NCBI GenBank assembly: GCA_023300375.1
Contig: JALZWO010000086.1
Span: 7,917-71,916 of the forward strand
DNA: 64,000 nucleotides
DNA from: Granulosicoccus sp.
Lineage (GTDB): Bacteria > Pseudomonadota > Gammaproteobacteria > Granulosicoccales > Granulosicoccaceae
Direction: 5' to 3'
This document shows, one piece after another, positions 1 to 64,000 of the stretch. The position numbers and the translations under genes are program-made. The notes under the pieces are model-generated. The model saw only the letters and a list, made by a program, of their open reading frames with translations. It searched no databases and was not told the DNA's origin. The number at the start of each line of letters is the position of its first letter. Position 1 is the first letter of the stretch.

Positions 1-117
1 CATACCGAATTCTCGTTTGTAATGCTGGGCAAATTTCAAACTAACCGATTCAGATAATCGGCTCAGCCTGAACGGCAGGAACTCTTCGAGTATCAGCGGG
101 CTTGTGGTCTTCTTCAT
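1..117 (-). CDS. MarR-family transcriptional regulator (5' part only, runs off the window), divergent from hmgA
   Basis: Not in the ORF track. ATG at 117 reads MKKTTSPLILEEFLPFRLSRLSESVSLKFAQHYKREFGM, matching the L-x-LE-x-FLP(Y/F)RLS N-terminus of MarR regulators found next to hmgA. Confidence 0.8.
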   Translation of the reverse strand, partial: MKKTTSPLILEEFLPFRLSRLSESVSLKFAQHYKREFGM

Positions 118-128
118 TGGCGTTGATA

Positions 129-157
129 GTTACAAAAGCAATGGTTACAATTGTAAC
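129..157. promoter_or_regulatory. Putative MarR operator: perfect palindrome GTTACAATTGTAAC (144-157) plus an extra half-site GTTACAA (129-135)
   Basis: Seen directly in the 63-bp gap between the divergent marR and hmgA genes. Confidence 0.6.
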
Positions 158-180
158 TAAAGTGACCGCTAGGGGCGACA

Positions 181-1479
181 ATGGTTCTCGAATATCAATC
201 GGGGTTTGGCAACGATTTTGAAACTGAAGCGGTTTTGGGTGCGCTGCCGCAAGGGCAGAACAGCCCCCAGAACTGTGCCTTCGGTTTGTACGCCGAGCAG
301 CTTTCTGGTTCGGCGTTTACCGCACCGAGAGGCCAGAATGAACGCTCTTGGCTCTATCGTATTCGGCCCAGTGTGCTGCATACCAACCGGTTCGAGCAGT
401 TTGACGTTGCCCTGTGGCAATCGGCGCCGCATAGCAGATCATCGGCATTGCCGTTAGGCCAGTATCGTTGGGATCCGATTCCAGCAGCAGCACCCAACAC
501 CACATTCGTGGATGGGGTCAACACCATGACCACTGCGGGTGATGTGCAAACACAGACGGGTATGGCAGCGCATATCTATGACTTCAATACGAACGATGCA
601 GACACCTATTTTTGTAACGCTGATGGTGAAATGTTGTTTGTGCCTCAACAAGGCGATTTGCGCCTATTTACCGAACTTGGTTGCCTGTTGGTATCACCTG
701 GGGATATAGCCGTTGTGCCTCGTGGCATGATCTTTCGGGCGGATTGCATGGGCGACACTGCCAGAGGCTATCTGTGTGAGAACTATGGAGCGCCATTAAC
801 CTTGCCTGAGCGCGGGCCTATCGGTGCGAACTGTTTGGCTAACCCGCGTGATTTTAAAACGCCAGTGGCAGCGTTTGAGGATAAGGAAGTCGATTGTCAT
901 GTGATTTACAAATGGAGTGGTGAATTTCATCGTACTCTTATAGACCATTCGCCTTTAGATGTGGTGGCCTGGCATGGCAACTACGCGCCTTATAAGTATG
1001 ACCTTTCAACTTTTTCGCCTGTTGGAGCCATTGCTTTCGATCATCCAGATCCCTCGATATTCACGGTGTTAACATCACCAACAGAGCAAGATGGAACGGC
1101 GAACATAGACTTCGTTATCTTTCCTCCGCGTTGGATGGTGGCAGAAAATACGTTCCGTCCGCCTTGGTATCACCGAAATATCATGAGTGAATTCATGGGG
1201 CTCATCAAAGGGGCTTATGATGCGAAAGAGAAGGGGTTTGTTCCTGGGGGCGCAAGCTTGCACAATCAGATGCTTCCACATGGGCCAGATGCTTTCGGAT
1301 TTAATAAGGCATCAACAGACACTCTGGGGCCTGTAAAACTAGACAATACTCTGGCCTTCATGTTCGAAACACGATACGCGCAGAAAGTCACGCAATACGC
1401 GAGTCAACTCACTGGCTTGCAAGATGACTACATCGATTGTTGGCGTGATCTTAAACGCCGCTTTCCAAAACAAGATTGA
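181..1479 (+). CDS. hmgA: Homogentisate 1,2-dioxygenase
   Basis: Motifs [56 protein letters not shown] and SLHN-MLPHGPD. Confidence 0.97.
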
Positions 1480-1530
1480 TCCTACATTTTCAACAGCTGG
1501 TTAAGGCTGTTCATTCGGTATCAGTGAACT

Positions 1531-2544
1531 ATGAAACTGGCAACTAAACGTCATTCACGTAGAGATGGGCAATTGGTGGTTGTTTCCACCGATCTAAGCC
1601 GGTATGTTTTGGCAGAGGATATTGCACCGACCCTACAAGCTGCACTCGACGAGTGGGATAACATGGCTCCCAAATTACAGGCTTTATCAGATCAGCTGAA
1701 CAGTGATGTAAACATGGGACAACACTTTGATCAGTTGGATGCAGAATCCCCACTGCCCAGAGCGTACCAATGGGCCGATGGCTCGGCGTATGTGAATCAC
1801 GTGGAGTTAGTAAGGAAGGCTCGAGGTGCTGAAGTGCCTGAGAGTTTCTGGACAGATCCGCTCATGTACCAGGGGGGCTCAGATACTTTTTTAGGGCCAC
1901 GCGATGATATTGAAATGCTCACCACCGATTGGGGTATTGATATGGAAGGCGAAATAGCGGTTATTACGGGTGATGTGCCATTCGGTGCAACTGCTGAACA
2001 AGCCAGCGATAGCATTCGTTTGTTCATGCTGGTGAATGACGTTTCACTTCGGGGGCTTATCCCCGCTGAATTGGCTAAGGGCTTTGGTTTTTTTCAAAGC
2101 AAACCTTCATCAGCCTTTTCTCCGGTGGCTGTAACTCCCGACGAGCTGGGTGAGGCTTGGGTTGATGGAAAAGTCCATTTACCCCTGCTTGTTGACTACA
2201 ACGACAAACCATTTGGAAAAGCTAACGCCGGTATCGATATGACGTTTAATTTTCCAACCTTGATCAGCCACGCAAGCAAGTCGCGTGCACTCAGCGCTGG
2301 CACGATCGTGGGCTCTGGCACGGTAAGTAATAAAATGGATGGCGAGCCCGGCAAGCCCATAGAGCACGGTGGTGTGGGCTATTCTTGTATTGCTGAAATT
2401 AGAATGATCGAAACGATAAACGATGGAAAGCCAAGCACAACATTTATGCAGTTTGGTGATACGGTCAAAATCTCTATGACCGATGCTAACGGCCATTCTC
2501 TGTTTGGTGATATCTATCAAACGGTTAAACAGCGCAAAGCATGA
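1531..2544 (+). CDS. Fumarylacetoacetate hydrolase family protein
   Basis: Motifs RDGQLVVVS, SPLPRAYQWADGSAY, DMEGEIAV, NDVSLR and GSGTVSN; directly downstream of hmgA. Confidence 0.9.
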   Translation: MKLATKRHSRRDGQLVVVSTDLSRYVLAEDIAPTLQAALDEWDNMAPKLQALSDQLNSDVNMGQHFDQLDAESPLPRAYQWADGSAYVNHVELVRKARGAEVPESFWTDPLMYQGGSDTFLGPRDDIEMLTTDWGIDMEGEIAVITGDVPFGATAEQASDSIRLFMLVNDVSLRGLIPAELAKGFGFFQSKPSSAFSPVAVTPDELGEAWVDGKVHLPLLVDYNDKPFGKANAGIDMTFNFPTLISHASKSRALSAGTIVGSGTVSNKMDGEPGKPIEHGGVGYSCIAEIRMIETINDGKPSTTFMQFGDTVKISMTDANGHSLFGDIYQTVKQRKA

Positions 2545-2763
2545 TTGCTGTTGTCATTGAATATGCACAACGACTTTCAATCGTCTACGTCATGAAAATC
2601 CTGTCAGTCGTGTAAGACAGTGGTTGGCGCTAGGTGATGATCGTGCGTAGTGGTGAGTATTCTATTTGGAATTGTGAATGTTTAGTCAGTGGCTTATCCA
2701 AACGCTAGCGCCCGATTAAAACGTGAGCAAACTCTTTGATGATTATCTGTCTGGCTGGTGAAC

Positions 2764-2793
2764 ATAACTTTGCTGCCTAGGCAGCAAAGTTAT
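2764..2793. repeat. Perfect 30-bp palindrome between convergent genes; probable bidirectional terminator
   Basis: ATAACTTTGCTGCCT followed immediately by AGGCAGCAAAGTTAT, 30 bp beyond the GMC stop codon. Confidence 0.7.
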
Positions 2794-2822
2794 CACTCAA
2801 TTATGAAAAACAAATCGGCTCG

Positions 2823-4391
2823 CTAAATAGTCCGCTCGTTCATCTGCTTTTCAATGTAGTCAGCCTGGCGAATAGCTAAACTCACAATAGTGAGCGTGGG
2901 ATTCTCAGCACCGCCGGTTGTGAATTGACTGCCATCGGATACAAACAGATTGTCTATGTCGTGGCTTTGGCCAAAACCATTGACTACGCCGTCTTTGGCG
3001 TCGCGGCTCATGCGTAGCGTACCCAAGTTGTGCGTTGATGGGTACGGTGGAGTGGGGTAGGTTTGCGTGGCTCCTACCGAATCGTATAAGGCCATACCTT
3101 GTTGATACGCATGATTACGCATAGCGACATCGTTAGGGTGATCATCAAAGTGCACATTGGCTGCAGGCATATCAAATTGATCCTTTTCATCGGATAGGGT
3201 GATGCCGTTAGATTCTTGCGGCATGTCTTCACCCACTAGCCACATGCCCGCCATGTTCTGATAAGTGTCCATTGCCGCTGAGAACTCGCGACCCCAAGCC
3301 CCTGGATTGAGAAACGCTGCCATGAACGGTACGCCAATAGATAGAGTTTCCATTTCATAGCCACCCACAAAGCCACGATCGGGATTGTTGACGGATTCAT
3401 CGGTGATTATTCCAGCCATGGTGGTGCCTCGGTACATATTAACGGGCTTGTCAAAGGCTGCATAAACAGAGCCTGTCATGTGCCGCATGTAGTTCCTGCC
3501 CACCTGTCCTGAGCTGTTTGCTAAACCATCAGAGAATAGCGATGACGCCGAATTAAGCAGTATGCGAGGGCTTTCAATCGAGTTGCCAGCAACACACACC
3601 ACTCGGGCTTTTTGCTCGAATTGATTACCTTCAAGGTCTTGATAGACAACGCCCGACACTTTGCCGTTGTTGTCGTGATTGATTTTTAGAACATGTGCGT
3701 TTTCGCGCACTTCCAGATTACCTGTGAGTTCTCCTTTGGGTATTTCTGTGTAAGCGGTAGACCATTTAGCACCCATTTTGCAGCCTTGAAAACAAAAGCC
3801 AAGCTGTTGGCAGGCTGGTCTGCCATCTCGTGGTTCTGAGTTAATTGCCATGCGGCCGGTGTGGCAGTTTTTATAACCCAACTTATCAGCACCAGCTTTC
3901 ATTACTTTGAAGTTGTTATTGCCGGGCAAACCTGGAATGCCATTAGTGCGAGTGACTCCCATTTTATCTTCAGCTTTGTCGTAATAAGGCTCGAGATCTT
4001 TAAGGGTGACTGGCCAGTCCAGTAGATTTGCGCCGTCAAGATCGCCATACTCTGTTCTGGCACGAAATTCATGCTCTTGTAAGCGAAGCGATGCGCCTGC
4101 CCAGTGCACCGTTGAACCACCTACCGCTTTAACAATCCAGGCGGGAAGATTGGGAAAGTCTTTAGCCACTCTCCAGTCGCCTGATGTGGTTCGCATATCC
4201 GTCCACGCGAGTTGGCTGAAGCTAGGCCATTCGTTATTCAGGTAATCCTGCGGTAGGTGCCTGCCGCCGGCTTCAAGAGCGACCACGCTGATACCTTTCT
4301 GCGCGAGTTCGTTAGCTAAGGTTCCACCACCTGCACCGGTGCCAATAATGACTACAACACTATTATCATTTACATCAAAAGGAGCTGCCAT
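2823..4391 (-). CDS. GMC-family oxidoreductase (FAD large subunit)
   Basis: GTGAGG FAD motif, GGSTVHWAG, Cys cluster CQQLGFCFQGC, HNLGT and NPTLTI. Confidence 0.92.
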   Translation of the reverse strand: MAAPFDVNDNSVVVIIGTGAGGGTLANELAQKGISVVALEAGGRHLPQDYLNNEWPSFSQLAWTDMRTTSGDWRVAKDFPNLPAWIVKAVGGSTVHWAGASLRLQEHEFRARTEYGDLDGANLLDWPVTLKDLEPYYDKAEDKMGVTRTNGIPGLPGNNNFKVMKAGADKLGYKNCHTGRMAINSEPRDGRPACQQLGFCFQGCKMGAKWSTAYTEIPKGELTGNLEVRENAHVLKINHDNNGKVSGVVYQDLEGNQFEQKARVVCVAGNSIESPRILLNSASSLFSDGLANSSGQVGRNYMRHMTGSVYAAFDKPVNMYRGTTMAGIITDESVNNPDRGFVGGYEMETLSIGVPFMAAFLNPGAWGREFSAAMDTYQNMAGMWLVGEDMPQESNGITLSDEKDQFDMPAANVHFDDHPNDVAMRNHAYQQGMALYDSVGATQTYPTPPYPSTHNLGTLRMSRDAKDGVVNGFGQSHDIDNLFVSDGSQFTTGGAENPTLTIVSLAIRQADYIEKQMNERTI

Positions 4392-4438
4392 GAGATTTGT
4401 TTCTCCGCGTTAAGCTGTTGTTAGAATTGTATAAACGG

Positions 4439-5017
4439 CTACACCCACTGGATGTCGTCAAAGCCGCGTTCTAGGTAGCCACCTTTTTCAAAGGACGACC
4501 CTTCATAACCCAACAAATCCCAAACAGCTTCTTGGTTATACAAGCCCACAACAAGACCACCTCTTATGGTCTGAAAAAATTCACTATCTTCTATGGATTT
4601 CAGTATGGCCGTGCGCTCTGCCTCCCAGCCAACATTCAGGTAATGCTTATAGCCTTGGTCCTGAGCCAAGGTGTTTAAGGTGCCTACACCTTCTTCCAGA
4701 AATTGTTTGAATGGCGCATCTGCTGCGGCCTTTTCGTCATGTCCTTTAACCGCTGCAACGTAAAGCTCATCGCCAAACTGATCGTGCGGATAAATGTCTC
4801 TTGCCATTTGCACCAAGGTGGCCATCATGGACGGCTCACCTGATTGCACCTCCAATGCCCAGGTCGCCGAGCTGGCTGCCACAAATCCACCACCCACCAC
4901 CATGCTGCCGCCAATAGCGACGCTGCGTTTGAGTAGTTGTCTGCGCGTAAGCTTGTGCAATTCGGACTTTCGTTGGGTAAAGGTAATTACCGAATCCGGA
5001 GTTGAGTCTGGTTTCAT
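4439..5017 (-). CDS. Tat-signal small subunit, gluconate-2-dehydrogenase subunit 3-like
   Basis: TRRQLLK twin-arginine motif followed by a hydrophobic stretch; C-terminal LYNQEAVWDLLGYEG. Start moved to ATG 5017. Confidence 0.75.
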   Translation of the reverse strand: MKPDSTPDSVITFTQRKSELHKLTRRQLLKRSVAIGGSMVVGGGFVAASSATWALEVQSGEPSMMATLVQMARDIYPHDQFGDELYVAAVKGHDEKAAADAPFKQFLEEGVGTLNTLAQDQGYKHYLNVGWEAERTAILKSIEDSEFFQTIRGGLVVGLYNQEAVWDLLGYEGSSFEKGGYLERGFDDIQWV

Positions 5018-5149
5018 GAAATGGCTCCAAGGTGCTCGCTTGTGGACAGGGCAAGTGCTATCCACTGGTTATTGTTGATGTATCTTTAACTTCTGAATGC
5101 TTACCTGCCTTAAAAATAGAACGAAAAAAGAGATGAAGAACGTGACTAT

Positions 5150-5545
5150 TTAACGGTATCTACCGTGCTGTTGCAGTACTTCTATTTCATAACCGTCAGG
5201 GTCTTTTACAAAGAAAAACTTGGCCAACAGCACACCCTCACGATTGAATTCAACAATGTCACGAGGCTGATAACCTAGAGCCTGCAGCTTTGCATGCTCT
5301 GACTCAAGGTTGTCTACACACAGTGCAAAGTGTCCGTATCCATCACCTAAGTTGTAAGGATCGTTACGACCCTTATTCACAGTGAGTTCCAGCTCGAAAC
5401 TGTTTTCTGCATTACTTAGATAGACAAGCGTGAAGGATTCAAAATCTAATCGCTCAGCGATGTTTAAATCAAAGGCCTGCTGATAGAACTCAACAGAGCG
5501 TTGTTCATCAAGTACACGAATCATTGAATGAATGGCTTTCGCCAT
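5150..5545 (-). CDS. VOC/glyoxalase family protein (lactoylglutathione lyase-like)
   Basis: HSMIRV, ELELTVN, GYGHFAL and DPDGYEIEV metal-binding motifs. Confidence 0.9.
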   Translation of the reverse strand: MAKAIHSMIRVLDEQRSVEFYQQAFDLNIAERLDFESFTLVYLSNAENSFELELTVNKGRNDPYNLGDGYGHFALCVDNLESEHAKLQALGYQPRDIVEFNREGVLLAKFFFVKDPDGYEIEVLQQHGRYR

Positions 5546-5913
5546 GGAACTCTCCTCATGGTTGTTGACTAGTTAATATCAGATGAGCAGTGCATTGGCT
5601 CAACACAGCATGATGCTCGCAATGGCGTCTGGTCTAATGAGTAGGCTTTACTATGCAACTAGAGGGTGAAAAAGTAAAGCTGATGCGAGGAGTGCTGAGC
5701 CAGGTGCGCGAGCGGCAAGGCTGCGGGTCTGAAGTGGCTTTTGCCAACTGGTATGTAAGGGCTTGTGAAAAACTGTATTGATCGATGGCTATTAGGTAAG
5801 GCTATGAGGATTCGGGAAACCTAACTGAGTGGGCGAACGTGGTCTGGCCATTTAGATACTTCCGGTTACAGCAAAAAAAGTGAGTACTGGGGCAAGGAAT
5901 AACCTTTAAAGTA

Positions 5914-5942
5914 TTGACAACCTACTAGTTGGTAGGTAATCT
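5914..5942 (+). promoter_or_regulatory. Sigma70 promoter of tetR, with operator ACCTACTAGTTGGT (5920-5933) in the spacer
   Basis: TTGACA (5914-5919), 17-bp spacer, TAATCT (5937-5942). The operator matches the palindrome at 6540-6553 at 13 of 14 positions. Confidence 0.8.
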
Positions 5943-5949
5943 ATTTAGC

Positions 5950-6516
5950 ATGCAATCCAAATCCACAAGAGACCTCATTTTAGATTGCGCCCAGGGCCTA
6001 GCCCAGTCGCTAGGGTTTAATGCGTTCAGTTATGCCGATATCGCAACCGAGTTGGGCATTAGGAAGGCCAGTATTCATTATTACTTTGCATCCAAGCATG
6101 ATCTGGAGGCCGAGTTGTTGGAACGCTACAGGGTGGGGTTTATTGCTGAGTTAAATTCCATAGAAGCTAACGTAGTGGGTAGCTCCAATCGTTTAAAGCA
6201 TTACACGCAACTGTATTTAAATACTCTAAAAAACAACAGAATTTGTCTTTGCGGGATGATGGCATCTGATGTTGGCGCTTTACCTGAGGAACTTACTCCT
6301 TCCTTAAAGTCTTTTTTCAAAGAGCATGTAGAGTGGCTAGAAAAAATTATGAATGCAGGAAAAGTCGACGGTGAATTGTCGTTTGCAGGTAGTGCTCAAT
6401 CGCAAGCCAATGTCTTTTTAGCTGCACTGCAGGGTGGACTACTTATCGCGAATGCAATGGGCGATGAGGCTGTATTCTCAAAATTAAGCCAGTCAATCGT
6501 TGCACAGCTTAAATAG
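5950..6516 (+). CDS. TetR/AcrR-family regulator (AcuR/NemR-like)
   Basis: HTH GFNAFSYADIATELGIRKASIHYYF and C-terminal CLCG motif. ATG 5950 preferred because the ORF-track start lies inside the promoter. Confidence 0.92.
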   Translation: MQSKSTRDLILDCAQGLAQSLGFNAFSYADIATELGIRKASIHYYFASKHDLEAELLERYRVGFIAELNSIEANVVGSSNRLKHYTQLYLNTLKNNRICLCGMMASDVGALPEELTPSLKSFFKEHVEWLEKIMNAGKVDGELSFAGSAQSQANVFLAALQGGLLIANAMGDEAVFSKLSQSIVAQLK

Positions 6517-6533
6517 CTTTTTTTTGGCCCATT

Positions 6534-6562
6534 TTAACTACCTACTAGTAGGTAACTAATTG
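6534..6562 (+). promoter_or_regulatory. Second promoter/operator: perfect palindrome TACCTACTAGTAGGTA (6539-6554) in the spacer of TTAACT-N17-TAATTG
   Basis: Same architecture as the 5914-5942 site. A stem-loop follows at 6563-6591. Confidence 0.7.
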
Positions 6563-6692
6563 TTACTTGCTGACTCAAGGTCGGCAAGTAAAGAGATGCA
6601 CAGGCAATGCGTTCTGATTTTTCGGGGCGCTGCTTGATGTTGGTAGTGAAGTACTGGTTGGACGCAAAACAATTTTCTCAAAGGAACAGATC

Positions 6693-7634
6693 ATGAAAAA
6701 TGTAGGAATAAGCAGAAGAGCTTTGTTGAAAACGGCGGCGGCAAGCTCCTTGATAGTAGGTGCGCCTTCAATAGTCAGCGCAGGAAGCTTGAAAGGTGGT
6801 CCGATAGGTCAAGGCAGGGCGCCTATCGCAGATGGTTCCATGATGATCACTGAATTTAAAAACACCAAAATACACAGTTATGTCAGTCCGAATCTTACTG
6901 GGTGCGTAACCACACACATCATTGAAACACCCGCTCGGCTCATCATTGTGGATGGTCAACGCTCAGTGATTTTTGGTCAGCAAATACGCGAATACGCAGA
7001 AAAACTGGGTAAGCCTATTGATCGAATGATCGTGTCGCATTTGCACCCAGATCACTGGTTTGGTTCATATCAGTTCAGAGATGTACCCCTATATTCTCTG
7101 GAGAGCACGCAAAGCGAAATTGACGCTTTGGGCGATTACTTTATCGAGATCAGCAAGCCCTCATTGGGCGATCATGTACCGATAGAAAAGGTAGTGCCCA
7201 ACAAGATCATAGCCGATGGCTCTAGTCATAGTGTTGATGGCGTGGTTATGGAATTTACCCACGTAACAGATGCTGAATCAGACAATATGCTAACTATTTT
7301 CTTGCCTGAAGAAAAGGTATTGATAGCGCAGGACATGTTGTACAACAACTGTCATTTGTTTTGTGGACACGGTAATTTTGAAGGCTGGCAAGCAGGGCTA
7401 AAAGCCATGAGAAAAGATACTTCCTACGATCTGGTACTACCGGGGCATGGTGAGAACACGGGTTCAAGGCAAGCGATTGATGATGCCTTGGTGTATCTGG
7501 AATTTGTGGAAGCTGCTTATGCCAAAGTCGACACAGGCGATGAGCTGAAAGCTGCAATTATGGATCGATATCCTTCATATCTTGCGTCTTCCTTGGTTGA
7601 TATACAGAACCTGTTTTTGTTTCCGAAAAAGTAG
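6693..7634 (+). CDS. Tat-exported metallo-beta-lactamase-fold hydrolase
   Basis: SRRALLK Tat motif, SHLHPDH (HxHxDH), QD and PGHG; ribosome-binding site AAGGA. Confidence 0.88.
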   Translation: MKNVGISRRALLKTAAASSLIVGAPSIVSAGSLKGGPIGQGRAPIADGSMMITEFKNTKIHSYVSPNLTGCVTTHIIETPARLIIVDGQRSVIFGQQIREYAEKLGKPIDRMIVSHLHPDHWFGSYQFRDVPLYSLESTQSEIDALGDYFIEISKPSLGDHVPIEKVVPNKIIADGSSHSVDGVVMEFTHVTDAESDNMLTIFLPEEKVLIAQDMLYNNCHLFCGHGNFEGWQAGLKAMRKDTSYDLVLPGHGENTGSRQAIDDALVYLEFVEAAYAKVDTGDELKAAIMDRYPSYLASSLVDIQNLFLFPKK

Positions 7635-7646
7635 AGGTAGTAGCAA

Positions 7647-7853
7647 ATGAGACAATCAATACATCCCGTTGTTGGGCCCACCGTTTATAGCTGTGGCCGT
7701 TGCAGTACGCAATTCAAGGTTGAGTCAACACGGCAGACCGATTTAGTGCTTGATGTGTGCTCGAATTGTCACCCAGCGTATACGGGTAAAGAGATGAAAA
7801 GCGTAACGAACAATCGTATTGAGTCTTTCAATAATCGATATAAATTCAATTAA
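7647..7853 (+). CDS. rpmE: 50S ribosomal protein L31 (zinc-binding type), divergent paralog
   Basis: IHP...SCGRC...STR..DLVLDVCSNCHPAYTGK...RIESFNNRY aligns by eye with L31; GAGGT RBS; 12 bp after the MBL gene. Confidence 0.8.
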   Translation: MRQSIHPVVGPTVYSCGRCSTQFKVESTRQTDLVLDVCSNCHPAYTGKEMKSVTNNRIESFNNRYKFN

Positions 7854-7882
7854 ATACGCTTGAAAATGTCTGATTTAAAGTG

Positions 7883-7899
7883 GGCCCGTTTTGCGGGCC
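7883..7899 (+). terminator. Possible terminator hairpin after the L31 gene
   Basis: GGCCCG-TTTTG-CGGGCC stem; U-tract is weak. Confidence 0.4.
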
Positions 7900-8231
7900 T
7901 GCTATTGCTGGTGAACGCCTGGGAGGGTCATTATTTAAGGCAAGGGTCGGTTCAGCGATGAATTCCCTACAAGAGGTCGGTTTAAGGTGTCCTGTTTCTG
8001 AGTGTAGACATGAGAGGTGCGGTTAGGGTGGCACCGGTGCATTGGTAAGAGTCGTCCGGTACAATGTTAGCGTGGATATTAGCGCTAACAACCGGTGTGG
8101 GTTGCGATAAGGTTAGTTGCCGATACTCGTCGAATCAAATTGGCGATATGCTGTCGTTAAATAGCCAAACAACGTACCCGGTGTGTTATCGCTCAACTGG
8201 GTTTAATACAATCTCTGAGAGGACTCTCTAC

Positions 8232-8936
8232 ATGAACAAGATCCACGCGACCGCCACTGAGGCGCTCGATGGTTTGCTGTTTGACGGTATGCAAATCGCC
8301 GCTGGTGGTTTTGGCCTGTGCGGCATACCTGAATTGCTCATAGATGCGCTGGTCGAGTCCGGTGTTAAAGACCTGAGCATCGCTTCAAACAACGCTGGCG
8401 TCGATGGTTTTGGTCTGGGCAAATTACTCGAAACACGGCAAGTGAAAAAAATGCTGTCGTCCTACGTTGGCGAGAATGCCGAATTTATGCGTCAATATCT
8501 AGCTGGAGAGCTCGAACTAGAATTCAATCCGCAAGGCACGCTAGCCGAACGCATGCGTTCGGGGGGTTGTGGTATTCCTGGTTTCTACACCAAGACAGGC
8601 GTTGGCACTGTCATCGCCGAAGGCAAAGAAGAGAAGGAGTTCGACGGCCAGACGTATATTCTTGAACGTGGAATTGTTGCAGACCTTGCGATCGTCAAGG
8701 CTTGGAAGGCAGACGACACAGGTAATGCGGTGTTCCGAAAAACAGCCCGTAACTTCAACCCTGTTGCGGCAATGTGTGGAAAGGTTTGTGTTATGGAAGT
8801 GGAAGAGATCGTGCCTAGCGGCTCGCTCGATCCAGACTCCATACATTTACCGGGTATTTACGTGCACCGCCTGATCCAAGGCACTCACGAAAAACGCATC
8901 GAACAACGTACCACCCGCAAGCAAGAGGAGGCTTGA
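8232..8936 (+). CDS. scoA: 3-oxoacid CoA-transferase subunit A
   Basis: GGFGLCGIPE, SNNAG, QGTLAER and KTARNFNP. Start at ATG 8232 (AGAGGA RBS). Confidence 0.93.
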   Translation: MNKIHATATEALDGLLFDGMQIAAGGFGLCGIPELLIDALVESGVKDLSIASNNAGVDGFGLGKLLETRQVKKMLSSYVGENAEFMRQYLAGELELEFNPQGTLAERMRSGGCGIPGFYTKTGVGTVIAEGKEEKEFDGQTYILERGIVADLAIVKAWKADDTGNAVFRKTARNFNPVAAMCGKVCVMEVEEIVPSGSLDPDSIHLPGIYVHRLIQGTHEKRIEQRTTRKQEEA

Positions 8937-8938
8937 TC

Positions 8939-9562
8939 ATGCCTTGGAATAGAGAACAAATGGCTGCAAGGGCCGCTGACGAACTGCAAGATGGCACGTA
9001 CGTCAATTTAGGCATTGGTATCCCCACTTTGGTGGCTAATTACACCGGCGATAAGGACATCACACTGCAATCCGAAAACGGCATGTTAGGCATGGGCCCG
9101 TTCCCCTTTGAAGGCGAAGAGGATCCTGATTTAATCAACGCCGGTAAGCAGACTATTACTGAGGTGGACCGAACAAGCTATTTCGACAGTGCTACCTCTT
9201 TTGGAATGATCCGCGGCGGCAAAATAGCAGCCGCTGTTTTAGGTGCTATGGAAGTCGCTGAGAATGGTGATTTAGCCAACTGGATGATCCCTGGCAAACT
9301 GGTTAAAGGTATGGGTGGTGCGATGGATCTGGTTGCAGGCGTGGGCCGGGTTATTGTTGTCATGGATCACCAAAACAAGAAGGGTGAATCGAAACTATTA
9401 AAATCCTGCACATTGCCACTGACCGGCAAGGGTGTCGTTGATCGCATCATCACAAACCTTGGCGTGCTTGACGTCGTTGCAGGTGGTCTTGCCATCGTCG
9501 AATTGGCCGAAGGGGTCACGGAGCAAGAGCTACGTGATGCCACTGAAGCGGCAATTGTTTAA
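8939..9562 (+). CDS. scoB: 3-oxoacid CoA-transferase subunit B
   Basis: VNLGIGIPT, LQSENG (catalytic Glu) and GMGGAMDL. Confidence 0.93.
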   Translation: MPWNREQMAARAADELQDGTYVNLGIGIPTLVANYTGDKDITLQSENGMLGMGPFPFEGEEDPDLINAGKQTITEVDRTSYFDSATSFGMIRGGKIAAAVLGAMEVAENGDLANWMIPGKLVKGMGGAMDLVAGVGRVIVVMDHQNKKGESKLLKSCTLPLTGKGVVDRIITNLGVLDVVAGGLAIVELAEGVTEQELRDATEAAIV

Positions 9563-9840
9563 ATAGATGTGGGGAGGTTATTCTCAGATTCCAAATTTGA
9601 GATTTTTCTGCCCCTATCGATGTGGCCGCAGTTCCAAGCACCATTGGAGTTGTGGCTGCAGGCTGCAGAAATAGCGCATACGCCGTCGCGTTGTGCCTAG
9701 CTTGTATTTTTTATATTTGGTCGCTTCGTTGCTAGCAGTTTATGCACTTGCCTAGCGTCTGAAAATGCAAGTGTGGAACAAGCTTAATTAAAAGTCTAAT
9801 TACAAGCCTGAATCCTACCTAGTGCTCGCCTAGTGGCCGT

Positions 9841-10485
9841 CTAGTACATGCTGTCTTTTAAATCCTGATCAATCGTGCCACTAATGCGTTCGATTTCCTC
9901 GATGGGCTGATCTGTTCTGTGATGTGTCATTAGGTCCGCCAAGGAAGGTGCTTCGTTGGCTGGTAGGTGAGTTTTTTCATCCCACATTTTGGAACGCAGA
10001 ATCGCTTTCGCACAATGGCCATACGCTTCTTTAACATGAATGATGAGAACAAGCTTTGGCAGCTTACCCTTAACAGCGAAGGGCTCGAGTAGCTCAGGAT
10101 CATAGCTTGCCTGCGCGTGCCCATTAACTCGTAGAGTGATTGGTACACCTGGAATAAGAAACAGTAGGGACACTTGAGGCGACTGGACAATATTCCTCAT
10201 TGTGTCGTAGCGCCGATTGCCAGGGCGATCTGGCATCAGTAGTGTAGTTTCATTGGCAACACTGACAAAACCGGCAGGGTCACCGCGGGGCGATAAGTCA
10301 GATTGCCCTGCATCGTTATGGGACGATAGGCAACAGAACGGTGACAACGCAATGAATTTTTCCATGGGTTCAGTGATGACCGTTGTTGCCTTTGCCCAGA
10401 TACTATCCGTAGTGTCGCCACACACTTCACGTAATTTGGCTTCGTTGTCAATCAAATAGTCGGGCTTGATCAGTAGATCATTCAT
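9841..10485 (-). CDS. Pyridoxamine 5'-phosphate oxidase-like FMN-binding protein (MSMEG_1061 type)
   Basis: DLSPRGDPAGFV, PDRPGNRR, LRVNG and HCAKAILRS. Confidence 0.85.
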   Translation of the reverse strand: MNDLLIKPDYLIDNEAKLREVCGDTTDSIWAKATTVITEPMEKFIALSPFCCLSSHNDAGQSDLSPRGDPAGFVSVANETTLLMPDRPGNRRYDTMRNIVQSPQVSLLFLIPGVPITLRVNGHAQASYDPELLEPFAVKGKLPKLVLIIHVKEAYGHCAKAILRSKMWDEKTHLPANEAPSLADLMTHHRTDQPIEEIERISGTIDQDLKDSMY

Positions 10486-10542
10486 GGTTGCTATTGCGCT
10501 TTAGGGTTTGTGGGTCAATAGTATCGATTTTTCAAGGACTGA

Positions 10543-11064
10543 CTAGAAAGCACCTATTGACGCTACAAACAACTCAAAAGGTCCGATCTGTTTCTCTGCA
10601 ATCATTAAGCCTACTTGTTGCACGTTGGCAATAGTGAGCATTGGTGCATCACGCACAGCTCGGCCCCTAAACACAGCGTCGAAATCTGCAGCTGTAAATT
10701 CAAACGTCATGATTTGTGTTTTAGGCGCAAACAAGGCGCGGTAACTGACACCATCAAATCCGTTATTGATTCTCAGGTTCAGGTAATAGGACTTATTGGC
10801 AAATTGTTCGCTAGTGCTGCACGTGATGGATAAATGTTCAGCCGAGGCGGGTATTGGCCCTTGTTTTGATGAGTTCAAGGAAGAGCGCACCGATGCAAAG
10901 CCACCATTATTGCGCGTAGAAACTACACCACGAAAGGCTGCCACGCTATTACCCTTGTGTACAGTGGCAACTAACTCGCTTTGCGACACCCCACCCATCA
11001 CTCTGTCATCGATGGCTTGCCATGAAAGCGTTGATTCAGATTGACTGAAATCGAACAGGTTCAT
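10543..11064 (-). CDS. CIA30 (NDUFAF1-like) family protein
   Basis: WQAIDDRVMGGVS, NNGGFASVRS and KQIGPFEL. ATG 11064 overlaps the upstream stop codon (ATGA). Confidence 0.85.
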   Translation of the reverse strand: MNLFDFSQSESTLSWQAIDDRVMGGVSQSELVATVHKGNSVAAFRGVVSTRNNGGFASVRSSLNSSKQGPIPASAEHLSITCSTSEQFANKSYYLNLRINNGFDGVSYRALFAPKTQIMTFEFTAADFDAVFRGRAVRDAPMLTIANVQQVGLMIAEKQIGPFELFVASIGAF

Positions 11065-12080
11065 GTTGATGATGTAGCAACGTTGCTTGCATGGCCTGTT
11101 TGCTCTAGTAGCCAATTGGTAATGGTGTTCAATACTCTTGAGTCGACGTCTTCGAGTGTTAATCGTAAATAGTTCTGCACCGAAGGCTTGCCGCTGTCGG
11201 CACGTAGGATGTGGGTTAAATCACTGAAGATATGATGTTGAACAGGTGTGCTGAGTAGGTCGACTATTTTGTTCACGTCAGTCGGTAGGCACTGAAGGTC
11301 TTTCTCGCCGCCAATGATGAGTGAAGGTACCTTAACTGCACTGTGAATTGCGCTGGCATCGTTGGAGACCATCTCACGAATCCATTTAGCGTTGATGACC
11401 TGTTTGCGTATCTTCAAGGTGTCCCGATTCGTTTTTTTGATTCGCTTTACCAGCTTTTTTTGTTTAGCAATCTGATCACCGCTTAAGCGTAGAAAAAATC
11501 GGATGAGCTTGCCGCGAAAGCCATCCAGTTCAGCAATTTCTCGGAGTGCATTTTCAGCTTGCCGTCTGATGATATTCTCAAAATTTTCGTTAAACGGTGT
11601 GAGCAGAATTTGTCCTTGAATCTGTGGGTTTGCAGCGCACAATTGTGGCGCTATCAAACTGCCCTCTCCGTGTCCCAGAACATACAATGGCACATCGATC
11701 ACGGCATCTATCTGACGAACTTTGTCCAACCAGGCTTGCGCGTCGGCCACCAGATCTGAATGTCCGGCAGAATCAAATTGCCCTTTGCTGAGACCACAGC
11801 CGCGTTTGTCGTAACGCACGCTTGCAATGCCTTGTGCTGCCATATGATTGGCAATACCGTTAGATATATTCAGTTGCACTTGTAGAGAATTCTGGTTTCT
11901 ATCCAGTGGGCCACTATCAGGCAACAACAGCGCTACGGCCTTAATGAGGGGGGTGTCCGAGTGCTGCGCAGAGGCATCGTTTATTGTGGGCAGTGTTAAG
12001 GTGCCTTCCATTGGATCCTGGCCGCTTAACAAAGAAATAGTTTGTTCACGGAAGTGGCTGCTGTCTTCATGTTCGATCAT
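11061..12080 (-). CDS. Alpha/beta-hydrolase fold protein with the nucleophile Ser replaced (GHGEG)
   Basis: GSG-like LPDSGPLDRN, RYDKRGCG, GHGEG in place of GHSEG, GEKDLQ (Asp) and LTHIL (His). Confidence 0.8.
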   Translation of the reverse strand: MIEHEDSSHFREQTISLLSGQDPMEGTLTLPTINDASAQHSDTPLIKAVALLLPDSGPLDRNQNSLQVQLNISNGIANHMAAQGIASVRYDKRGCGLSKGQFDSAGHSDLVADAQAWLDKVRQIDAVIDVPLYVLGHGEGSLIAPQLCAANPQIQGQILLTPFNENFENIIRRQAENALREIAELDGFRGKLIRFFLRLSGDQIAKQKKLVKRIKKTNRDTLKIRKQVINAKWIREMVSNDASAIHSAVKVPSLIIGGEKDLQCLPTDVNKIVDLLSTPVQHHIFSDLTHILRADSGKPSVQNYLRLTLEDVDSRVLNTITNWLLEQTGHASNVATSST

Positions 12081-12240
12081 TGGCGTGTTGAGTCATGTTG
12101 TCTGCGATGCATATCGCGCGACAATACAGCATTCGGCGTAAAATTTGACGGTATCTGATGCCTTGGCAGATCAGGTTTTGCTGGCATTGTGCGCAGCTCC
12201 TCGGTACCCTGCGAGGGAACATATCCGTTTCTAGTAGCGA

Positions 12241-13119
12241 ATGAGTACTCAAGCCCTGACAGTCCTGTTTGCTGACCTTGCCGATAGCACGCGTTTGTAT
12301 CAAATGCGTGGAGATGCAAGTGCGCATAGGGCGGTTAGCCAGTCACTGCATTGTATGCGTGATGCCATTGAGTCACATGGTGGCAAGCTGCTGCGAACCG
12401 TTGGCGATGCATCGTTGGCCAGTTTTGAATCCACCGATGCCGCCTATGAAGCTGCCACGCGCATGCAGTCCGATCATGTGCGAACAGGTTTACAGCTCAA
12501 GGTGGGTTTCCATTACGGCGAGGTGATTCCCGATGCTGGCGATGTTTATGGAAATGCTGTGAATCTTGCGGCTCGAGTAGCGGACTATGCTGAGGCGAAT
12601 GAAATCTGCATTACCGAACAAGCTTTATCAAGGCTATCACTTAAACATAGAGTTAATGTTCACTACCTTGATAACGTTGAGTTCAAGGGTATTGAGCAGC
12701 CGATGCCGGTATATCGAGTGCATTGGCGATCTGATAGCGCATCGACTGTGCTCGTGGCATCTGTACCCGATGCGCCGCGCTTTACCTTCGAACTTATCCT
12801 TGCATTGGATACACAGCTTGTGCATGTTGATGTTGATAACCCTAAGGTGACTCTAGGGCGATCTGCAGATAACGATATTGTTATGGAGTCTGATTCTGCC
12901 TCGCGAAGTCATGCAACAATCGAGCTCATTCGGGGTCGATTCATGTTGAACGACATGAGTACCAACGGCACCTATCTGGTGAGGGATGGATCGTTGCTTG
13001 AATTTCTCAAACGTGAATCAGTGTCGCTGGAACAACATGGCATTATTGGGTTAGGCTTTGATCCACAGACTGAGTCAAACTCTGTCATTAAATACCGCCT
13101 CGAATCGAAGGCTGACTAA
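12241..13119 (+). CDS. Class III adenylate/guanylate cyclase with C-terminal FHA domain
   Basis: LFADLADST, VGDA and GDVYGNAVNLAAR; FHA motifs LGR, SRSH and STNGT. Confidence 0.9.
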   Translation: MSTQALTVLFADLADSTRLYQMRGDASAHRAVSQSLHCMRDAIESHGGKLLRTVGDASLASFESTDAAYEAATRMQSDHVRTGLQLKVGFHYGEVIPDAGDVYGNAVNLAARVADYAEANEICITEQALSRLSLKHRVNVHYLDNVEFKGIEQPMPVYRVHWRSDSASTVLVASVPDAPRFTFELILALDTQLVHVDVDNPKVTLGRSADNDIVMESDSASRSHATIELIRGRFMLNDMSTNGTYLVRDGSLLEFLKRESVSLEQHGIIGLGFDPQTESNSVIKYRLESKAD

Positions 13120-13433
13120 ACGTTATCTCAATGTAATTGTCTGTACGCATGAAGTCACAATGAAATAACGGTTAACATGATACTTTTGTAAATTAGAGTA
13201 CGCAGTACACGGCTGCTGGTGACGTTATTTTGTCACTTGGTGTTGCCAGCGTTACAAGATTGAAAAAACAATTTGTATCAATAAGCACGGTGTACACGTA
13301 GCTTTTCAATGCACGGCCTCACACGTTATTGTATAGGCCAAGCACGTGTAACCGACAATTGGCTCACGTTGATCAACACATCATATTTGTTCACAGGGCA
13401 GTTAAGATTTTGTTTAATAGGGAAGAATTTATC

Positions 13434-14495
13434 ATGCACGCTACACCCTCGTTGAAAAACAACGGGCATCGTTTAGTTGAGGGTATAACTAGGCTTGCCA
13501 CAGTTGGACTGCTAGCACTTACTGTCAGTGCTTGCAGTGTTATAAAAGCAAACTTGCCGTTTGGAGCCTCGTCTAACAATGACGACTATGCGCTTATTTC
13601 AGCGAGCCTTCTTGATGCAGTAACTCAATACCCAGAGCTGGATTCATCAGTAGCTACTCTTCAGGTAGCAAGCCCCGAAAACGATTTTGAGCGTCAAGTA
13701 ATTAAAGACCTCAAAAATCGGGGGTATCAAATTGAGTCAACTCCATCAAGCGATGTCGCTAACTCTGTTAAGGCCTCTGTTCGTGAAATTGATGACAGTG
13801 TAGGGCAGGCGTACCCTCTCTACTCTTTGGCCATAGGTAAGGTGTCTGCGGAACGGCAATTTAGCGTTATCGATGGCAAACCCGTACCGACAAGTGAATT
13901 GGCTATTCGCGGTGCTCAAGAGCAAGCTATCGAACTCAACGATACTCAGTTGTTTGGCCTGCCTCCAGAATCTGCGCTTAGCACAGTGGTGTTCAAGGAC
14001 GTTAAGCAGGTCAAGGTCAAATCAATGGCATTACATGACCTACTGAATCCTGCACCCTCATCAGCGCTCTCTGATCCGTTGGATCGTTCCGCACAAAGCC
14101 CTGTTCGGGCCAATATTTACGATGTGCGGGAGTCTAACTACAGCTCTGTTTTCGTCGAATACGAGGATATTGAATCGGAGATTCTGGTATTTCCTAATGA
14201 TTCACTTCAGTTAGGAGAAGTGAACAAGGTGATCATCGAGCGATTTGTTGATCAGATGAATACTGAGACAGATATTCTTTCGGTCATCGGATGTAGTCAT
14301 GGTCAAACCAATATCAGCAACGGAAATTCAGTGCTGGCATTGGGCCGTGCTAATCGAGTTAAAGAGGCGTTGATGTTTTCTGGTGTGGCACACGACAAGG
14401 TGCTGGAAGAAGGGTGTTGGGCGCCGGTTGAGTTTGATGAAGTTATGCCGCGTAGGGGTGTTGTGCTCACACTGAAGCGCTCGAAGAACACCTGA
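13434..14495 (+). CDS. Lipoprotein with a TrbH-like N-domain and a degenerate OmpA-C-like domain
   Basis: Lipobox LTVSA-C. The N-domain resembles TrbH by eye. C-terminal FPNDSLQL...LALGRANRV...RRGV resembles OmpA_C. Start moved to ATG 13434 (AGGGAAG RBS). Confidence 0.6.
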   Translation: MHATPSLKNNGHRLVEGITRLATVGLLALTVSACSVIKANLPFGASSNNDDYALISASLLDAVTQYPELDSSVATLQVASPENDFERQVIKDLKNRGYQIESTPSSDVANSVKASVREIDDSVGQAYPLYSLAIGKVSAERQFSVIDGKPVPTSELAIRGAQEQAIELNDTQLFGLPPESALSTVVFKDVKQVKVKSMALHDLLNPAPSSALSDPLDRSAQSPVRANIYDVRESNYSSVFVEYEDIESEILVFPNDSLQLGEVNKVIIERFVDQMNTETDILSVIGCSHGQTNISNGNSVLALGRANRVKEALMFSGVAHDKVLEEGCWAPVEFDEVMPRRGVVLTLKRSKNT

Positions 14496-15343
14496 TGCAC
14501 TTTTTTAACCGAACAAAGTTGATAGCAATGAATGTCAAGCAGTTGACTGCCAGTAAATTGCTTCAATATTGTGCTGTTGGAGTGCTCAGCGTATCCGCCT
14601 TGCAAGTTAACGCGGAAGAGGCCTTAGCTGAACCAGTCAATGGCAGCACCCCCGTAAATCTGTGGGTTGACAGAGCGCCACTTGATTTATTCATCGTTGA
14701 GTTGGCGGCAACTATCGGATTAGAGGCTGTTATTGAAGCTCCGCTGGAGGGGCAAGTAAGTGGTGTATTTAATGGCAAATTGAGTGACACGCTCGCGACA
14801 GTCGGGAAGCAGTATTCGCTGTTGTTTGATGTTGATGAAAACGAACTTAGTGCTATGCCTGAGTCTGCTCGTAGCAATGCTAGCGTGGCTTTGGTTAATG
14901 TAGATCTAGACGATTCAGCAGCCCTCGCGCTTTTTGATAATCTGTTGCCGGGTAATACTGTGGATTTGAGCGGCGATATGATAACGGTCAGTGGTCATCC
15001 ATCATTTGTAAGGCGAGCTGCTCGGTTTGTAGCTTCCAAAGTATCTCTCGTGGAGCAGCCAGAATCTGAGTTCACGCTCGTGGAGCCGCCAGAATCTGAG
15101 TTCACGTTGGATTTATCGCTGGATCTATCGGTCGATCGTCCGGACGATCTGTCGTTGGGCGATGAGGCTGCGCAAACTGACACCGACGTCACTGATGCAG
15201 ACCCTGAAATTGATGTTATTGATGCGGCAACGCAAGTAGTGCTGGAAGATTTGACTGAACCAAGCCTTGCGACTCAGCAGGATCAGAGCGTCTCACGAAA
15301 AATAGAGTGGGTGACTGATATTCCGGGTTTCAATACTTTTTAG
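14495..15343 (+). CDS. Secreted protein made of secretin N0-N1-like domains (SctC/RhcC1-like), an acidic tail and no beta-barrel
   Basis: Signal peptide ...ALQVNA. The segments LEGQVSGVF, YSLLFDVDENEL and ITVSGHPSFV resemble YscC KVSGQF, YNLVWYYDGNVL and VYVSGPPRYL. TGATG overlap with the upstream gene. Confidence 0.6.
   Translation: MHFFNRTKLIAMNVKQLTASKLLQYCAVGVLSVSALQVNAEEALAEPVNGSTPVNLWVDRAPLDLFIVELAATIGLEAVIEAPLEGQVSGVFNGKLSDTLATVGKQYSLLFDVDENELSAMPESARSNASVALVNVDLDDSAALALFDNLLPGNTVDLSGDMITVSGHPSFVRRAARFVASKVSLVEQPESEFTLVEPPESEFTLDLSLDLSVDRPDDLSLGDEAAQTDTDVTDADPEIDVIDAATQVVLEDLTEPSLATQQDQSVSRKIEWVTDIPGFNTF
15047..15106 (+). repeat. In-frame 30-bp tandem duplication (LVEQPESEFT / LVEPPESEFT)
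   Basis: CTCGTGGAGC(A/C)GCCAGAATCTGAGTTCACG, two copies with one mismatch. Confidence 0.95.
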
Positions 15344-15379
15344 TCTTGCTGAACGTTTGATGATTGGATAAAACAAGAT

Positions 15380-15871
15380 ATGAATGACGCGGGAAAAAAT
15401 GATCAAACTACCGAGGATGATGCCAGCTGGCTAGACAAAGTTAGTAAGCCGCTGATTATTGTCGGTGCGCTAGCGTTTGGCCTCATCATATCGGACAGAG
15501 TTGAGGATATGCTTGAGGCGGATGACCAGCCTGATCTACCTGATGTGGTCGAGATCGATCGAGATGCTAGTCTGGTCGCCGATATCGAGGCGCCAGATGT
15601 TTCGGCGTCTTCTGGCGCAGTAGTCGCTACTGGAAATAATGCTGCCACAAACAACAATCAGCCCGACATAGAGGAGGTATTTGGTGCTCGCCTAGTGCTG
15701 GTCTCAGAGTCCAACGATCCCTACGTAGTAACGGCGGACGATCGTCGCATCGCAGTGGGCGATTCGGTTGACGATCAGACCACGTTGGCAGGTATCTCTC
15801 GTGGGCGTGTGATTGTTGATAAATCGGGTGGTCTCATCACGTTTGAATTACCTGAGCCAAAATTGCAGTAA
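15380..15871 (+). CDS. Single-pass membrane protein with an SctD (YscD/HrpQ) C-terminal-like domain
   Basis: One TM helix (PLIIVGALAFGLII), an acidic linker, then DPYVVTADDRRIAVGDSV...TLAGISRGRVIV, resembling the SctD C-terminal domain by eye. Confidence 0.55.
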   Translation: MNDAGKNDQTTEDDASWLDKVSKPLIIVGALAFGLIISDRVEDMLEADDQPDLPDVVEIDRDASLVADIEAPDVSASSGAVVATGNNAATNNNQPDIEEVFGARLVLVSESNDPYVVTADDRRIAVGDSVDDQTTLAGISRGRVIVDKSGGLITFELPEPKLQ

Positions 15872-16027
15872 CGAGTAGCCCAGGTGGTGGGCTATTTTCT
15901 GAGGTCTGATCGAGCTCATCTCTTACGATCAGATTTCAAAGCTCATATGAGGCTGATGCACTTACGCCATGAATGCCGTTATAATGGCGCTGGGGCGATA
16001 GGTCACTCAAAATTGATAGGGATAAAA

Positions 16028-16672
16028 ATGCGAGCTAACTTAAGATGTTTTTCACCCAATGCATTGCGCAAGTCATTGCCTTGTGTACTAGTGGTGTTCA
16101 TGGGTTTGGTCCTGGCAGGATGTTCCAGTGGTGGAGGTTCCGACTCTGCCGGTGTTTCGTCGGATTCTGATCCTAGCGACGGGATCACAGAAGATGAGAA
16201 CGGTGGTTCTGCTGACGTTCCACCAATTTTTGAACCTAGCGAAGAGGTCACAGAAGCTGAAGATGGCAGCATCACTGAGATAATTCGGGATGATATTGAT
16301 TTCGGTAGATTGTTGGGGCTGCTTCAGCAAGCGGAGCTTGAAGTGCCACTAGAGGAAGACAATGAAGGCCTAGGTTGGACCTTGTTTGCACCACAGGATA
16401 TTGTGTTTGATCAAGATGTTGAGTTTCAAGATCTCAATACGATCGCGGAACAAGTTGATCGGGCTAGAGGCCTTGTGGCATCAGGCAGATTTAATTTCAG
16501 TGATCTGATACCTGGCAGCTCTATCACCATGCAAGACGGCAATGAGGCTCTAATAGAGCTGGCTCCTGACGGCGCATCGTTACTGGTTGGTGGGGCTGTT
16601 ATCGCAATAGAGGGCCGCGTTTTAAGCAATGGCGTACTACACCGTATAGACTCGCTAATCACCACCCAGTAG
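16028..16672 (+). CDS. Fasciclin (FAS1) domain lipoprotein
   Basis: Lipobox LAG-C, acidic linker, WTLFAPQD (H1) and NGVLHRIDSLI (H2). Start is uncertain. Confidence 0.8.
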   Translation: MRANLRCFSPNALRKSLPCVLVVFMGLVLAGCSSGGGSDSAGVSSDSDPSDGITEDENGGSADVPPIFEPSEEVTEAEDGSITEIIRDDIDFGRLLGLLQQAELEVPLEEDNEGLGWTLFAPQDIVFDQDVEFQDLNTIAEQVDRARGLVASGRFNFSDLIPGSSITMQDGNEALIELAPDGASLLVGGAVIAIEGRVLSNGVLHRIDSLITTQ

Positions 16673-16705
16673 AAAGTGGAGAGGTTTCACGGCTTCAAAA
16701 CAAAA

Positions 16706-16730
16706 ACGGCCAGCATAAAAAGCTGGCCGT
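16706..16730. terminator. Probable bidirectional terminator; a second hairpin lies at 16747-16778
   Basis: ACGGCCAGC-N7-GCTGGCCGT flanked by A/T runs between convergent genes. Confidence 0.7.
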
Positions 16731-16828
16731 AATTTGATTTACTTGCTGTCTCTAGCGTCATTTAACACACTAGAGACAAAACATAAGCTTGGGCTCAGCT
16801 GATATCCACTGGCGAGCTTGTATATAAC

Positions 16829-17497
16829 TTAATTGAATGTCATGCGAGTGGCTGTGATTTCTACCTCAACACGTCGGTTCTGCTGACGACCTTCAGGTGT
16901 GAAGTTGCTCGCTGCTGGTCGAGACTCACCCGCACCACTAATCTGCATAGATGCATCAGGGTACTGCTGGCTGATCAGAGCTGCCACAGTGGCGGCACGC
17001 TGCTCAGATAGGGCTTGGTTATAAGTCTCGCTACCACGGCTATCAGTGTGACCTGTGACGTTGATTCCAGTGATTCCTTTGTACTCGCCCAATGCTCCGA
17101 ACAGGCTGTTCATTGCCGCTTCGCCTTCTGCGTTTAGAGTGGCTGAGTTAGTGTCGAACAATGTCTTCTCGCTGAACTCACGAGTGTCTATGGTGGCTAC
17201 AGCTTTAGGTGGCTCTGGCGCTGCTTGAACTTCTTCAACCGGCTCCTCTACTACCGCCTCTGCAACAACTTCCTCTTCTTCTTCGATGCCAGCGCACTTA
17301 TTTATGATGTTGTCGTCATTAAGGTCGTTTGTTTCGAAACATTCACCCCTACCGGTTTTCAGAACGCTGCCACCGACGTTGATATAGCCGCTACCAACTG
17401 CCTCTACGTCACCGTCAACACTGACGGAATGAGCTGAAACACCGAATGAGGCTGCCGTGAGGCAAGCACCCAACGTAAGCGCAGTACGAATTGACAT
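16829..17497 (-). CDS. OmpA_C peptidoglycan-binding protein (RmpM-like, no beta-barrel)
   Basis: Signal peptide, Cys pair, Glu-rich linker, LFDTNSATL, GHTDSRG, NQALSEQRA and NRRVEV. Confidence 0.9.
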   Translation of the reverse strand: MSIRTALTLGACLTAASFGVSAHSVSVDGDVEAVGSGYINVGGSVLKTGRGECFETNDLNDDNIINKCAGIEEEEEVVAEAVVEEPVEEVQAAPEPPKAVATIDTREFSEKTLFDTNSATLNAEGEAAMNSLFGALGEYKGITGINVTGHTDSRGSETYNQALSEQRAATVAALISQQYPDASMQISGAGESRPAASNFTPEGRQQNRRVEVEITATRMTFN

Positions 17498-17592
17498 AAT
17501 TTTCTCCTGGGTTTTTTAATAACTAGCGATTGACGATTGTGGGGATTTTTGCCACGTTGAACTCTTTAATTGTGACAGAGAGCCTGCTGGCG

Positions 17593-17629
17593 CGTGCAAG
17601 CGATCGGGGTTTGCCCTATCGCTTGCACG
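17593..17629 (-). terminator. Stem-loop between the two ompA paralogs
   Basis: CGTGCAAGCGAT-N13-ATCGCTTGCACG, a perfect 12-bp stem. Confidence 0.6.
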
Positions 17630-17659
17630 ATGTCTGCGATGAATCGCAGGGTAATTCAG

Positions 17660-18379
17660 TTACTCAACAACACCCTTAGCAGTAACCTGCACTTCAACAC
17701 GGCGGTTGGCGGTACGTCCTTCACGTGTGGAGTTGGTGGCTATTGGGCTGGCTTCTCCTAAACCACTGCTAGTGACTGTGGCACTTGGGTAAGCTGCGGC
17801 GAGGAACTGTTCAACAGCGGCAGCTCGACGTTCAGATAATCCTTGATTGTAATCGGCATCACCTGTGGAATCGGTGTGTCCCACGACTTCAATGGCCGAG
17901 ATTTCCTGGTAGGTTTCAAGTTCGGCTACCAATTCGCCTAGCGCTTGTTCACTCGCTGGAGTTAAATCTGCAGAATTACTGCCGAAGAGGGCTGATCCGC
18001 CTAAAGTGGCAGTGGTTACGATAGGCGCTTTTGCTACAGGCTCAGGCGCGGGAGCGGCTTCTGCCGCAGCTTTTGCTGCCTCTTCCGCTTCTGCTGCAGC
18101 GCGTGCTGCTTCTTCGGCTTCTGCTGCAGCTTTAGCCGCTGCATCTGCTTCATCATCGATGCCTTCACAGGCGTTAACTTGATTATCTTCGCTGAATCCA
18201 CCCAGCTTGAGGCAATTGCCCGCCGTCGTTCGGACAGCGTTTCCGCCAATATTGACGTAACCCTGGCTGCCAGCAGGAATCTCGATAGTTCCGGGTAAGG
18301 CGACGGTGTGTGCACTAACGACACTGCTACTTACTAGCAGAGCCGCGATTGTGCTGAGTGTTTTTATGTTTTTATGCAT
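17660..18379 (-). CDS. OmpA_C peptidoglycan-binding protein (paralog of the 16829 gene)
   Basis: Signal peptide, GYVNIGG...C...C, Ala/Glu-rich linker, GHTDSTG and NRRVEV. Start at ATG 18379 (GGGAG RBS). Confidence 0.9.
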   Translation of the reverse strand: MHKNIKTLSTIAALLVSSSVVSAHTVALPGTIEIPAGSQGYVNIGGNAVRTTAGNCLKLGGFSEDNQVNACEGIDDEADAAAKAAAEAEEAARAAAEAEEAAKAAAEAAPAPEPVAKAPIVTTATLGGSALFGSNSADLTPASEQALGELVAELETYQEISAIEVVGHTDSTGDADYNQGLSERRAAAVEQFLAAAYPSATVTSSGLGEASPIATNSTREGRTANRRVEVQVTAKGVVE

Positions 18380-18654
18380 GCTAGCTCCCACTAGATGTTA
18401 TTGATCTTGAATTTTCTATCGGTTGATCTCCCACTAGGTGGAAATACTTACCGATTTTATTATAACTAGTTGCAACAAAACTGCTGTTAGTCCTTGATTG
18501 CCGTCACCCAGAGTGCTCGAGGCTAGTCTCACCAGCGTGCGGGAGACAAACCAACGAACAGCTTTGCAGCAAAGATTCTGAACAGTTTTGTTGTATTTTT
18601 GTTGTATATAGCGGTTCTTGACTCGATTGTAAACTTATAAGGTATTCAAAATGT

Positions 18655-19572
18655 GTGAAAAAAACAACAGTCGAGTGTCAATTACCCCCACAGCTGTCAA
18701 GGAGTGTAGGCTATTCACAGCAATTCAGAGGCAAAAGGAGCTTGCCAGTGCATATTTCTCACACATTGTTTTCTCGATGTTGGCTTGCAGGCGTCAATCG
18801 CCTGAATAGTGATTTTTACTGCAGCCTTTGTTCGCGACGTGGACAGCCGGGAATTGATCTTTGCAAAGCCTGTGAGCGGTGGCTCAAGACATTGCATTGG
18901 CAGACACCCCAAGGAGCGCTGACCACCCTGTGCCTTGGCTGTGGAGAGCAAGTGATGGTAGGTGCTGCGTATGGGCAAGAGTGCGAAGATGCTGGGTCAT
19001 GTGGCGGGTCCTGTAACTACTGCAAGAATTGTCTCCAGCACGGTGAGCAGCTATTTACTCGCATTGTTGCGCCCTACCGCTATGCGTTTCCGCTCGACAA
19101 GTTAATAAAAAGAGTTAAATACGCTGAGGATCGGCAATTTGCTCGGGTTTTGGGAACCTTGTTAGGGCGTGCCATAGAGCGTGGACCCGAGGGGCCTTTG
19201 CCCGAAAAACTGGTTCCCATGCCATTGCACGCATCAAAGTGGCTGGAACGCGGCTTTAATCAAGCAGAAGATATTGCCCTCTGGTGTGGTAAGCATCTGG
19301 CAATAGAAGTTGCGCCAACCTTAGCGAGGCGAATTGCTGATACCGGTTCGCTTGCTGGTTTGAGCCGAGAAGCCCGCAAAAGCCGGATTCTGGGCGCGTT
19401 TAGAGCTGACGACGATGTGTGGGGTAAGCACATCGCTATCGTGGATGATGTTATGACGACAGGGGCCAGTGCGCGTGAGTTGTCGCGTGAACTCTACGAC
19501 AGTGGTGCAGCATCTGTGGAGCTCTGGGTGTTGGCGCGTACATCCAGTACTCGTAAAGTATCCGCACTTTGA
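18655..19572 (+). CDS. comF: ComF family protein (double zinc ribbon plus PRTase); true start probably downstream
   Basis: CSLC/CKAC/CLGC/CKNC, PMPLH...RGFNQA and IVDDVMTTGAS. Confidence 0.88.
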   Translation: MKKTTVECQLPPQLSRSVGYSQQFRGKRSLPVHISHTLFSRCWLAGVNRLNSDFYCSLCSRRGQPGIDLCKACERWLKTLHWQTPQGALTTLCLGCGEQVMVGAAYGQECEDAGSCGGSCNYCKNCLQHGEQLFTRIVAPYRYAFPLDKLIKRVKYAEDRQFARVLGTLLGRAIERGPEGPLPEKLVPMPLHASKWLERGFNQAEDIALWCGKHLAIEVAPTLARRIADTGSLAGLSREARKSRILGAFRADDDVWGKHIAIVDDVMTTGASARELSRELYDSGAASVELWVLARTSSTRKVSAL

Positions 19573-21269
19573 TCGCCCGTTTTATTGATGTTCTCAGCGT
19601 TATGGGAGTTAAATAACTTGTCGCTGAGCATGCGTTGAACAGCTTCTGGCATGTCGATACTTTGACCACCTGGCCATTCGCTCCACAAAGCGAGGTAATC
19701 GAGCCGTAATTGAGCTGATTCGTTTGACAGTTTCTCTAATGCGTCGAGTGCATGCCCGTCCATATGCTCGACAACACCGTTCATGCCATTGTGCATGCCT
19801 TGTCTCGCTGCAGCCTCAGTGGAGGGCCTAAGGTAGGTATGAGCCATTGCTGGTAGCAGCCAACTCACACCAATCAACAAAGCACCGTTAATGGCGAAAT
19901 TGCTGTTGAGGTAGGCACTAGGATCACTGCTTCCCGCTACAAAGCCGCTCACCACGCGGTAGCTAATCCAGCCCAGTGAGGCGAGAGGGAGCAATAAGCA
20001 CAGACGTCCCATGAGTTTGTGAGCTCTACGATGCCAGATTTTGCCGGGGTGCAACAACGCAAGGCTCAGCGAGTTTTGTAGTTTGAGCTCGACACCATCG
20101 GTCAGCGTTGTGCGCGCACCCTGGAACGCATTGTTGAGTGCCGTCAAAGGTAATTGACTCTCGTGCGCTTGCTGGTTAATGAACTGTGTCAGCACAGTGT
20201 CCAGCCGGTCGGTAATGGTGGGTGCCAAGCTTGCGGCAGTTTGTTGCGCTGCAGACATCTGGGCGGGTTCTTTTTGTGAGCTTAGACCGAATAAGCTGCG
20301 CCAGAATGGCGTGTCATCGACATAAGTTTGCGCTGCTTGCTCAATAGGTAGAAGCATGGCTTCCCTGAGCCTTAGCTGTTGTTTCTCAAGGGTCTCACCC
20401 CAGCGAGCTGGCAGGGCATCGAGTGTGGGCTGATCGTCCAAGGCGTTGAGCCACGGATCACTTTGGGATTTCAATTGTTGAAGGCGCGCCAGTACGCCGT
20501 ATTTTTGTAATGCGTGTACGATTTGTTGATCCGATAGTTCAATCAATGTTTTCTGCAGTGGCAAAAAATCGTCCGTAGCGATTTGTGAATCAGACCCGGG
20601 GGCATGTTGTGGATTGGCGCAATCGGTGCAGAATATTAAGGGGTTAGACAATCCGCGAGTTTCTAGAATGTGGGTGAAGTCGGTCAGTTGAGCCTCATCT
20701 CCACGATCCCATTGATTGATCACAAACAACCAGGCGTGTTCAGAGGCATGCCGCTGCAATAGTTGCCAACCCATATCATCTCGGTAACGCTCCGGGCTCA
20801 CCACATACAGCACCACATCCAGATGTGGCATCCACAGCTCAACCAGCTCACGGTTGGACTGCTCGACACTATCGAAATCAGGCATATCAATGAACATGAT
20901 TTGCCGGTAATCGTCATTATTATGAAGGGCTGTGCGCATGCGCTGCATAGGAAACGCATCGGGAAGTCGGTCGACCGAAATGGAACGATGGATGAATACA
21001 GTAATGTCGCGGGAGGTAGGGCGCTCGGCACTAGCACGCGCCACGTTCTGGCCTGCCAAGCGATTAAGTAGGCTGCTCTTGCCCACCCCGGTGCCACCGA
21101 AAAGCCCAACAACCAATGGTCGAGCTGATTCGTCAAACAGTTGCCCAGGGTTGGCGCCACTGGCCGAATCTACCGCATCTAGCGCGTTCTCGGCTAGCCA
21201 ACCGTTTGCTATGGCACGGGTTGCCCACGATTGCAGTCTTCTATGTTGTGCAGCTGGCAGCTCTGACAT
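19494..21269 (-). CDS. Dynamin-like / YfjP-type GTPase with two C-terminal TM helices
   Basis: G1 GGTGVGKS, G2 RPTS, G3 DMPD, G4 NQWD, followed by a helical stalk. Confidence 0.8.
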   Translation of the reverse strand: MSELPAAQHRRLQSWATRAIANGWLAENALDAVDSASGANPGQLFDESARPLVVGLFGGTGVGKSSLLNRLAGQNVARASAERPTSRDITVFIHRSISVDRLPDAFPMQRMRTALHNNDDYRQIMFIDMPDFDSVEQSNRELVELWMPHLDVVLYVVSPERYRDDMGWQLLQRHASEHAWLFVINQWDRGDEAQLTDFTHILETRGLSNPLIFCTDCANPQHAPGSDSQIATDDFLPLQKTLIELSDQQIVHALQKYGVLARLQQLKSQSDPWLNALDDQPTLDALPARWGETLEKQQLRLREAMLLPIEQAAQTYVDDTPFWRSLFGLSSQKEPAQMSAAQQTAASLAPTITDRLDTVLTQFINQQAHESQLPLTALNNAFQGARTTLTDGVELKLQNSLSLALLHPGKIWHRRAHKLMGRLCLLLPLASLGWISYRVVSGFVAGSSDPSAYLNSNFAINGALLIGVSWLLPAMAHTYLRPSTEAAARQGMHNGMNGVVEHMDGHALDALEKLSNESAQLRLDYLALWSEWPGGQSIDMPEAVQRMLSDKLFNSHNAENINKTGDQSADTLRVLDVRANTQSSTDAAPLS

Positions 21270-21331
21270 GACAGGTTTGTCGTATGGTTACGAGAAGAAG
21301 TTTTTTGCAACAGGATACACCGATCAGCGCA

Positions 21332-23164
21332 GTGGCTAACCTTCCCGACAACAATCAAGAGCACGTTTTGCAGGCAGGCTTTGCGTGCGCAAGATCAATT
21401 GCAGGCGATGCACCAGCGCTTGCTGAGGCTGCGGACAACACGTTACGCGCGAACGATGCGGCTTCTCTGGCGAGCGTTGCGGCAACACCGATCGAGGCGG
21501 CTGCCGATCAGTCGAAAGCGATGCCACGTGGTGCGCTGGATTCGTTGGCGTTACGCACCGCTCACCATGATGAGCAGTTACACCGAACGTTGTTACCCAA
21601 ACAGTCGATCGAACGTGTGCTGTTTGATGCATTCGAACAGGAACGCTACGAGTCGATCGGTTGTAATCAGTATAAGGGGGTACAGCTCAATCTTGAGGCC
21701 CGTGATTTAGGCGCTACTGATGGTCGGATTACAGAATCAGAAGGCGCAGACTCTGAGCACCTGGCCTGGTCAAATGCTGCGCATCTGTTAGCGCGATCGG
21801 CATTACGAAACCACGCGGCAGCAGCTACGCAAGCGGCTCATGTAATGGATGTGGAATATGCAAAGTTGCAAAGCGTGTTTGGCAACTTGGATAATTGGCC
21901 TAAGCATCTGGCGCATGACCAACAGGCCTTTGCGCTGCAGGTTCTTGCCAAGCTTGACGCGTGGCACCGCGCGGCAGCTGATGACAGTGATGACGGACAA
22001 CTGCTCGTAGCTGAAGAGGCTGCGACTAACGATACGATGCCCGATGAGGAAGATAACGACGAGGAGCTCACAGCTGAAGACAAGACTGCTGTGATAAGTG
22101 ATGCTGACGACGAGACTGATCCGAGCTCCATCGAGACCCAAGATGAGTCGCAGGCAGATCAGGAGTTGGCGGATCAATTGCTCGATGAGGCGCCCTCTGC
22201 AGGAGCGGATCCGTTTGTTACCGTCAGTGGAGCTACAGCACCTTACAAGGCGTTTACTACTGAGTTTGACGAGGTATGCTATGCCTCACAATGCGCAGAT
22301 GATGAAACGCTGAGCCAGCTGCGTGAGTTGCTTGATGAACATATCAAAGTACATTCGCGTCTCGTCAGACGTCTTGCCACTCGATTGCAGCGAGTGCTGT
22401 TAGCTCGCCAACGTAGACACTGGCAGTTTGATTTGGAAGAGGGCTATCTCGACTCAGCACGTCTGGCACGTGTGCTGACCCAGCCCCTAGTGCCGTTGAG
22501 CTTCAAATCTGAAAGTGATGCACCCATGCGCGGAACGGCAATCACTTTGCTGATTGATAACTCGCGTTCCATGATGGGCAAGCCGATAACCATCGCCGCA
22601 GCGGCTACAGATATTCTTGCGCGCACACTTGAGCGTTGTGGCGTAAGCGTAGAGATTCTCGGTTTCACTACCGTGCATTTGCATGGGGGGAGTTCAACTG
22701 AGTTATGGGAGGCGCAAGGCAAGCCTGGTAATCCGGGCAGGCTCAACGATCTTCGGCATATGATTTACAAGTCGGCTGACACCAGCTATCGCAGTGCCCG
22801 ACGGCAGCTAGCGCTTATGCTTGATCGCGACATCCTGAAACAGAACATTGATGGTGAAGCCCTGCTGTGGGCGCATCAACGACTACTGAAAAGACCTGAA
22901 CAGCGCAAAATACTGATGATGATCTCCGATGGTGCGCCGGTAGATACCAGTACTCTGGGTGCAAACGATGGAGACTATCTGGTTCGGCACCTACAGCAGG
23001 TCATCAATGACATTGAAACGGCTGAGCAAGTTGAGTTGCTGGCCATTGGCATAGGTCACGATGTATCGCGCTTCTATTCACATGCGCTTAATGTGTTTAA
23101 TGCGCGTCAGCTTGGCCCCGCCATGCTTAATGAATTGGAGACCTTGCTACGCAAAGCCGCGTAA
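21332..23164 (+). CDS. cobT: Cobaltochelatase CobT subunit (vWA domain); start uncertain
   Basis: [17 protein letters not shown], acidic linker, [34 protein letters not shown] and ISDGAPVD. Confidence 0.88.
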
Positions 23165-23268
23165 TCGCGTGCAGAAATACGGCTGTAGTATCATTCGGCG
23201 GTGGTAAGCTCAACCCATTGCACCCTTAGCGACATTCCCAAATACATTAACAAAGAGGCTAGAACTGT

Positions 23269-23751
23269 ATGTTGAAAGAAGGCGATAAAATTCCTGATGT
23301 GACCCTTAAGCAAATGACATCTGAAGGTCCAACTGATGTGTCATTAACGGACTACTGTGCAGGGCGCAAGGTGGTTATTTTTGCTTTACCAGGAGCATTC
23401 ACTCCAACGTGCTCAGAGTCGCATGTACCAAGCTACTTAGCGCACGCAAAGGCCCTGCGTGATAAAGGCGTTCAGGCGGTTGCTTGTATTTCTACTGCAG
23501 ATTTCTTCGTTATGGGTGCTTGGGGCAAAAGCCTGGGCACCGCTGAGCATGTTGATATGCTTGGCGATGGCAACTCAGAATTCACTCGCGCAGCAGGCAT
23601 GACGCTCGACTTAAGCGGCTTTGGTCTGGGTGAACGCTCGCAGCGTTACGTGATGGTTCTAGAAGATGGCGTTATTAAGCATCTGGCTGTTGAAAGCGAT
23701 CCTAGCGCTGCCACAGTAAGTGCTGCAGATGCGGTTTTAGCAAAGCTATAG
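23269..23751 (+). CDS. Peroxiredoxin, Prx5 / type 2
   Basis: LPGAFTPTCS, FVMGAWG and RSQRY. Confidence 0.93.
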   Translation: MLKEGDKIPDVTLKQMTSEGPTDVSLTDYCAGRKVVIFALPGAFTPTCSESHVPSYLAHAKALRDKGVQAVACISTADFFVMGAWGKSLGTAEHVDMLGDGNSEFTRAAGMTLDLSGFGLGERSQRYVMVLEDGVIKHLAVESDPSAATVSAADAVLAKL

Positions 23752-23769
23752 CGCGTCATATCATTCACG

Positions 23770-23798
23770 CCACGACAAACTTTGCATGCTTGTCGTGG
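23770..23798. terminator. Hairpin between the convergent prx and GTPase genes
   Basis: CCACGACAA-N11-TTGTCGTGG. Confidence 0.5.
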
Positions 23799-23851
23799 AA
23801 GGGTGTTTCAGCATTTACGCTGAAGTTATTATTATTCAGCTACACACCCAT

Positions 23852-25627
23852 TCACGACATTCCATCGAAGGCGTCAACTTTTCTAGCTAAATCAGGTTCG
23901 AGTCGATTAGCCATCAATTCTGGCCGATCCAGTTGGTCAGTCAGTTTTTGCAAATGTTGTTTTAAGCCTTTGTTGAATACCGCTTCTCGAATGTGTTCGC
24001 GCTGCTGCCGCTTCAGCTCTCGTTTCATGGAATCGAGGTAGCGGCCCAAGGCACTTTCTGTCAATAACGTAGTGACCGAGAGCATGGCTGGTGCCAGAAT
24101 AAGATCGGTTGGAGCCAAGCCTCCAGATTTTACAGCCAAAGCCACTCCAGCAGCATCAGCACTCGCTCTGGCGGCTCGTAGCATATTCAGTAGAGCAGGT
24201 TGAGTTTTGAGCTGTTCGTGCAATTTGACAGCTGCAGCATCAATGTGTGGTTTGAATGTCTCAATGGCTTCAACACTGGCTTGCTCGAAGTTGAAGGTGA
24301 TGCTTGGCAACGAGTCTCGCAACTGTTTGGCCAATGCACCCCATAGAGGATCTTCACTCGATTCGAGCAGAGCTGTCTGTAAATTGGTTGTCGTTTTCTC
24401 GAACACATGACGCAGTGCCAGTTGTTCCTGATCTAGGGGGTGGCCATTGGCATCTTCAGTGATTGCTGCATCTTTGGTGAGTGCCAAGCGGCCTACGCCT
24501 AGAAGTTTGCGGGCAGGCCATGTGATCAGTTTTCTTGCCTGTGTGAGAGCAGGTGCGATACCCGGAATCTCCAACAGCGTTAGCAGCTCTGCCAACGTTT
24601 GGTTGAACGTGTCGTATTTGTCGGCGTTGTTGAGGTATTGATCGACGTAATGTTGATCAGCATCTTCGATGGCTTGGGTGATTAATTGTTTCCAGCGCTG
24701 ACGTGAGCGAGACTCTGTGACTACAGGTTCGAGCCATTTGCGTTCATTGGCTGAAATAAAGTGTTTTGCATGCTCATCAAGCTGCGCGACGCTGGTTGCG
24801 GACAGCAGTGTTGAAACAGACGAGTGCAGTGCGTGTTGGTAGTCGGTGTTTAGTGGTAACTTGCCGTTGCCGGCGTCTCGTTTCACAAATGGCAACATAA
24901 CGCGGGCAGGTGGCGTATCACCAAAATGCATACCCCAACGTGCCGTAATTGCATTATCGACCACTTCCATGTCATGAGGATCAACCTTGTTTACACAGAT
25001 AAGCAGCGGCTTGCCTGCTGCGTGTATCAGGTCCAGCATATCCCAGACACGCTGATCAGCGTATTTGTCTTTACTGACAACAAGTAATACAGCATCAGCA
25101 AGTGCTGCGATTTTTAGTACGCAAAGCTCATAGCGAGTGGCAGATATTGAGTCGAAGTCGGGTGTGTCCCAGACAATCGTGTTGTCCACTAGTTTGTTGT
25201 TCGCACATTGCGTCGTTTCAAGGACATAGCTATGCAGATCGCCTGCGTTCAACGTGTGCGCTGGCACGCGTTGCAGAGGTGCCATCAGTGATTGCACCAA
25301 GCTCAGATCTTGTGGCTCAAGCTGTTGTGCATACCCTTGCGCGTGCACAGTAAAACCTGCCAATGCGCTTTGGGCGGCTGCCTCGCTATCAAGTAGAACA
25401 TTCACCAGCGTGCTTTTGCCCGACTGGGTTGGGCCTAGGATGGCGAGTTGAGAGGTTCCTGTCGGATGCGTTTGATTGAGCTCTACACGCTTTAGCAGTG
25501 CGTCAGCAAATTGCAGTTCGGTTAGTGACTCAGCCAATGACGGGTCGAGTGTTGCGGCATCAACAACCACACGTGAATAGCGATGAGTGAGCGCAGATAT
25601 CCACCCTGAATCATTGGTAGTGCTCAT
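23852..25627 (-). CDS. Second dynamin-like / YfjP-type GTPase
   Basis: G1 GPTQSGKS, G3 DTPD, G4 NKVD, amphipathic/hydrophobic C-terminal paddle. ATGA overlap with ubiA. Confidence 0.8.
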   Translation of the reverse strand: MSTTNDSGWISALTHRYSRVVVDAATLDPSLAESLTELQFADALLKRVELNQTHPTGTSQLAILGPTQSGKSTLVNVLLDSEAAAQSALAGFTVHAQGYAQQLEPQDLSLVQSLMAPLQRVPAHTLNAGDLHSYVLETTQCANNKLVDNTIVWDTPDFDSISATRYELCVLKIAALADAVLLVVSKDKYADQRVWDMLDLIHAAGKPLLICVNKVDPHDMEVVDNAITARWGMHFGDTPPARVMLPFVKRDAGNGKLPLNTDYQHALHSSVSTLLSATSVAQLDEHAKHFISANERKWLEPVVTESRSRQRWKQLITQAIEDADQHYVDQYLNNADKYDTFNQTLAELLTLLEIPGIAPALTQARKLITWPARKLLGVGRLALTKDAAITEDANGHPLDQEQLALRHVFEKTTTNLQTALLESSEDPLWGALAKQLRDSLPSITFNFEQASVEAIETFKPHIDAAAVKLHEQLKTQPALLNMLRAARASADAAGVALAVKSGGLAPTDLILAPAMLSVTTLLTESALGRYLDSMKRELKRQQREHIREAVFNKGLKQHLQKLTDQLDRPELMANRLEPDLARKVDAFDGMS

Positions 25628-26499
25628 GGGTACACAAGATAATCGACAAACAAAGCGATAAAAATACTCATACCTAACCAGTTATTATTCAAAAATGCCT
25701 GCAGGCAGCGCGCTGGATCTCGCCGTCGACTAATCCAGAGCTGATAAAGAGCAAACCCTGCTGCTACTAATAGACCTGCCGCAAATACTGCGCCACGTCC
25801 CTGTTGAGCGCCAATAAATGCCAAGATGCTCAGAACGCTTGCTTGCAAGATAGCAACCATTAACAGATCAAATTCGCCCCAAGCTATGGCCGTTGACTTG
25901 ATCCCGATGGTCAGGTCGTCGCGTTTATCTGCCATGGCGTAGAGCGTGTCGTACGCTACTGTCCATAATGTTGCGGCAGCATACAACCACCAGGCGACAG
26001 TTGGAACGCTATTGGTTTGCGCCGCAAATGCCATAGGTATTGCACAGGCGAAGGCGGCGCCTAGAACAACTTGCGGGTAGTGGGTGTACCGTTTGCAAAA
26101 GGGATAGACAACGGTTAACGCAACAGCCAAGAATGACAGGGTAATGGTTAGCCTGTTGGTCATCAGTACCAGAAAAAACGCCAAACCCATGAGCACCGCT
26201 GTTGTTGCCAGTGCATCTCGAGATTTGAGTGCTCCTGTAGCCAGAGGGCGATGGCGGGTACGCTCGACACGGCCGTCTAGCTTTCTATCTGCAAAATCAT
26301 TGATAGCACACCCGGCAGAACGCGTAAGGACGGTACCGAGCACAAAGATTAACAAGGTTGGCCAGTGAGGCATGCCATTTGCTGCGAACCAGAAAGCCCA
26401 CAGCATGGGCCACATAAGAAGATAAATGCCAATCGGCCGATTCAGGCGTGTCAGTGCTATGTAGGCCGGTAATTGTTGGGTCTTCACTGAGATATTCAC
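25624..26499 (-). CDS. ubiA: 4-hydroxybenzoate polyprenyltransferase
   Basis: [26 protein letters not shown] and [13 protein letters not shown]. Confidence 0.95.
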
Positions 26500-26677
26500 G
26501 CTGGTAACTTGCCTGAGGACTCTTGAGGGTTTTACAGCGTATTATAGTATCTCGATTGGAACACATAACCTTGCGTCCTACGGAAGGTTGGTAGTGTCTT
26601 TTTCAGTATATTTTAGTAGCGCGATTGGAACCTCTAGCGTGGCCGCTAGCCAAACAAGCACACACGAGACAGCACGC

Positions 26678-28033
26678 ATGACCCATTCATTTGATTACGA
26701 TCTTATTGCTATTGGCGGTGGCAGTGGCGGTATCGCCACGTGCAACCGTGCGGGCCTTTACGGCGCCCGAACCATGGTTATCGAGAGCGATCCAGTATTA
26801 GGGGGCACGTGTGTCAACCGTGGTTGTGTGCCCAAAAAAGCCATGTGGTACGGCGCTTCTATGGCGCATGCCTTGCGTGACGCACCCGCTTATGGATTTG
26901 ATGTAACGGTAAACGGTTTTAGCTGGGAGGCGTTGGTTGAAAAGCGTGAGAAGTACATCAGCAACATAAACAATGCTTACGCAAGCTATCTGGGTAAAAA
27001 CAATGTTCAAATCGTGCATGGCTATGCACGTTTGCTCGACGCGAATACCGTGGAAGTTAATGGCGAGAAGCACAGTGCCGAACGTATTATTCTTGCTCCA
27101 GGTGGTTATGCTCGGGTGCCAGAACTTCCGGGTAAGGAGCTTGCCATTACGTCCGATGGATTTTTTGAGCTAAAACAACAACCTAAAAAAGTACTGGTAC
27201 TAGGTGCTGGTTACATCGCAGTTGAGCTTGCCGGAATGTTGCAGGCAATGGGTTCTGATGTCACTTTAGGTATTCGCCATGAAAACTTTTTGCGTGACTT
27301 TGATCTAATGTTGCAAGAAAAATTAATGGAAGAAATGCAAAGTGATGGCGTCACTATGGCAAAGAAGTTCAGCGCTGCACGGCTTGATAAAGTCAATGGC
27401 TTAATCGACGTTACTGGCGAGAGTGGTGAGGTGCTAGCAGGCTTTGATTCAGTTATTCTAGCTATTGGACGTTCACCTGCTACTGATAATCTTGGTTTGG
27501 ATAAAGCAGGTGTAACCACTGATGCCAGAGGCTATATCCCGGTTGATAAATTTCAACAGACCAATGTGCCAAGTATTTTTGCTATTGGTGATGTGACGGG
27601 TCAAGCTGAGTTGACGCCGGTTGCCATTGCAGCGGGTCGTCGTCTAGCCGATAGAATTTATGATGGACAGGAAGGACGTCATCTTAATTATGATCTCATA
27701 CCAACGGCTGTTTTTTCCCATCCGCCTATGGGCACCGTGGGGTTAACAGAGGTGCAAGCGCGTGAGGCGCACGGTGATGCGGTCAAAATATACGAGGCCA
27801 GTTTTACGGCTATGTACAACGCTTTCACGGAGCATAAGTCTAAAACATCGCTGAAGCTAATTTGTGTGGGAGATGAAGAGAAAGTCGTCGGAATTCACAT
27901 GATTGGTTTAGCAGTTGATGAAATGCTGCAAGGCTTTGCAGTGGCCATGCGCATGGGTGCGTGTAAGCGTGACCTAGATGACACTATTGCTGTTCATCCC
28001 ACCAGCAGTGAAGAGCTGGTAACGCTGCGCTAG
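26678..28033 (+). CDS. gor: Glutathione-disulfide reductase
   Basis: [27 protein letters not shown] and [10 protein letters not shown]. Start at ATG 26678. Confidence 0.95.
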
Positions 28034-28096
28034 GGATGGCAGGCTACCTACTTAATTTGAAACATAAAGGTTACTGTCTTTCCTGCAAAGCTGCCA

Positions 28097-28169
28097 CGTC
28101 ATTCCCGCGAAGGCGGGAATCCACATGTCGGAGTGTCGTGCATGAATCCCCACTTTCGTGGGGATGGCA
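28097..28169. repeat. CGTC-type REP-like dimer (two facing hairpin units)
   Basis: CGTCATTCCCGCGAAGGCGGGAATCCA...TGAATCCCCACTTTCGTGGGGATGGCA between convergent genes. Confidence 0.8.
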
Positions 28170-28175
28170 GTTTAG

Positions 28176-29768
28176 CTAAGCAATGCCTTGGCTTTGCAGA
28201 TAGTCTTCGTAGTTTCCACGATAATCGGTATAGCTGCCTTCGTCGAGTTCGATGATTCTTGTCGCTAGTGAGCTAACAAATTCACGATCGTGGCTGACAA
28301 AAATCACGGTTCCTGAATACAGGTCAACCGCCAGGTTCAACGACTCAATAGATTCCATATCGAGGTGGTTTGTGGGTTCATCCATAATCATGACGTTGGG
28401 CGACAACATCATGAGTTTGCCGAACAACAATCGGCCCTTTTCTCCACCCGACAGCACTTTGATGGGTTTTGTGATGTCATCCTTGCCAAATAGCAGTCTG
28501 CCCAGAATGCCGCGAATTTCCTGCTCATCGTGGTTTTCATTGCCCCACTGGCTCATCCAATCAAGCACCGTGACGCTTTGATCGAATTCTTCCTCATGGT
28601 CTTGAGCAAAATAACCTAGCCGGGCATTTTCAGCCCATTTTAAATGGCCTGCAGAGGGATCCATCTCGCGAGCCAACAGTTTTACGAACGTGCTTTTCCC
28701 AATACCATTAGGACCAATAACAGCGACTTTCTCGCCAGCTTCGATCATCAAGTCTAGCTTCTTGATCACTGTATGGTCATCGTACCCTGCTGCAATATTT
28801 TCTAGTTCTGCAGCGTTACGGAATAGCTTTTTTTCCTGCTCAAAACGAATGTATGGATTTTGTCGACTTGAAGGCTTCATCTTCTCGATGGCCAGCTTGT
28901 CTATCTGCTTTTGTCGAGAGGTTGCTTGACGAGCTTTGGATTTGTTGGCCTTGAAGCGCTCTACAAAAGCTTGAAGATCAGCGATTTGGGTTTTCTTCTT
29001 GGCGTTGTCGGCGTACTGACGTTCGCGAGCCTGTGTGGAGGCCAGCATGAAGTCGTCATAGTTACCCGGGTAGACTTTGATCTCGCCGTAATCCAGATCT
29101 GCCATGTGGGTGCAGATGCTGTTGAGAAAGTGACGATCGTGAGAAATGATAATCATGGTGCTGTTGCGTTGATCAAGCACGGATTCAAGCCAGCGAATCG
29201 TATTGATGTCGAGGTTGTTGGTGGGCTCATCAAGAAGCAATAAATCAGGATCTGCAAATAGCGCTTGCACTAGCAACACGCGGAGTTTGTCGCCCGGAGC
29301 CACTTCGCTCATCAGTACATTGTGTTGCTCTAGCGGGATAGAGGCGCCTAGTAGTAGCTCGCCAGCACGCGCTTCAGCGGAGTAACCATCCATTTCGGCA
29401 AATTGCACCTCTAACTCGGCCACGCGCATGCCATCGTCTTCACTCATTTCAGGCATCGAATAAATTTTGTCGCGTTCCTGTTTGACTGTCCACAGCTCCT
29501 TGTGACCCATGATGACTGTATCGAGTACGGTGAACTCTTCGTAACCGAACTGATTCTGCGTCAACATAGCCATGCGCGTGCCTGGCAGCAGGGTCACATT
29601 ACCCGCAGAGGGTTCCAGGTCGCCACCAAGAATTTTCATGAAGGTGGATTTACCACTGCCGTTGGCACCGATCAGGCCGTAACGATTTCCCTCGCCAAAT
29701 TTTATCGACACATTGTCAAAAAGAGGCTTGGCACCGAACTGGATGGTGAGATTTGCCGTTGATATCAC
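28176..29768 (-). CDS. ybiT: ABC-F family ATPase (YbiT-like translation factor)
   Basis: Two ABC domains: GANGSGKS / DEPTNNLD and GPNGIGKS / LSGGE / DEPTNHLD; no TM segment. GTG start 29768. Confidence 0.88.
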
Positions 29769-29934
29769 TAGAAAGACACCGAGGTTAGTAAACACGCTAT
29801 TGTATCGGTTTTCGACGCTACGGTTTTTCTACTGTGTCTTAACACACGATGAATTGCGCAGCAGTTGAACGTCAATTACACAATATTGTTTTCTTCTCTC
29901 TATCGGAGACCGCTTATCGAGTTACCTCATCATC

Positions 29935-30165
29935 ATGCAAGGCGTCACGTTTTATCTGCTAACCGTGCTTATCTGGGGATCAACCTAGTTGGCCATTCGT
30001 TTTCAACTAGGTGTTGTGGTTGAATCAGTCTCTCTAGCATCTTTGAAGGGTTTCTCTGGATGCCTTTGGCGTTACTCGGTGTTGCGCTTGTACTAATGGG
30101 TAATTTGCTGGCTGTCGGGCGCGGACTGGGTATTCGCTGGCGCAGGCAGAATGTCTGCGGCCTGA
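29935..30165 (+). pseudogene. DMT/EamA transporter remnant: nonsense codon plus a large internal deletion
   Basis: MQGVTFYLLTVLIWGST*LAIRFQLGVV (TAG at 29986 where homologs have Trp) joined in another frame to SIFEGFLWMPLALLGVALVLMGNLL, the EamA C-terminus. End is approximate. Confidence 0.8.
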
Positions 30166-30244
30166 TTGCGAATGTTCGGGTATCGCTTTGTTCGTTAATC
30201 TCCTACTATCCGTAATCGATCTGAAATTACACTACAGGGACATT

Positions 30245-31390
30245 ATGCCTATAGATTTCGACACGGTTGTTTCGCGTAAAGATACTGACAGCCTCAAATG
30301 GGACAAGTATCGGAATCAGGACATCTTGCCGTTCTGGGTCGCTGATATGGATTTCAAGGTGGCTCAACCCATCTTGGATGCCTTGCAGGTGAAAATGGAT
30401 CACGGTGTTTTTGGCTATACATTACCTCCTGAAGCTTTGTCAGCGGCAGTTATTGCACACCTTAAAGCCGAGTACCAATGGTCTATTGACCCTGAGTGGA
30501 TTGTCTGGCTGCCGGGTGTTGTCACAGGACTTGCGGTTAGTTGTCGTGCGTTTTGCACTGACGGTGGCGACATCGTCGTGAACCCGCCCATCTATCATCA
30601 CTTTTTCGACTCACATGAAGCTGAGCGTCAGAACGTGGTGCAAGTTCCTTTGCATAAAATAGACGATCGTTGGACCTACGATATGCAGGCATTGGAGGCC
30701 GCCTTCAGCAACAATACGCGATTGTTGATGATGTGCTCACCACATAACCCGACAGGCACGGTGTTCACGCTGAGCGAGCTGGCAGCGGTGGCTCAACTTT
30801 GTGAAAAGTACGATGTCATCATGGTGTCTGATGAAATTCACTGTGATCTGGTGATTGATCCTCAGGCGCAACACCATCCAATTGCATCAGCCTGCGCTGA
30901 TAGTGCTCAACGTATTGTGACCTTGATGAGCGGCAGCAAAACCTGGAACATTGCTGGGTTAAATTGCTCGTTTGCCATTATCAGCGACGACGCATTGCGG
31001 CACCGCTTTTGTTCCGCTGCAAACTCAATAGTGCCTTCGGTGCCGCCGCTGGCTTTTGAGGCCACGTTAGCCGCCTACCGTGATGGTGATGAATGGAGGC
31101 GTGAGCTTCTTCAGTATCTAGCGGGTAATTATGAATATATTCGCCAAGAAATCCGGTCACTGAAAGGGCTTGTTGTTGAGCCTATTCAAGCGACGTACCT
31201 GGCATGGATTGATGCCAGTGGTCTGGGCCTTGACGATACGCAAGGTTTTTTTGAGAAGCACGGTGTGGGCTTGTCTGCCGGTGAGCAGTTTGGACAGGCG
31301 CAGTACATCAGGCTTAATTTTGCTTGCTCGCGCAGCACCCTAGAGGAGGGTGTTGCCAGAATGCGTAAAGCGGTAGAGTCTTTGGGCTAG
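30245..31390 (+). CDS. MalY/PatB-family PLP-dependent C-S lyase
   Basis: SLKWD, LPFWVADMDF, CSPHNPTG, SDEIHCD and SKTWNIAG. Confidence 0.93.
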   Translation: MPIDFDTVVSRKDTDSLKWDKYRNQDILPFWVADMDFKVAQPILDALQVKMDHGVFGYTLPPEALSAAVIAHLKAEYQWSIDPEWIVWLPGVVTGLAVSCRAFCTDGGDIVVNPPIYHHFFDSHEAERQNVVQVPLHKIDDRWTYDMQALEAAFSNNTRLLMMCSPHNPTGTVFTLSELAAVAQLCEKYDVIMVSDEIHCDLVIDPQAQHHPIASACADSAQRIVTLMSGSKTWNIAGLNCSFAIISDDALRHRFCSAANSIVPSVPPLAFEATLAAYRDGDEWRRELLQYLAGNYEYIRQEIRSLKGLVVEPIQATYLAWIDASGLGLDDTQGFFEKHGVGLSAGEQFGQAQYIRLNFACSRSTLEEGVARMRKAVESLG

Positions 31391-31402
31391 CCTTTGGAGC
31401 CG

Positions 31403-32035
31403 TTACGCGACAGTTCGGGGCTGCGCCACGGTCAATGGGAATTTGCCCTCGTCCAGCGCTTTGAGAAAATTTATGGTCATGCGCGCTGTGGCTCCCCAGA
31501 GCACTTCATCGTCGAATGGCTCGTACACGATAATGGGGTGTCGCCTTGCACTTTGCGGGTCCATGTTTTGGCGTGCGCGAAACGTAAAATTTTCTCGTTT
31601 ACGTAGCCAGTTCACAGGTATGAGAAACGCTCTTGCAACCTCACTGCTCTGAAGCTTCAACGTGGTCGGCCAGTTGACGACGCCTACCACGGGCGTTACC
31701 TCAAAGTTGCTGACGGTTGTGTAGGTCTCGATGCTGCCAATGACGTTGATCTGTTCGGCGTTCACCCCGATTTCCTCGCGTGTCTCTCGCAGCGCTGCAG
31801 CGATGGGGTCTCGGTCACTGGATTCAATGCGCCCGCCTGGAAACGCAACCTGACCACTGTGGCGGTCTTTGGTGTTTTGTGCTCGGCGGATGTACAGGAT
31901 TTTCCATTGGTTGTCCTGCCACACGAGAGGGATGAGCACAGCTGCTTGGTGTAATACCTCCACCCTTGGTGAATCAGCGTTTTGATGCAACGCAATATCG
32001 TCCGGTGAGTCTATCTGGGTGAGTTTGTCGAACAT
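31403..32035 (-). CDS. Nudix CoA pyrophosphatase (NudL/PCD1-like)
   Basis: AAVLIPL, HSGQVAFPGG, AALRETREEIG and LWGATA. Confidence 0.9.
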   Translation of the reverse strand: MFDKLTQIDSPDDIALHQNADSPRVEVLHQAAVLIPLVWQDNQWKILYIRRAQNTKDRHSGQVAFPGGRIESSDRDPIAAALRETREEIGVNAEQINVIGSIETYTTVSNFEVTPVVGVVNWPTTLKLQSSEVARAFLIPVNWLRKRENFTFRARQNMDPQSARRHPIIVYEPFDDEVLWGATARMTINFLKALDEGKFPLTVAQPRTVA

Positions 32036-32214
32036 ATGTTGTATATAGTGTGCGCTGAAGGTACATCGTTCAATGCTCGTGTGAACATTAAATGTAATGT
32101 GTGGTCTGGTTTTAGCGCTAGGCCAGCTGGGCTACAGTGCTGATGTGGCGCTTGATTGACACAGAGGTACTGGGCAACCTAACTCCATCTGAAACAAGGG
32201 ATACTCTTTATCTT

Positions 32215-32823
32215 ATGCACGTTGATATGTCTTCACTATCTGGGCCACAAGCTTATGCAACCATGACGCAAACTATTGTGCCGCGTCCAGTAGCTTGGAT
32301 CCTCACCGTTAATGATACAGGCGATTACAATCTTGCACCGTACTCTTACTTCAATGCAGTGAGTAGTTCGCCGCCCATGGTTGTTTTTTCTTCAGGTGTG
32401 AAACCTGATGGATCGACAAAAGACACGCGCTATAACCTAGAGAATAACGGAGAGTGTGTCATTCACATTGCTCATCGTGAAATGGCTGAGCAAATGACTG
32501 CGTCCGCAGCAACCTTGCCACGTAATACGTCGGAAGTCAGCGAAATTGGTTTGGCAACGGCTCCAATGCCGGGCAGTAATTTGCCGCGTTTGGCAGACTG
32601 TCGCATAGCCTATGCGGCAACGCTGCGCGATACCAAACTCATTGAAAACCAGTGGTTGGGCTTTCTTGAGCTGACAAGCCTGTACTTGGACGAATCAGTG
32701 GTGGGTGAGGATGCCAAAGGACGGATGAAGGTCATGGCCGATAAGCTAGACCCCATTGGCAGGCTCGGTGGTGGCGAGTACATTACCGCAGGTGAGATTA
32801 TCGATATCAAGAGACCTGAGTGA
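32215..32823 (+). CDS. Flavin reductase-like (DIM6/NTAB) protein
   Basis: VPRPVAW, NLAPYSYFN, KDTRYN and PIGRLGGGEY. Confidence 0.88.
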   Translation: MHVDMSSLSGPQAYATMTQTIVPRPVAWILTVNDTGDYNLAPYSYFNAVSSSPPMVVFSSGVKPDGSTKDTRYNLENNGECVIHIAHREMAEQMTASAATLPRNTSEVSEIGLATAPMPGSNLPRLADCRIAYAATLRDTKLIENQWLGFLELTSLYLDESVVGEDAKGRMKVMADKLDPIGRLGGGEYITAGEIIDIKRPE

Positions 32824-32850
32824 TCAATATCAGCGGCTTATAGGCACAGT

Positions 32851-33534
32851 ATGAACTGGACACGAACGATACAGGTAGTGATTGGGTTGCTGGCATTGAG
32901 CTTACTGATCTGGTTGTGGACTATCCTTCCAATATCGCAATGGATAGATCAAGTGCGCGAATGGATACTCTCTTTGGGTGTCTTGGGTGTCGTCATTTTC
33001 GTTTTTCTGTATGTGGGGATTACGGTTGTGTTGGGGCCAGCTTCGGCACTCACCATGACGGCCGGTCTTGCTTATGGTGCGTGGGGATTTCCTCTGGTCG
33101 TTTTCTCAGCCTCCTTGGCGGCCGCTGTGGCTTTTCTGTTGGGGCGCTATATTGCCCATGCTAGGGTTAAGCGCTGGATTAGCGAAAAGCCAAAACTGCT
33201 GGCATTAAACAAAGCGGTGAGCGATGAAGGCTGGCGAGTTGTGGGCCTTATGCGCCTTAGTCCTGTCATACCCTATGGTTTACAAAACTATTTGTTCTCG
33301 GTTACAAACATCAAGTTTGTGCCCTATGTTCTGGCAACGCTTGTGGGCATCATGCCTGCCAGTGCTTTGTATGTGTATATCGGGTCACTGGGGCAAGTGA
33401 TAGGAAAAGCTGGAGCCTTGCAATGGGTGCTGGTTCTTGCGGGTCTGGCAGCCACAGCTATCGTGGCCTGGATTGTGGGACGACGCGCTACGGCTGTATT
33501 GAACAAACACGCCGACGAACCTTCCGGCGAATAA
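32851..33534 (+). CDS. TVP38/TMEM64 (VTT/DedA) membrane protein
   Basis: AFLLGRY, MRLSPVIPYGLQNY and GIMP. Confidence 0.9.
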   Translation: MNWTRTIQVVIGLLALSLLIWLWTILPISQWIDQVREWILSLGVLGVVIFVFLYVGITVVLGPASALTMTAGLAYGAWGFPLVVFSASLAAAVAFLLGRYIAHARVKRWISEKPKLLALNKAVSDEGWRVVGLMRLSPVIPYGLQNYLFSVTNIKFVPYVLATLVGIMPASALYVYIGSLGQVIGKAGALQWVLVLAGLAATAIVAWIVGRRATAVLNKHADEPSGE

Positions 33535-33894
33535 GTGAGTGCCACGTAGGTTGGGCTACTGAGGTCCGGCCATCTCTGGTCTTTGCCTCGTCCCTGGCGA
33601 GTTTCACTCAGGCTACGCCTCCCTCCTGCCCGAAATACGGTATGTCTGCCTTGAGGCTGCATTTGCCTCAACTGTTGTCAGCCGCTTTTAGCAAACTCCT
33701 CGTTAGCCTAGGCTGGGCTCCAAAACTGTGACTTTAGTCAATATTTACTGGTCAGAGGATTGTTGAATCCAAATATTGGCCGATATGCGATTAAGGCTCG
33801 AGGGCTTGGTCGGCCATGTCTTTCACTACAGCGGTGGCGGCCGATTTGATCATCGTACATCAACGTAGAGAAAATGGGAGGGTGAAGGTTTTCA

Positions 33895-34740
33895 ATGCGA
33901 AACAGGCGCCTACTTGCATCCATTGTTCACCTTGCCGCCATTGTTGTCACGGTATTCATCCTGGCACCGATAGGTCGAGCACAGGCTTACGATATGCCTA
34001 AAAACCTAAAGCCAGGTTGGCAAGGTGACGTGCAGCTAGGCGCATATGCAACGTTCGGTCCCACAGATTCTAGTGCTTTATCAGCTCGCACCATCGTCAG
34101 TTATAGCGATAAGCGATGGGAGCATGAAATAGACGCAAAGCTATTCAGGAGTACAAGTGAGGCGTTTGTCGTACGCCGAGATGCAGCAGGCGCGGCGATA
34201 CATGACGCCGACGATAAGGAAATAAAAGACCTGGTGAGCAGCACGACTAATAACCGCCGGTACATTGGTGCACAGTCTCGCTGGTTTATGTCTGCAAGTT
34301 ACTATGCTTTTGGTATTGCCGATATAGACGTTAACACGCCCATAGGCCTTGAGTTATCGTCTCGACAGATAGTAGGTTTAGGTTATAAGCTGTACCGTAG
34401 CAAAAGAGATTACTTAACTGGCGCTGTTGGTGTTGGTAGAAAACAACGGCACGATGTGTCTGGTGACAGTGAGCGTGGCTTTGTAGGCTATGTCGGTTTG
34501 CGAGTAAAACACAAGATTGGTGAGAGAACTGATTTTGGCTTCAGCATAAACTCTGACTTTGGCAGTGAAAGCCGCTTTTCCGAGGGTGAGGTCTCGCTGG
34601 CCGTGAAAGTGCGCGGGCCTTTGTCAATAAAACTGAAATACGAAGTGCAGTTTGATAGCGCTGTTTTCGATGCATTGGATAACTTCGATGAAGGTTTTGA
34701 AGCTGTGCTGAGTGTGAACTTGGCGATTGATATTTTTTAA
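33895..34740 (+). CDS. DUF481/YdiY-like outer-membrane beta-barrel
   Basis: Signal peptide, WQGDVQLG, alternating beta-strands, GLGYK and a terminal Phe. Confidence 0.75.
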   Translation: MRNRRLLASIVHLAAIVVTVFILAPIGRAQAYDMPKNLKPGWQGDVQLGAYATFGPTDSSALSARTIVSYSDKRWEHEIDAKLFRSTSEAFVVRRDAAGAAIHDADDKEIKDLVSSTTNNRRYIGAQSRWFMSASYYAFGIADIDVNTPIGLELSSRQIVGLGYKLYRSKRDYLTGAVGVGRKQRHDVSGDSERGFVGYVGLRVKHKIGERTDFGFSINSDFGSESRFSEGEVSLAVKVRGPLSIKLKYEVQFDSAVFDALDNFDEGFEAVLSVNLAIDIF

Positions 34741-34873
34741 GAAGTGCTGTTGCCTACAACGCTCAATACCGTAAAAATTTTGCAAGAAAAATTCAGAACA
34801 CATTTTAGCAAGTGTCGTGAATACTAAGCGTGTACATTAATGGCTACTGCAATTCCTTGGCATGGTGTGTTCG

Positions 34874-35920
34874 ATGGATTTTTACCAAAGTGATACGCAG
34901 CGCTTAAAAGCGATACAAGAACGAGATCCAAAGGCAGACGGCCGCTTTGTGTATGGTGTCCTAACCACCGGAATTTTTTGTTATCCCTCTTGCGCTTCAC
35001 GTACTGCAAAGCCTGAAAACATGCGCTATTTTGATTCAACCGATGAGGCACTGAGCGCAGGGTTCAGGTACTGCAAGCGATGTCGAACTGATCTACAGCC
35101 GTTGTCTGATCGTCAACGACATCTGGTTGTTCAAGCTTGTCGGTTGATTGGGAATGATGAGAAAATAATGCGAGTCGATGCTTTGGCACAGACACTTGGT
35201 GTTAGTCGTTTCCATTTGCAAAAACTGTTTAAAGAGTATGTAGGAGTGAATCCCAAAACTTACATGCAGGCCGTGAGAATGCACTGCCTACATCGTAGTC
35301 TTGACTCTCATTCCACGATCACTGAAGCCATACTCGACGCTGGGTACGATAGTTTGAGTGGTTTCTATTCTGATGTGCATAAGCGTCTGGGTATCAATGC
35401 CAGTGCTTGGCGAAAAGGATTTAACACTATGGATATGCGTTATGGCTTCGCACAATCACCTGTGGGTTTAATGGTTGTTGCACAAACCGATGTGGGTGTG
35501 TGTGCTGTCTTGTTTGGAGAGAGTCGTGAACAATTAATCGAAGAATTAACCACGCGTTTTCCAAAAGCTCAACTGCTTTTTGACGAGCAAAATTTGTCAT
35601 TGCATTTGCAGGCGATTATAAAACATCTACATGAGCCAAGTAAGTGCAATGACATACCGTTAGATATACAGGGCACCGCTTTTCAAGAGAGAGTTTGGCA
35701 GGCTTTGCGCCAAATTCCGTGTGGAAGCACAGCCAGTTATGCGGAGGTGGCGAAAGCAATAAATCAGCCCAAGGCCGCGCGTGCAGTGGCTAAAGCCTGT
35801 TCATCAAATCCAATTGCTGTATTGATTCCCTGCCATCGTGTTGTTAAAGGCAACGGCGAATTATCAGGCTATCGGTGGGGTGTAGAGCGCAAGCGTGCAC
35901 TGCTCGATAGTGAGCAGTAA
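34874..35920 (+). CDS. ada: Bifunctional Ada DNA-repair methyltransferase / transcriptional activator
   Basis: TTGIFCYPSC and FRYCKRC zinc site, AraC HTH, GTAFQERVW and PCHRV. Confidence 0.95.
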   Translation: MDFYQSDTQRLKAIQERDPKADGRFVYGVLTTGIFCYPSCASRTAKPENMRYFDSTDEALSAGFRYCKRCRTDLQPLSDRQRHLVVQACRLIGNDEKIMRVDALAQTLGVSRFHLQKLFKEYVGVNPKTYMQAVRMHCLHRSLDSHSTITEAILDAGYDSLSGFYSDVHKRLGINASAWRKGFNTMDMRYGFAQSPVGLMVVAQTDVGVCAVLFGESREQLIEELTTRFPKAQLLFDEQNLSLHLQAIIKHLHEPSKCNDIPLDIQGTAFQERVWQALRQIPCGSTASYAEVAKAINQPKAARAVAKACSSNPIAVLIPCHRVVKGNGELSGYRWGVERKRALLDSEQ

Positions 35921-35948
35921 CAAGAGGCAGCTTGAGCTTTATTTGGTT

Positions 35949-37832
35949 TTATTGAAGGCTGAATTGCTTACCGGTAAAAATATCACCGATTAACACTTTT
36001 ACTTGCTGTAGCCAAGGCTCGCTTTCATTGCATGGTGGCATGGATTCGTTAGTTTCGATACAGGCCACAGTAGTATTGTTTGAAGCGGTGTAGTGCATTC
36101 CATAGACTGGACGTATTTTCAAAGTATCTGGATTGAGCGATGCATCAAAGCTTTGTGTTTCACGTTGTCCGAGTAGCGACATGATAATAGAGGGCATACG
36201 ATACATAGGTACATCGCCTAGCTCTAACGGTCCCCGCTGGCCGTCGATGACAATCAGTGGTGTGGAGGTTAGTTTTTGCAACTGCTCGCCAGAGTATTGC
36301 GAGCGCTCTTCAGGTAGTGCCCAAGCTTGCGTGTACACATCAAAGTTTGGGCCAAGAAACGGGAGATGATCACCGAAGATAACAATCAATGAGTTTGGGT
36401 CTTCGCGCTTTACTATCTCGAGACGTTGCATCAGGTCGCGTGATTTGTACCAGATCTGATTGATATAAGCGTTTAATAAAACTGAGTCGTGCCCGGATGT
36501 CACTTTATCTGGGTAGTTGTCGTTGCTTGGGTACGGTAGATGTCCGTGATAAGTCAGCATGTAGTTAAAAACAGGCACACTCGGTTCTGTGTCACTGATG
36601 TACTGAAACACTTGATCGTACATACTGTGGTCCATCAGTAATGGTCCAACAGAATCTGTCATATCAAAATCGGCTTTATTCAGGTAAGTGTCAAAGCCAA
36701 TCAACTGGTAGGAGTTAGTGCGATTCCAGAAGCCAGCTACATTGGGGTGTGAGGCCATGGTGTTGTAGCCAAGCTGTGATAACACTCTGGGTAGGCAGGG
36801 GGCGGAGCGTCGAAACCAGCCTTCAAAAAACACCGCATGTCGAGTGACTGGAAATCCGCAGAGTATTTCAAATTCTGCATTAGCTGTAAAACCACCAAAC
36901 ACCGGAGACATAGCTTGTGTATAGCCAGTTTGTTTCCACAGATCTCTAAAATCTTCTGGTAATGGATCCTCTGGGACCCAATCTGTTCCCAGAGACAACG
37001 GGTCAAAAAAAGACTCTAATACAAACACATGCACATTGCGCTGTGTAGGCTTTGCTTCAGGGTCAATAGCCGCATTGAATTCAGGTTCAAGCTGTCGTTC
37101 ATGTATTGCGGTGAGTTCGTGTGTTGAGGCGGGTTCGTATGCTGGGGTGAGTTTATGTGTTCCAGTGAGTGCTAACTGTTGTTGAGCAAAGTCAACGAGT
37201 TCACGCACCGGCGGTTTATCAACCTTACTGATTGTGCGTATGACTTCGTGAGTAAGATGTAAGGCAAGGCCTCGCTCACGAAAGTTCTGGGGCTGATTCC
37301 ATACTGAATTACCGATATGAGTATCGAGTGCTACACGCAGTGGTTCGCTGTAAGAATTCACGGCAACCCCCATTGTCGTTATTAGAACTAGTGTGGCCCA
37401 AACACTGGCCTTTTCCCATGCAATAAAAGCCACGCCTAAAATCAATGGGATACTGGCAACGAAGAAAAGAACCCAACGACGCCAACCCTCTGTCAAAAAG
37501 AAAAAATTCTGTATGTTCAATAAATCATCTGGGCTCGCAGGTGTCCCCAGAACGGATAATTTGGCCGCATTGCTCAGTTGAAACATGACAATTACGACGC
37601 CAGAAAACACTAAGGATTTTTTAACTGACAGCGTTAGTGCAAAAGCCAGAATGGCTATAATCAGATTGCCGATGTAGTCGCGGTACCAAAACCCCCAGTT
37701 TAGGGTGATATCAAAACCTGCTTCAGCGATTACTCTGCAAGCCAGAGTAATCGCTAATGTGGTAGCACACACTGTACCTGTGGCTATGGCTACGCTTTTC
37801 ACACTCGGAAGGTCATGATGCTGCGTGCTCAA
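35949..37832 (-). CDS. LTA-synthase / sulfatase family membrane transferase (candidate phosphoglycerol transferase)
   Basis: N-terminal TM helices, VLESF, GGFTANAEFE (catalytic Thr), HPN...WNR and GDHLP. TTG start overlaps the upstream stop codon (TTGA). Confidence 0.8.
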   Translation of the reverse strand: MSTQHHDLPSVKSVAIATGTVCATTLAITLACRVIAEAGFDITLNWGFWYRDYIGNLIIAILAFALTLSVKKSLVFSGVVIVMFQLSNAAKLSVLGTPASPDDLLNIQNFFFLTEGWRRWVLFFVASIPLILGVAFIAWEKASVWATLVLITTMGVAVNSYSEPLRVALDTHIGNSVWNQPQNFRERGLALHLTHEVIRTISKVDKPPVRELVDFAQQQLALTGTHKLTPAYEPASTHELTAIHERQLEPEFNAAIDPEAKPTQRNVHVFVLESFFDPLSLGTDWVPEDPLPEDFRDLWKQTGYTQAMSPVFGGFTANAEFEILCGFPVTRHAVFFEGWFRRSAPCLPRVLSQLGYNTMASHPNVAGFWNRTNSYQLIGFDTYLNKADFDMTDSVGPLLMDHSMYDQVFQYISDTEPSVPVFNYMLTYHGHLPYPSNDNYPDKVTSGHDSVLLNAYINQIWYKSRDLMQRLEIVKREDPNSLIVIFGDHLPFLGPNFDVYTQAWALPEERSQYSGEQLQKLTSTPLIVIDGQRGPLELGDVPMYRMPSIIMSLLGQRETQSFDASLNPDTLKIRPVYGMHYTASNNTTVACIETNESMPPCNESEPWLQQVKVLIGDIFTGKQFSLQ

Positions 37833-40477
37833 CGGCTAGGCTTAGGCGGACTATTGCTCAAGTTTTCAAGCAGGCTGTCCTCGCGCTTGCCACTGAACAA
37901 GCGGGCAGGCAGTTTCTCAAAAGCGCTGATCAACGCTAGAGCTACTGCGGCCATATACGGTGTGCTTTGAACAACCAGTAGCGCTATCCACATTTTCGTG
38001 TCGCTAAGATAAGCGTCATCCCGAAATGCAATTGCAATAGCAGCCACCAGGAGCCCAGCACAAAGAAAAGCTTCCTCACGTGCATCCATAAGCGCTTGTT
38101 TAACAGAATACGTTGAGCCCACCTTTGGCGTTCTAAAAAACCCGATTGATGACGTTCGCAGGCCTGCAAACATGGCTCGAGAAACAGTGTGTGAAACGGC
38201 AAGGCCGGCAATGCCTGCACCAATGCTCTGCAAAAAAGTGGCTTTCATTCGCCAGCGGTAAAGCACTAGCATTTTCGACAACTTGAACACAAAGAACGCA
38301 ATGGGTAACAGGCTGAGCATGATCTCTGGTGGGTTGTACTCATGAGGAGACAGAACCATCAGCACCGAGTACATCAATGCCACGCAGTTGAATATAAGGC
38401 ACAGGCCGTCTGCTACCCAAGGCACCCAGCCCGCTAGAAAATGGTAGCGCTGCCCAGCGTTAAGCTTCGAACGATTTAGCCGTAGGAAGTAGCGCATGTG
38501 ATGGCGCAGTATGAGTACAGAGCCGTAAGCCCAACGAAAGCGCTGCTTCTTGTAGTCAAGAAAATTGTCCGGCATCAACCCTCGTCCATAGGACTTGGGA
38601 ATGTAGGATGCTTTATAGCCCTGCTCAAGAATACGTAAGCCTAGCTCGGCGTCTTCAGTGATACACCAGTTTGCCCAGCCGTCGACTTCGTCAAGAGCAC
38701 TTCGTCTCACGATAGTCATTGTGCCGTGTTGAATGATCGCATTACGTGCATCACGATTGACCATGCCAATACCGAAAAATCCCGCGTATTCTGCATATAT
38801 CATTGACTTGAACAGGCTTTCGTCGGCGTCTCTGTAATCTTGTGGCGCTTGAACAATTGCAATTTGAGGGTCATAGAATGCAGCCATACATTCGTCCAGC
38901 CATTGCGGATCAACGGCGTAGTCACTATCAATGACGGCAATAAAATCGGCATCGCTGGCTGTGTGCTGCAAGGCGTAATTAAGAGCGCCCGCTTTAAAGC
39001 CTTTAAGTGGACTGACGTGATGAAACTGGAATCGATCATCTTGTCTTTGGCACCAGCTCTCAACGGGCATCCAACATGAGGAGTCTTCGGTGTTGTTATC
39101 AACAACGACGACTTCGAAGTTTTGGTAGGCGAGGTTTCTCAGGGCGGCGAGTGTTTCAATCACCATCTCTGGTGGTTCGTTATAGATAGGTACGTGAATA
39201 GACACCTTAGGCTTTGTGCGCAGCGTGGATTCATCTGGGTGTTTGTTCTTGCTAACGAGCCGGCGTTGCCATATGGCTTCAGCCCATTCGTGCGCCTCGG
39301 TTAACAAAACGATGCTGATACAAAATGCCGCCAATAGCAGCCCGATGCCGATAATAACCTGCTCCCAGGTCATGTACTTTTGCGAATAGTCGTAAATCAT
39401 CCAGACAACAGCGGTTGACACTGTCAGGGAGACAAGCACCAGAAAGCCGCGGCCTCCGTGAACCAAGCCACTACTGTCACGCAATAGTAGCGCGAGTATC
39501 AGGACTGCAAAGCCCAGTGAGAATCCGGCTATTGCGCGCCATTCAGGCACTGGCGTTACAGGCGCTGCAAACGGGAATTTAGGTTGCCGTTCGGCATTGA
39601 AGATTCCCCAGTACCGACCTACGGCACCTTCATCGGTTTTCCAGATTTGATCGAATGCTTCGAGTACAAAGTAGTTGACGTTGTTTTTTTCGGCTTGATC
39701 AAGAAATTGCCGAAGAAATTTCGCCTGATTTTGTAGCGATGGATACGCACCAAACCGTTGTCGGCCCTGGCTTGGCCAGCCCACCTCACCTAGTACGATG
39801 GGTTTGAAGGTGAATTCGTTCTGCAGTTGCTTGTAACGTCTAACTACATACTCTGGCGATTGCCACGCAGGAATACCTTCCCAATAGGGCAAGACGTGTG
39901 CTGTGATGAAGTCGACTTCTTTGGACAATGCTCGATTTTTTAGCCAGATATCCCAGGTTTCAGCAACAGTGACAGGTATAAAGCCTGCTAATTCTTGCAC
40001 CTGTCTTACATAGGCCGTGAGTTGTTTGCTGGTAATTTCATTGCGTAACAGCACTTCGTTGCCAACAACAATGCCCGTAATGTTTGCAGGGTTTTTTGCC
40101 AGCATCTGGCGCAGTCCGGCCAGCTCTTCCTCGTTTCGCTCAAGGTCACTGGAGATCCACAACCCGACCATAACCTTTAAGCCATGTTCAGCTGCCAGTT
40201 CTGGCACCAGTTTAAGCGTGCTTTCAACCGAATACGTTCGCACACTTTTGACTTTCGGAGCCAGTAACGCCAAATCCCTACTGATTTGGTTAGCGCTGGG
40301 ATACGCGGTGGGGCGTTGCGGAGATTGTCCAGGGCGGAATGGAGAGAACGAGACGCCTTGAATGGTAGTTGGCCACGCAGGTACGTAATCTGGGCGATTA
40401 AAGAGTGCCCATACAGACACCAGTAAGGCGCCGGCTAGGCCAATGATAATCCAGGATGCGCGATCTATTTTGAACAC
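37829..40477 (-). CDS. ndvB: GH17 + GT2 periplasmic (cyclic) beta-1,3-glucan synthase, NdvB-like
   Basis: GH17 motifs VGNEVLLR and LGEVGWPS; GT2 motifs VSIHVPIYNEP, DSDY, TEDAELG and QRFRW. GTG 40477 preferred over 40579. Confidence 0.85.
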   Translation of the reverse strand: MFKIDRASWIIIGLAGALLVSVWALFNRPDYVPAWPTTIQGVSFSPFRPGQSPQRPTAYPSANQISRDLALLAPKVKSVRTYSVESTLKLVPELAAEHGLKVMVGLWISSDLERNEEELAGLRQMLAKNPANITGIVVGNEVLLRNEITSKQLTAYVRQVQELAGFIPVTVAETWDIWLKNRALSKEVDFITAHVLPYWEGIPAWQSPEYVVRRYKQLQNEFTFKPIVLGEVGWPSQGRQRFGAYPSLQNQAKFLRQFLDQAEKNNVNYFVLEAFDQIWKTDEGAVGRYWGIFNAERQPKFPFAAPVTPVPEWRAIAGFSLGFAVLILALLLRDSSGLVHGGRGFLVLVSLTVSTAVVWMIYDYSQKYMTWEQVIIGIGLLLAAFCISIVLLTEAHEWAEAIWQRRLVSKNKHPDESTLRTKPKVSIHVPIYNEPPEMVIETLAALRNLAYQNFEVVVVDNNTEDSSCWMPVESWCQRQDDRFQFHHVSPLKGFKAGALNYALQHTASDADFIAVIDSDYAVDPQWLDECMAAFYDPQIAIVQAPQDYRDADESLFKSMIYAEYAGFFGIGMVNRDARNAIIQHGTMTIVRRSALDEVDGWANWCITEDAELGLRILEQGYKASYIPKSYGRGLMPDNFLDYKKQRFRWAYGSVLILRHHMRYFLRLNRSKLNAGQRYHFLAGWVPWVADGLCLIFNCVALMYSVLMVLSPHEYNPPEIMLSLLPIAFFVFKLSKMLVLYRWRMKATFLQSIGAGIAGLAVSHTVSRAMFAGLRTSSIGFFRTPKVGSTYSVKQALMDAREEAFLCAGLLVAAIAIAFRDDAYLSDTKMWIALLVVQSTPYMAAVALALISAFEKLPARLFSGKREDSLLENLSNSPPKPSR

Positions 40478-40803
40478 AGTTTCTTCAGTTTGGGTGCACC
40501 GCAGACTCGGCAGCTCAACAATTTTGGGCTCTTCGTCCGTGCGCGTGAAATTAGCCTGCGTGTCACGTTTGACTCGCAAGAATTTTTACTAACATGAGGG
40601 GTATGAGTTGTCTGTAATGTGATAGTTTGGAAAAAGTATGAATCTCACAACGGCATAATAGATGTGTTAGGTAAAAAATCGTTGTAAAACAATACCTTAA
40701 AAAATACACGCTCACCGTTACAATATCGTTGTTTACAATGCTCCGTCAAACGGAGAGTGCCCGTTATGTGAGTTGTGTAGCAGTTGAGCTGCATTCACAT
40801 TTC

Positions 40804-41517
40804 TTATTGAGAGCGCTTGCGCACAACATGGTGTCTGGGGTTTACGTTGATCTCGCCCACAATGGCTCTATCGGCGGAAAACAACATGTGCAACAGCGCC
40901 TCAGCAATATCAACCGCCAGTAAGGCCTGCGAGGGTTCGGGCCCCGGTTCGAAGCTCAAGTTGTCAAAAAAGTCGGTTCTGACGCTCCCCGGATTAATGA
41001 TGCCGACATGGCAGTTTGCACCAGCCACTTCAGCGGAGAGGGCTTGGGCTGCACCGCGCAAACCGAATTTTGCAGCACTGTATAGCGTGCCGTATCGAGC
41101 ACCCTGAAGCGCACTGCTTGAGCCTATGAAGATAACATTGCTCCGCGTGCGGCTTCTTAAGGTAGGTAGGCACGCTCTAACCAAGCTGATGGGGCTCACC
41201 AGGTTGAACATCAAGCTTTGTTGAATTTGCGTGGCCGAGAAATTTTCTAGTGACCCTATATGGCCGACACCTGCATTGCACACGATGGCGTCTATGGGGT
41301 GATTTTCGATAATACCTTGCAGTAGGTCAACACTGGCCGGTATATCACTTAGATCGATGCTGTAATGGGTTTCACTGGAAGGCATCTGTGGCGCAGGGAG
41401 GCGTGACAAAGACACCACGTCGATGCCCTTTGCTGCTAGCGCATCACAGCAAGCGCGGCCGATGCCTCGGCTGCCACCTGTAATCAATACGCATTGGGGT
41501 TTGTGCATTCCCGTCAC
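40804..41517 (-). CDS. Short-chain dehydrogenase/reductase
   Basis: TGGSRGIG, NAG, GSSS and YSAAK. Confidence 0.92.
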   Translation of the reverse strand: MTGMHKPQCVLITGGSRGIGRACCDALAAKGIDVVSLSRLPAPQMPSSETHYSIDLSDIPASVDLLQGIIENHPIDAIVCNAGVGHIGSLENFSATQIQQSLMFNLVSPISLVRACLPTLRSRTRSNVIFIGSSSALQGARYGTLYSAAKFGLRGAAQALSAEVAGANCHVGIINPGSVRTDFFDNLSFEPGPEPSQALLAVDIAEALLHMLFSADRAIVGEINVNPRHHVVRKRSQ

Positions 41518-41533
41518 TCCGGATTCGGCTGAA

Positions 41534-42517
41534 TCAACTGCAGGGGAACAGCTGATCAGCTGTTATGACTTCGTCTAGACGTTGCATGCAATACGCGCGC
41601 ATAGCTTCCTCAGTTCTACAGGGGTAGCTCATTATGCCGTTGCGTGAATCCATCGGCGCTGAGAGCAGACGTGCGTCCGGATACAGTCGGACCAATTTTT
41701 TGTGAAACCCTTTTGGCAAACGGAAGACGCCCAGGCTGACGGAGTGAACAAGACTCATATCTAGCGCGGCGAACACTTCATCGAACATGCCGCCATACTG
41801 TGATTCAAAATTGTCGCAATACAGTAAAGGGTCGAAGCGCAAGCCAATCGGCCAACCTGCATCCTGTAGTTGTTTTAATGCGCTAAGTCGTTTTTTCAAT
41901 GAGGGTGTTCCATGTTCCTCACTGGCGACGATGTCCTGCGGAGAGAGGCTGAAAGCGGTCACTACGTTCGGCATGGGATCGTGTTTGAAAATGCTGCGTA
42001 GCTGCGTGCTTTTGGTGCGAAGTTCCAGATGAGCTTGAGGCGTCTTTTTAAAATGATTCAGGCAATCATCAATGAAGCCAGTGATGGGATCTAAGGCTAG
42101 GGAGTCGCAATCGTAGCCAGAGAAAAACCAAACCGGTTTGTCATGTTCTGCACACACAGTATCGATGTCGGTAAAAAAATCTTCTGAGTTAACAAACACC
42201 ACATAGTTAGCTGACGAGTACATGCCTTGCAGAAAACAGTAGCGGCAGTCGTACACGCAGTTCAGCATGTGTGCGAAGTAGTAGTTATGTTCGCCGCCAA
42301 TGTGGTATCCGGGAGGGGTGGGCAACACACGTCTGCCTGGCTTGTTGGCCAGAATCAGGGCTGGATTGCTTTTCTGTAGACGGAAATCCTGTGACGCTGA
42401 GTTGAATACATCGCCATAGCGTTCAATGTCTATCACGCGGGCTCGCGGATAGCGATTGAGAATGTCCCGCGTGCGATGATGGTCTCGAATTCCCTGTTCT
42501 ACATAAACAGTTTGCAT
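41534..42517 (-). CDS. Spore-photoproduct-lyase-like radical SAM protein
   Basis: CVYDCRYCFLQG (CxxxCxxC), ELRTKS, FSLSP, SLKKRL and RFDPL. Confidence 0.85.
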   Translation of the reverse strand: MQTVYVEQGIRDHHRTRDILNRYPRARVIDIERYGDVFNSASQDFRLQKSNPALILANKPGRRVLPTPPGYHIGGEHNYYFAHMLNCVYDCRYCFLQGMYSSANYVVFVNSEDFFTDIDTVCAEHDKPVWFFSGYDCDSLALDPITGFIDDCLNHFKKTPQAHLELRTKSTQLRSIFKHDPMPNVVTAFSLSPQDIVASEEHGTPSLKKRLSALKQLQDAGWPIGLRFDPLLYCDNFESQYGGMFDEVFAALDMSLVHSVSLGVFRLPKGFHKKLVRLYPDARLLSAPMDSRNGIMSYPCRTEEAMRAYCMQRLDEVITADQLFPCS

Positions 42518-42527
42518 GGTCGGTCGC

Positions 42528-43328
42528 TCAGAGTGCCTTATAAATAAACGGGAGTTCGTCGAGTTGTTGCTGTAGGTGTTTGCGCAATTGCGAGGCGCTG
42601 CCTATGTGTTCTGGCCATGTAGGCGTCGTGTCTGCAATGTTGATGTAGCGGTGTAATAAGTCACGCAGCAAATGAGTGTCGTTAACTGTGTGATGAGCCA
42701 ATGTGTTTGCACTATCAACTAAAGAGCTGATGGTTGCTTGCTGGTTGTAAGCCTGAGTGAATTGGCTCTGTTGCAACGTCTCAATTAAAGGGCTAATGGA
42801 GGACATCGCAGAGCGCATGAGTTGCGACACACTGGCCTTGTTGATGTTTTCGATAGGGTGGTCTGGGTTGTCAGACACCACTTTCACGCAATGCACTTGG
42901 CTGGTGGACAAGTAGTGACTGGCAGCGCTGAATACACCCGCAGCTTCCATATCAAACACAATGCCCTGAGTATAGTGGGTATCAGGTTGGTCCAGTGATT
43001 CGACCACAGAGGAGGGCAGCGATGTAAAGCTCTGTGCATTGGGCAGGTGTGGATACCATTGTGCATGGCTTGCTCGGTCAGTTACACGTTGCGCCAGCAG
43101 GGCCTGTCCATAGGGGTATGGGCCACCAGCAATGCCGATATTGAGTACAGCCATAATGTTTGGATACGCTTGAAGCGCTGCTGCCGTGTGCGCAGCGGCA
43201 TTGAGCTTACCCATGCCAGTTTCTATCACCAACAGATCATCAGTTTTAGTTTGCCAGGCACGCAGATGCCGGGTGGTGCATTGCGCTAGTTTGTAGGTGT
43301 CGAGGAGTGCTCTTGTCTCGGCTGGCAT
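42528..43328 (-). CDS. Nucleoside phosphorylase / MTAN-like protein (PNP_UDP_1 fold); N-terminus probably extends upstream
   Basis: TGMGKLNAA, LNIGIAG, FDMEAAG and KVVSD. Confidence 0.8.
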   Translation of the reverse strand: MPAETRALLDTYKLAQCTTRHLRAWQTKTDDLLVIETGMGKLNAAAHTAAALQAYPNIMAVLNIGIAGGPYPYGQALLAQRVTDRASHAQWYPHLPNAQSFTSLPSSVVESLDQPDTHYTQGIVFDMEAAGVFSAASHYLSTSQVHCVKVVSDNPDHPIENINKASVSQLMRSAMSSISPLIETLQQSQFTQAYNQQATISSLVDSANTLAHHTVNDTHLLRDLLHRYINIADTTPTWPEHIGSASQLRKHLQQQLDELPFIYKAL

Positions 43329-43435
43329 GGCCGTGATAACGCAAACGACAGGCTGGTGGGTTAGTTTGCTGATGGGGTGATTTATGAACAGTGCGGGCTA
43401 AGCGTTACAATGATAGGCGTAACGGCTCTATTTAG

Positions 43436-43813
43436 GTGCCGCAATCTCAAACGATGCACACAACCGAGGGCAGTATCTTGCTAATTTCCAACCTTGAATT
43501 TCTTCCTGGAAGAACCGTCAACAAGCATCTGGGCCTGGTGCAGGGCAGTTCTGTGCGGTCCAAGCACGTAGGGCGCGATATTGCAGCCTCCTTCAAGAAC
43601 TTCTTTGGTGGTGAGCTAAAGGGCTACACCGAGCTCTTGGCAGACTCACGCGATGAGGCTACTGAAAGAATGCTGGAGCAGGCTAAAAGCATTGGTGCCA
43701 ATGCCGTTCTCAATATTCGCTACAGTACGTCAAGCATTGCCGCGGGGGCTGCTGAGATTTTTGTGTACGGCACGGCTGTGGAGTTGGTGGACCAGCCTGG
43801 CACTCATGAATAG
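43436..43813 (+). CDS. YbjQ/UPF0145 family protein
   Basis: GLVQGSSVRSKHVGRD, GGELKGYT, GANAV and YGTAV. Confidence 0.9.
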   Translation: MPQSQTMHTTEGSILLISNLEFLPGRTVNKHLGLVQGSSVRSKHVGRDIAASFKNFFGGELKGYTELLADSRDEATERMLEQAKSIGANAVLNIRYSTSSIAAGAAEIFVYGTAVELVDQPGTHE

Positions 43814-44336
43814 CGTGCTGATTCAGGCAGGTTTAGCCGTTGGCTTGCTCATACTGGGTTACCTGTTTGGCACCATTGCTGAAAAACGACACTATAAAAA
43901 AATTCGGCAAAGAGAGGCTAGTAGTGCTCATTTGCCCGTGATAGCCAGTCGATACCCTCCCGAAGATCGTATTTACGAACAACGATTGGTTCGGGGCGAA
44001 GTGGTGATCTCATCAGACTACTTCAAAGGTTTTCTAGCCGGGTTGGTGAATTTTTTTGGTGGGCGGGTAACACCTTTTGAAAGTTTGCTCGACCGTGCGC
44101 GTCGAGAGGCCATTTTGCGTATGAAAGAGCGAGCCTCCGAGCAAGGTGCAGCTTATGTATTTAATATCAAATTTGATACAACACGAATTGCCACTGGGCG
44201 ATTAGCTGCCATGGAAGTGCTCGCCTATGGGACCGCTATGGTGCCCAGTGCGGAGACGGGTCCGACTCTTGACGATGCCGTTGGTGGGATGCTCTTAAAT
44301 AATTCAGATGCCATGACGACAAATACACAGATTTAA
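43806..44336 (+). CDS. Membrane-anchored YbjQ-like protein
   Basis: N-terminal TM helix, LVRGEVVISSDYFK, RARREAILRM and AYGTA. ATG 43806 overlaps the upstream gene by 8 nt. Confidence 0.85.
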   Translation: MNSVLIQAGLAVGLLILGYLFGTIAEKRHYKKIRQREASSAHLPVIASRYPPEDRIYEQRLVRGEVVISSDYFKGFLAGLVNFFGGRVTPFESLLDRARREAILRMKERASEQGAAYVFNIKFDTTRIATGRLAAMEVLAYGTAMVPSAETGPTLDDAVGGMLLNNSDAMTTNTQI

Positions 44337-44340
44337 GGAA

Positions 44341-45198
44341 TTGCCCATGCAGTATGAAAATCGGCAGCCAACCGACGGCATCAATGTCACCAAAACCCGT
44401 CCCTTAGTGCAGTTTGTGCAGCTGGGTGTGGCTGCGGCTGTTCTTATTGTTTTGCTAGTGGTGGTATTGCAAGTGTCTGGTGGTTGGGTGGCCAAGCGCG
44501 TGCCCTTTAGCTTTGAATTACGAGTAATGCAAGAGCTGGATGTGGATTTTGGCCATAACAGCGAGCATCCGCAAATGGCGGCTTACCTCAATGAACTTGC
44601 GCAAAAAGTTAGCCTGAATATGGAGCTGCCTGATACGTTTGAATTCACGGTGCACTACAACAATCAAGATGTGTTTAATGCCTTTGCAACGATTGGCGGC
44701 AACTTGATGTTCTACAAAGGTTTGCTGGAGGATATGCCAAATGAGAATACGCTGGCCATGGTCATGGCACATGAAATTGCCCATGTTGTGCATCGCGATC
44801 CGGTGGCTTCGCTTGGTGGTGGTGTAGCCAGTACCCTGGCCTTGTTAGCGTTGACAGGTTCAACAGGCTCAAACATGGCAGGCTCGGTGTTAAGCAATGC
44901 CGGTACAGTCACCTCCATGCAATTCACACGAGGCATGGAACAATCGGCTGACGAGACGGCTGTAGCCGCTATGTACAACGTGTACGGGCACCTCAATGGG
45001 GCTGCACAATTATTCAAGCTGTTCAGTGACGCACGTGGTCCTGAATCACAAGGCTCAAAACTACTCGAAGGTTTCCTGAGTACGCACCCCCTGGATGAGA
45101 ACAGAGTGCTTGCCGTGCAAGAGCGAGCAGGCCTTGAGGGCTGGTCGCTAGAGGGTGAGCTTACTGCTTTGCCGGAAGGGTTTGCGAGTTGGCTATAG
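44341..45198 (+). CDS. M48 family metallopeptidase, membrane-anchored
   Basis: NAFATIGG, HEIAH, E..AD and STHP. Confidence 0.9.
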   Translation: MPMQYENRQPTDGINVTKTRPLVQFVQLGVAAAVLIVLLVVVLQVSGGWVAKRVPFSFELRVMQELDVDFGHNSEHPQMAAYLNELAQKVSLNMELPDTFEFTVHYNNQDVFNAFATIGGNLMFYKGLLEDMPNENTLAMVMAHEIAHVVHRDPVASLGGGVASTLALLALTGSTGSNMAGSVLSNAGTVTSMQFTRGMEQSADETAVAAMYNVYGHLNGAAQLFKLFSDARGPESQGSKLLEGFLSTHPLDENRVLAVQERAGLEGWSLEGELTALPEGFASWL

Positions 45199-45218
45199 CT
45201 ATCCACAGCCGGTACATG

Positions 45219-46286
45219 TTAAACATCTTGTGCGTGGCGCCAGATGTCGTGAGTAATTTGAGTGGCTGATTTTACTTGAGCCAGTCTGGCACTCTGGCCA
45301 GCCCATGCTTGCATACCGTCTATTTTTTTGTTCGAAGCAGCTGCTGCTCGCATGGCCTGAGTTAGTGCACGCTGAATCGGATAAGGGGCTGGGTGGGGTG
45401 CGTCGGCACGCTCCATAGCTAGTGCGTATTGAGTGGCTATGCTGCGTCCTGCTCTACCCGAAAATGCTTTGGTTACTATCGTGTCCTCGGGTTGTGCATT
45501 GCCAATGGCGTCAGACCAAGTTTGTGCAATAGTAGATTCAGTTGCTCGTAAAAAGCCTGTGCCAATTTGAACAGCAGATGCTCCAAGCATAAGTGCTGCA
45601 GCCGTGGTGCGCCCGTCTGCTATTCCCCCCGATGCAATAATGGGTAGAGTCACCGTATCAGCCACCGCCGGAATCAATGACAATAACCCCACGCTATAGC
45701 GCATAGCGTCTTCAGGGTTGAAAGAACCCGAATGCCCGCCACCTTCGTGGCCCTTCGCAATAATGGCATCAGCACCAGCGGCCTCAGCTTCTATGGCTTC
45801 TGCAACGGTTGTAATATTTGCGAACCACTTGATGCCTTTGGCTTTCATGCGTTCTATAAATTGGGCATCAAACAATCCCATGATTGATGAAATTACAGGA
45901 GGCGCAACATCTAGTATCGCTTCACACTGGGCGTTAAAATCTGGCGGTGTATTGTTAGCTGCATCGGCACTAAGCTCTGGCCCCCATTGGGCTAAAAAAG
46001 CGCGTAGTTCAATTTCATGATCTGGATTTCGTACTGGTGTTGCATCAGGAATCCATAGGTTTAATTGAAAAGGGGCATTGGTTTGTGCGCGAAATTCAGC
46101 AGCCCATTGCTTGATGGCATCCGGCTGCATGAGTAGAGCGCCACAAGCACCCATGCCACCACCTTTAGCCACCGCCACCGATAAACCCACCGGGCAAGCG
46201 CCGGCCATAGGCCCAAGTAAAATGGGGCATTGCAAATTAAATTGTGCAGCGAATTGTTCAGCGCGTGTGATATATGAATGATTCAC
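45219..46286 (-). CDS. Nitronate monooxygenase family flavoprotein
   Basis: PILLGPMAG, FQLNLW, EGGGHSG and ASGGIADG. Confidence 0.9.
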   Translation of the reverse strand: MNHSYITRAEQFAAQFNLQCPILLGPMAGACPVGLSVAVAKGGGMGACGALLMQPDAIKQWAAEFRAQTNAPFQLNLWIPDATPVRNPDHEIELRAFLAQWGPELSADAANNTPPDFNAQCEAILDVAPPVISSIMGLFDAQFIERMKAKGIKWFANITTVAEAIEAEAAGADAIIAKGHEGGGHSGSFNPEDAMRYSVGLLSLIPAVADTVTLPIIASGGIADGRTTAAALMLGASAVQIGTGFLRATESTIAQTWSDAIGNAQPEDTIVTKAFSGRAGRSIATQYALAMERADAPHPAPYPIQRALTQAMRAAAASNKKIDGMQAWAGQSARLAQVKSATQITHDIWRHAQDV

Positions 46287-46589
46287 TGCGTTAATACCCT
46301 CTTGTTCCTAGTTGCATTAAGCCTCACCAACGACAGATTCATTACATCACTCGTTGATGCTAACGGCCATGAAATTCGCTATGCTCGGTTAACCGTTTAC
46401 AACCTGGTCAACGGCTGCCATCAGTGTTGGAGAGCTAGCTTGGAGGATACACGTGTATCTTTTTCTGAACATCGAAATTGCGTTCGAAAGTTGCTGTATT
46501 TACATCTTTGTGAATTCAGATTTATTCAACTTAGCGCCCTACGATATGTTTCAGAACAGCCGTAGGTATCTATATATTAGTGATTAATC

Positions 46590-46850
46590 ATGCTATTTAA
46601 AAAAATATTTCCGAATCTGCACAAGTACGCCATACTCTTAGCATGCCTTCCTGCAGTTATTACCTACGATTGGATTACTGATCATTCAGGCCTCCGGCCT
46701 GGTCATCCCGATCAAATCGAGCTTGCTCGATATCTTGGAAGGTTTTGTGTTGGTGTCACAAGTTGGCTTTCCTACATTTGGATTGCTGACAAAGGAATTA
46801 GAAGGTATTTAAAATTCCGCAATCGCAATGAACACAATAAAAGCGAGTAG
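46590..46850 (+). CDS. Small hypothetical membrane protein (86 aa)
   Basis: Free-standing AT-rich ORF with two moderately hydrophobic segments and a basic C-terminus; no recognisable family. Confidence 0.5.
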   Translation: MLFKKIFPNLHKYAILLACLPAVITYDWITDHSGLRPGHPDQIELARYLGRFCVGVTSWLSYIWIADKGIRRYLKFRNRNEHNKSE

Positions 46851-46953
46851 CCGAAATACTGCAAAATCGATCGCTGTAGCAACTGTATCTGCATTGTTAT
46901 ACATTACATAAAGCGTTTACCGAACATCCCTCTTGCACTAGAGCCATAGCCGC

Positions 46954-47127
46954 CGTCTGCAGCCGACTGACTGCTATTGACTCTACCGCCGCCAGAGCCA
47001 TTGTCAGTATCTCACGCGTTGTTGTTCTTCTTCACTAAGCTTCGAACGACGCCCGCTAATCCAATCCGCTTTTCTCGCCTCAATCATTCTATCTTGTGGT
47101 TTACGGTGAACAGATTCCCTGTGCAAA
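46954..47127 (-). pseudogene. Possible serine recombinase (resolvase) C-terminal remnant
   Basis: Frameshifted pieces FAQ / RESVHRKPQDRMIEARKADWISGRRSKLSEEEQQRV / LAAVESIAVSRLQT resemble resolvase helix E, the GR hinge and the HTH. Confidence 0.35.
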
Positions 47128-47215
47128 GTGTTCGTCTTTTTTATTACTAAAGCGGTCCGTCGTTGAATACTGAATCAGGATGACTTTAGGTGCTCACGGG
47201 CGTTAGTTATTTAAA

Positions 47216-47393
47216 AACGAAAACACTAGAATCAAATTGTGCCTGAGTGCCTTTTGAGGGCTGAGTAGCATTGTTCAATAGCGTCTGAATTAGCTTGCAC
47301 GCCAACTCAATGAACGCCCAAGCAAGACATTCAACTATCGAACCCCAGCTGATAAATTTAATGAGTGTGTTGTGTTGACCTGTTGAACCTGCC
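47216..47393 (+). mobile_element. IS30-family transposase 3' remnant with probable right end
   Basis: One frame reads NENT...Q*RLN*LARQLNERPSKTFNYRTPADKFNECVVLTC* with three internal stops, matching the IS30 C-terminus (NENTNG...LNxRPRKxLxxxTP). It is followed by TTGAACCTGCC. Confidence 0.85.
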
Positions 47394-48332
47394 GGACTCA
47401 CCCGCTAACCACAAGTCAATTAAATAACGAGCAATAGAATCGGTTCGCGGAAGCTTATAGCCTTCGGTTTCATCGGCCCAGTTGCCAAAGGTGAGTAACT
47501 GCTCTTTAGTAAACCATTGGGCATCTTCCAACTCGATGGGATCACAATGAATATCAGTAGTGGTGGCGCGGGCATGAAACCCGAGCATGATAGAGCGTGG
47601 GAACGGCCAAGGTTGAGAGGCTACGTACTGTACGTCAGTGGTTTTTATAGATGCCTCTTCAAGCACCTCTCTTTGCACGGCCATCTCCAAGCTCTCGCCC
47701 GGCTCTACAAAGCCTGCCAAGGTGGAATAAACGCCTTCGGGAAACGCTGGGCTTCGGCCAAGCAAACATATTTCAGGGCCATTGGTGGGCTGGTGGGTGA
47801 CCAGCATTATCACGGCTGGATCAGTTCTTGGAAATGCCATGTGCTCGCAATGGGTACAAGCGCGTACGTGACCACCGTTTACCGATTTGAGCGTATTGCC
47901 ACACCGACTACAATGCGTCGTATGGCTGTTCCAGTAAATAAGGCCACGCGCATAGGCCAGCATAGAGCCCTCTTGTGCTGGCATTAAAGGGCCAATATGG
48001 CGCAGGTCTGAGAATAGCCCAGGTTGCTGTTGCCCTTGAGCGTCAGTAGCGATCAAAGCCAATGCGTGTGCTTCCGAGTCGCTCATCGTACTAACATCGA
48101 TGGCGAAGTAGGCTTGTGAATCGACAAGGCCAAGGAACACTTCAATGTCAGCCTGGTGCGCATCGGCTTTAAGCATAAGCGCAACAGGCGCTGTGGCGTC
48201 TGCAGCAACCAAAGATTTACCGTTTTTAACGGGAATCAATCGGGTCGTGGATGCGTTACGTAACTGCTTAAGGTGTTCTGCATCTTTACGTAGGTGATCA
48301 GCGCGATCAAGGTTGCTGTTCGTATAAAACAT
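47358..48332 (-). CDS. nudC: NAD+ diphosphatase
   Basis: CSRCG / CTHCE zinc ribbon, FPRTDPAVI, Nudix box GFVEPGESLEMAVQREVLEE and SQPWPFP. ATG 48332. Confidence 0.93.
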   Translation of the reverse strand: MFYTNSNLDRADHLRKDAEHLKQLRNASTTRLIPVKNGKSLVAADATAPVALMLKADAHQADIEVFLGLVDSQAYFAIDVSTMSDSEAHALALIATDAQGQQQPGLFSDLRHIGPLMPAQEGSMLAYARGLIYWNSHTTHCSRCGNTLKSVNGGHVRACTHCEHMAFPRTDPAVIMLVTHQPTNGPEICLLGRSPAFPEGVYSTLAGFVEPGESLEMAVQREVLEEASIKTTDVQYVASQPWPFPRSIMLGFHARATTTDIHCDPIELEDAQWFTKEQLLTFGNWADETEGYKLPRTDSIARYLIDLWLAGESGRFNRSTQHTH

Positions 48333-48449
48333 GGTGTGCTGGCAACAGTCGGTACGGGCTTTGCAGTATACGGCTAGCGCCACATGTTGGACAATATTAC
48401 GCTTATAGTTAACCCATCTGCCCATACAGGCCCTTCAGACAGCGCATCA

Positions 48450-49400
48450 ATGACACCCCTTTCTCTATTAGCTCCGGTTGGACGGCTATCACGAGCCGTA
48501 ATGGGTACGTTGCTAGCGGTGCTTTGGTTACCGGTTGAGGCGCAAGAACCCATTGAGCCCCTCTCACCCGAAGCGCCAGTAGTGAAAACGACGCCATCAA
48601 GCTTTACGCTTAAACCACGTTGGGAGCTGGGGCTTGGTGGCGGTTTTGTCTCGGGGTTTGACTATCCAGCGTCGAGCGAGACCAGTAATCGAGGCATCGC
48701 ATTACCGTTCTTTGTTTACCGCTCATCCATATTCAGGGCTGGTGATGGCGGAGTTAGGGCTGTGGCTATTGAGAAGCCTCGCTTCACGCTGGATCTGTCC
48801 GTAGGTGGCTCCTTAAATGCTGATTCTGAGGGTAATTCTGCGCGTGAAGGTCTGCCTGATCTGGATTTTCTTTTTGAAGTGGGCCCCCGGTTTCAACTAC
48901 GCATTATGGACACGACCTTACCCTCAGGTGAGCGTATTCAAGGACGGTTCACTACAGATCTCAGGGCCGTTTTTGCCACCGATTTTAGTGGTGTGGAATC
49001 GTTGGGTGCAGTAGCGGATGTGGGCGTTGGGTTTAATATTTCAAACATACGAGGCTTGGGCATTACCGTGCTCACGGGGTTGGATTTGACCTTTGCCAGC
49101 GAGGGATTACAAGATTATTATTATCAGGTCGATCCTGAATTTGTCACACCTGATCGACAGTTTTTTGATGCTAACGCTGGGTATCTTGAGACCACCTTAT
49201 TTGCAGGTTTTGCGGTAAGGCCGTTCAGTTCTGTGCGCGTATTTACTGGATTTATCAAAGGCTTCTTTCATGGGGCGAGCAATGAAGATAGTCCCTTGTT
49301 TGAGGTGTCGGAGCAAACGCGATTTGCAGTGGCTGTTGTCTGGACGCTAGCCACCAGTAAAAACTTGATTGAAGTAGTTGATCTAGGTAGCAGTAACTAA
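48450..49400 (+). CDS. MipA/OmpV family outer-membrane protein
   Basis: Signal peptide, WELGLGGG..DYP, LPFFVYR, REGLPDLD..FEVGP and YYYQV. Confidence 0.8.
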   Translation: MTPLSLLAPVGRLSRAVMGTLLAVLWLPVEAQEPIEPLSPEAPVVKTTPSSFTLKPRWELGLGGGFVSGFDYPASSETSNRGIALPFFVYRSSIFRAGDGGVRAVAIEKPRFTLDLSVGGSLNADSEGNSAREGLPDLDFLFEVGPRFQLRIMDTTLPSGERIQGRFTTDLRAVFATDFSGVESLGAVADVGVGFNISNIRGLGITVLTGLDLTFASEGLQDYYYQVDPEFVTPDRQFFDANAGYLETTLFAGFAVRPFSSVRVFTGFIKGFFHGASNEDSPLFEVSEQTRFAVAVVWTLATSKNLIEVVDLGSSN

Positions 49401-49492
49401 CCTTATCTATCCGTGAAGCTTCTCCTTCTTCCATGAAAATTAAGCCTGTTCGAGCCATCAGTAGCTACGCTTGCCAATTTTAATTTTGATCG

Positions 49493-51604
49493 TTAGTTTG
49501 CCGGCAATGCCCTGCGACGAAAAGGCAAGGTGAGTTGCAACCAGACAATGTCTTTGAGCAATTGGGTGTTGAGTATTTTTTGCTGTCCCTCATCGATAGC
49601 TTGAAATCGCAACTGTTCAAACGCTATGCTGAGGCGCATAAATTGCGATGTGCAGGCGGGCCAATGTTCGCAAGCTCTTAATAAAAAATCCGCAGCGCTC
49701 TCTGTATGTTGGCGTGTCAGTGAATGAGCGCCAAGCGTTTTTACCAGTCGATTCCAATGCCGCTCTTGCCTCTCCAGTGTAGATCGCTGCCAACGTGGGA
49801 GCCCGATAACCCACGCACTCCACAGGCTGGTAATCAGCAAAGCGATGATACAGATCTGCCACAGTGCTGCCTTGCCTAATCCTATAGCGTCCCAAAAGCT
49901 CTTTTGCGAATCGTCATCAAAATCGATAACAAGGCGTTGCCAGTGATAATTCAAGGTGTCCCAGCGAAGCAGTGCATTGCGTATCAAGCCGGGCGTTTGC
50001 CGAGACAGTCGCGGCACTGAGGCCTCATTAGGTAGGGCAGCTGCAAGGCCTTGCTCTACCCGTGAAGGTGCTACAGCTGCGGTTGGGTCTGCACGCTGCC
50101 AAACGCCATCTAGATAAACTTCGGCCCAGGCATGAGCGTTTGATTGGCGCACAATGAGATAATCATTATTGATTTCACCACCTTGATAGCCTGTCACGAT
50201 ACGGGCGGGTATGCCAACGGCTCGCATCAATACAACAAACGCAGATGCGTAGTGTTCGCAAAATCCTTCACGTGTATCAAACAGAAATTCATCTACCGGT
50301 GTTGAGCCCAGTAGCTGAGGCTCCAGAGTGTAGCGAAAAGGTTGTTGGTTAAAGTGTCTTAGCACCTCTTTCGCGTATGCTCGATCACTTGAAGTACGTG
50401 CACGGAGCTCTTTGGCAAAGCGAATAGTGCGTGTATTTTTTTCTGGTAAATGCAGTGTGTCAGCGCGTGGCTTATGCACTGCTGGGATCACATCACTTAG
50501 GGACGAGCTTTGTCTGTAGCGCAGGGGCTGGGTTACACGCTCGCGCGCCAGTATCTGCCCATCGGTAAACACGGTGCCTATGGCGCGAGATGTTGTGCTG
50601 GAGGCCGTAGCTTGCTGACGACTCGATGCGTTGTAGTTTTTGGGTTGTGAGCTTGCAGCATCGAGTGCGAACAGCCAGCGTTGTTGGTGAGCTGGCAGTG
50701 TTACGGTGTAGTCAATACTGGGCTTAAGCTGGCTTTGCACCTTATTAAAATAGGTAGCTGATGCGTGGAATTTTTGATCACTGATAGACCAGCTCCGCCC
50801 ATCGAATTGTGACAATACAATACCGCGCCAATAGAGTTGATTGGGTTCTGGTGTGTCATTGTCAAATTCAACTCGGAAAGCCACAGCATCTGATTGTGAT
50901 AACTTGCCAATGGATCCGGGGCTCATTGAATCTGACAAGCCTGTGGTGGCTGTGGAGCTATCAGGCAGGGACCATAAAGGTCCTGGCAGCCGAGGGAATA
51001 CAAAGAATAAAAGCGCAGCTATTGGTAAGCCTTGTAGCAACAGCTTGCCAATCAGTTTTAAATGGAAAATTAAATTCTGTGGGCTTTTTGCATCTCGTAG
51101 TATGGCAAGGCAGTAGGCAAGTGCGACCACGGCCGGCAGCGTAACAATGGCTGCAATAATAGTCTGCGAATAGAAGTACTGAGTTAGTAGTAAAAAGGCG
51201 CATAGGCACAACAACAATGTGGCATCTATTGCGCGTCTTACTTCAGCAAACTTGGCAGCAACCAGTATGAATAAAAAGGCTACGCAGGGATCTCGCCCAA
51301 TAATGTAGCCGTAGTCCCACTTGATGGCTAAAGCGCTGAGAGCGGCAATGCCGGTTACTGAGGCTGGCGACAAAAGCCATCCCAGTAATTTGTGTTTTGG
51401 ATTTTTTAGTAATGCAAGGCGAGCCCCAACCATGCTTAATCCAACGGCACTCACCCAAATAGGCATGTTCAATGTATGCGGTAACTGCACGAGCACCAGC
51501 AAGCAAGACAGAGCGTACAAGGTGCGTGCATCCATGCGGCTATTGTCGCCGGGATTGAGCACAGGTAATAGATTTCGCCATGAAAAACCTTTACGAATAG
51601 TCAT
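49493..51604 (-). CDS. Membrane transglutaminase-like protein (TgpA type, DUF3488)
   Basis: Multiple TM helices, TGLSDSMSPG, GFCEHYA, HAWAEV and DPT (Cys-His-Asp triad). Confidence 0.9.
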   Translation of the reverse strand: MTIRKGFSWRNLLPVLNPGDNSRMDARTLYALSCLLVLVQLPHTLNMPIWVSAVGLSMVGARLALLKNPKHKLLGWLLSPASVTGIAALSALAIKWDYGYIIGRDPCVAFLFILVAAKFAEVRRAIDATLLLCLCAFLLLTQYFYSQTIIAAIVTLPAVVALAYCLAILRDAKSPQNLIFHLKLIGKLLLQGLPIAALLFFVFPRLPGPLWSLPDSSTATTGLSDSMSPGSIGKLSQSDAVAFRVEFDNDTPEPNQLYWRGIVLSQFDGRSWSISDQKFHASATYFNKVQSQLKPSIDYTVTLPAHQQRWLFALDAASSQPKNYNASSRQQATASSTTSRAIGTVFTDGQILARERVTQPLRYRQSSSLSDVIPAVHKPRADTLHLPEKNTRTIRFAKELRARTSSDRAYAKEVLRHFNQQPFRYTLEPQLLGSTPVDEFLFDTREGFCEHYASAFVVLMRAVGIPARIVTGYQGGEINNDYLIVRQSNAHAWAEVYLDGVWQRADPTAAVAPSRVEQGLAAALPNEASVPRLSRQTPGLIRNALLRWDTLNYHWQRLVIDFDDDSQKSFWDAIGLGKAALWQICIIALLITSLWSAWVIGLPRWQRSTLERQERHWNRLVKTLGAHSLTRQHTESAADFLLRACEHWPACTSQFMRLSIAFEQLRFQAIDEGQQKILNTQLLKDIVWLQLTLPFRRRALPAN

Positions 51605-52599
51605 TGAATATTCGTGTCTGATGATTCAGTGTTGTGTCCATAAATGGACAGTGCTTCCAAAGCATGTGCTCGATGCTGCTGTCCACGTCCTTGTGGTATC
51701 GATAGGGTGTTCAGCTGAACTGCATAGTCGGTATGCTGGGTCTCAGCCAACAGTACCCATGCACAGAGGCGTGATAACTGCGCCTCTAATCCTGTCAGGC
51801 CTGTATGTTCCAGCGATAACACCGTGTTAGTGCTTGCAGTCTCTGATTCGAATGTTCGTGATTGCAATCCGGGAGTACGTGCTGAACTCTTCCAGGCTAT
51901 TGAACCCATAGAGTCACCGGGCTGATAGTCGCGCAAGCCACTAACATCACCCGCTAACGCCTGCTTATGGCGATCTTTTGCGTCGGAGTCACCCAGCGTT
52001 GGCAGCGGTGGTGGGTCGGCTTCAGGTGTTGGATAAACAAAGGCATTGTGATCGGCATGCAGATAGGTCCAGCATGTCCACAGTCCAATAGGCCAATCGC
52101 TTTGTAGCGTCAGTCTTCCCGGTTTGTATATTCCTCTTGTTTGCGTAGGTGTGTTTATCCTAACGTGCTCATTCGAGTCAGATTCAGGGTGCACCAAGGG
52201 GGGCGTTGATTGGGCTGAGCTGATTTTTATGCCATGCCGAGCACGTTGTTGAGTGTTGTTCAGTGTCACGTCAATATGGCCAGGTGTACCCGCAAAGACA
52301 TCGTGCAACTCAATAGCCTGTACGCAAAGGCCGGCGATATTTTTGTACGTGTGGAGTAGCGATGCTGCAAACAGGCCCGTCAACAGAAAGCTCAATGCGT
52401 ACCCCAGTGAGAGCGAGTAGTTAACAGAGGCGATCAGCATCGTCAATAGCGTGAATAGAAATGCACAGCCGCGTTTGCTAGGCACAATATAGACGCGGTC
52501 ATGGGTTATGACGTGAGGCAGAACATCTTCTGCGCGGGTACGGAATACCCGCTGCCACAAGGCGCTTTGTTTAATCTGATGGGTGAGGCCTTGAGTCAT
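51601..52599 (-). CDS. DUF58 domain protein
   Basis: YIVPSKRG, LRDYQPGD..IAWK and RLCAWVL. Confidence 0.88.
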   Translation of the reverse strand: MTQGLTHQIKQSALWQRVFRTRAEDVLPHVITHDRVYIVPSKRGCAFLFTLLTMLIASVNYSLSLGYALSFLLTGLFAASLLHTYKNIAGLCVQAIELHDVFAGTPGHIDVTLNNTQQRARHGIKISSAQSTPPLVHPESDSNEHVRINTPTQTRGIYKPGRLTLQSDWPIGLWTCWTYLHADHNAFVYPTPEADPPPLPTLGDSDAKDRHKQALAGDVSGLRDYQPGDSMGSIAWKSSARTPGLQSRTFESETASTNTVLSLEHTGLTGLEAQLSRLCAWVLLAETQHTDYAVQLNTLSIPQGRGQQHRAHALEALSIYGHNTESSDTNIQ

Positions 52600-52608
52600 G
52601 AGCTGTAT

Positions 52609-53547
52609 TCAGGGCATGGCAACTTTGTCGAGAATCTCCCGAGCTTTTATGTGGCCACTTTTGACGCTCCCTGTCATTCGATGCCCCGCTAAAGCTGCAA
52701 ATACATCGCGTACATCTTCTGGCAACACATGACTGCGCTCGTGAAGGTAGGCGTAGCTGCGGCTCAGGCGAACCAATGCCAGGCCTGCTCTTGGGCTTAA
52801 ACCCACGCCCTCGTTGCGCGTAGCAAGAATAAGCGCTTGGATGTAGTCGAATACTGGACTCGACATGTGCATCTGTTGAGCGGCGTCGCTACATTCGCCA
52901 AGCGCCCTTGCACCCAGAGGCTTTGATAGTTGACTCGCCTGTGCACGCCTGTCGCCATGCTCGAGTAACTTGCGTTCGGTGGCGGCATCCGGGTAACCGA
53001 TCTGGATACCGATTAGAAATCGATCCAGCTGTGATTCTGGGAGTGTGAAAGCGCCCAATTGATCGTTTGGGTTTTGCGTGGCGATAACAAAAAATTGCTC
53101 ATCAAGCGGGTGCGTTACACCGTCAACCGTAACTTGTCTTTCCTCCATGGCTTCAAGCAAGGCGCTTTGGGCTTTGGCTGGCGCACGATTGATTTCATCT
53201 GCCAGAAGTATCGAAGTAAAAACAGGGCCAGGCTTGAATTCAAACCGCCGTGTTTCGCTGTTGTAGATTGACACCCCCACGACATCGGCTGGCAGAAGGT
53301 CGCTGGTGAATTGCACCCTTTTCCAGTCAAGGCCAAGGGATGCGCTCAAGGCGTGTGCAAGGGTTGTCTTGCCAACTCCTGGCACATCCTCAATGAGTAG
53401 ATGACCGCGCGCCAGAATACAGGATAGTGCCAGCATAATTTGCTGGCTTTTACCAAGCAGTACGGTTTCCAGTTGTGCTTTGACATGCGACAGTGGGGTG
53501 TGTGCGTCTACGGAACTGACACTACGTTGGGTGGCTAGAAGGCTCAT
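52609..53547 (-). CDS. moxR: MoxR-family AAA+ ATPase
   Basis: EDVPGVGKT, QFTSDLLP, DEINRA, TQNP and LPESQLDRF. Confidence 0.93.
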   Translation of the reverse strand: MSLLATQRSVSSVDAHTPLSHVKAQLETVLLGKSQQIMLALSCILARGHLLIEDVPGVGKTTLAHALSASLGLDWKRVQFTSDLLPADVVGVSIYNSETRRFEFKPGPVFTSILLADEINRAPAKAQSALLEAMEERQVTVDGVTHPLDEQFFVIATQNPNDQLGAFTLPESQLDRFLIGIQIGYPDAATERKLLEHGDRRAQASQLSKPLGARALGECSDAAQQMHMSSPVFDYIQALILATRNEGVGLSPRAGLALVRLSRSYAYLHERSHVLPEDVRDVFAALAGHRMTGSVKSGHIKAREILDKVAMP

Positions 53548-53738
53548 TTTACCGAAGAGATAGCGGCTGATAGATATAGACTATCGGCAATTTGAAGCCG
53601 CTTCTGTCTAGGGTTTGTCTGTTGTATTTGAGACATTGCTGGGGCTGTGATTTAGCTCTCATTATCGGTCTACGTGTCATTTTATTGTCGGTTCGGGGCG
53701 GTTAAGAGCTTTTACTAACGCCAAGCTTGTGAGAAAGC

Positions 53739-56700
53739 GTGAGTGCGCGGCGGGCAACTTGTTATACTGACCACTCCAGTGTTTTGTGGTTGCATGATCC
53801 CGGCGTGAAAAATTTTCTAAAGACGGCTGCCCATCAGCATAAGGACCCGCAGGTACGGCTGGGATATATCAATGATCTTGGCGATAATATCGAGCAAGAA
53901 CAGCCTCAGCTTTGCCAAATGGCCAGAGACGATCAAGATTTATTGGTACGTTTGGCAGCTATTGCCAAAGTGGATGATCTCAATGTCTTGCGTGAGCTTC
54001 TTGGTGCGGCATCAGATGATGCTGAGCAGATACGCACCGCGGCTGAGCAGCGCATCACAAACAAAGTGGTTTCCGAGCAGGTTAGCGATGTTGCGCTGCG
54101 GGCTTTGCTGAGCACTCACGCCGCACAACTGGCGGTGCCGATAGCCGCTCTTTGCCCTATCGCGGAGCAACGTGAGTTCGCCTTGCAGGCGTTAACAGAC
54201 GAATCGGCACTGGTGGGTCTCATACAACAATCTCGTTTTCACGATACGCGCCTAGCTGCGGCGCAGCGATTAACGCAACACGACTCAATAAAGACAGCAA
54301 TCACTGCGATTCGCTCAAAAGACAAAGTCGTTGCCAAATGCCTACAGCAGCAACTTGACGCGCAAGCTGATGCTGAAGCCGCTCTGATTGCTCGAGGTCA
54401 TGCTGTGAGCTCCACGCTACAGGCAGCAACGGCATTGAACGAAGGCGTCTGGTCTCCCCAGCACGGTGGGAAATTACAGGCACTTCGTGAAAAATGGGCC
54501 TCTTTGGATACCGCAGATCGGCAAGAGCATGAGGCTGGTTTCACTGCGGCAATGACGAAGGCCGAGGCTAGTCTGCAAAATTACACACAGGAGCAGGAGG
54601 CGTTGCACAAGACGGCCGCTACCCCTGCAGATTCAACTGGGCAAGCTTCTGCAGATCAAACTGATGAATCAAATGCTGGCAGCCGCGGCGATGAAAATAG
54701 TCTTGTTGACACATCCAATGCTGTCTCCCAATTATCATCCGACACCCCATCGCAGGCATCAGACACCAGCAGCGCTGAGCAAGGTACCGTAGCGCCAACA
54801 CCGCTGGCAAAAGATCTGTCGCTAGACGATCCAGCACTGGCAGCAGCACTGCTTAAAGTATCCACGGACGATATTCAAGCGTTGGTTAAGCGCAATACCG
54901 CAACATCCGAAGCGCCATTGATTGACGTGGTGGATTCCAGTGAATCGGTTGAGCAACTGCGTTCTTATTTGCAGGCGTTGGTGGTGTTGTTTGACCCTCC
55001 TTATGACATTAACAAAGCACGCCCTGCGGCCCTACAACAGCGCATTAACAGGGTTAAAACACTTCTCGATATCAATACGGTTATGCCCGGCATATACGTG
55101 GCAGAGCATGCCTACTATCAGGCGCTTAGTACTCACAGCGACGTGCTGGTTGATCGTTTAGGCAAAGCACAGCAAGAATCTGCGGACAGAATAAAAGCCA
55201 CCCATCGGCAGTTCTCGGCCTTAGGGGCGGTGATCAAGGATGGCAAGTGGGGGCCTGCTAACAGCATGATGCGCCGCCTACGTAAAAAAATTGATCTCAT
55301 GGAGCCTGCCGAGCGCAGCTCGTTGAACGATAAGCTTGCTCGCGCTGAATCGCAGTTAGCAGAGATGGCCGACTGGCAGGATTTCGCAGCACGTCCTAAG
55401 CTTGACACATTGTGTGTGTCCATGGAGGCATTGCCAGCACAGGGGCTAGAACCTGATGCGCTTGCTAAGCAAGTGCGTAAGCTGCAAAGCGAGTGGAAAG
55501 CCCTCGGTGTCAGTCGCGCGTCCAATGATTTGTGGAGTCGTTTCAAGAGTGCCGGAGATGCTGCCTACGAGCCGTGCAAGGAATGGTTCGAAGAGAAACA
55601 AAAGGGGCGACAACAAAAACTTGATGCTAAGACAGCGCTGTGTGATGACTTAGAGTCAGGCGTTGAGCTGCTCAGTGGTGATGTTGATTGGCGTGCGGTG
55701 GTTAAGCGTGTTAACCAGGCAAAGCGCGAATGGTCTAACAATAGGGTGCCTGATCGAAAACCCGATAAGGCACTTGAGTCGCGCTTTTCATTAGCGCTAC
55801 AACCTTTCGAATCTGCGTTGACCGATCAATACGATAGCAACGCCGCAGAAAAACAACAGCTGGTTGAAAAGGCTCAGGCACTCGCTGAGGGTGAGATTAA
55901 TCAACACTCTGCCAATCAGGCGAAAAAACTGCTAGCTGCGTGGAAATTAGTCGGTGTGATGCGTCGCCGCGAAGACCAAGCTTTGTGGGAAGTGTTTAAT
56001 GGCCATCTGGGTGCCATATTCAAACATCAACACAAAGTAGAGCGTGAGAAACAACGTGCTGGGCTTGAGCATGTGTTCCGTGCCAAGGACATTATCAAGC
56101 GTCTGAAAACCTTGTCACGTGGTGACACATTGAACGAAGATGACGTTCAGAGCCTAACAACAGAGTTCAGAGAACTGGCTGAATTCCCTGAGCGTGACAA
56201 GAAATTTCTGCTGCGAGATTTTCGTCAAGCGGTAGATAGTTGCTCAAGGGTGCAGGAGGTTGCTTCCAAGCGACGTGCACAAGCTGGCCAGGAAGAGACT
56301 CATCGACTGCTGCTGCTATGCGAGCAACTGGAAGGTGCGGTTGAACAGCCCGATTCGGCAGTGGATACTTTAGTCGACGATGTGACCCATGCGTGGGATG
56401 CCTCCGACGTCAAAGTATCACCTGAACTCGATACTATTCTAAAGGCGCGTCGCGATCAGGCCTTAGCTCATATCAAGTCAGGTGATCAACCAAATTACGA
56501 AATCAACGATCAGTTACGTCGTGATTTACTGATTCGTATGGAGGTTGCCGCAGGAATTGAGACACCGGCAGAAGATAAAGCACGTCGCATGAAATATCAG
56601 CTGGAACACTTGCAGCAAGGCATGACTTCTGCAGGCCTAAACGACAAAAAACAGCTACTCAATCAGCTGGAAAAACAGTGGATGGCTGTTGGGCCTGTTA

Positions 56701-56756
56701 AAGCATCTATCAGAGATACATTGAATTCACGTTATCTCAAAGCTTGTAAACGTTAG
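53739..56756 (+). CDS. DUF349 domain-containing helical protein; start may be GTG 53805
   Basis: WQDFAARPKL, LQSEWK and LWSRFKSAGD-type repeats; C-terminal ETPAEDKARRMKYQL. Confidence 0.8.
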   Translation: MSARRATCYTDHSSVLWLHDPGVKNFLKTAAHQHKDPQVRLGYINDLGDNIEQEQPQLCQMARDDQDLLVRLAAIAKVDDLNVLRELLGAASDDAEQIRTAAEQRITNKVVSEQVSDVALRALLSTHAAQLAVPIAALCPIAEQREFALQALTDESALVGLIQQSRFHDTRLAAAQRLTQHDSIKTAITAIRSKDKVVAKCLQQQLDAQADAEAALIARGHAVSSTLQAATALNEGVWSPQHGGKLQALREKWASLDTADRQEHEAGFTAAMTKAEASLQNYTQEQEALHKTAATPADSTGQASADQTDESNAGSRGDENSLVDTSNAVSQLSSDTPSQASDTSSAEQGTVAPTPLAKDLSLDDPALAAALLKVSTDDIQALVKRNTATSEAPLIDVVDSSESVEQLRSYLQALVVLFDPPYDINKARPAALQQRINRVKTLLDINTVMPGIYVAEHAYYQALSTHSDVLVDRLGKAQQESADRIKATHRQFSALGAVIKDGKWGPANSMMRRLRKKIDLMEPAERSSLNDKLARAESQLAEMADWQDFAARPKLDTLCVSMEALPAQGLEPDALAKQVRKLQSEWKALGVSRASNDLWSRFKSAGDAAYEPCKEWFEEKQKGRQQKLDAKTALCDDLESGVELLSGDVDWRAVVKRVNQAKREWSNNRVPDRKPDKALESRFSLALQPFESALTDQYDSNAAEKQQLVEKAQALAEGEINQHSANQAKKLLAAWKLVGVMRRREDQALWEVFNGHLGAIFKHQHKVEREKQRAGLEHVFRAKDIIKRLKTLSRGDTLNEDDVQSLTTEFRELAEFPERDKKFLLRDFRQAVDSCSRVQEVASKRRAQAGQEETHRLLLLCEQLEGAVEQPDSAVDTLVDDVTHAWDASDVKVSPELDTILKARRDQALAHIKSGDQPNYEINDQLRRDLLIRMEVAAGIETPAEDKARRMKYQLEHLQQGMTSAGLNDKKQLLNQLEKQWMAVGPVKASIRDTLNSRYLKACKR

Positions 56757-56765
56757 GACTCTACG

Positions 56766-56788
56766 CGCCCCCTTGTGGTGTGGGGGCG
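56766..56788 (+). terminator. Hairpin after the DUF349 gene
   Basis: CGCCCCC-N9-GGGGGCG. Confidence 0.5.
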
Positions 56789-56892
56789 ATCGGTTTGTAC
56801 AGGGCCGACTCATCGTTCATACTTCGGCTAAGGTGTACAAACTGCGTGGTTAACGTTCGACTGTAATGCGTTTCGATTAATCATAAGGCCAC

Positions 56893-58077
56893 ATGAACCA
56901 GACTCTCACCGAAGCCGATCTACAGCAAGCGATGCTCAACGACGAGCTCATGCTGTACTACCAACCCAAGGTGTGTCTTCTCAGTGGGCGGCTTATTGGT
57001 GCTGAAGCATTGGTTCGCTGGTCCGATGGCGTCAACGGTATTGTGTCCCCCAGTGAGTTTCTACCTTTGGCCGAGCGCAGTGGCCTGCTACACGACCTCA
57101 CTCTACGATTGCTGGCTCAAGTTATTGATGCCAGTTCCTTGTTGCCCGTGAAAGAGCCAGCGTTGTCGCTGTCTATTAATGTCGCTCCAGACGATCTTGC
57201 TTCCAACGCTATCAGTCAGCACATTGGCAAGGCATTGGATGAAAAGAGAATTCGTGCAGACCAGTTACAAGTGGAAATAACCGAAAGTGCGGTTATGGGC
57301 AATGTGCAGAAAGTCCGTGGGGATTTACTCCGGCTTAAAGAGCTGGGTATCAGGATTCTCATGGATGATTTTGGTACGGGTTACTCCTCAATCGACAGGC
57401 TGAGCCAATTGCCATTTGATGCCTTGAAGCTTGATCAGGGAGTGGTGAAACGCATGGGTACATCGCGCCAAAATCTTAATGTGGTTCGGTCGGCCATTTC
57501 CATGGCGCGCGAGTTAGGTATGACATCGATTGCTGAGGGAGTCGAAAACGCCGAAGCGTACAAATTCCTGATAGCTCACGGTTGCGAGGAGGCGCAAGGT
57601 TTTTATATTTCTCGGCCTATGTCTTTAGGAGACTTCATTGCTTTCGCTAATCAGTCGCATGAGTTTGAAGGTTCGCAATTAGGACGGATTCATCAAGTGT
57701 CGCTTAATTTGATGCGATTTCGTAAACGATTACTCGACGCAGCGTTTTGTCGTCGATCTGGCGATGGCGCAAGCTTGGCCTCTCTTGCAGGTCCTAAAGC
57801 GTCTTTACATGTATCTGAATCAAGATTAGGGGTTTGGTATTTCGGTGTTGGTCAGCGGCTTGCCGAGTACCCTGCATTCGAGCAAATAGAGAAACCGATG
57901 CGCCGATTGCACACGCTAGGTGAGTCTTTTATCGTATTGCTCGACAAGAATGCATCGATCGAAGCGCTCGATAATGCCATCCGCAGTATCGACGATGATG
58001 TTGATCAGGTGCTCTCTTTACTTCACTCACTAGAGCGATCGCTACTTAGGGAAGGCCGTTTGCAGCAACGCCAGTAG
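56893..58077 (+). CDS. EAL c-di-GMP phosphodiesterase with a degenerate C-terminal CZB-like domain
   Basis: YYQP, EALVRW, INV, EITE, DDFGTGYSS, K, EGVE and QGF all present. C-terminus reads ESRLGVWYFGVG...KPMRRLH. Confidence 0.88.
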   Translation: MNQTLTEADLQQAMLNDELMLYYQPKVCLLSGRLIGAEALVRWSDGVNGIVSPSEFLPLAERSGLLHDLTLRLLAQVIDASSLLPVKEPALSLSINVAPDDLASNAISQHIGKALDEKRIRADQLQVEITESAVMGNVQKVRGDLLRLKELGIRILMDDFGTGYSSIDRLSQLPFDALKLDQGVVKRMGTSRQNLNVVRSAISMARELGMTSIAEGVENAEAYKFLIAHGCEEAQGFYISRPMSLGDFIAFANQSHEFEGSQLGRIHQVSLNLMRFRKRLLDAAFCRRSGDGASLASLAGPKASLHVSESRLGVWYFGVGQRLAEYPAFEQIEKPMRRLHTLGESFIVLLDKNASIEALDNAIRSIDDDVDQVLSLLHSLERSLLREGRLQQRQ

Positions 58078-58163
58078 CTATGGAGTGGCTCAAGGCATTA
58101 GCTGAAGTCGTCTAATGCCTTGGCTTTGGTTCACATTATTTCTGTATTTTTATTCGCCGTTGT

Positions 58164-59075
58164 CTACTTATCGCTTTCCCATGGGGGCGTAGGCGTGAAC
58201 TTGCCGACCATAAAGTCGGTGAATACTCTGACCTTGTTGCTTAGGTGGCGACGATGCGGATACACCAGCTGTATGGAAGAGGTATCGACAGAGTGCTCTT
58301 GCAGGATAGGTACTGCCTCACCTGACAGTAGCGATGGCTGTACAACGTACGTTGCCAATCTGGCGATGCCCAACCCGGCTTTGACTGCTTCGTGCAGCGC
58401 AGAGGCGCTGTTGGTATGGAAATTACCTTTAACACGCTGCACCTGAATGCCGTCGTTCGTGGTGAATTCCCAATCGTTGAAATGGCTGATTGCAGAGTGA
58501 GTCAGGCAATTGTGATTGAGTAAGTCATCGGGTGTTTTAGGCGTTCCGTGTTTGGCAATGTACTCTGGAGATGCACAAATCACACGCTTGTTGACAGCAA
58601 GGCGTCTGGCCACCAGTGATTCATCGGTTAGGCCGTCGCTCATCAGTACCGCGACATCGACACTCTCTCCCACTAAATCGACAGCGCGCTCACTGAGTTC
58701 CAGTTCTACTCTGAGTTCTGGATACTGCGCCATGAATTCGGGCATGAGCTTGACCAGTTGTAGGCGAGCAAAGGCCGAAATACTGGTAATCCTTAATGTG
58801 CCACTGACTTTGTCGTGAAGTGCCATGACGGCATCTTCAGCCTGCTTGATTTCATCAAGAATAGCACCGCAACGATCATTAAAAGCATGGCCTTCTGCGG
58901 TCATGCTGAGTTTGCGTGTTGTGCGTTGAAACAGCCGTGCACCGAGCCGATCTTCAAGTCGAGTGATTAGCTTGCTTACCGCCGAGGGCGTTAGATCCAG
59001 TTCGCGCGCTGCAGCAGAGAAGCTGCCCATGTCTGCGGCTTTGGAAAACACCAGCATTTCTGTGTACTTATCCAT
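58164..59075 (-). CDS. LysR-family regulator (DmlR/CrgA-like)
   Basis: GSFSAAARELDLTPSAVSK, LFQRTTR and ICASPEY. ATG 59075. Confidence 0.93.
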   Translation of the reverse strand: MDKYTEMLVFSKAADMGSFSAAARELDLTPSAVSKLITRLEDRLGARLFQRTTRKLSMTAEGHAFNDRCGAILDEIKQAEDAVMALHDKVSGTLRITSISAFARLQLVKLMPEFMAQYPELRVELELSERAVDLVGESVDVAVLMSDGLTDESLVARRLAVNKRVICASPEYIAKHGTPKTPDDLLNHNCLTHSAISHFNDWEFTTNDGIQVQRVKGNFHTNSASALHEAVKAGLGIARLATYVVQPSLLSGEAVPILQEHSVDTSSIQLVYPHRRHLSNKVRVFTDFMVGKFTPTPPWESDK

Positions 59076-59322
59076 TATTTCCCGTTGTATCTGTGCAGTT
59101 GAGTCACGATTGATGAAGGCATGCGTGAATAGCACCTAGTATACTAAGTAATAACACTTGTGCTAGCTACAGTAAAAAATACTCAACGCCCCATTAAATC
59201 GTGCCTTAGCGAAATAAACCAGAATTTACATTGTGCAAGTTGATGTAGCTACATCGATATAAATGGCTCAAATCGTTTGATCCCGTACACTGGTGTGCCT
59301 CTCATTGGTTGCTTAATTTTTC

Positions 59323-61185
59323 GTGTTTCGCTTCTTTGAAAATCTGATTGACCCAATGAGTGGGCAGAACGTCCGGTGCCCTCCAGATACAACGTTGGCG
59401 TTTTTCCGTTGCTATCTGCAGCCTCACCGCAAAGTGCTCTTAGCGACCTTGGTGCTTGCAGGCATTGCCGCCGTCAGTGAATTATTTGTTTATATCTACC
59501 TAGGTCAGATTATTGATTGGATGAGCGCTGGCGAGCGTGGGGGTTTCATGCGGCAACATGGCGCAGCATTTGTCTGGATGTTTGTGGTGGTTGTGCTCGT
59601 TCGCCCCGCCGCCTTGCTAGCCAGCAGAGCGCTGATTAACTTGGCTTTAGCCCCTGGTTTATCCAACTCTACCCGTTGGCAAAACCATCGCTACGTTCTT
59701 CGGCAGAGCATGAGTTTTTTTCAAAATGACTTTGCGGGCCGTATTGCTCAAAAGGTTTACCAAACAGGTCATGCGCTTCGCGAGGCCGCGCTGAATATTA
59801 TTGATGGCGTCTGGTTACTGCTGATCTATCTTGCAGGTACTCTCATTTTCTTTTTTGATGCTAATACGCTGTTGTTGTGGCCTGTGATTCTCTGGAGTAT
59901 TGGGTATGTGTTAGTGATTGTGTACATGGTGCCGCCAGTCAGGGCCAAGTCAGCAAGTCTGTCTGAAGCTAATTCAGGACTCATTGGCCGTGTGGTAGAC
60001 AGTTACACCAATATTCAATCGGTCAAACTGTTCGCCCATCATTCGCTTGAGGAAGATTTTGCTGGTGAGGGATTACGGAAACACACCACAGCGTTTCGTG
60101 TGCTCATGCGTGCCATTTTGCAGATGACGATCACGCTGACTGTGCTGAATACGATCCTTATCGCCGGCACAGTGACTGTTTCGGTCTACCTCTGGCTTGA
60201 TGAGGCGGTCACGGTTGGAGAGATTGCGGTAGCCAATGGTCTTGTCATCAGACTCAATCAGATGTCAAGCTGGGTGTTGCGCACGATTACCTCATTGTTT
60301 GAAAACATTGGAACGGTGCAAAACGGCATGCAAACGATCTCGCAGCCGATGGAAATTGTGGATAAGCCAGGTGCGAACGATTTGCAGATTAAAGGTGGTC
60401 ATATTCGCTTCGAGCAAGTGAGTTTCTCGTATGACTCGCAAGCCGCGACGCCATCAGTGAATTCAAAGAAACCAACGGTTATTGTCAGGCAATGCAGTTT
60501 TGATATTAGTGCCGGTGAAAAAATCGGTTTTGTAGGTCGCTCAGGGGCTGGAAAATCAACATTGGTTAATCTGCTAATGCGTTTTCATGAGGTGGATGAA
60601 GGCGCGATAATGATTGACGAACAGAACATTGCGACGCTCAATCAGGATAGCGTGCGCTCATCAATTGGTGTGGTGTCGCAGGATACTTCATTGCTGCATC
60701 GTTCCATCAGAGAAAACATAGGCTACGGCCGTGCTGATGCCTCTGATGGGCAAATAATCGAGGCTGCTAAACGTGCTCAGGCTTATTCATTCATTGAGCG
60801 ATTGACTGATCGTCAGGGGCGCACAGGACTGGATGCTTTTGTGGGTGAACGAGGGGTTACGCTGTCAGGAGGGCAGCGTCAGCGAATTGCTATTGCACGA
60901 GTTATTCTCAAGGACGCACCCATTCTGATTCTCGATGAGGCCACATCGGCTCTGGATTCTGAAGTTGAGGCTGCAATTCAGGAGCAACTATCGCAGCTTA
61001 TGCGAGACAAAACAGTACTGGCAGTTGCGCACCGATTGTCGACAATAGCTGCCATGGATCGTCTGATCGTGCTCGATGAGGGCGCCATCGTAGAGCAAGG
61101 GAATCACCAACAGTTGATGAGTGCCGGCGGACTGTACGCTCGGCTATGGAAGCGTCAATCGGGCGGTTTTCTGGGGGTGGATTAA
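59323..61185 (+). CDS. Type IV ABC exporter (fused TMD and NBD)
   Basis: FFQNDFAGRIA, GRSGAGKS, LSGGQRQR, DEATSALD and HRLST. Confidence 0.92.
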   Translation: MFRFFENLIDPMSGQNVRCPPDTTLAFFRCYLQPHRKVLLATLVLAGIAAVSELFVYIYLGQIIDWMSAGERGGFMRQHGAAFVWMFVVVVLVRPAALLASRALINLALAPGLSNSTRWQNHRYVLRQSMSFFQNDFAGRIAQKVYQTGHALREAALNIIDGVWLLLIYLAGTLIFFFDANTLLLWPVILWSIGYVLVIVYMVPPVRAKSASLSEANSGLIGRVVDSYTNIQSVKLFAHHSLEEDFAGEGLRKHTTAFRVLMRAILQMTITLTVLNTILIAGTVTVSVYLWLDEAVTVGEIAVANGLVIRLNQMSSWVLRTITSLFENIGTVQNGMQTISQPMEIVDKPGANDLQIKGGHIRFEQVSFSYDSQAATPSVNSKKPTVIVRQCSFDISAGEKIGFVGRSGAGKSTLVNLLMRFHEVDEGAIMIDEQNIATLNQDSVRSSIGVVSQDTSLLHRSIRENIGYGRADASDGQIIEAAKRAQAYSFIERLTDRQGRTGLDAFVGERGVTLSGGQRQRIAIARVILKDAPILILDEATSALDSEVEAAIQEQLSQLMRDKTVLAVAHRLSTIAAMDRLIVLDEGAIVEQGNHQQLMSAGGLYARLWKRQSGGFLGVD

Positions 61186-61312
61186 CCGCAGTTCTGGCGA
61201 TAGTTCAGGGTTCAGCTTTATGTCAGCACAGTAAAAGAGGCTTTATTCTGGGTGCTTTGTTGTGATATACCTATGTCGGGCTTGAGTAACTACTTTAGTT
61301 TGCGATACGATA

Positions 61313-61867
61313 ATGAACAGCAAAATTCTGCGTTTGAACAAGGCAGGTACGCCGATAGCGTGGCTTAACTGGCAAGATACGGCGACTCTTATTGTCAAAG
61401 AGCAAGTGATTTGGAGCCTGGGGGATACCGTGGTGAGGGTTCGCGGTGGCTACAATAACAACGGTGAACGCTCGGAGCTTGAGCTTCCCTGTATCATTGC
61501 CTGCGATGGAAAAGTGGACAATCACCAGTTCTCTCCAGCATTGAACAACTCGTTGCTATTTGCCCGGGATCAGCAACTGTGTCTGTACTGTGGCCAGGAA
61601 TACCCGGTGTCGGAGTTGTCACGTGATCACGTTATCCCTACATCCCGTGGCGGAAAAGATGCGTGGACAAACTGCGTTACTGCCTGCCGTCGTTGCAACA
61701 ATCGAAAAGGTGATCTCAGCCCTGAAGCTGCCAACATGCAGCTGCTGGCGGTACCTTTTGTGCCAAATCGCTACGAATTTTTCTATTTATCGAATCGAGA
61801 CGTACTGGCCGATCAGATGGAATTTTTGAAAACCCGATTCTCGGCGAACGGTAGTGCTTTTATCTAG
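61313..61867 (+). CDS. HNH endonuclease (HNH_5 type)
   Basis: CLYCG, DHVIPTSRGG and NCVTACRRCNNRKG. Confidence 0.9.
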   Translation: MNSKILRLNKAGTPIAWLNWQDTATLIVKEQVIWSLGDTVVRVRGGYNNNGERSELELPCIIACDGKVDNHQFSPALNNSLLFARDQQLCLYCGQEYPVSELSRDHVIPTSRGGKDAWTNCVTACRRCNNRKGDLSPEAANMQLLAVPFVPNRYEFFYLSNRDVLADQMEFLKTRFSANGSAFI

Positions 61868-61888
61868 AGTTGTTGTGGTGGCGTTGAC

Positions 61889-63454
61889 TCAGGCAGATTC
61901 TGAATTCAATTTAATAAGCGCTTTGACAGCGAAATCTTCGAGCATTTCCTGCAGCGTTGTGTTGCCTGAGATTTGTACGACATAAGGCCCTGACACCACT
62001 ATGGCGGTGCGGTAGCTGGTCTGGGCGTCGATGGCGGTACGGTAGACATGCAGATCAATCTTGTCAGAATTTTTCGCAGCAGAGGTTTTGATCTGCAAGC
62101 GTTGGTCATCGACCACTGCCCCGAACTGTTGTGTGTTCGCGTGAAGCATGTTGGCGAATAGATCCGCAGTTTGCGAATTTTCTGCCTGTAAAATAGTCGC
62201 TTCAATGGGTGAGGCGCCAAATACTTCCTGATTATAGAATTGCATGGACACCATGCTCTGAATCAATAGTGTAAATCCGTCCACGGCGGCTTGGCGACGA
62301 ACTGGGTCCGCACGTAGATCGACGCCTTTGAGCGGTGAGGTTTCGACACCAATCCAAGGCTTACGAGCAAATTCGTGATCTACCTCTAGGCTTGCCTGAA
62401 TTAACGTCTGATTGCGTTGCTCACGCGCGATATCTGGAAAGCTTGCTGGGGCTAATATTTGAATGGGATCTTGAGGTGGGGTGCTGAGTACGTCCTCGAG
62501 AAGGCGCTTGCCATTGCTGCGTTTTGAAAGCTCCGATATAAATCGCTCACCCTCGACATACGAGTACTCTAGGACGTTTCTACTAATGGCATCGACAGAT
62601 TGAGCGAGCTCATTGGTAGTTTGGTTTGTGCTGAACATGAACTGGTCAAGCTGCTCTAGACCGCTCTCGCAATTTGCTTGTTCACATATTTGCCGAGTTG
62701 CCCATTGAGCGTGACCTTCAAAGGTGGCTGATTGCGCAAATGAGGCCCGAAAGTTAAGTGCTCGATTATCGTGAATGTTGTAACGCTTATCATCTGCCGC
62801 ATGGACAAGTTCGTGAATCAGTAGCACCAATAAGGCGGCATGTTTGGTCGCTGCGGGAAGACTAGCATCCACACTTTTTTCGTAACTGTTTAGCATAGAG
62901 CCGCTGATCAGAATGCTTGACAGGTGTGAGCTGTACAGCGCGGCATAAGTGCCATCCAGAGGATGCAGGACTTGCTGTAAAAAGTCGTTAGCAAATGCGC
63001 CAGTGCCAAATTGGCTGTTGACTAGACGTTGAGTTTCGCGGAGAACCTCCGCATTGATGGGGGCGTCGTCCACAACGTGAAGCTTTATGCTGCTTAGATC
63101 TACGTCAAGCTCTTGTTCTACCAACTCCTTGGCGGTCGCGAAATCCGTGTGGATGGTAGAGAGCCATAAGCCATTGTAGTTGCTTAGCAACGTACTGGAT
63201 TTTGTTAAATCTGGTGCGTTGAGCGAGAGCTCACTGTGGTTATCAGTGTCTTTACGCGCGGTATCGTGGTTCTGAGAATCGACCACCCGCACAGCGGGGT
63301 ATTGGTTTGGATTGTCTTGTTCTGACGGTTGACTGCCGAAGCCTTGACATCCGGACACCGTTAGCATGGCTGCCAAGCCGATAGCAGGCAGAATTAGACG
63401 TTTAGTGGAAACGCCTGAACGCTGAATGCTCTGTACATTGGCTGCTGGATTCAT
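61889..63454 (-). CDS. Lipoprotein with HEXXH zinc-metalloprotease motif (Hvo_1808-like)
   Basis: Lipobox TVSG-C, HELVHAAD, FEGHA, SYVEG..FI and PPQDPIQILAP. Confidence 0.65.
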   Translation of the reverse strand: MNPAANVQSIQRSGVSTKRLILPAIGLAAMLTVSGCQGFGSQPSEQDNPNQYPAVRVVDSQNHDTARKDTDNHSELSLNAPDLTKSSTLLSNYNGLWLSTIHTDFATAKELVEQELDVDLSSIKLHVVDDAPINAEVLRETQRLVNSQFGTGAFANDFLQQVLHPLDGTYAALYSSHLSSILISGSMLNSYEKSVDASLPAATKHAALLVLLIHELVHAADDKRYNIHDNRALNFRASFAQSATFEGHAQWATRQICEQANCESGLEQLDQFMFSTNQTTNELAQSVDAISRNVLEYSYVEGERFISELSKRSNGKRLLEDVLSTPPQDPIQILAPASFPDIAREQRNQTLIQASLEVDHEFARKPWIGVETSPLKGVDLRADPVRRQAAVDGFTLLIQSMVSMQFYNQEVFGASPIEATILQAENSQTADLFANMLHANTQQFGAVVDDQRLQIKTSAAKNSDKIDLHVYRTAIDAQTSYRTAIVVSGPYVVQISGNTTLQEMLEDFAVKALIKLNSESA

Positions 63455-63628
63455 AGGTATGGGCTGCGGTGGGTATTATTTAAAAATCAAAATTACCGCA
63501 GTGGTCAATTGTCTGTCCTATTCTAACTCCAAAAGTTTGACAAACTTCTAGGAATTGCTCGGTGTAATCACAAGCCTGAGAACTCTGACCGCCTTGTGCA
63601 GGTTTTGCACGCTAAAAAGGTCTGGGAA

Positions 63629-63656
63629 GGTGCGGCCGGCTAGGTGCGGCCGGCTA
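63629..63656. repeat. 14-bp direct tandem repeat, two copies
   Basis: GGTGCGGCCGGCTA twice. Confidence 0.9.
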
Positions 63657-63671
63657 GGTAGGGTTGTCAAG

Positions 63672-63694
63672 CGTGGTCGGCAATGCCGACCACG
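63672..63694 (-). terminator. Hairpin just after the GH16 stop codon
   Basis: CGTGGTCGGC-AAT-GCCGACCACG. Confidence 0.55.
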
Positions 63695-63704
63695 AATTCA
63701 ACGA

Positions 63705-64000
63705 CTAGCGTCTTTGGTAAGCGCGAACGTAGTCTATTTCATACTCGGCTGGAAACGTGCTGTTGTCTGGGCTGCCTGCCCATGCTCCACCCAGTGCCAG
63801 ATTCAATAAAATGTACATGCTTTCGTTAGGCACATTGCCGCTCTCAAAGGTGTTGGTAGCTACGCCGTCCACATACCAAGTGATTTTGCCTGGCTCCCAA
63901 AGCATGCCGTAGGTATGAAAATCGCTGGCGTAGTCAGCACCTCTAGCCTGGTAGCTGGGTGTTGAACGCAGGTTGAAATCTTCGAAGTAGTGAAAAGTCT
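63705..64000 (-). CDS. Glycoside hydrolase family 16, C-terminal part (5' end outside the window)
   Basis: DFHTYGMLWEPGKITWYVDG, MYILLNLALGG and EIDYVRAYQ. The frame is open to the window edge. Confidence 0.9.
   Translation of the reverse strand, partial: TFHYFEDFNLRSTPSYQARGADYASDFHTYGMLWEPGKITWYVDGVATNTFESGNVPNESMYILLNLALGGAWAGSPDNSTFPAEYEIDYVRAYQRR

Follow-up and report, generated by a model that had tools for sequence, protein, structure and literature searches.

A spore photoproduct lyase-fold radical SAM protein, an MTAN-fold nucleosidase and a short-chain reductase in Granulosicoccus: one representative of a conserved module with four roles

Three adjacent genes on the minus strand of a Granulosicoccus contig combine a nucleosidase, a radical SAM (rSAM) protein resembling spore photoproduct lyase (SPL) and a short-chain dehydrogenase/reductase (SDR). 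The first-pass annotation of this locus had left two readings side by side: repair of UV- or desiccation-damaged DNA in a non-sporulator with salvage of the by-product, or an undescribed nucleoside or sugar pathway consisting of a radical step, base release and reduction. Which of the two the genes serve was addressed by analysis of the window, i.e. the whole stretch of 64,000 nucleotides that contains them, and of related genomes.

Gene boundaries and identity of the trio

All three genes are real. The first encodes an MTAN-fold adenine nucleosidase, the second an SPL-fold radical SAM enzyme and the third a short-chain reductase. The nucleosidase open reading frame (42528–43328, minus strand) encodes 266 aa and matches PF01048 (PNP_UDP_1) at 3.7e-09; the rSAM gene (41534–42517, minus strand) encodes 327 aa of the SPL family PF20903; and the SDR gene (40804–41517, minus strand) encodes 237 aa and matches PF00106 (adh_short) at 1.2e-34 and 120 bits. 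The co-orientation and the gaps of 10 and 16 bp reported in the first-pass annotation are correct for the reading frames as first annotated.

Two of the starts probably lie elsewhere. The nucleosidase frame stays open upstream to 43398, and its homologues start 7–20 residues earlier, the extra residues including the first beta strand. The codon at 43385–43383 is ATA in the Granulosicoccus window and ATG in the nearest relative (G011), and the position is unchanged across contigs from three runs of two studies. Because of the earlier starts of the homologues, the ATG of the relative and the agreement between runs, the start was placed at 43385; judged from these comparisons, the gene probably begins with the non-canonical codon ATA rather than with ATG 43328. 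The probable full gene (42528..43385, minus strand) encodes the MTAN-fold adenine nucleosidase with a C-terminal tail of four helices and about 100 aa. The ancestral ATG start is represented by ATA in this genome, which makes the expression level of the nucleosidase uncertain. For the SDR, ATG 41508, with a GGAG sequence 8 nt on its 5' side, is a more likely start than 41517, and the gap to the rSAM gene would then be 25 bp.

Inspection of the 10 nt between the nucleosidase stop and the rSAM ATG (42518..42527, minus strand) revealed nothing resembling a Shine-Dalgarno sequence, as translational coupling of the two genes would allow. A promoter and terminator scan of the locus gave counts no better than those of shuffled sequences. 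The SDR translation carries both the TGxxxGxG cofactor motif (as TGGSRGIG) and the Tyr-x3-Lys motif (as YSAAK) of a classical SDR, and reaches no curated equivalog in NCBIfam.

The radical SAM protein compared with spore photoproduct lyase

The rSAM protein matches PF20903 at 7.5e-21, above the threshold. Its AF2 model (pLDDT 89) matches the structures 4FHC–4FHG over the full length, with a TM score of about 0.83 (0.81–0.84, ~348 columns); against the same model, other rSAM enzymes do not exceed 0.5. In a profile alignment to G. thermodenitrificans (Gt) SPL, with which it shares ~17% identity, the SAM ligands K174, S195 and R273 are retained as K169, S190 and R266. The cluster cysteines C87, C91 and C94, which make up the CxxxCxxC motif seen in the first-pass annotation (C87-x3-C91-x2-C94), are invariant in the orthologues.

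The residues of SPL to which lesion binding and radical relay are assigned (PMC3467042) are replaced or deleted. In the aligned region, which excludes Y339 and the position of Clostridium C77 (Gt S76), R193 is replaced by an invariant alanine (A188) and E268 by an invariant glycine (G263), Y98 lies opposite F95 and C140 opposite Y135, and a seven-residue deletion removes K309 and the hairpin tip R304/Y305. The cysteine of the SGYDCDS segment, earlier described as about two residues off the H-donor cysteine, is C137, which indeed lies two residues after Tyr135. It is not conserved, being Gly or Ala in 5 of 35 orthologues, Ser in Lachnospiraceae and Ser or Gly in type-2 rSAM proteins, which argues against the DNA-repair reading; apart from the cluster cysteines, no cysteine is invariant in the rSAM family. 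The scores against TIGR04070 (86.7 bits, cut-off 400) and TIGR03886 (65.2 bits, cut-off 437.55) are far below the cut-offs.

Judged from the aligned residues, the protein is an SPL-fold enzyme but no SP lyase: the ligands of the cluster and of SAM are kept, and the lesion-binding and repair residues are gone. It resembles SplB (EC 4.1.99.14; TIGR04070) in its fold, the CxxxCxxC motif, the SAM ligands and a short beta-hairpin in the corresponding position; unlike SplB, it always occurs with a nucleosidase and a reductase, and usually with a GT2 glycosyltransferase, and has lost the lesion ligands. A plain SP lyase that works independently of its neighbours, which the first-pass annotation had considered, is thus not what the gene encodes. 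Members of the family are entered in databases as "spore photoproduct lyase" or as "DNA photolyase", and an ESM Atlas feature search returned only "spore photoproduct lyase" clusters. By present evidence this label is wrong for a family of over 800 sequence clusters.

A true lyase of non-sporulators that repairs photoproducts or dihydropyrimidine adducts in DNA, with salvage of the by-product, is accordingly very improbable. Such an enzyme would explain the full-length SPL fold and the PF20903 match, and would suit a habitat that we take to be a sun-exposed kelp surface, as labelled in the run records. It is opposed by the substitutions and deletions listed above, by the TIGR04070 score, by the conservation of the rSAM gene together with a reductase and a glycosyltransferase, and by the presence of the module in 23 of 151 Lachnospiraceae genomes.

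The nucleosidase, its predicted docking and the conserved module

The AF2 model of the nucleosidase (pLDDT 93) displays the MTAN/futalosine-hydrolase fold plus helices at residues 183–277, and its top Foldseek matches are MTAN and futalosine hydrolase structures, with 4BMZ among the best. Residues E23, E147 and D172, equivalent to E12, E174 and D197 of E. coli MTAN, are invariant in all 46 family members compared (46/46). The best NCBIfam match is to futalosine hydrolase (TIGR03664), at 41.2 bits against a cut-off of 124.7, and the MTAN model NF004079 scores 23.2 against 169; the helical tail of ~100 aa is missing from the MtnN and MqnB families. By its modelled fold and its triad, the protein is an MTAN-type N-ribosyl hydrolase outside the named equivalogs MtnN and MqnB.

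Prediction of a complex between the nucleosidase and the rSAM protein gave a score of 0.78, compared with 0.04 for the best of three controls; that level was attained by 58 of 80 solved complexes, as against 2 of 110 mismatched pairs. The runs share at least 88% of contacts, with a partner pLDDT of at least 86. The predicted interface involves the conserved rSAM N-terminal residues 25–53, a WYP loop specific to the family and the nucleosidase's C-terminal tail; on the nucleosidase side it comprises residues 109–118 and, in the tail, 279–285. Additionally, the nucleosidase contacts rSAM loops 193–200, 232–240 and 276–288, which we take to border the opening at the barrel's side in the SPL fold. 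The prediction supports docking of the nucleosidase on the radical SAM enzyme.

A docked nucleosidase could also serve the rSAM protein itself. The latter might carry out an ordinary H-abstraction (of the lyase, isomerase or dehydratase type) on a small nucleoside or sugar, with the reductase and GT2 completing the product, and the nucleosidase would destroy inhibitory 5'-deoxyadenosine or remove adenine from an adenosine-containing substrate. H-atom abstraction is the reaction of the two SPL-fold enzymes characterised so far. Moreover, the trio nucleosidase is the sole MTAN-type nucleosidase of this genome, in which no housekeeping MTAN was found besides it, only an MTI/MTA phosphorylase; such a genome could well use an enzyme dedicated to scavenging 5'-deoxyadenosine. 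Two lineages (L043 and L018) have a nucleosidase in which the tail persists but the catalytic residues are gone. Adenine removal by this protein is thus not always obligatory, and these dead enzymes with a docking tail suggest that the structural partnership outweighs hydrolysis. The nucleosidase also diverges much faster than the rSAM protein (33–41% vs 59–69% identity between the same genus-level genomes). We nonetheless regard this reading as doubtful, since nucleosidase-GT2 fusions and GT2-nucleosidase-SDR clusters apart from the rSAM gene, described below, are hard to explain with a nucleosidase that purely serves the rSAM protein, and we know of no other rSAM family with its own 5'-deoxyadenosine scavenger as a conserved fusion.

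In 45 of 50 loci the gene immediately upstream of the rSAM gene is that of the nucleosidase, and in 30 of 50 the SDR gene follows immediately downstream. Chance falls far short of explaining this arrangement, given its recurrence in 45/50 loci and the gene fusions; the trio is strongly conserved. A fourth member is a soluble GT2 glycosyltransferase. Its gene lies upstream in 26 of the 40 loci from other genera and adjoins the cluster in most other Gammaproteobacteria; here it is unlinked (G000:C16:1788-2651). Among 400 Gammaproteobacteria genomes, a type-1 or type-2 SPL-fold rSAM protein is carried by 52 of the 54 that are GT2-positive vs 8 of the 346 that are GT2-negative. The rSAM gene itself is present in about 12–15% of the genomes sampled from Gammaproteobacteria and Lachnospiraceae. 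No GT2 orthologue was found in Lachnospiraceae, where the carriers in the sample are metagenome assemblies only.

Fusions of the nucleosidase with the rSAM protein occur in some Gammaproteobacteria as well as in Lachnospiraceae (L035, L045 and ~90 Lachnospiraceae-type proteins of ~640 aa), and in the two Lachnospiraceae contigs inspected (P0131, P0177) the fusion is followed by an overlapping SDR gene. The type-2 variant has nucleosidase-GT2 fusions and an aldo/keto reductase (AKR) instead of the SDR, an exchange that fits reduction of a sugar-type carbonyl. GT2-nucleosidase-SDR clusters also lie apart from the rSAM gene (L163, L164, L151 and L161). What the trio represents locally is a conserved module with four roles: rSAM protein, nucleosidase, NAD(P)H carbonyl reductase and GT2. 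One more protein, P0256, resembles an rSAM-SDR fusion; it may be cut by the end of its contig and was left out of the evidence.

Candidate chemistry of the module

The rSAM protein probably works with its adenine-removing partner on an adenosine-derived small molecule, with chemistry nobody has described; full-text literature searches of incomplete coverage returned no paper describing the module. Of the two readings offered at the outset, the nucleoside or sugar pathway is supported, its genes being tied together by synteny, fusions and phyletic co-occurrence, and it is extended by the GT2 member and the predicted nucleosidase-rSAM complex.

Two known systems are the closest guides. The HpnH/HpnG/HpnI pathway of the bacteriohopanepolyol side chain links the same four roles genetically, namely an rSAM enzyme (HpnH, adenosylhopane synthase), an adenine-removing PNP_UDP_1 protein (HpnG), carbonyl reduction and a GT2; after adenine removal, the hopanoid side chain undergoes ribose opening and then glycosylation by HpnI, a GT2 (PMC13459092). 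In contrast to that pathway, the rSAM protein here is of the SPL fold (no HpnH model is among its NCBIfam matches), the partners are not orthologues of HpnG or HpnI, the module proteins are soluble, and the module also occurs in Lachnospiraceae. Squalene-hopene cyclase (PF13243) was not found in this genome (97.5% complete), so a link to hopanoids was rejected and the acceptor would not be a hopanoid. In the futalosine pathway, MqnE (aminofutalosine synthase) with the futalosine hydrolase MqnB, or with the MTAN of H. pylori, likewise pairs an rSAM enzyme with an MTAN-fold hydrolase, which there cuts the base from an adenosyl-carbon adduct. The MqnE fold, however, matches the rSAM model at a TM score of 0.46–0.49 only, the module is without MqnC or MqnD context, and the helical tail and the reductase and GT2 partners are its own features. 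To our knowledge, the known pathways that pair an rSAM enzyme with an MTAN/PNP-type nucleosidase (MqnE/MqnB and HpnH/HpnG) are all adenosylating. In an adenosylating enzyme the 5'-deoxyadenosyl group ends covalently in the product, and methionine, but no 5'-deoxyadenosine, is released.

By analogy, we tentatively favour a pathway that follows the same logic of 5'-deoxyadenosyl addition, adenine removal, reduction and glycosylation. The rSAM protein would make an adenosine-containing intermediate rather than repair DNA. Its most likely reaction would be the one known from HpnH, MqnE and ArsS, in which SAM's 5'-deoxyadenosyl radical is added to an acceptor, here an unsaturated or a heteroatom one. 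The docked nucleosidase would strip the adenine to leave a 5-substituted ribose, the reductase would convert the carbonyl of the opened ribose to a polyol, and the GT2 would glycosylate the reduced product. Adenosylation is suggested here by genetic logic only, through the dedicated nucleosidase, reductase and GT2. It is weakened by the H-abstraction precedents of the SPL fold, the dead nucleosidases, the lack of a housekeeping MTAN, the GT2-less Lachnospiraceae and the ATA start.

Both precedents, SPL and gp53 of phage M6, act by H-abstraction on thymine derivatives in DNA, the only chemistry to which the fold has so far been tied (PMC8989533). By its description, gp53, an SPL-like isomerase of thymidine hypermodification, likewise turns the SPL fold to biosynthesis; it differs in acting on DNA within a phage cluster with kinase and PLP enzymes, and has no nucleosidase, reductase or GT2 partners. 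More tentative still than the pathway is the broader proposal that the SPL fold includes a further, independent lineage of 5'-deoxyadenosyl-adding enzymes and that, in complex with the nucleosidase, such an enzyme starts the conversion of the ribose of SAM into a C5 side chain, reduced and glycosylated, of a metabolite, lipid or nucleobase. If adenosylation is true, it would be a structurally unrelated addition to the very small set of rSAM enzymes for which SAM serves as ribosyl-carbon donor, and a glycosylated polyol would be expected in marine, methanotrophic, sulfur-oxidising and Lachnospiraceae bacteria; the product of such an SPL-fold lineage would represent a class of compounds not detected so far. 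Even without adenosylation the architecture would be new, with an MTAN-like partner docked obligately on a radical SAM enzyme. With three or four soluble proteins, the module is directly testable by heterologous expression.

The thymine targets of both known SPL-fold enzymes would also fit a module for installing or processing a hypermodified base of tRNA or DNA, with a pyrimidine as the rSAM target, followed by base release, reduction and glycosylation. The solubility of the four proteins, none of which has a transmembrane segment, agrees with this, as does the presence of tmcA next to the cluster in two loci and of a dus gene in three. [quoted passage not shown] Adjacency to tmcA or dus is too rare to serve as a functional clue.

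Two further neighbours were set aside. A Na+/proline symporter adjoins the cluster in several loci; it scores as a genuine PutP, and its adjacency was taken as inherited gene order. The NdvB-like GH17-GT2 and LtaS-like genes (35949–40579) keep their place beside the trio only in the closest relative, and a promoter-like site lies between them and the SDR gene.

Gene organization and conservation

The window encodes a nucleosidase (42528–43328, 266 residues, Pfam PNP_UDP_1), a radical SAM protein (rSAM; 41534–42517, 327 residues, Pfam SPL, PF20903) and an SDR (40804–41517, 237 residues, Pfam adh_short). All three lie on the minus strand; the ORF calls agree with the first-pass annotation in giving gaps of 10 and 16 bp, and the reported CxxxCxxC motif is present in the rSAM translation as C87-x3-C91-x2-C94. 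The top homologues carry Granulosicoccus annotation. No curated NCBIfam equivalog was found for any of the three proteins; with the futalosine hydrolase model the nucleosidase reaches 41 bits (cut-off 124.7). No paper describing a nucleosidase–rSAM–SDR module was found in the literature searched.

In 44 homologues, the nucleosidase starts 7–20 residues ahead of the window's ATG and includes the first β-strand, and the window's reading frame is open across this additional segment. At 43383–43385 (minus strand) the window reads ATA in place of the ancestral ATG start, which the closest relative (G011) retains. Contigs from three public runs of two studies carry the same letters, so the ATA is not an assembly slip. 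Translation must begin at the ATA, at CTG 43391 or at the internal ATG 43328, the last of which removes the first β-strand. The SDR more likely starts at ATG 41508, 8 nt downstream of a GGAG.

The rSAM gene is present in 17 of 18 genomes of the genus. Clear orthologues (44–60% identity, >295 bits) occur in 50 of 400 Gammaproteobacteria covering a taxonomic spread, and are separated by a wide gap from the remaining SPL-like matches, which score at most 106 bits. The nucleosidase gene lies directly upstream of rSAM in 45 of the 50 loci and the SDR gene directly downstream in 30. A divergent YbjQ/YbjQ/M48-peptidase operon (43436–45198, plus strand) was compared within the genus only, where it adjoins the trio in each of the nine genomes whose flanks were retrieved. 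Downstream of the SDR, an NdvB-like GH17+GT2 glucan synthase gene and an LtaS/sulfatase-family gene (35949–40579, minus strand) retain this adjacency only in the closest relative; they are therefore a separate unit, and were ruled out as module parts.

Nucleosidase and rSAM form a single ORF in two gammaproteobacterial families (688 residues in L035 and 657 in L045). The same fusion is found in about 90 clusters of ~640-residue proteins, several labelled Lachnospiraceae, whose N-terminal halves are homologous to the window's nucleosidase; the SDR gene overlaps the end of the fusion in both cases whose contigs were looked up. Searching 1.84 billion representatives with a profile gave 819 clusters at E≤1e-30, many of which have the length of a fusion protein, and rSAM is present in 23 of 151 sampled Lachnospiraceae genomes. 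The fused gene of one Lachnospiraceae relative (G569:C1:15716–17638), a full-length match at 69% identity, contains three in-frame TAA codons, and the same gene has one TAA in G436 and one TGA in G489; these could reflect pseudogenes, sequencing errors or recoding. The metagenomic protein P0256 (491 residues) consists of a module-family rSAM that continues into the initial 30 residues of an adh_short domain, and is either an rSAM–SDR fusion or a product ended by the contig edge.

Comparison of the rSAM with spore photoproduct lyase

The AF2 model of the rSAM (pLDDT 89) superposes over its full length on G. thermodenitrificans spore photoproduct lyase (SPL) with a TM of 0.83, compared with at most 0.5 for other radical SAM enzymes. 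Residues with assigned roles in the SPL structure (SAM, thymine and phosphate ligands, hairpin tip, H-atom donor and radical relay; PMC3467042) were mapped by profile alignment. The SAM ligands K174, S195 and R273 are retained as K169, S190 and R266. In contrast, the thymine ligands R193 and E268 are replaced by invariant Ala (A188) and Gly (G263) across the family, and a 7-residue deletion removes the phosphate ligand K309 and the hairpin tip (R304, Y305). The H-atom donor C140 is Tyr (Y135) and the radical-relay Y98 is Phe (F95). A cysteine highlighted in the first-pass annotation does lie two residues past the C140 position; it is not conserved: 5 of 35 orthologues have Gly or Ala there, Lachnospiraceae have Ser, and a distant SPL-fold variant (type 2; the window-like form is type 1) has Ser or Gly.

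With the lesion-binding residues replaced or deleted, and a score of 86.7 bits against the SP-lyase NCBIfam model (cut-off 400), the sequence comparison indicates that the module rSAM is not an SP lyase. The earlier suggestion of true photoproduct repair thus becomes very improbable, and a role in nucleic-acid modification is unlikely; both rank below adenosylation and H-abstraction (see below).

Nucleosidase and its predicted complex with rSAM

At the positions of MTAN E12, E174 and D197, the 46 aligned nucleosidases, fusions included, show no variation from these catalytic residues, and the enzyme is probably active. Its model (pLDDT 93) shows an MTAN/futalosine-hydrolase fold with a four-helix tail at residues 183–277. 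Complex prediction supports docking of the nucleosidase on rSAM, with a score of 0.78 versus 0.04 for the best of three controls; 58 out of 80 solved complexes attain this mark, as do 2 out of 110 mismatched pairs. Contact agreement between runs was at least 88%, with partner pLDDT of at least 86. The predicted interface would explain the otherwise puzzling conservation of rSAM residues 25–53 at the N-terminus and, in the nucleosidase, of the WYP loop and the C-terminal tail.

Two proteins in the nucleosidase position (L043:6990–7730, minus strand; L018:5336–5998, plus strand) align with the family as homologues (hhalign probability 96–98%). Their catalytic Glu/Glu/Asp positions are lost, but the WYP loop and the helical tail remain. 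They resemble pseudo-enzymes kept as rSAM partners, and the partnership itself appears to be under selection.

Glycosyltransferase and candidate pathway

Outside the genus, 26 of 40 loci encode a soluble 287-residue GT2 glycosyltransferase immediately upstream of the nucleosidase. It is absent from the trio locus in Granulosicoccus; an orthologue (52% identity) is located on another contig of the window's genome (G000:C16:1788–2651), flanked by a DUF6164 gene and an AstE/AspA-family (succinylglutamate desuccinylase/aspartoacylase-like) gene within positions 1–4000. Among the 400 Gammaproteobacteria, SPL-fold rSAMs occur in 52 of 54 GT2-positive genomes (42 type 1, 10 type 2) and in 8 of 346 GT2-negative genomes (all type 1), counts given without a test statistic because related genomes are not independent. 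No GT2 orthologue was found in the one Lachnospiraceae genome examined, so the module core comprises nucleosidase, rSAM and reductase.

Type-2 rSAMs share 25–32% identity with the window's rSAM. GT2, nucleosidase and SDR genes remain clustered in L163 and L164 although the rSAM gene is elsewhere, and in L152, where it adjoins on the opposite strand. Nucleosidase and GT2 are fused (~495–500 residues) in three type-2 loci (L151:7946–9451, L161:6728–8209 and L162:6278–7762, all minus strand). An aldo/keto reductase (AKR) replaces the SDR after rSAM in L151, where the rSAM gene adjoins the fusion, and in L159 and L160, where the rSAM–AKR pair lies elsewhere in the genome. The four roles outlast gene shuffling, fusion and non-homologous replacement.

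Dedicated MTAN/PNP-type nucleosidases genetically tied to a radical SAM enzyme are known from adenosylating pathways, MqnE/MqnB and HpnH/HpnG among them. In hopanoid side-chain synthesis, ribose opening and glycosylation by a GT2, HpnI, come next (PMC13459092), and the four enzyme roles of that pathway are also found in the module. Squalene-hopene cyclase was not found in the window's genome. By analogy, rSAM would add 5'-deoxyadenosyl to an acceptor, followed by adenine removal, reduction and glycosylation. This adenosylation pathway is tentatively favored, based on the shared roles, the nucleosidase–GT2 fusions and the SDR/AKR exchange, which fits reduction of a sugar carbonyl.

The main alternative, somewhat less probable, is ordinary H-abstraction, in which the nucleosidase would dispose of 5'-deoxyadenosine. 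In its favor, H-atom abstraction is the chemistry of the known SPL-fold enzymes, variants with a dead nucleosidase occur, and no MTAN (Pfs) was found in the window's genome, where the sole housekeeping PNP_UDP_1 enzyme for MTA-type nucleosides scores as an S-methyl-5'-thioinosine phosphorylase (L165:493–1239 on contig C18, minus strand; 338 bits, cut-off 223). However, the nucleosidase–GT2 fusions speak for a nucleosidase that acts on a pathway intermediate and not on a by-product alone.
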